Part shown: piece by piece, positions 1-6,937 of the stretch
Layout of the letters: every line of letters begins with the position of its first letter
How positions within the stretch are numbered: position 1 is the first letter of the stretch
IMG/VR virus record: IMGVR_UViG_3300011982_000004
Span: 1 to 6,937 of that record
Reading direction: 5' to 3' (one strand)
From: a virus
DNA length: 6,937 nucleotides
Translations under genes and position numbers: made by a program
The notes under the pieces: generated by a model
Databases searched by the model: none
What the model was told of the DNA's origin: nothing
What the model saw: the letters and a program-made list of their open reading frames with translations, nothing else

Positions 1-99
1 CCGGAATGATAATGAGTACCATTAATATTACTCATCGGCAAGCCAGCAGAAGTAACATTCAAAATCTTACTATCCGCTAACGAACCATCAGGCAACGGA
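1..99. repeat. Terminal redundancy, copy 1. It is identical to 6839..6937 and marks a circular 6,838-nt genome.
   Basis: Base-by-base comparison: ccggaatgataatgagtaccattaatattactcatcggcaagccagcagaagtaacattcaaaatcttactatccgctaacgaaccatcaggcaacgga occurs at both window ends. Confidence 0.95.
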
Positions 100-497
100 A
101 TACCAGCAAAGCGACAGAACACTTCATAAGGCCTAAAAGATGGAGCCTTTAAACGAACACCATTAGCAAGTGCAACAGAACTCAACGCAGAACTCGTCAA
201 CGTGTTTTTGGGAACTAATCCGCTAAAAAACGCCTTAGAATAGGAGTACATAAGACGTGCCGGGACGAAATAAAACGCAAAATTTTGTTTCATTCCAAGG
301 AACGGCCGACCTTGTAACGTCTGCGCCTGAACGATACTCGTAGTATCGACACTAACATTATCATGCGGATTTAAGAACATCTGCATGACAGGCAACAACA
401 TACCGGCAGGCTGCGAATAGATGTGCGTTTCTGAACGGTCAAAACCATTACGAGGACGCTGCGCAGGACCTACACCAATTTTAGGAACTTTAGACAT
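1..497 (-). CDS. VP1: Major capsid protein VP1 (F-like), 5' part of a gene that crosses the circular junction. The full gene runs 497->1 then 6838->5206, 2130 nt, 709 aa.
   Basis: Reverse-strand ATG at 497..495. Hand translation gives MSKVPKIGVGPAQRPRNGFDRSETHIYSQPAGMLLPVMQMFLNPHDNVSVDTTSIVQAQTLQGRPFLGMKQNFAFYFVPARLMYSYS... with no stop down to base 1. It is in frame with ORF 5206..6933 through the duplication (497-95=402, a multiple of 3). The RNxFD...G.L.P N-terminal pattern is typical of Microviridae capsid proteins. Confidence 0.9.
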   Translation of the reverse strand, partial: MSKVPKIGVGPAQRPRNGFDRSETHIYSQPAGMLLPVMQMFLNPHDNVSVDTTSIVQAQTLQGRPFLGMKQNFAFYFVPARLMYSYSKAFFSGLVPKNTLTSSALSSVALANGVRLKAPSFRPYEVFCRFAGIPLPDGSLADSKILNVTSAGLPMSNINGTHYHS

Positions 498-525
498 AAT
501 AAAAAACTTTAATAAAACATATAAA

Positions 526-2313
526 TTAATCTATTAAACTATCCAAGACATGTGCGTTTGCACGCTTACTTTTTGTATGTAATTTCAAATCATCTTTAAT
601 CTTATCAGCATATTTTTTAAAATGTGGTTGATTACACTCCAATAACTCTGCGATTTTCTTATCACGCCTAAAGCCTAAGCGATCATAAAACATAAAGATA
701 GGAATATTATAACTATTAGCTATTCTATGATACTCGGGCATCTTCTCATCTACCATGCTAATATGCCGTGGCAATCGACGCAAGAAAGCGTCATCAATAC
801 AACACTGTACATCATACAACGTTACATCTACTGCATGATAATATTGATCGGCAGGCCATACGACAGTACGACATAACTTATCCATATATTGATATTGTTG
901 GTACAACTGAAATTGCGCGTATTGATAGTGGAACCAATCTAACATCGTCATATAGTGGAGTGGGTGAGTGTCAAAATGTATGCACCAACGCAAGCAGGCA
1001 CGAGCGGCAGCTATATCTGCAGCATGAAACCAGGAGTCTTCCTCATTATAGCTATCGCCTAACTCATTAATAGCACGGGTAGGGTATAGCTTCGTATTCT
1101 TTTTATACCAATCCAGACAAGCAAGAGAAGCAGCAGCGTCTACTTTTTCTTGTCCATCGACTCTTCTATATTTGATAAATCGCGTATATACACGTAATTT
1201 ATCCATATCAGATATCGTGCTATACTGGTAACACTTTGGGAAATATCGACATACAACACTCGGGGGAACTGGGTAAACAACAGTCTGTTTTCCTTGCTTT
1301 GTAACAGTCTCATCACTTCGGAATATAGTTCGTTCAAGGTACATTCTTTGTACTTTTTCAGGACTATACGACTTATAGCCGATTGCTGGGCCTTTAGAAG
1401 CCAAACAGAATGGGCGGGCAAATTTGCTTTGTAGAACTTTTGGCAAATCAGTAAAGCTAGTAACATACGTTGTAACATAGCTGGCAGTTCCGCTATCAGC
1501 AGGTTGGACATTGATATTCCTTTGAGCGCACAGCGTCCAAGCCTTATATATACACCTTGTTGCGTATTGGTACGCCTTTTCATCGTCAAACCAAAAGAAA
1601 CCATGGTAGTGGGGTCTAAAGGTGTGACTGCCATATTCGCTGCAAATGAAGTAGCGAACGACTTGTTTTGCTTTTGCTTTCTCTTTCTCATATATTTTTT
1701 TGTAATATTGATAAATATCAAAATATAAATTGTATGTTTCAGTATCTAAATCATCCAACCAGCTTTCAAAATCCTGCAATTTAGCATTGTAACCGAGCCA
1801 ACGAGTGTACGAAAACAACTTGTCATAGAATTTCAAACGAGCATGGCGCAACAACAACGAATTCAAATAGTAACGGAAACGCTTCAAAAACTTTTGTACA
1901 TCCAAACGTGAAGCCACTCCAAAAGAGTTAACAACGTCAAAACCGGACAAAGCAGGTATAACACGACCACAATTCGCATAATCAACGGACAATCTTTCCG
2001 AGTAAGAAGTTTCATCGCGGTCGGGAAACTTAAATCCTTTCGCATCATCGAGTATATAGCGTGGAGCGTCTTCAGCAGGTCGAGCAAATGGAACATGATT
2101 ATTATCGTACGTGAGTGTGAAAAACAGTGCAAATCGATTATCTTTGAATTCTTGGGTAATCCGAGCACGCCAAATCTTTGCTTTTTTGTCCAAGCACATA
2201 AAGCACTTACCACAAGCATAAGCATACCAACGACCGTTTTGTTTAACCAATTGAGGGGTAACACACGGAAGCAGTACTTCCTTTGGCTTTACAAGACTAA
2301 CTAATGGATGCAT
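526..2313 (-). CDS. VP4: Replication initiation protein VP4 (HUH rolling-circle endonuclease, phiX174 gpA-like), unusually long at 595 aa
   Basis: ORF track 595 aa. The N-terminal Cys cluster is CGKCFMC (aa 34-40). RCR motif I is FFTLTYD (aa 64-70). LDVQKFLKRFR and RYFICSEYG precede the HUH motif RPHYHGFFW (aa 233-241). The two-Tyr motif is SYVTTYVTS (Y279/Y283). The start ATG overlaps the upstream ORF's stop as TAATG. Confidence 0.93.
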   Translation of the reverse strand: MHPLVSLVKPKEVLLPCVTPQLVKQNGRWYAYACGKCFMCLDKKAKIWRARITQEFKDNRFALFFTLTYDNNHVPFARPAEDAPRYILDDAKGFKFPDRDETSYSERLSVDYANCGRVIPALSGFDVVNSFGVASRLDVQKFLKRFRYYLNSLLLRHARLKFYDKLFSYTRWLGYNAKLQDFESWLDDLDTETYNLYFDIYQYYKKIYEKEKAKAKQVVRYFICSEYGSHTFRPHYHGFFWFDDEKAYQYATRCIYKAWTLCAQRNINVQPADSGTASYVTTYVTSFTDLPKVLQSKFARPFCLASKGPAIGYKSYSPEKVQRMYLERTIFRSDETVTKQGKQTVVYPVPPSVVCRYFPKCYQYSTISDMDKLRVYTRFIKYRRVDGQEKVDAAASLACLDWYKKNTKLYPTRAINELGDSYNEEDSWFHAADIAAARACLRWCIHFDTHPLHYMTMLDWFHYQYAQFQLYQQYQYMDKLCRTVVWPADQYYHAVDVTLYDVQCCIDDAFLRRLPRHISMVDEKMPEYHRIANSYNIPIFMFYDRLGFRRDKKIAELLECNQPHFKKYADKIKDDLKLHTKSKRANAHVLDSLID

Positions 2314-2495
2314 TACTCGAGATTACATTTAATAAAATCAATCGCAGAAGAAAACGAAGAAAAAACTACGTATCTCTCCATGAACTCTACACGATAAATC
2401 GTGATTTCATCACCATGCTTACTAACGCGCGTTTCTACCAGCAACGAATAATGCTGTTTCGAAACCTCAGGGTACAGATGTTTATATGGTTTCAT
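2313..2495 (-). CDS. Small hypothetical protein, 60 aa (MKPYKHLYPEVSKQHYSLLVETRVSKHGDEITIYRVEFMERYVVFSSFSSAIDFIKCNLE)
   Basis: This is the in-frame ATG at 2495..2493 within ORF 2313..2561. It overlaps the peptidase stop by 14 nt. Its TAA (2315..2313) shares one base with the VP4 ATG (2313..2311), an arrangement typical of translational coupling. I recognise no family. The start choice is uncertain. Confidence 0.45.
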   Translation of the reverse strand: MKPYKHLYPEVSKQHYSLLVETRVSKHGDEITIYRVEFMERYVVFSSFSSAIDFIKCNLE

Positions 2496-2946
2496 AGTGA
2501 TTACCAACTTTTTTGAGGAATTCATTTTTATGCAAGGCACGATTAATTGAAAAATGCACAAACGTAGGGTACAAGATCACTTGGCCAACTTGAATAACGT
2601 CAAGATTAGCACACGAACGAATGCGCTCGAGCAACTGACCTGGAGGATAGACAAGACTTCGAATATCTGCAGCATAACCAAACAGATGATCAGAAGTGGG
2701 AACGCCACCAACTAATTTGTTAACAGCATCAGAGCGATAACCACTATTGACATACAATGGAATGTCTTTGTCAGCAATATCATCACGCAACGAGTTACGA
2801 ACAACCTCGAGAGCAAGGCACAACTGGCGCAAATTATAAATCACTTGGCCATCAGTCGGAAGATTAGCATAACCATACTTAGCGAACTTGCACATTTCGT
2901 ACAAGTCGAAGTGCTTACTTAATTGAATGTTGTTAATACTTTTCAT
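2482..2946 (-). CDS. Zn-dependent cell-wall peptidase of the M15 family (Peptidase_M15_3 / M15A-like); probable endolysin, 154 aa
   Basis: The segment from MKSINNIQLSKHFDLYEM matches the usual N-terminus of this domain. The metal/catalytic pattern is SGYRS..VN..VGG...SDH..GYAADI ... FVHF. I prefer the start at ATG 2946..2944 over the ORF-track start at 3000, because the 18-aa extension is AT-rich low-complexity and covers the promoter-like box. Confidence 0.85.
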   Translation of the reverse strand: MKSINNIQLSKHFDLYEMCKFAKYGYANLPTDGQVIYNLRQLCLALEVVRNSLRDDIADKDIPLYVNSGYRSDAVNKLVGGVPTSDHLFGYAADIRSLVYPPGQLLERIRSCANLDVIQVGQVILYPTFVHFSINRALHKNEFLKKVGNHYETI

Positions 2947-2966
2947 AAAATCGAAAAATTTTGAGA

Positions 2967-2974
2967 CAAATATA
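2967..2974 (-). promoter_or_regulatory. Candidate Bacteroidota-type -7 promoter box TATATTTG (TAnnTTTG), ~20 nt upstream of the peptidase ATG
   Basis: Plus-strand caaatata at 2967..2974 is TATATTTG on the gene strand. This is an exact match to the 6 fixed positions of the Bacteroides -7 consensus. There is no properly spaced -33 TTTG. Several such matches per genome are expected by chance in AT-rich DNA. Confidence 0.3.
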
Positions 2975-3043
2975 CAAAAATAAAATTTCAGATAATACAT
3001 AATATGATAATTTATTAATGTAAATTAACATTGTAGAGATTTT

Positions 3044-3134
3044 AGGGCGTTTGGACCACTGTCAGTTTTACCATTTATATCAAGGGGTAGGTACGCAGCA
3101 CGGGGGGCGTGCGCCACTAATGTGGAAACTGATA
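3044..3134 (-). other. GC-rich structured block A: candidate viral-strand replication origin (phiX174-like nick motif flanked by hairpins)
   Basis: The virion-sense strand reads CCTACCCCTTGATATAAATGG (plus coordinates 3071..3091). CTTGATAT is at 3084..3077. Compare the phiX174 origin CCCCCAACTTG^ATATTAATAAC. Flanking helices counted by hand are 3060-3068/3126-3134 (8 WC + 1 G-T), 3071-3074/3122-3125, and hairpin 3095-3102/3108-3114 (7 bp, 1 bulge, GGGGG loop). Confidence 0.3.
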
Positions 3135-3159
3135 ATCAAAACAAACGCTAATAAATTTT

Positions 3160-3350
3160 GCCTCCGGCGGTCTTGGATGGGGTGTGCTGCGCAAGCTTGC
3201 ACTTCACTACGACGCAGTGCGCTACATTAGCATTCCGCGCGCTACGCTCCGTGGGAGAGCGGTATGCACTGCGAGACCGTTTCGCATCCTGTAATGCGGA
3301 TGCTACACTATCCGACCTAATTTGTGTTCGCAAGCTCACCTAACGAACAG
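3160..3350 (+). ncRNA. GC-rich structured block B: candidate structured ncRNA, or an ssDNA complementary-strand origin. Strand is tentative.
   Basis: GC is about 57% by hand count against AT-rich flanks. There is no credible ORF, although both strands are stop-free, as expected for GC-rich non-coding sequence. Multiple helices are present: 3173-3179/3309-3315 plus 3182-3186/3304-3308, 3213-3221/3265-3273, 3230-3238/3259-3267, 3247-3250/3254-3257, 3270-3275/3281-3286, 3284-3289/3298-3303 and 3325-3330/3344-3349. A near-consensus -7 box TAAATTTTG lies on the plus strand at 3152..3160. Confidence 0.3.
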
Positions 3351-3359
3351 CACATAAAC

Positions 3360-3384
3360 AAAAAAGTGTGACCGAAGCCACACT
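3360..3384 (-). terminator. Rho-independent terminator ending the sense transcription unit
   Basis: The gene strand reads AGTGTGGC-TTCG-GTCACACT followed by TTTTTG. This is an 8-bp stem (one G-U) with a UUCG tetraloop and a U-run. It overlaps the stop codon of the 37-aa ORF. On the plus strand the stem has an A-C mismatch and no T-run follows. Confidence 0.7.
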
Positions 3385-3496
3385 AATTAAAGAGGAAATA
3401 AACAATTAAGAATAAAACCGCATTAATCAACAACGGAATTACCTTCCAAGCAATAATAACACAAATAGCAACTAAAACTATTTTCTTTGCTGACAT
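3383..3496 (-). CDS. Tiny single-pass membrane peptide, 37 aa (MSAKKIVLVAICVIIAWKVIPLLINAVLFLIVYFLFN)
   Basis: Hand translation from ATG 3496..3494 to TAG 3385..3383. The peptide has a basic N-terminus followed by a long hydrophobic stretch. It is on the same strand as all the other genes and is immediately followed by the terminator. It is below the ORF-track length cutoff. A T-rich sequence can mimic hydrophobic peptides, so coding status is unproven. Confidence 0.4.
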   Translation of the reverse strand: MSAKKIVLVAICVIIAWKVIPLLINAVLFLIVYFLFN

Positions 3497-3501
3497 AACA
3501 A

Positions 3502-3588
3502 TTAATTAACACCTAAAGAAGTGAGCAGCGCAGTTAACGCTGCAATGGCTACTTGAGCCAACACTTGCAAAAAACTTTTCTTTTTCAT
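3502..3588 (-). CDS. Tiny single-pass membrane peptide, 28 aa (MKKKSFLQVLAQVAIAALTALLTSLGVN)
   Basis: Hand translation from ATG 3588..3586 to TAA 3504..3502. The start lies 37 nt downstream of the VP2 stop. The MKKK N-terminus is followed by a hydrophobic helix of ~20 residues. The next small ORF starts 5 nt after its stop. Confidence 0.4.
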   Translation of the reverse strand: MKKKSFLQVLAQVAIAALTALLTSLGVN

Positions 3589-3625
3589 TGCAAAATTACA
3601 TTAAAAAATTAAACAAACAAAATTA

Positions 3626-4741
3626 TCATCTAAATCTTGGCACACGAGCAGGTCTCGACATCTTAGCATTACGATACCGCATTTGTGACTTTAGATTTTT
3701 CCGATTAGCACGCGAATTCATAACATCATTGACAGAGCCAGTAACTTCACTACCACCATGAAGAATCTCACCAGCTTTATCAAGGCCATAATCCAACATC
3801 ACATTATCATGATATGCCGAGTTATAATCGAACAATCTACGCGCCTCGCGATAATTATATTCAGAACCACGAGAATTCCAATAAGCCGAATTAGCTTCAT
3901 GCTTAGCAACATTCACATTAGCATAAGATAGCGAAGCACTCGCATCAGCGGCACGAGCTTCAGCAGCAGCCTTACCAATCATAGCACGCATATTGGCAGC
4001 ACCAAACAATCGAACAAGATTATTATCCAAGTCAGCACCTTTTTTCTGCGAACCAAGAAGAGCAGCTTGTGCAGCATTCAACTGATTTTGGACACCTGGA
4101 GCTTTAATGCGCTCATCCCAAGTCAATATACCAATATCATTAGTCTGTTTTAACTGAGTTATCTGCTCATCAACCAACTCTATCTCCTTGCGGATCTTAT
4201 CTTTATCAGCTTCAGTTTTGGCACTCTCAGCTAACTGCTTTTGCAACTCGGCCTTATTACGCTCCAACTCCGTAACATTACGAATGGTCTTCGTAACCGT
4301 ATCGGCATTAACATTACGCGCATCAGCTTCATTCTTGGTAATTTCCGACTGTGCAGTAAGGCCTTGAATTAACGAAGAGGCAGCAGAAGCAGCACCATTA
4401 ACAACACCGGAATAATCCGTAGGCTGTGTGGTAGCAACTGATTGCTGATTACCAGCATTAATTTGGCCGAGCATCATATAAGGGTTTAAACCAGCATTAT
4501 TGAACCGACCTACTTGCGAACCAGGCGTATTATACGCATTAGCTCTCTCTACTAATTGCTGTTGTAACGCGTTATTCTTATCATTACTTCGCTTATTCAT
4601 AACAGCACTTGTAACAGTACCAGCAGCGGCAATAATAGCAGGAATAGCAGCAGCAACAGCCGGAGCAATATGCTTACGATTATCGATTTGAGCGAGGCCG
4701 CAGCCTCGTTCAATCGAATTTAATCTATTAATATAAGACAT
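3626..4741 (-). CDS. VP2: Minor capsid / DNA pilot protein VP2 (H-like), 371 aa
   Basis: The N-terminal hydrophobic segment is APAVAAAIPAIIAAAGTVTSAV. It is followed by AYNTPGSQVGRFNNAGLNPYMMLG, the AGLNP signature common in Microviridae VP2. The central part is charged and coiled-coil-like (ELERNKAELQKQLAESAKTEADKDKIRKEIELVDEQITQLKQ). Its position after the capsid gene also fits. Confidence 0.85.
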   Translation of the reverse strand: MSYINRLNSIERGCGLAQIDNRKHIAPAVAAAIPAIIAAAGTVTSAVMNKRSNDKNNALQQQLVERANAYNTPGSQVGRFNNAGLNPYMMLGQINAGNQQSVATTQPTDYSGVVNGAASAASSLIQGLTAQSEITKNEADARNVNADTVTKTIRNVTELERNKAELQKQLAESAKTEADKDKIRKEIELVDEQITQLKQTNDIGILTWDERIKAPGVQNQLNAAQAALLGSQKKGADLDNNLVRLFGAANMRAMIGKAAAEARAADASASLSYANVNVAKHEANSAYWNSRGSEYNYREARRLFDYNSAYHDNVMLDYGLDKAGEILHGGSEVTGSVNDVMNSRANRKNLKSQMRYRNAKMSRPARVPRFR

Positions 4742-4751
4742 AACTAACTAA

Positions 4752-5189
4752 TTAAGTGGGTGAAGTACTTCCAGCAGCGGCACCATTCGGAGTAGGCTCA
4801 TTCGGAGCAGGCTCATTCGGAGCAGGCTCATCAGGGAACAACTCTTCTGCAACAGCATCCAAGTAATCACGAACTTGCTGCAATTCAATCTCATTCTGAT
4901 AGTGACGGCTTACAATGGTAGCACGTATCTGATCATCCGTATAGCCTTTGTTCGAACTATCATGAGGAACAGACGTAACCAACTGCGTGATGACATCTGC
5001 AATCTCACGAGGTACGTTCTTATCCAACAACCGGGTGATGATATTATCACGATGACCATTTGAAAGAACAGGGTTCAGTTTTTCGAACAACTCCGTAGCT
5101 TCCTTGTCAACAGTAACAATCGTAGACACAACAGGCGTAAAATCATTAATAACGTCTACCAGTCCTCTATTAATATAACAATTTTTCAT
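4752..5189 (-). CDS. Acidic 145-aa hypothetical protein with a Pro-rich repeat tail. It is possibly a scaffolding (VP3/B-like) protein, but function is not established.
   Basis: The in-frame ATG at 5189..5187 lies 17 nt downstream of the VP1 stop (5208..5206). The longer 215-aa version would overlap VP1 with an implausible Leu/Cys-rich leader. The sequence is helical and acidic: MKNCYINRGLVDVINDF...QQVRDYLDAVAEELFPDEPAPNEPAPNEPTPNGAAAGSTSPT. Confidence 0.7.
   Translation of the reverse strand: MKNCYINRGLVDVINDFTPVVSTIVTVDKEATELFEKLNPVLSNGHRDNIITRLLDKNVPREIADVITQLVTSVPHDSSNKGYTDDQIRATIVSRHYQNEIELQQVRDYLDAVAEELFPDEPAPNEPAPNEPTPNGAAAGSTSPT
4779..4838. repeat. 15-bp tandem repeat (aggctcattcggagc): 2 perfect copies plus 2 degenerate flanking copies, inside the 3' end of the 145-aa CDS
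   Basis: The perfect copies are at 4794-4808 and 4809-4823. The degenerate copies are at 4779-4793 and 4824-4838, each 10/15. Together they encode EPAPN-EPAPN-EPTPN. Confidence 0.9.
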
Positions 5190-5205
5190 AACACAAAAAA
5201 TTAAA

Positions 5206-6937
5206 TTACAAGCGTGGCAAGCCACTAACTGACATATCTGTAATGTAACTAACTGCAAAATGGGTCGTAATACGGAATGGGTCTGTTTTTTCCGTACCGT
5301 CAAAATTGACTTCAACAACGTCATTTGTACAAGCTGGGTCAACGAACAAGAAAGACGCAGGAACGCCATTATAATCGAATTTAACGGGAGGAATACCAAA
5401 CGTCTGTCCGAATTTACGATTATTCAAACCCATATAATAGTTAAATGGAGTAGGGCGATGGATAGACAAAATCTGCATACTACGACCTACCTTGAATTCA
5501 CCATGCAAATAATCAGCACCAGCTTTAAACTCATGATAACGAGGCTGCCAGCCGTAGACACGAGAAGTATCAAACATTGGGACAATACGACCTAAAACAG
5601 AACCACGGAACGCACTATAATCCAACGCTTTACCTTTATAGTCAACATCATACGCTTTCGCAACCTCATCCGCATGAGCACCATAATACTGACCTACGGA
5701 ACCATCAACCTCAGGCAATCGATACTCTGAATTCTTAATCCAAGGAGGTAACAACCGAGAAAACTCGATAGGCTGCATACCGAGGTCTTCAGCCTCAGGA
5801 ACAAAATAATCCTCGCGAGCAAATTTAGCATTAAACGCATCCAATCCGTCAGCGTCATACAACGAATTCGGAGAAAACCAAGACAAACACATCAACACGC
5901 CATGTTCTTTGGCGGTAAAGTTAATATGACCATCCTGTGAACTATCGATGTAACTACCTTGCTGACCAAAGTTCGTAGAACTATCCTTAGCAGTACCGTC
6001 AGCCGTAGCAATGACGGGACTAACTTCCAAGGCTTTATTAAAGCCACCAACATAGAAGCTTTCAGTCAAATCATCAGCTACATTCACACCATAATGCGCT
6101 AACATCTGTGCTTTATACGTCTTAGGCGCACGACTTGTAATCTGTTGCATCTTATCGAATGCAAACAAATTACGTAATTGGGCAGCAGACACAGTCGTGT
6201 AAACACCGTTACGATCTGACATAACAGCCGTGTCAGAAGAATTGGTCATATTATAAGACTTCATCGGAGTGCCATTCAACATTTCGCCAGATGTACCAAC
6301 AAAAGTACGTATCGTGGAACTTACATCATCAACGAACAACGGCGATGGGTGAATATTACTCAACAAGTCCTTTTCATACTTCACATAACGAGGCGAAAAA
6401 ATGTCTAATGCTCTATCGAGCGATGCAGAACTACTACTAAAAGAAAAAGTACATTTGCCATTATTGGGGTCTAACAAGTCATCAACGTTGTAAGAGCGAG
6501 GGTTGACCTTTTCATAGTTGGTGTCCAAAAAATGATCCTGATAAATTTTCTGATAGGCAAGCCAATAGAACAAATTAGCCTCATAATTCACCATATCAGC
6601 AGTAACAGCATTCACATTAACACTTTCTCCAACATACGGCATAGCACCATATTTCATCATATCACAGAAACGAACGTACGACGGCAACAAATCATAACCG
6701 AAAATATCAAATGCACCAGATGGCCGACGCAATATCTGACCAAACGGACGCTTAATATAATCAGCACCACCAGAAGCTACCAACTTTTCAACTTCCGACA
6801 ACGGAACAGAACTACGAGTTCCAAAGCGTCCACCATCACCGGAATGATAATGAGTACCATTAATATTACTCATCGGCAAGCCAGCAGAAGTAACATTCAA
6901 AATCTTACTATCCGCTAACGAACCATCAGGCAACGGA
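5206..6937 (-). CDS. VP1: Major capsid protein VP1, 3' part. It is open at the window end and continues in the 1..497 copy.
   Basis: The ORF track's 575 aa is open to the window edge. Its first residue is a TTG inside the true reading frame, not a real start. The stop is TAA at 5208..5206. Size and content fit the large capsid proteins of Alpavirinae-like microviruses. Confidence 0.92.
   Translation of the reverse strand, partial: PLPDGSLADSKILNVTSAGLPMSNINGTHYHSGDGGRFGTRSSVPLSEVEKLVASGGADYIKRPFGQILRRPSGAFDIFGYDLLPSYVRFCDMMKYGAMPYVGESVNVNAVTADMVNYEANLFYWLAYQKIYQDHFLDTNYEKVNPRSYNVDDLLDPNNGKCTFSFSSSSASLDRALDIFSPRYVKYEKDLLSNIHPSPLFVDDVSSTIRTFVGTSGEMLNGTPMKSYNMTNSSDTAVMSDRNGVYTTVSAAQLRNLFAFDKMQQITSRAPKTYKAQMLAHYGVNVADDLTESFYVGGFNKALEVSPVIATADGTAKDSSTNFGQQGSYIDSSQDGHINFTAKEHGVLMCLSWFSPNSLYDADGLDAFNAKFAREDYFVPEAEDLGMQPIEFSRLLPPWIKNSEYRLPEVDGSVGQYYGAHADEVAKAYDVDYKGKALDYSAFRGSVLGRIVPMFDTSRVYGWQPRYHEFKAGADYLHGEFKVGRSMQILSIHRPTPFNYYMGLNNRKFGQTFGIPPVKFDYNGVPASFLFVDPACTNDVVEVNFDGTEKTDPFRITTHFAVSYITDMSVSGLPRL
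6839..6937. repeat. Terminal redundancy, copy 2 (identical to 1..99)
   Basis: 99/99 identity to the window start. Confidence 0.95.

Follow-up and report, generated by a model that had tools for sequence, protein, structure and literature searches.

This phage is a small temperate single-stranded DNA (ssDNA) microvirus of an oral Prevotella-type bacterium. The GC-rich gap in its genome is a non-coding control region, both conserved and folded, which most likely contains the replication origins of the phage and adjoins the site of its insertion into the host chromosome. Within the window (the whole stretch of 6,937 nt that was analysed), the genome itself measures 6838 nt at an overall GC content of 40.6%. 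Its gene-free stretch runs from 2947 to 3382 (436 nt, 6.4% of the 6838-nt genome) rather than over 3001..3625 (~9%) as given in the first-pass annotation: the M15 gene has its true start at the ATG at 2946, not 3000, and on the other side there are two small hydrophobic ORFs conserved as protein, for which relatives encode like peptides (..LQIAVSALTALATALGVTN) and an exact look-up of the 37-aa ORF gave no record. The remainder of the genome is tightly packed, and since this gap is the only sizeable non-coding stretch it is also the only place where intergenic origins could lie. On the sense (packaged) strand, the order within the gap is terminator, exchangeable hairpin cassette, four-way junction, dif-like attP and promoter (Table 1). 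The GC-rich island reported at ~3044..3350 does exist between AT-rich flanks (GC 14% at 3001..3043 and 30.5% at 3351..3625), but at 52.4% GC overall, and 55.5% at 3101..3300, rather than the 57% first given. Its identity among relatives is 84%, against 71-75% for genes, and it consists of two parts, the junction and, upstream of it at about 3160..3340, the hairpin cassette. Both the terminator and the promoter box between which the island had been placed were located and are conserved. The terminator is kept in all relatives with covarying stems (AGCGTAGC/GCTGCGCT, GGTGTGA/TCACACC, GGGTGCGA/TCGCATCC), and the -7 box is kept as TATATTTGC.

Table 1. Features of the control region and its borders, listed in the direction of the sense strand (positions are those of the window)
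Feature	Position	Strand	Basis or remark
Two small hydrophobic protein genes, 37 aa (3383..3496) and 28 aa (3502..3588)	3383..3588	-	ORF list
Intrinsic terminator, hairpin AGTGTGGC-TTCG-GTCACACT and T-run	3359..3384	-	Ends upstream transcription unit; 5' boundary of the region
Hairpin GTGAGC-TT-GCGAAC with tandem G.A/A.G mismatches, 5' end of type-A cassette	3324..3339	-	Pairing read by eye
Conserved single-stranded motif ACACAAAttaGGTCGG, type A	3312..3327	-	Invariant alignment columns
Type-A hairpin GTG-TAGCATCC-GCATTACA-GGATGC-GAAAC, conserved loop TACAG	3279..3308	-	RNAalifold
Conserved motif CTCGCAGTGCATACC, type A	3261..3275	-	Alignment
Variable hairpin CGCTC/GGAGCG (3245..3261) and 40-nt insertion specific to the window's lineage (3205..3244)	3205..3261	-	
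3' boxes common to all cassette types	3160..3202	-	Found in types A, B and C
AGCTTGCG box	3184..3202	-	
CCCC..AAGACC box	3169..3183	-	
GCCGGAGGC hairpin	3160..3168	-	
Four-way junction ('cloverleaf'), 71 nt, no linker bases	3062..3132	- (sense)	Covariation and fold
Junction stem P1	3126..3132 with 3062..3068	-	Closing stem
Junction hairpin a	3114..3125	-	
Junction hairpin b	3094..3113	-	Outer 4 bp, bulged C, inner 2 bp, 7-nt loop
Junction hairpin c	3069..3093	-	Weakest helix, 91% of cells paired
Single-stranded motif CCCCTTGATAT, loop of hairpin c	3077..3087	-	Candidate Rep nick site after G3081
dif-like attP core AATTATCATAT-TATGTA-TTATCTGAAAT, 28 bp, 11-6-11	2985..3012	-	Just outside island; attP/attL/attR comparison
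Bacteroidota-type -7 promoter box TATATTTG	2967..2974	-	Serves M15-Rep-capsid transcription unit

ORFs of ~60 aa (59-63 aa) are present on both strands of the island and had been read as nonsense; they were likewise rejected as genes here, as in relatives their frames are broken by 1-nt indels and they are further interrupted by 34-42-nt indels and a stop codon. The earlier failure to recognise tRNA, tmRNA or other known RNA signatures was borne out, with zero island matches at E <= 1 in an Rfam cmscan of both strands of the window and five relatives, and no tRNA or tmRNA genes found in the island by ARAGORN. In Bacteroides, promoters follow a -33/-7 consensus, with TAnnTTTG as the promoter consensus; there is no TAnnTTTG box on either strand of 3044..3350, and thus no hairpin that would rebuild host promoter boxes in the manner of an Frpo/ssi-type ssDNA promoter, so that a single-strand origin (sso) of the RNA-polymerase or Frpo type is not supported. 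There is also no terminator-like site 3' of the island ahead of the M15 promoter, leaving the island with neither a promoter box nor a 3' terminator of its own, as an independent ncRNA gene would be expected to have.

The description of the island as helix-dense holds for the 71-nt junction, which is significant when folded as DNA (MFE z = -3.2) and covaries, but not for the island as a whole (336 nt; z = -0.96 sense and -1.59 antisense, not significant and no better than shuffled sequence) or for its type-A cassette part alone (z = -0.7, not exceptional). Conservation and covariation, by contrast, are clear. In an alignment of 14 distinct junction sequences, 98.3% of cells were paired, compared with 29-39% when the pairing was slid, and 7 pairs were compensatory, with both sides changed, a number reached in 2/500 shuffles; the covariation score was reached in 0/500. 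The junction folds independently as DNA in 11/11 non-permuted lineages. For the second clade, pairing was taken from these independent folds and the column count was dropped, MAFFT having set hairpin b out of register. A long-range pairing proposed by RNAalifold (GTCGG/CTGAC) was not adopted, being invariant, in competition with P1 and missing in types B and C. Stem P1 also covaries in distant genomes (CAGTTT/AAACTG versus CACTTT/AAAGTG), and the junction model (R1) reached distant members at E = 1e-4 to 2e-3. The core signature, i.e. the P1 closing stem, single-stranded CCTTG, N11-12 and AAAA(C/G)TGACAG, recurs where Rep is only 25-34% (~27%) identical. The full junction was found in 15 close genomes, and the core signature in at least 11 phage records together with L129, L130 and five IMG/VR contigs; the junction always follows the pilot-gene block. 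The element was not detected in phiHBP1 (a cultured B. fragilis microvirus), L099 or L101. Looser pattern scans returned mainly spurious hits: the match in L006 was a chance match in a coding region, 42 of the 47 metagenome matches listed and all 32 of the genome-collection matches listed failed the junction model, and most matches of two loose viral scans were also due to chance. In every lineage, including the permuted genome L097, CCTTG sits 11-12 nt 5' of the AAAA(C/G)TG stem arm, and this fixed geometry suggests a single factor reading duplex and single strand at a set distance.

The cassette upstream of the junction is modular. Its 5' hairpin recurs in L099, L100 (a 15-mer match, E = 0.05), L128 and L129, and in L002 with a compensatory change from G-C to A-T, with a perfect hairpin instead in L050 and L056. 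The larger type-A stem occurs in three versions (GCATCC/GGATGC, GTTTCC/GGAAAC and GCATTC/GAATGT) with 5 pairs changed on both sides, and the position of the variable hairpin is occupied in other lineages by a short hairpin of different sequence (CGCC-TTT-GGCG, GCGT-CTTTA-ACGC). The 3' boxes are also found beside the type-B hairpin in L129 and, as GAAACGACCCCATA..AAAGCC, in Prevotella plasmids. The cassette is therefore non-coding with conserved hairpins, as an sso would be: it has no conserved ORF and its main stem exists in three compensatory versions, the non-significant MFE z-score notwithstanding. Cassettes have been swapped between sister genomes, with cassette type incongruent with the flanking sequence: L003 carries type A and L009/L011 carry type B, between junctions that are 96-97% and flanks that are 90% identical, and the same incongruence is seen in L002/L010 and L004/L001.

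Exchange of the type-B cassette extends beyond phages, as 8 small mobilizable Prevotella plasmids contain an element with 76-86% identity to it, and the stems covary between the phage and plasmid copies. These plasmids carry a Rep_3 theta initiator and a MobA/VirD2 relaxase, which implies that their only single-stranded stage is conjugative transfer. The function common to both replicon types may thus be the conversion of ssDNA to double-stranded DNA, although the element occupies the spot where an oriT would be expected in the plasmids. All 23 type-B records lie on the gene-sense strand, and orientation is the same in all genomes, although it is inseparable from synteny. For the type-A cassette of the window there was no PLSDB match, a type-B/plasmid profile run with nhmmer scored below significance on the window, and a homology between types A and B seen by eye in the 3' third was unsupported by blastn-short and nhmmer. 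The plasmid argument therefore reaches the window through position and short sub-modules only, and the exchange among unrelated replicons of the same host that characterises sso elements is seen for the cassettes as a class (type B, in the 8 Prevotella plasmids) and not for type A itself. There was no sign that the island is host-derived, as had been suggested, with no match in PLSDB or the GTDB species representatives.

A mosaic of this kind could also arise if the cassettes were GC-rich hairpin elements of a MITE/REP-like kind, selfish or neutral and perhaps mobile via ssDNA, that pile up in the sole permissive non-coding slot. The shuffling of sub-modules, the growth of the slot to 540-960 nt in L092 and L097, and the presence of the elements on both phages and plasmids would fit such an origin. 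However, the elements keep one position and orientation in all genomes, as they do with respect to the mob gene in 3/4 plasmids, and neither target-site duplications nor a transposase were seen. Moreover, the island is better conserved than coding DNA even though packaging limits are tight in microviruses, and such an origin is therefore very unlikely.

Exchange of the cassettes likewise recalls the swapping of immunity regions, which raises the possibility of one or more structured sense-strand ncRNAs (immunity, regulatory or anti-defence), arising from a non-canonical promoter or from transcription past the terminator, and swapped like an immunity module. Covarying helices would fit RNA equally well, temperate microviruses have no recognised repressor, and the type-B element of the plasmids could be an sRNA gene. 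The absence of any Rfam family at E <= 1 on either strand of six genomes argues against this, as do the lack of a TAnnTTTG box on both strands of the island and its immediate upstream sequence, and the conserved intrinsic terminator directly upstream with none downstream. Furthermore, the fixed spacing from duplex to CCTTG and its retention in the permuted L097 resemble the site of a DNA enzyme. We consider ncRNAs improbable, and the independently transcribed ncRNA among the earlier candidates gains no support, given the absence of an internal promoter box and of an Rfam match and the location directly after a terminator. An attempt to read the folding strand from G.T versus C.A mismatches had a mixed outcome, wobble pairs not telling which strand folds; the folded molecule is nevertheless presumed to be ssDNA rather than RNA.

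The junction is kept at a fixed place in relatives with related Rep, as would be expected of a plus-strand origin. Of the 12 positions of the core CTTGATAT.AAT, read on the gene-sense strand, 11 agree with the annotated phiX174 origin, with the caveat that chance alone should produce the 8-mer CTTGATAT about once in each genome. Over the 30-nt phiX174 origin the junction site matches at 17/30, which is at chance level (local shuffles reach about 18), and in an unbiased scan of 16 genomes it was not above shuffles; the claim of similarity was accordingly cut to the short core. CCTTG is the only part of this core retained outside the window's clade, with no conservation of the bases that follow CTTG. 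The roles of junction and cassette could conceivably be reversed, the junction being a G4-type complementary-strand origin whose hairpins remain exposed when SSB coats the ssDNA and in which primase would start at CTTG, a few bases beyond the 3' side of hairpin b. The Rep nick would then lie elsewhere, e.g. in rep as in phiX174, and the cassettes would do something else. The G4 origin has hairpins followed by a short single-stranded initiation motif, a geometry that the junction matches, and retention of the junction across very divergent Reps, within Bacteroidales-associated phages, is as expected of a site read by the host. In addition, the rep genes of L096 and L108 hold 20-21/30 matches to the phiX174 origin, against a shuffle maximum of 20. 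The rep gene of the window, however, has no phiX-like site above chance, and the plasmids that transfer as ssDNA share the cassette and not the junction, the reverse of what a generic priming signal should produce. The absence of the junction from the plasmids bearing the type-B cassette instead indicates that it serves a need specific to microviruses, and we regard the reversed assignment as unlikely.

Next to the junction, at a distance of about 45-70 nt in the window, L096 and L100, lies the dif-like core. A 62.7-kb scaffold (L115) carries the whole genome as a prophage, 99.97% identical, in a Segatella oulorum-like chromosome, with window positions 2985..3010 duplicated at both prophage ends, and L050, L056 and L091 are independent att junction contigs. 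The attL and attR sites are simple reciprocal hybrids of one duplex core, the prophage genome is collinear, and none of the six ORFs examined has an integrase domain. Together with the 11-6-11 imperfect palindrome, these are the features of an XerC/D-dif attachment site. The single thrS neighbourhood recovered in a search for the empty attB (L123) diverges, after which the contig ends. An attachment or recombination segment, as first suspected, is thus present nearby and outside the island. Its constant proximity to the junction could mean that the folded region is a XerC/D recombination accessory or a folded ssDNA attP like that of the CTX phage, and not a replication element; Krupovic and Forterre noted that some Bacteroidetes proviruses contain a second dif-like sequence and pointed to CTX as a parallel (PMC3091885), which would favour such a role. 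This is barely plausible here, since attL and attR are plain reciprocal hybrids of a single duplex core in a collinear prophage, the dif-like core lies outside every predicted helix, no second inverted dif-like core was noticed in the island by inspection, and the cassettes also occur on plasmids not seen to integrate.

Minus-strand initiation in microviruses is expected to need an intergenic hairpin (PMC9865509, section 3.8), and sso elements are non-coding, structured and orientation-specific, being primed by RNA polymerase, primase or primosome (PMC4595007). Building on the observed conservation, covariation, cassette exchange, type-B plasmid link and att junctions, proteins may be provisionally assigned to the parts of the region and a nick position proposed. 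The four-way junction would be the plus-strand rolling-circle origin, at which the 595-aa phage Rep would recognise the P1 stem and flanking ACAG and cut the exposed CCTTG strand 11-12 nt away, probably after the G, like CAACTTG^A of phiX174. The upstream cassette, of type A here, would be the complementary-strand origin, whose hairpins would remain folded when SSB coats the incoming single strand and would attract the host priming machinery, yielding the double-stranded replicative form, while the adjacent dif-like core would be used by the host XerC/D recombinases for integration. A combined plus- and minus-strand origin is the best supported of the three candidates originally listed, on the grounds of conservation, covariation, motif-to-stem geometry, cassette exchange and the sister cassette shared with plasmids, and we place the pairing of a Rep-dependent plus-strand origin in the junction with a host-primed complementary-strand origin in the cassette at about an even probability. 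A broader proposal, offered tentatively and with rather less than even confidence, is that the junction is the Rep origin of Bacteroidales-infecting (Alpavirinae-like) microviruses, and that the neighbouring slot holds exchangeable 'ssDNA establishment' cassettes of which at least one type is traded with mobilizable Prevotella plasmids.

In the human gut and mouth, few phages are more abundant than microviruses, whose replication origins are essentially unmapped outside phiX174 and G4. The region provides a testable candidate for both origins in Prevotella/Bacteroides-associated lineages, i.e. a 71-nt junction with a candidate nick site and a cassette with a sister type shared with plasmids. 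We know of no sso described from Bacteroidota hosts; if the proposal is true, Bacteroidota would gain their first family of sso/ssi-like elements, and a non-coding exchange between Microviridae and plasmids would be documented for the first time. According to a recent survey, microviruses stand genetically apart from the mobile gene pool at large (PMC9239249), a view that a plasmid-shared non-coding cassette would qualify. The existence of the phage as a free circle and, at 99.97% identity, as a prophage of a Segatella oulorum-like chromosome gives experiments a point of entry, and ssDNA vectors for Bacteroidota could be built with these elements.

Several known systems resemble the region in part. 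The intergenic region of f1/M13 lies downstream of a terminator and comprises a packaging hairpin, minus-strand origin hairpins and the plus-strand origin. In the compact genome of the present ssDNA phage, too, one non-coding block follows a terminator, with several hairpins on the packaged strand and, as proposed, both origins side by side. However, the two regions do not resemble each other in sequence, f1/M13 belong to another phage family with another Rep, and a promoter-mimic (-33/-7) hairpin was not found here. The present region additionally holds a dif-like attP, and its proposed minus-origin part has been swapped between lineages. The plus-strand origin of phiX174 (CAACTTG^ATATTAATAACACTATAGACCAC, nick 4305/4306) belongs to the same virus family, is served by a HUH-type Rep and shares the short core, but lies inside gene A, has no multi-helix junction and is similar over 30 nt only at chance level. 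The complementary-strand origins of phiX174 and G4 (a primosome-assembly hairpin and three primase-read hairpins, respectively) illustrate intergenic hairpins as the accepted minus-origin solution (PMC9865509, section 3.8).

The sso of rolling-circle plasmids and ICEBs1 and the Frpo/ssi of conjugative plasmids are also non-coding, multi-hairpin elements of 150-300 nt with fixed orientation, and are swapped as cassettes between unrelated replicons of the same host, as type B is common to phages and to plasmids with an ssDNA stage (PMC4595007; PMC11541004). Unlike known sso and Frpo elements, the cassettes have no established sequence similarity to them and no promoter-like boxes, and type A is without a plasmid counterpart. 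Integrating elements dependent on XerC/D and dif (the Bacteroidetes proviruses BMV1-7 (Alpavirinae), the E. coli gokushovirus EC6098, CTX and VGJ) share the lack of an integrase gene, the 28-bp 11-6-11 core and hybrid att sites (PMC3091885; PMC7062461), although this likeness concerns 2985..3012 and not the island, and XerC/D dependence is presumptive here. The intergenic hairpins of the reekeekee- and roodoodooviruses likewise show nucleotide conservation and compensatory substitutions, and a minus-origin role has been proposed for them, but these are single hairpins of 13-64 nt in 3-kb genomes, whereas the present region combines a four-way junction with a modular cassette and is linked to both plasmids and an att site (PMC9865509).

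The window comprises a circular microvirus genome of 6838 nt plus a 99-nt terminal overlap, with all genes on the minus strand. The packaged strand of Microviridae has the same sense as the mRNAs, and the minus strand is therefore both the sense strand and the virion DNA. The peptides of the two small hydrophobic ORFs are kept in relatives and may be membrane or lysis-related proteins. For peptidase M15, the longest ORF opens at an ATG at 3000, but the att core and -7 box fall downstream of this ATG, so the real start (MKSINN...) is at 2946, which the gene caller chose as well. The gene-free gap is narrower than the span given in the first-pass annotation. In contig L117 (1-8720), M15 and the 60-aa ORF identical to those of the window are linked with a D12 methyltransferase and with ORFs 800-1100 aa long; either the assembly is chimeric or another element has a piece of a microvirus inside it.

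Features of the window, in order, and an example of the plasmid element
Feature	Position	Strand
Capsid protein (Phage_F)		minus
145-aa protein		minus
Pilot protein, 371 aa		minus
Small hydrophobic ORF, 28 aa	3502..3588	minus
Small hydrophobic ORF, 37 aa	3383..3496	minus
Non-coding gap, true extent	2947..3382	
Terminator	3359..3384	
Exchangeable cassette, type A	~3160..3340	
Four-way junction	3062..3132	
att core	2985..3012	
Bacteroidota-type -7 box	2967..2974	
Peptidase M15	start 2946	minus
60-aa ORF		minus
Rep, 595 aa		minus
Plasmid type-B element, example among plasmids L124-L127	L125:2990-3170	minus

The GC-rich island between the terminator and promoter is a real and worthwhile finding, with 52.4% GC over 3044..3350 and 55.5% at 3101..3300, against 14% and 30.5% in the flanks and 40.6% in the genome. 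Its ORFs of ~60 aa are not conserved: in relatives they are interrupted by indels of 1 nt and of 34-42 nt and by a stop codon. An Rfam check of both strands of six genomes at a permissive threshold found nothing, and ARAGORN gave no match. The description of the whole island as helix-dense did not survive folding (z = -0.96 and -1.59). The island is 84-85% identical in two saliva microviruses from GenBank, compared with 71-75% for whole genomes, and alignments including further members drawn from IMG/VR and metagenomes revealed that the 3' block and one box are conserved, with the 5' part variable.

The sense strand of the 3' block reads TCAGTTT / CCAC-ATTA-GTGG / CGCA-C-GC-CCCCCGT-GC-TGCG / TACC-(17 nt)-GGTA / AAACTGA, forming a junction of four helices (closing stem P1 and hairpins a, b and c) with zero linker bases. 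Standard pairs occupy 98.3% of cells across 14 distinct sequences, versus 29-39% with partners slid; both-sided changes occur in 7 junction pairs, a count equalled in 2 of 500 shuffles, and the covariation score was reached in none of 500. The inner helix of hairpin b was exposed by a C-G to G-C swap in L092, a microvirus with a Rep 60% identical. Minimum free energy folding with DNA parameters independently regained the junction in three lineages (z = -3.2, -2.9 and -3.3), and more weakly in two others. The weakest of the four helices is hairpin c, in which 91% of cells are paired; its loop holds CCCCTTGATAT.

Large unannotated gaps also follow the pilot gene in genomes with a Rep of just 25-34% identity, and these gaps contain the same design: the 5' arm of P1 is followed by one or two hairpins, then by CCTTG as a single strand and, 11-12 nt further on, by AAAA(C/G)TGACAG. 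A model built from the window's clade alone finds three of these distant members (E = 1e-4 to 2e-3). P1 covaries across them (CAGTTT/AAACTG versus CACTTT/AAAGTG), hairpin b is represented by at least five different stems, and all 11 non-permuted elements fold with one closing stem in common, leaving CTTG essentially unpaired. The design is permuted in L097, with the motif first and then a 13-bp AAAACTGACACG hairpin, but the 12-nt spacing is retained. This fixed duplex-to-strand geometry suggests that the junction core is an enzyme site.

In the phiX174 record, the origin annotated at 4306 reads CAACTTG^ATATTAAT, and the junction loop core shares 11 of 12 positions with it. In an unbiased scan with the 30-mer, the site scored at chance (17/30, shuffles ~18), and the bases 3' of CTTG differ between lineages; the candidate nick site in the loop of hairpin c is thus inferred rather than matched. 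Separately, 20-21/30 ungapped matches to the phiX174 origin lie inside the Rep gene at L096:6094-6123 and the equivalent site of L108, exceeding the maximum of 30 local shuffles. This site is a candidate alternative origin in that lineage, with no equivalent in the window.

The upstream cassette slot is filled by unrelated forms: type A, which the window shares with its relatives, types B and C, and a larger mosaic. In type A, one hairpin is well supported and occurs in three compensatory versions; a second hairpin is variable, the single-stranded motifs are conserved, and the thermodynamics are not exceptional. Microvirus L003 and the pair L009/L011 are 96-97% identical in the junction and 90% in the flank, yet carry types A and B, respectively, and L002/L010 and L004/L001 repeat this incongruence, so cassettes are exchanged through recombination. 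Short sub-modules turn up in varying combinations, including a GTGAGC-N-GCGAAC hairpin with tandem G.A pairs, a AGCTTGCG box, a CCCC..AAAG box and a GCCGGAGGC hairpin. The slot is enlarged in L092:3790-4330 (~540 nt) and L097:3950-4470 (>500 nt). Both enlarged slots contain numerous GC-rich hairpins, and that of L097 also has GAGCATCCCAGAAGTATTAACGA as direct repeats.

The type-B 5' hairpin, GGGGGTATAGGGGGC..GCCCCCATAGCG, is present in at least 23 records of microviruses, whose sources are human, pig, rodent and marmot, in every case in unannotated DNA and on the gene-sense strand. Its motif GGGGG-TATA-GGGGGC...GCCCCC (e.g. L009, L100:3795-3835) is invariant in these records and in the plasmids; one C5 run meets two competing G5 runs, so that pairing could alternate or a triplex could form. 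The whole type-B unit (~150 nt) has 76-86% identity to an element in eight Prevotella plasmids of 4-12 kb, which are genuine plasmids with a Rep_3 initiator, MobA/VirD2 relaxase and toxin-antitoxin pair, and covariation is seen in the stems when plasmid and phage versions are compared. In three of four plasmids the element lies ~200 nt upstream of a mob-type/relaxase-type gene, on the opposite strand. A theta plasmid is single-stranded only in conjugative transfer, so its need in common with a microvirus is conversion of incoming ssDNA to dsDNA, which suggests a role of the sso/ssi type (PMC4595007; PMC11541004); the main alternative is that the element is part of an oriT. The junction was not found in the Prevotella plasmids, as fits a phage-specific role. 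The plasmid link covers the sister type-B cassette only; the window's type A had no PLSDB match, nor did it significantly resemble the type-B profile.

An attachment segment had also been proposed; an att site does exist, 30-60 nt downstream of the island rather than within it. Contigs L050 and L056 match the window on the island side and then diverge into bacterial genes, and L091 is the opposite case, matching the M15 side. An exact M15 protein look-up recovered the whole genome, 99.97% identical, as a prophage between thrS and a peptidase-M6 gene in L115, a 62.7-kb scaffold whose host housekeeping proteins belong to clusters named Segatella (Prevotella) oulorum. Window positions 2985..3010 are present at both prophage ends, and the 28-bp core, AATTATCATAT-TATGTA-TTATCTGAAAT, is arranged 11-6-11 like a dif site. 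No integrase domain was found in six ORFs, and the arrangement fits integration by XerC/D, a mechanism that has been proposed for proviruses of Bacteroidetes (PMC3091885) and demonstrated in the case of an E. coli gokushovirus (PMC7062461). Directly left of attL, L115:7300-7930 contains a ~430-bp tandem duplication of the host thrS 3' end and downstream DNA, where a 48-aa thrS fragment is called in other contigs; this may be the scar of an earlier integration or excision. The central hexamer of attR in L056 (8925-9010) is TCCATA rather than TATGTA, and host-side arms differ between L050 and L056, which suggests recombination between non-identical cores.

No TAnnTTTG box occurs within the island on either strand, and a covarying terminator lies directly upstream with none downstream, which favours action at the DNA level, but covariation alone fits sense RNA and packaged strand equally, and wobble asymmetry is mixed. 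The earlier proposal of a noncoding RNA is left unsupported, as a less likely reading. Of the functions first proposed, combined replication origins are the best supported, and we infer, at about even confidence, that the junction would be a Rep-dependent plus-strand origin and the cassette a host-primed complementary-strand origin. No earlier description of the region was found in the microvirus literature examined or by searching text for the G-rich motif; the idea that conserved hairpins between microvirus genes are candidates for minus origins is already published (PMC9865509). Although a sequence member of none of the described families, the region would work similarly to the f1/M13 intergenic region and to plasmid sso cassettes.
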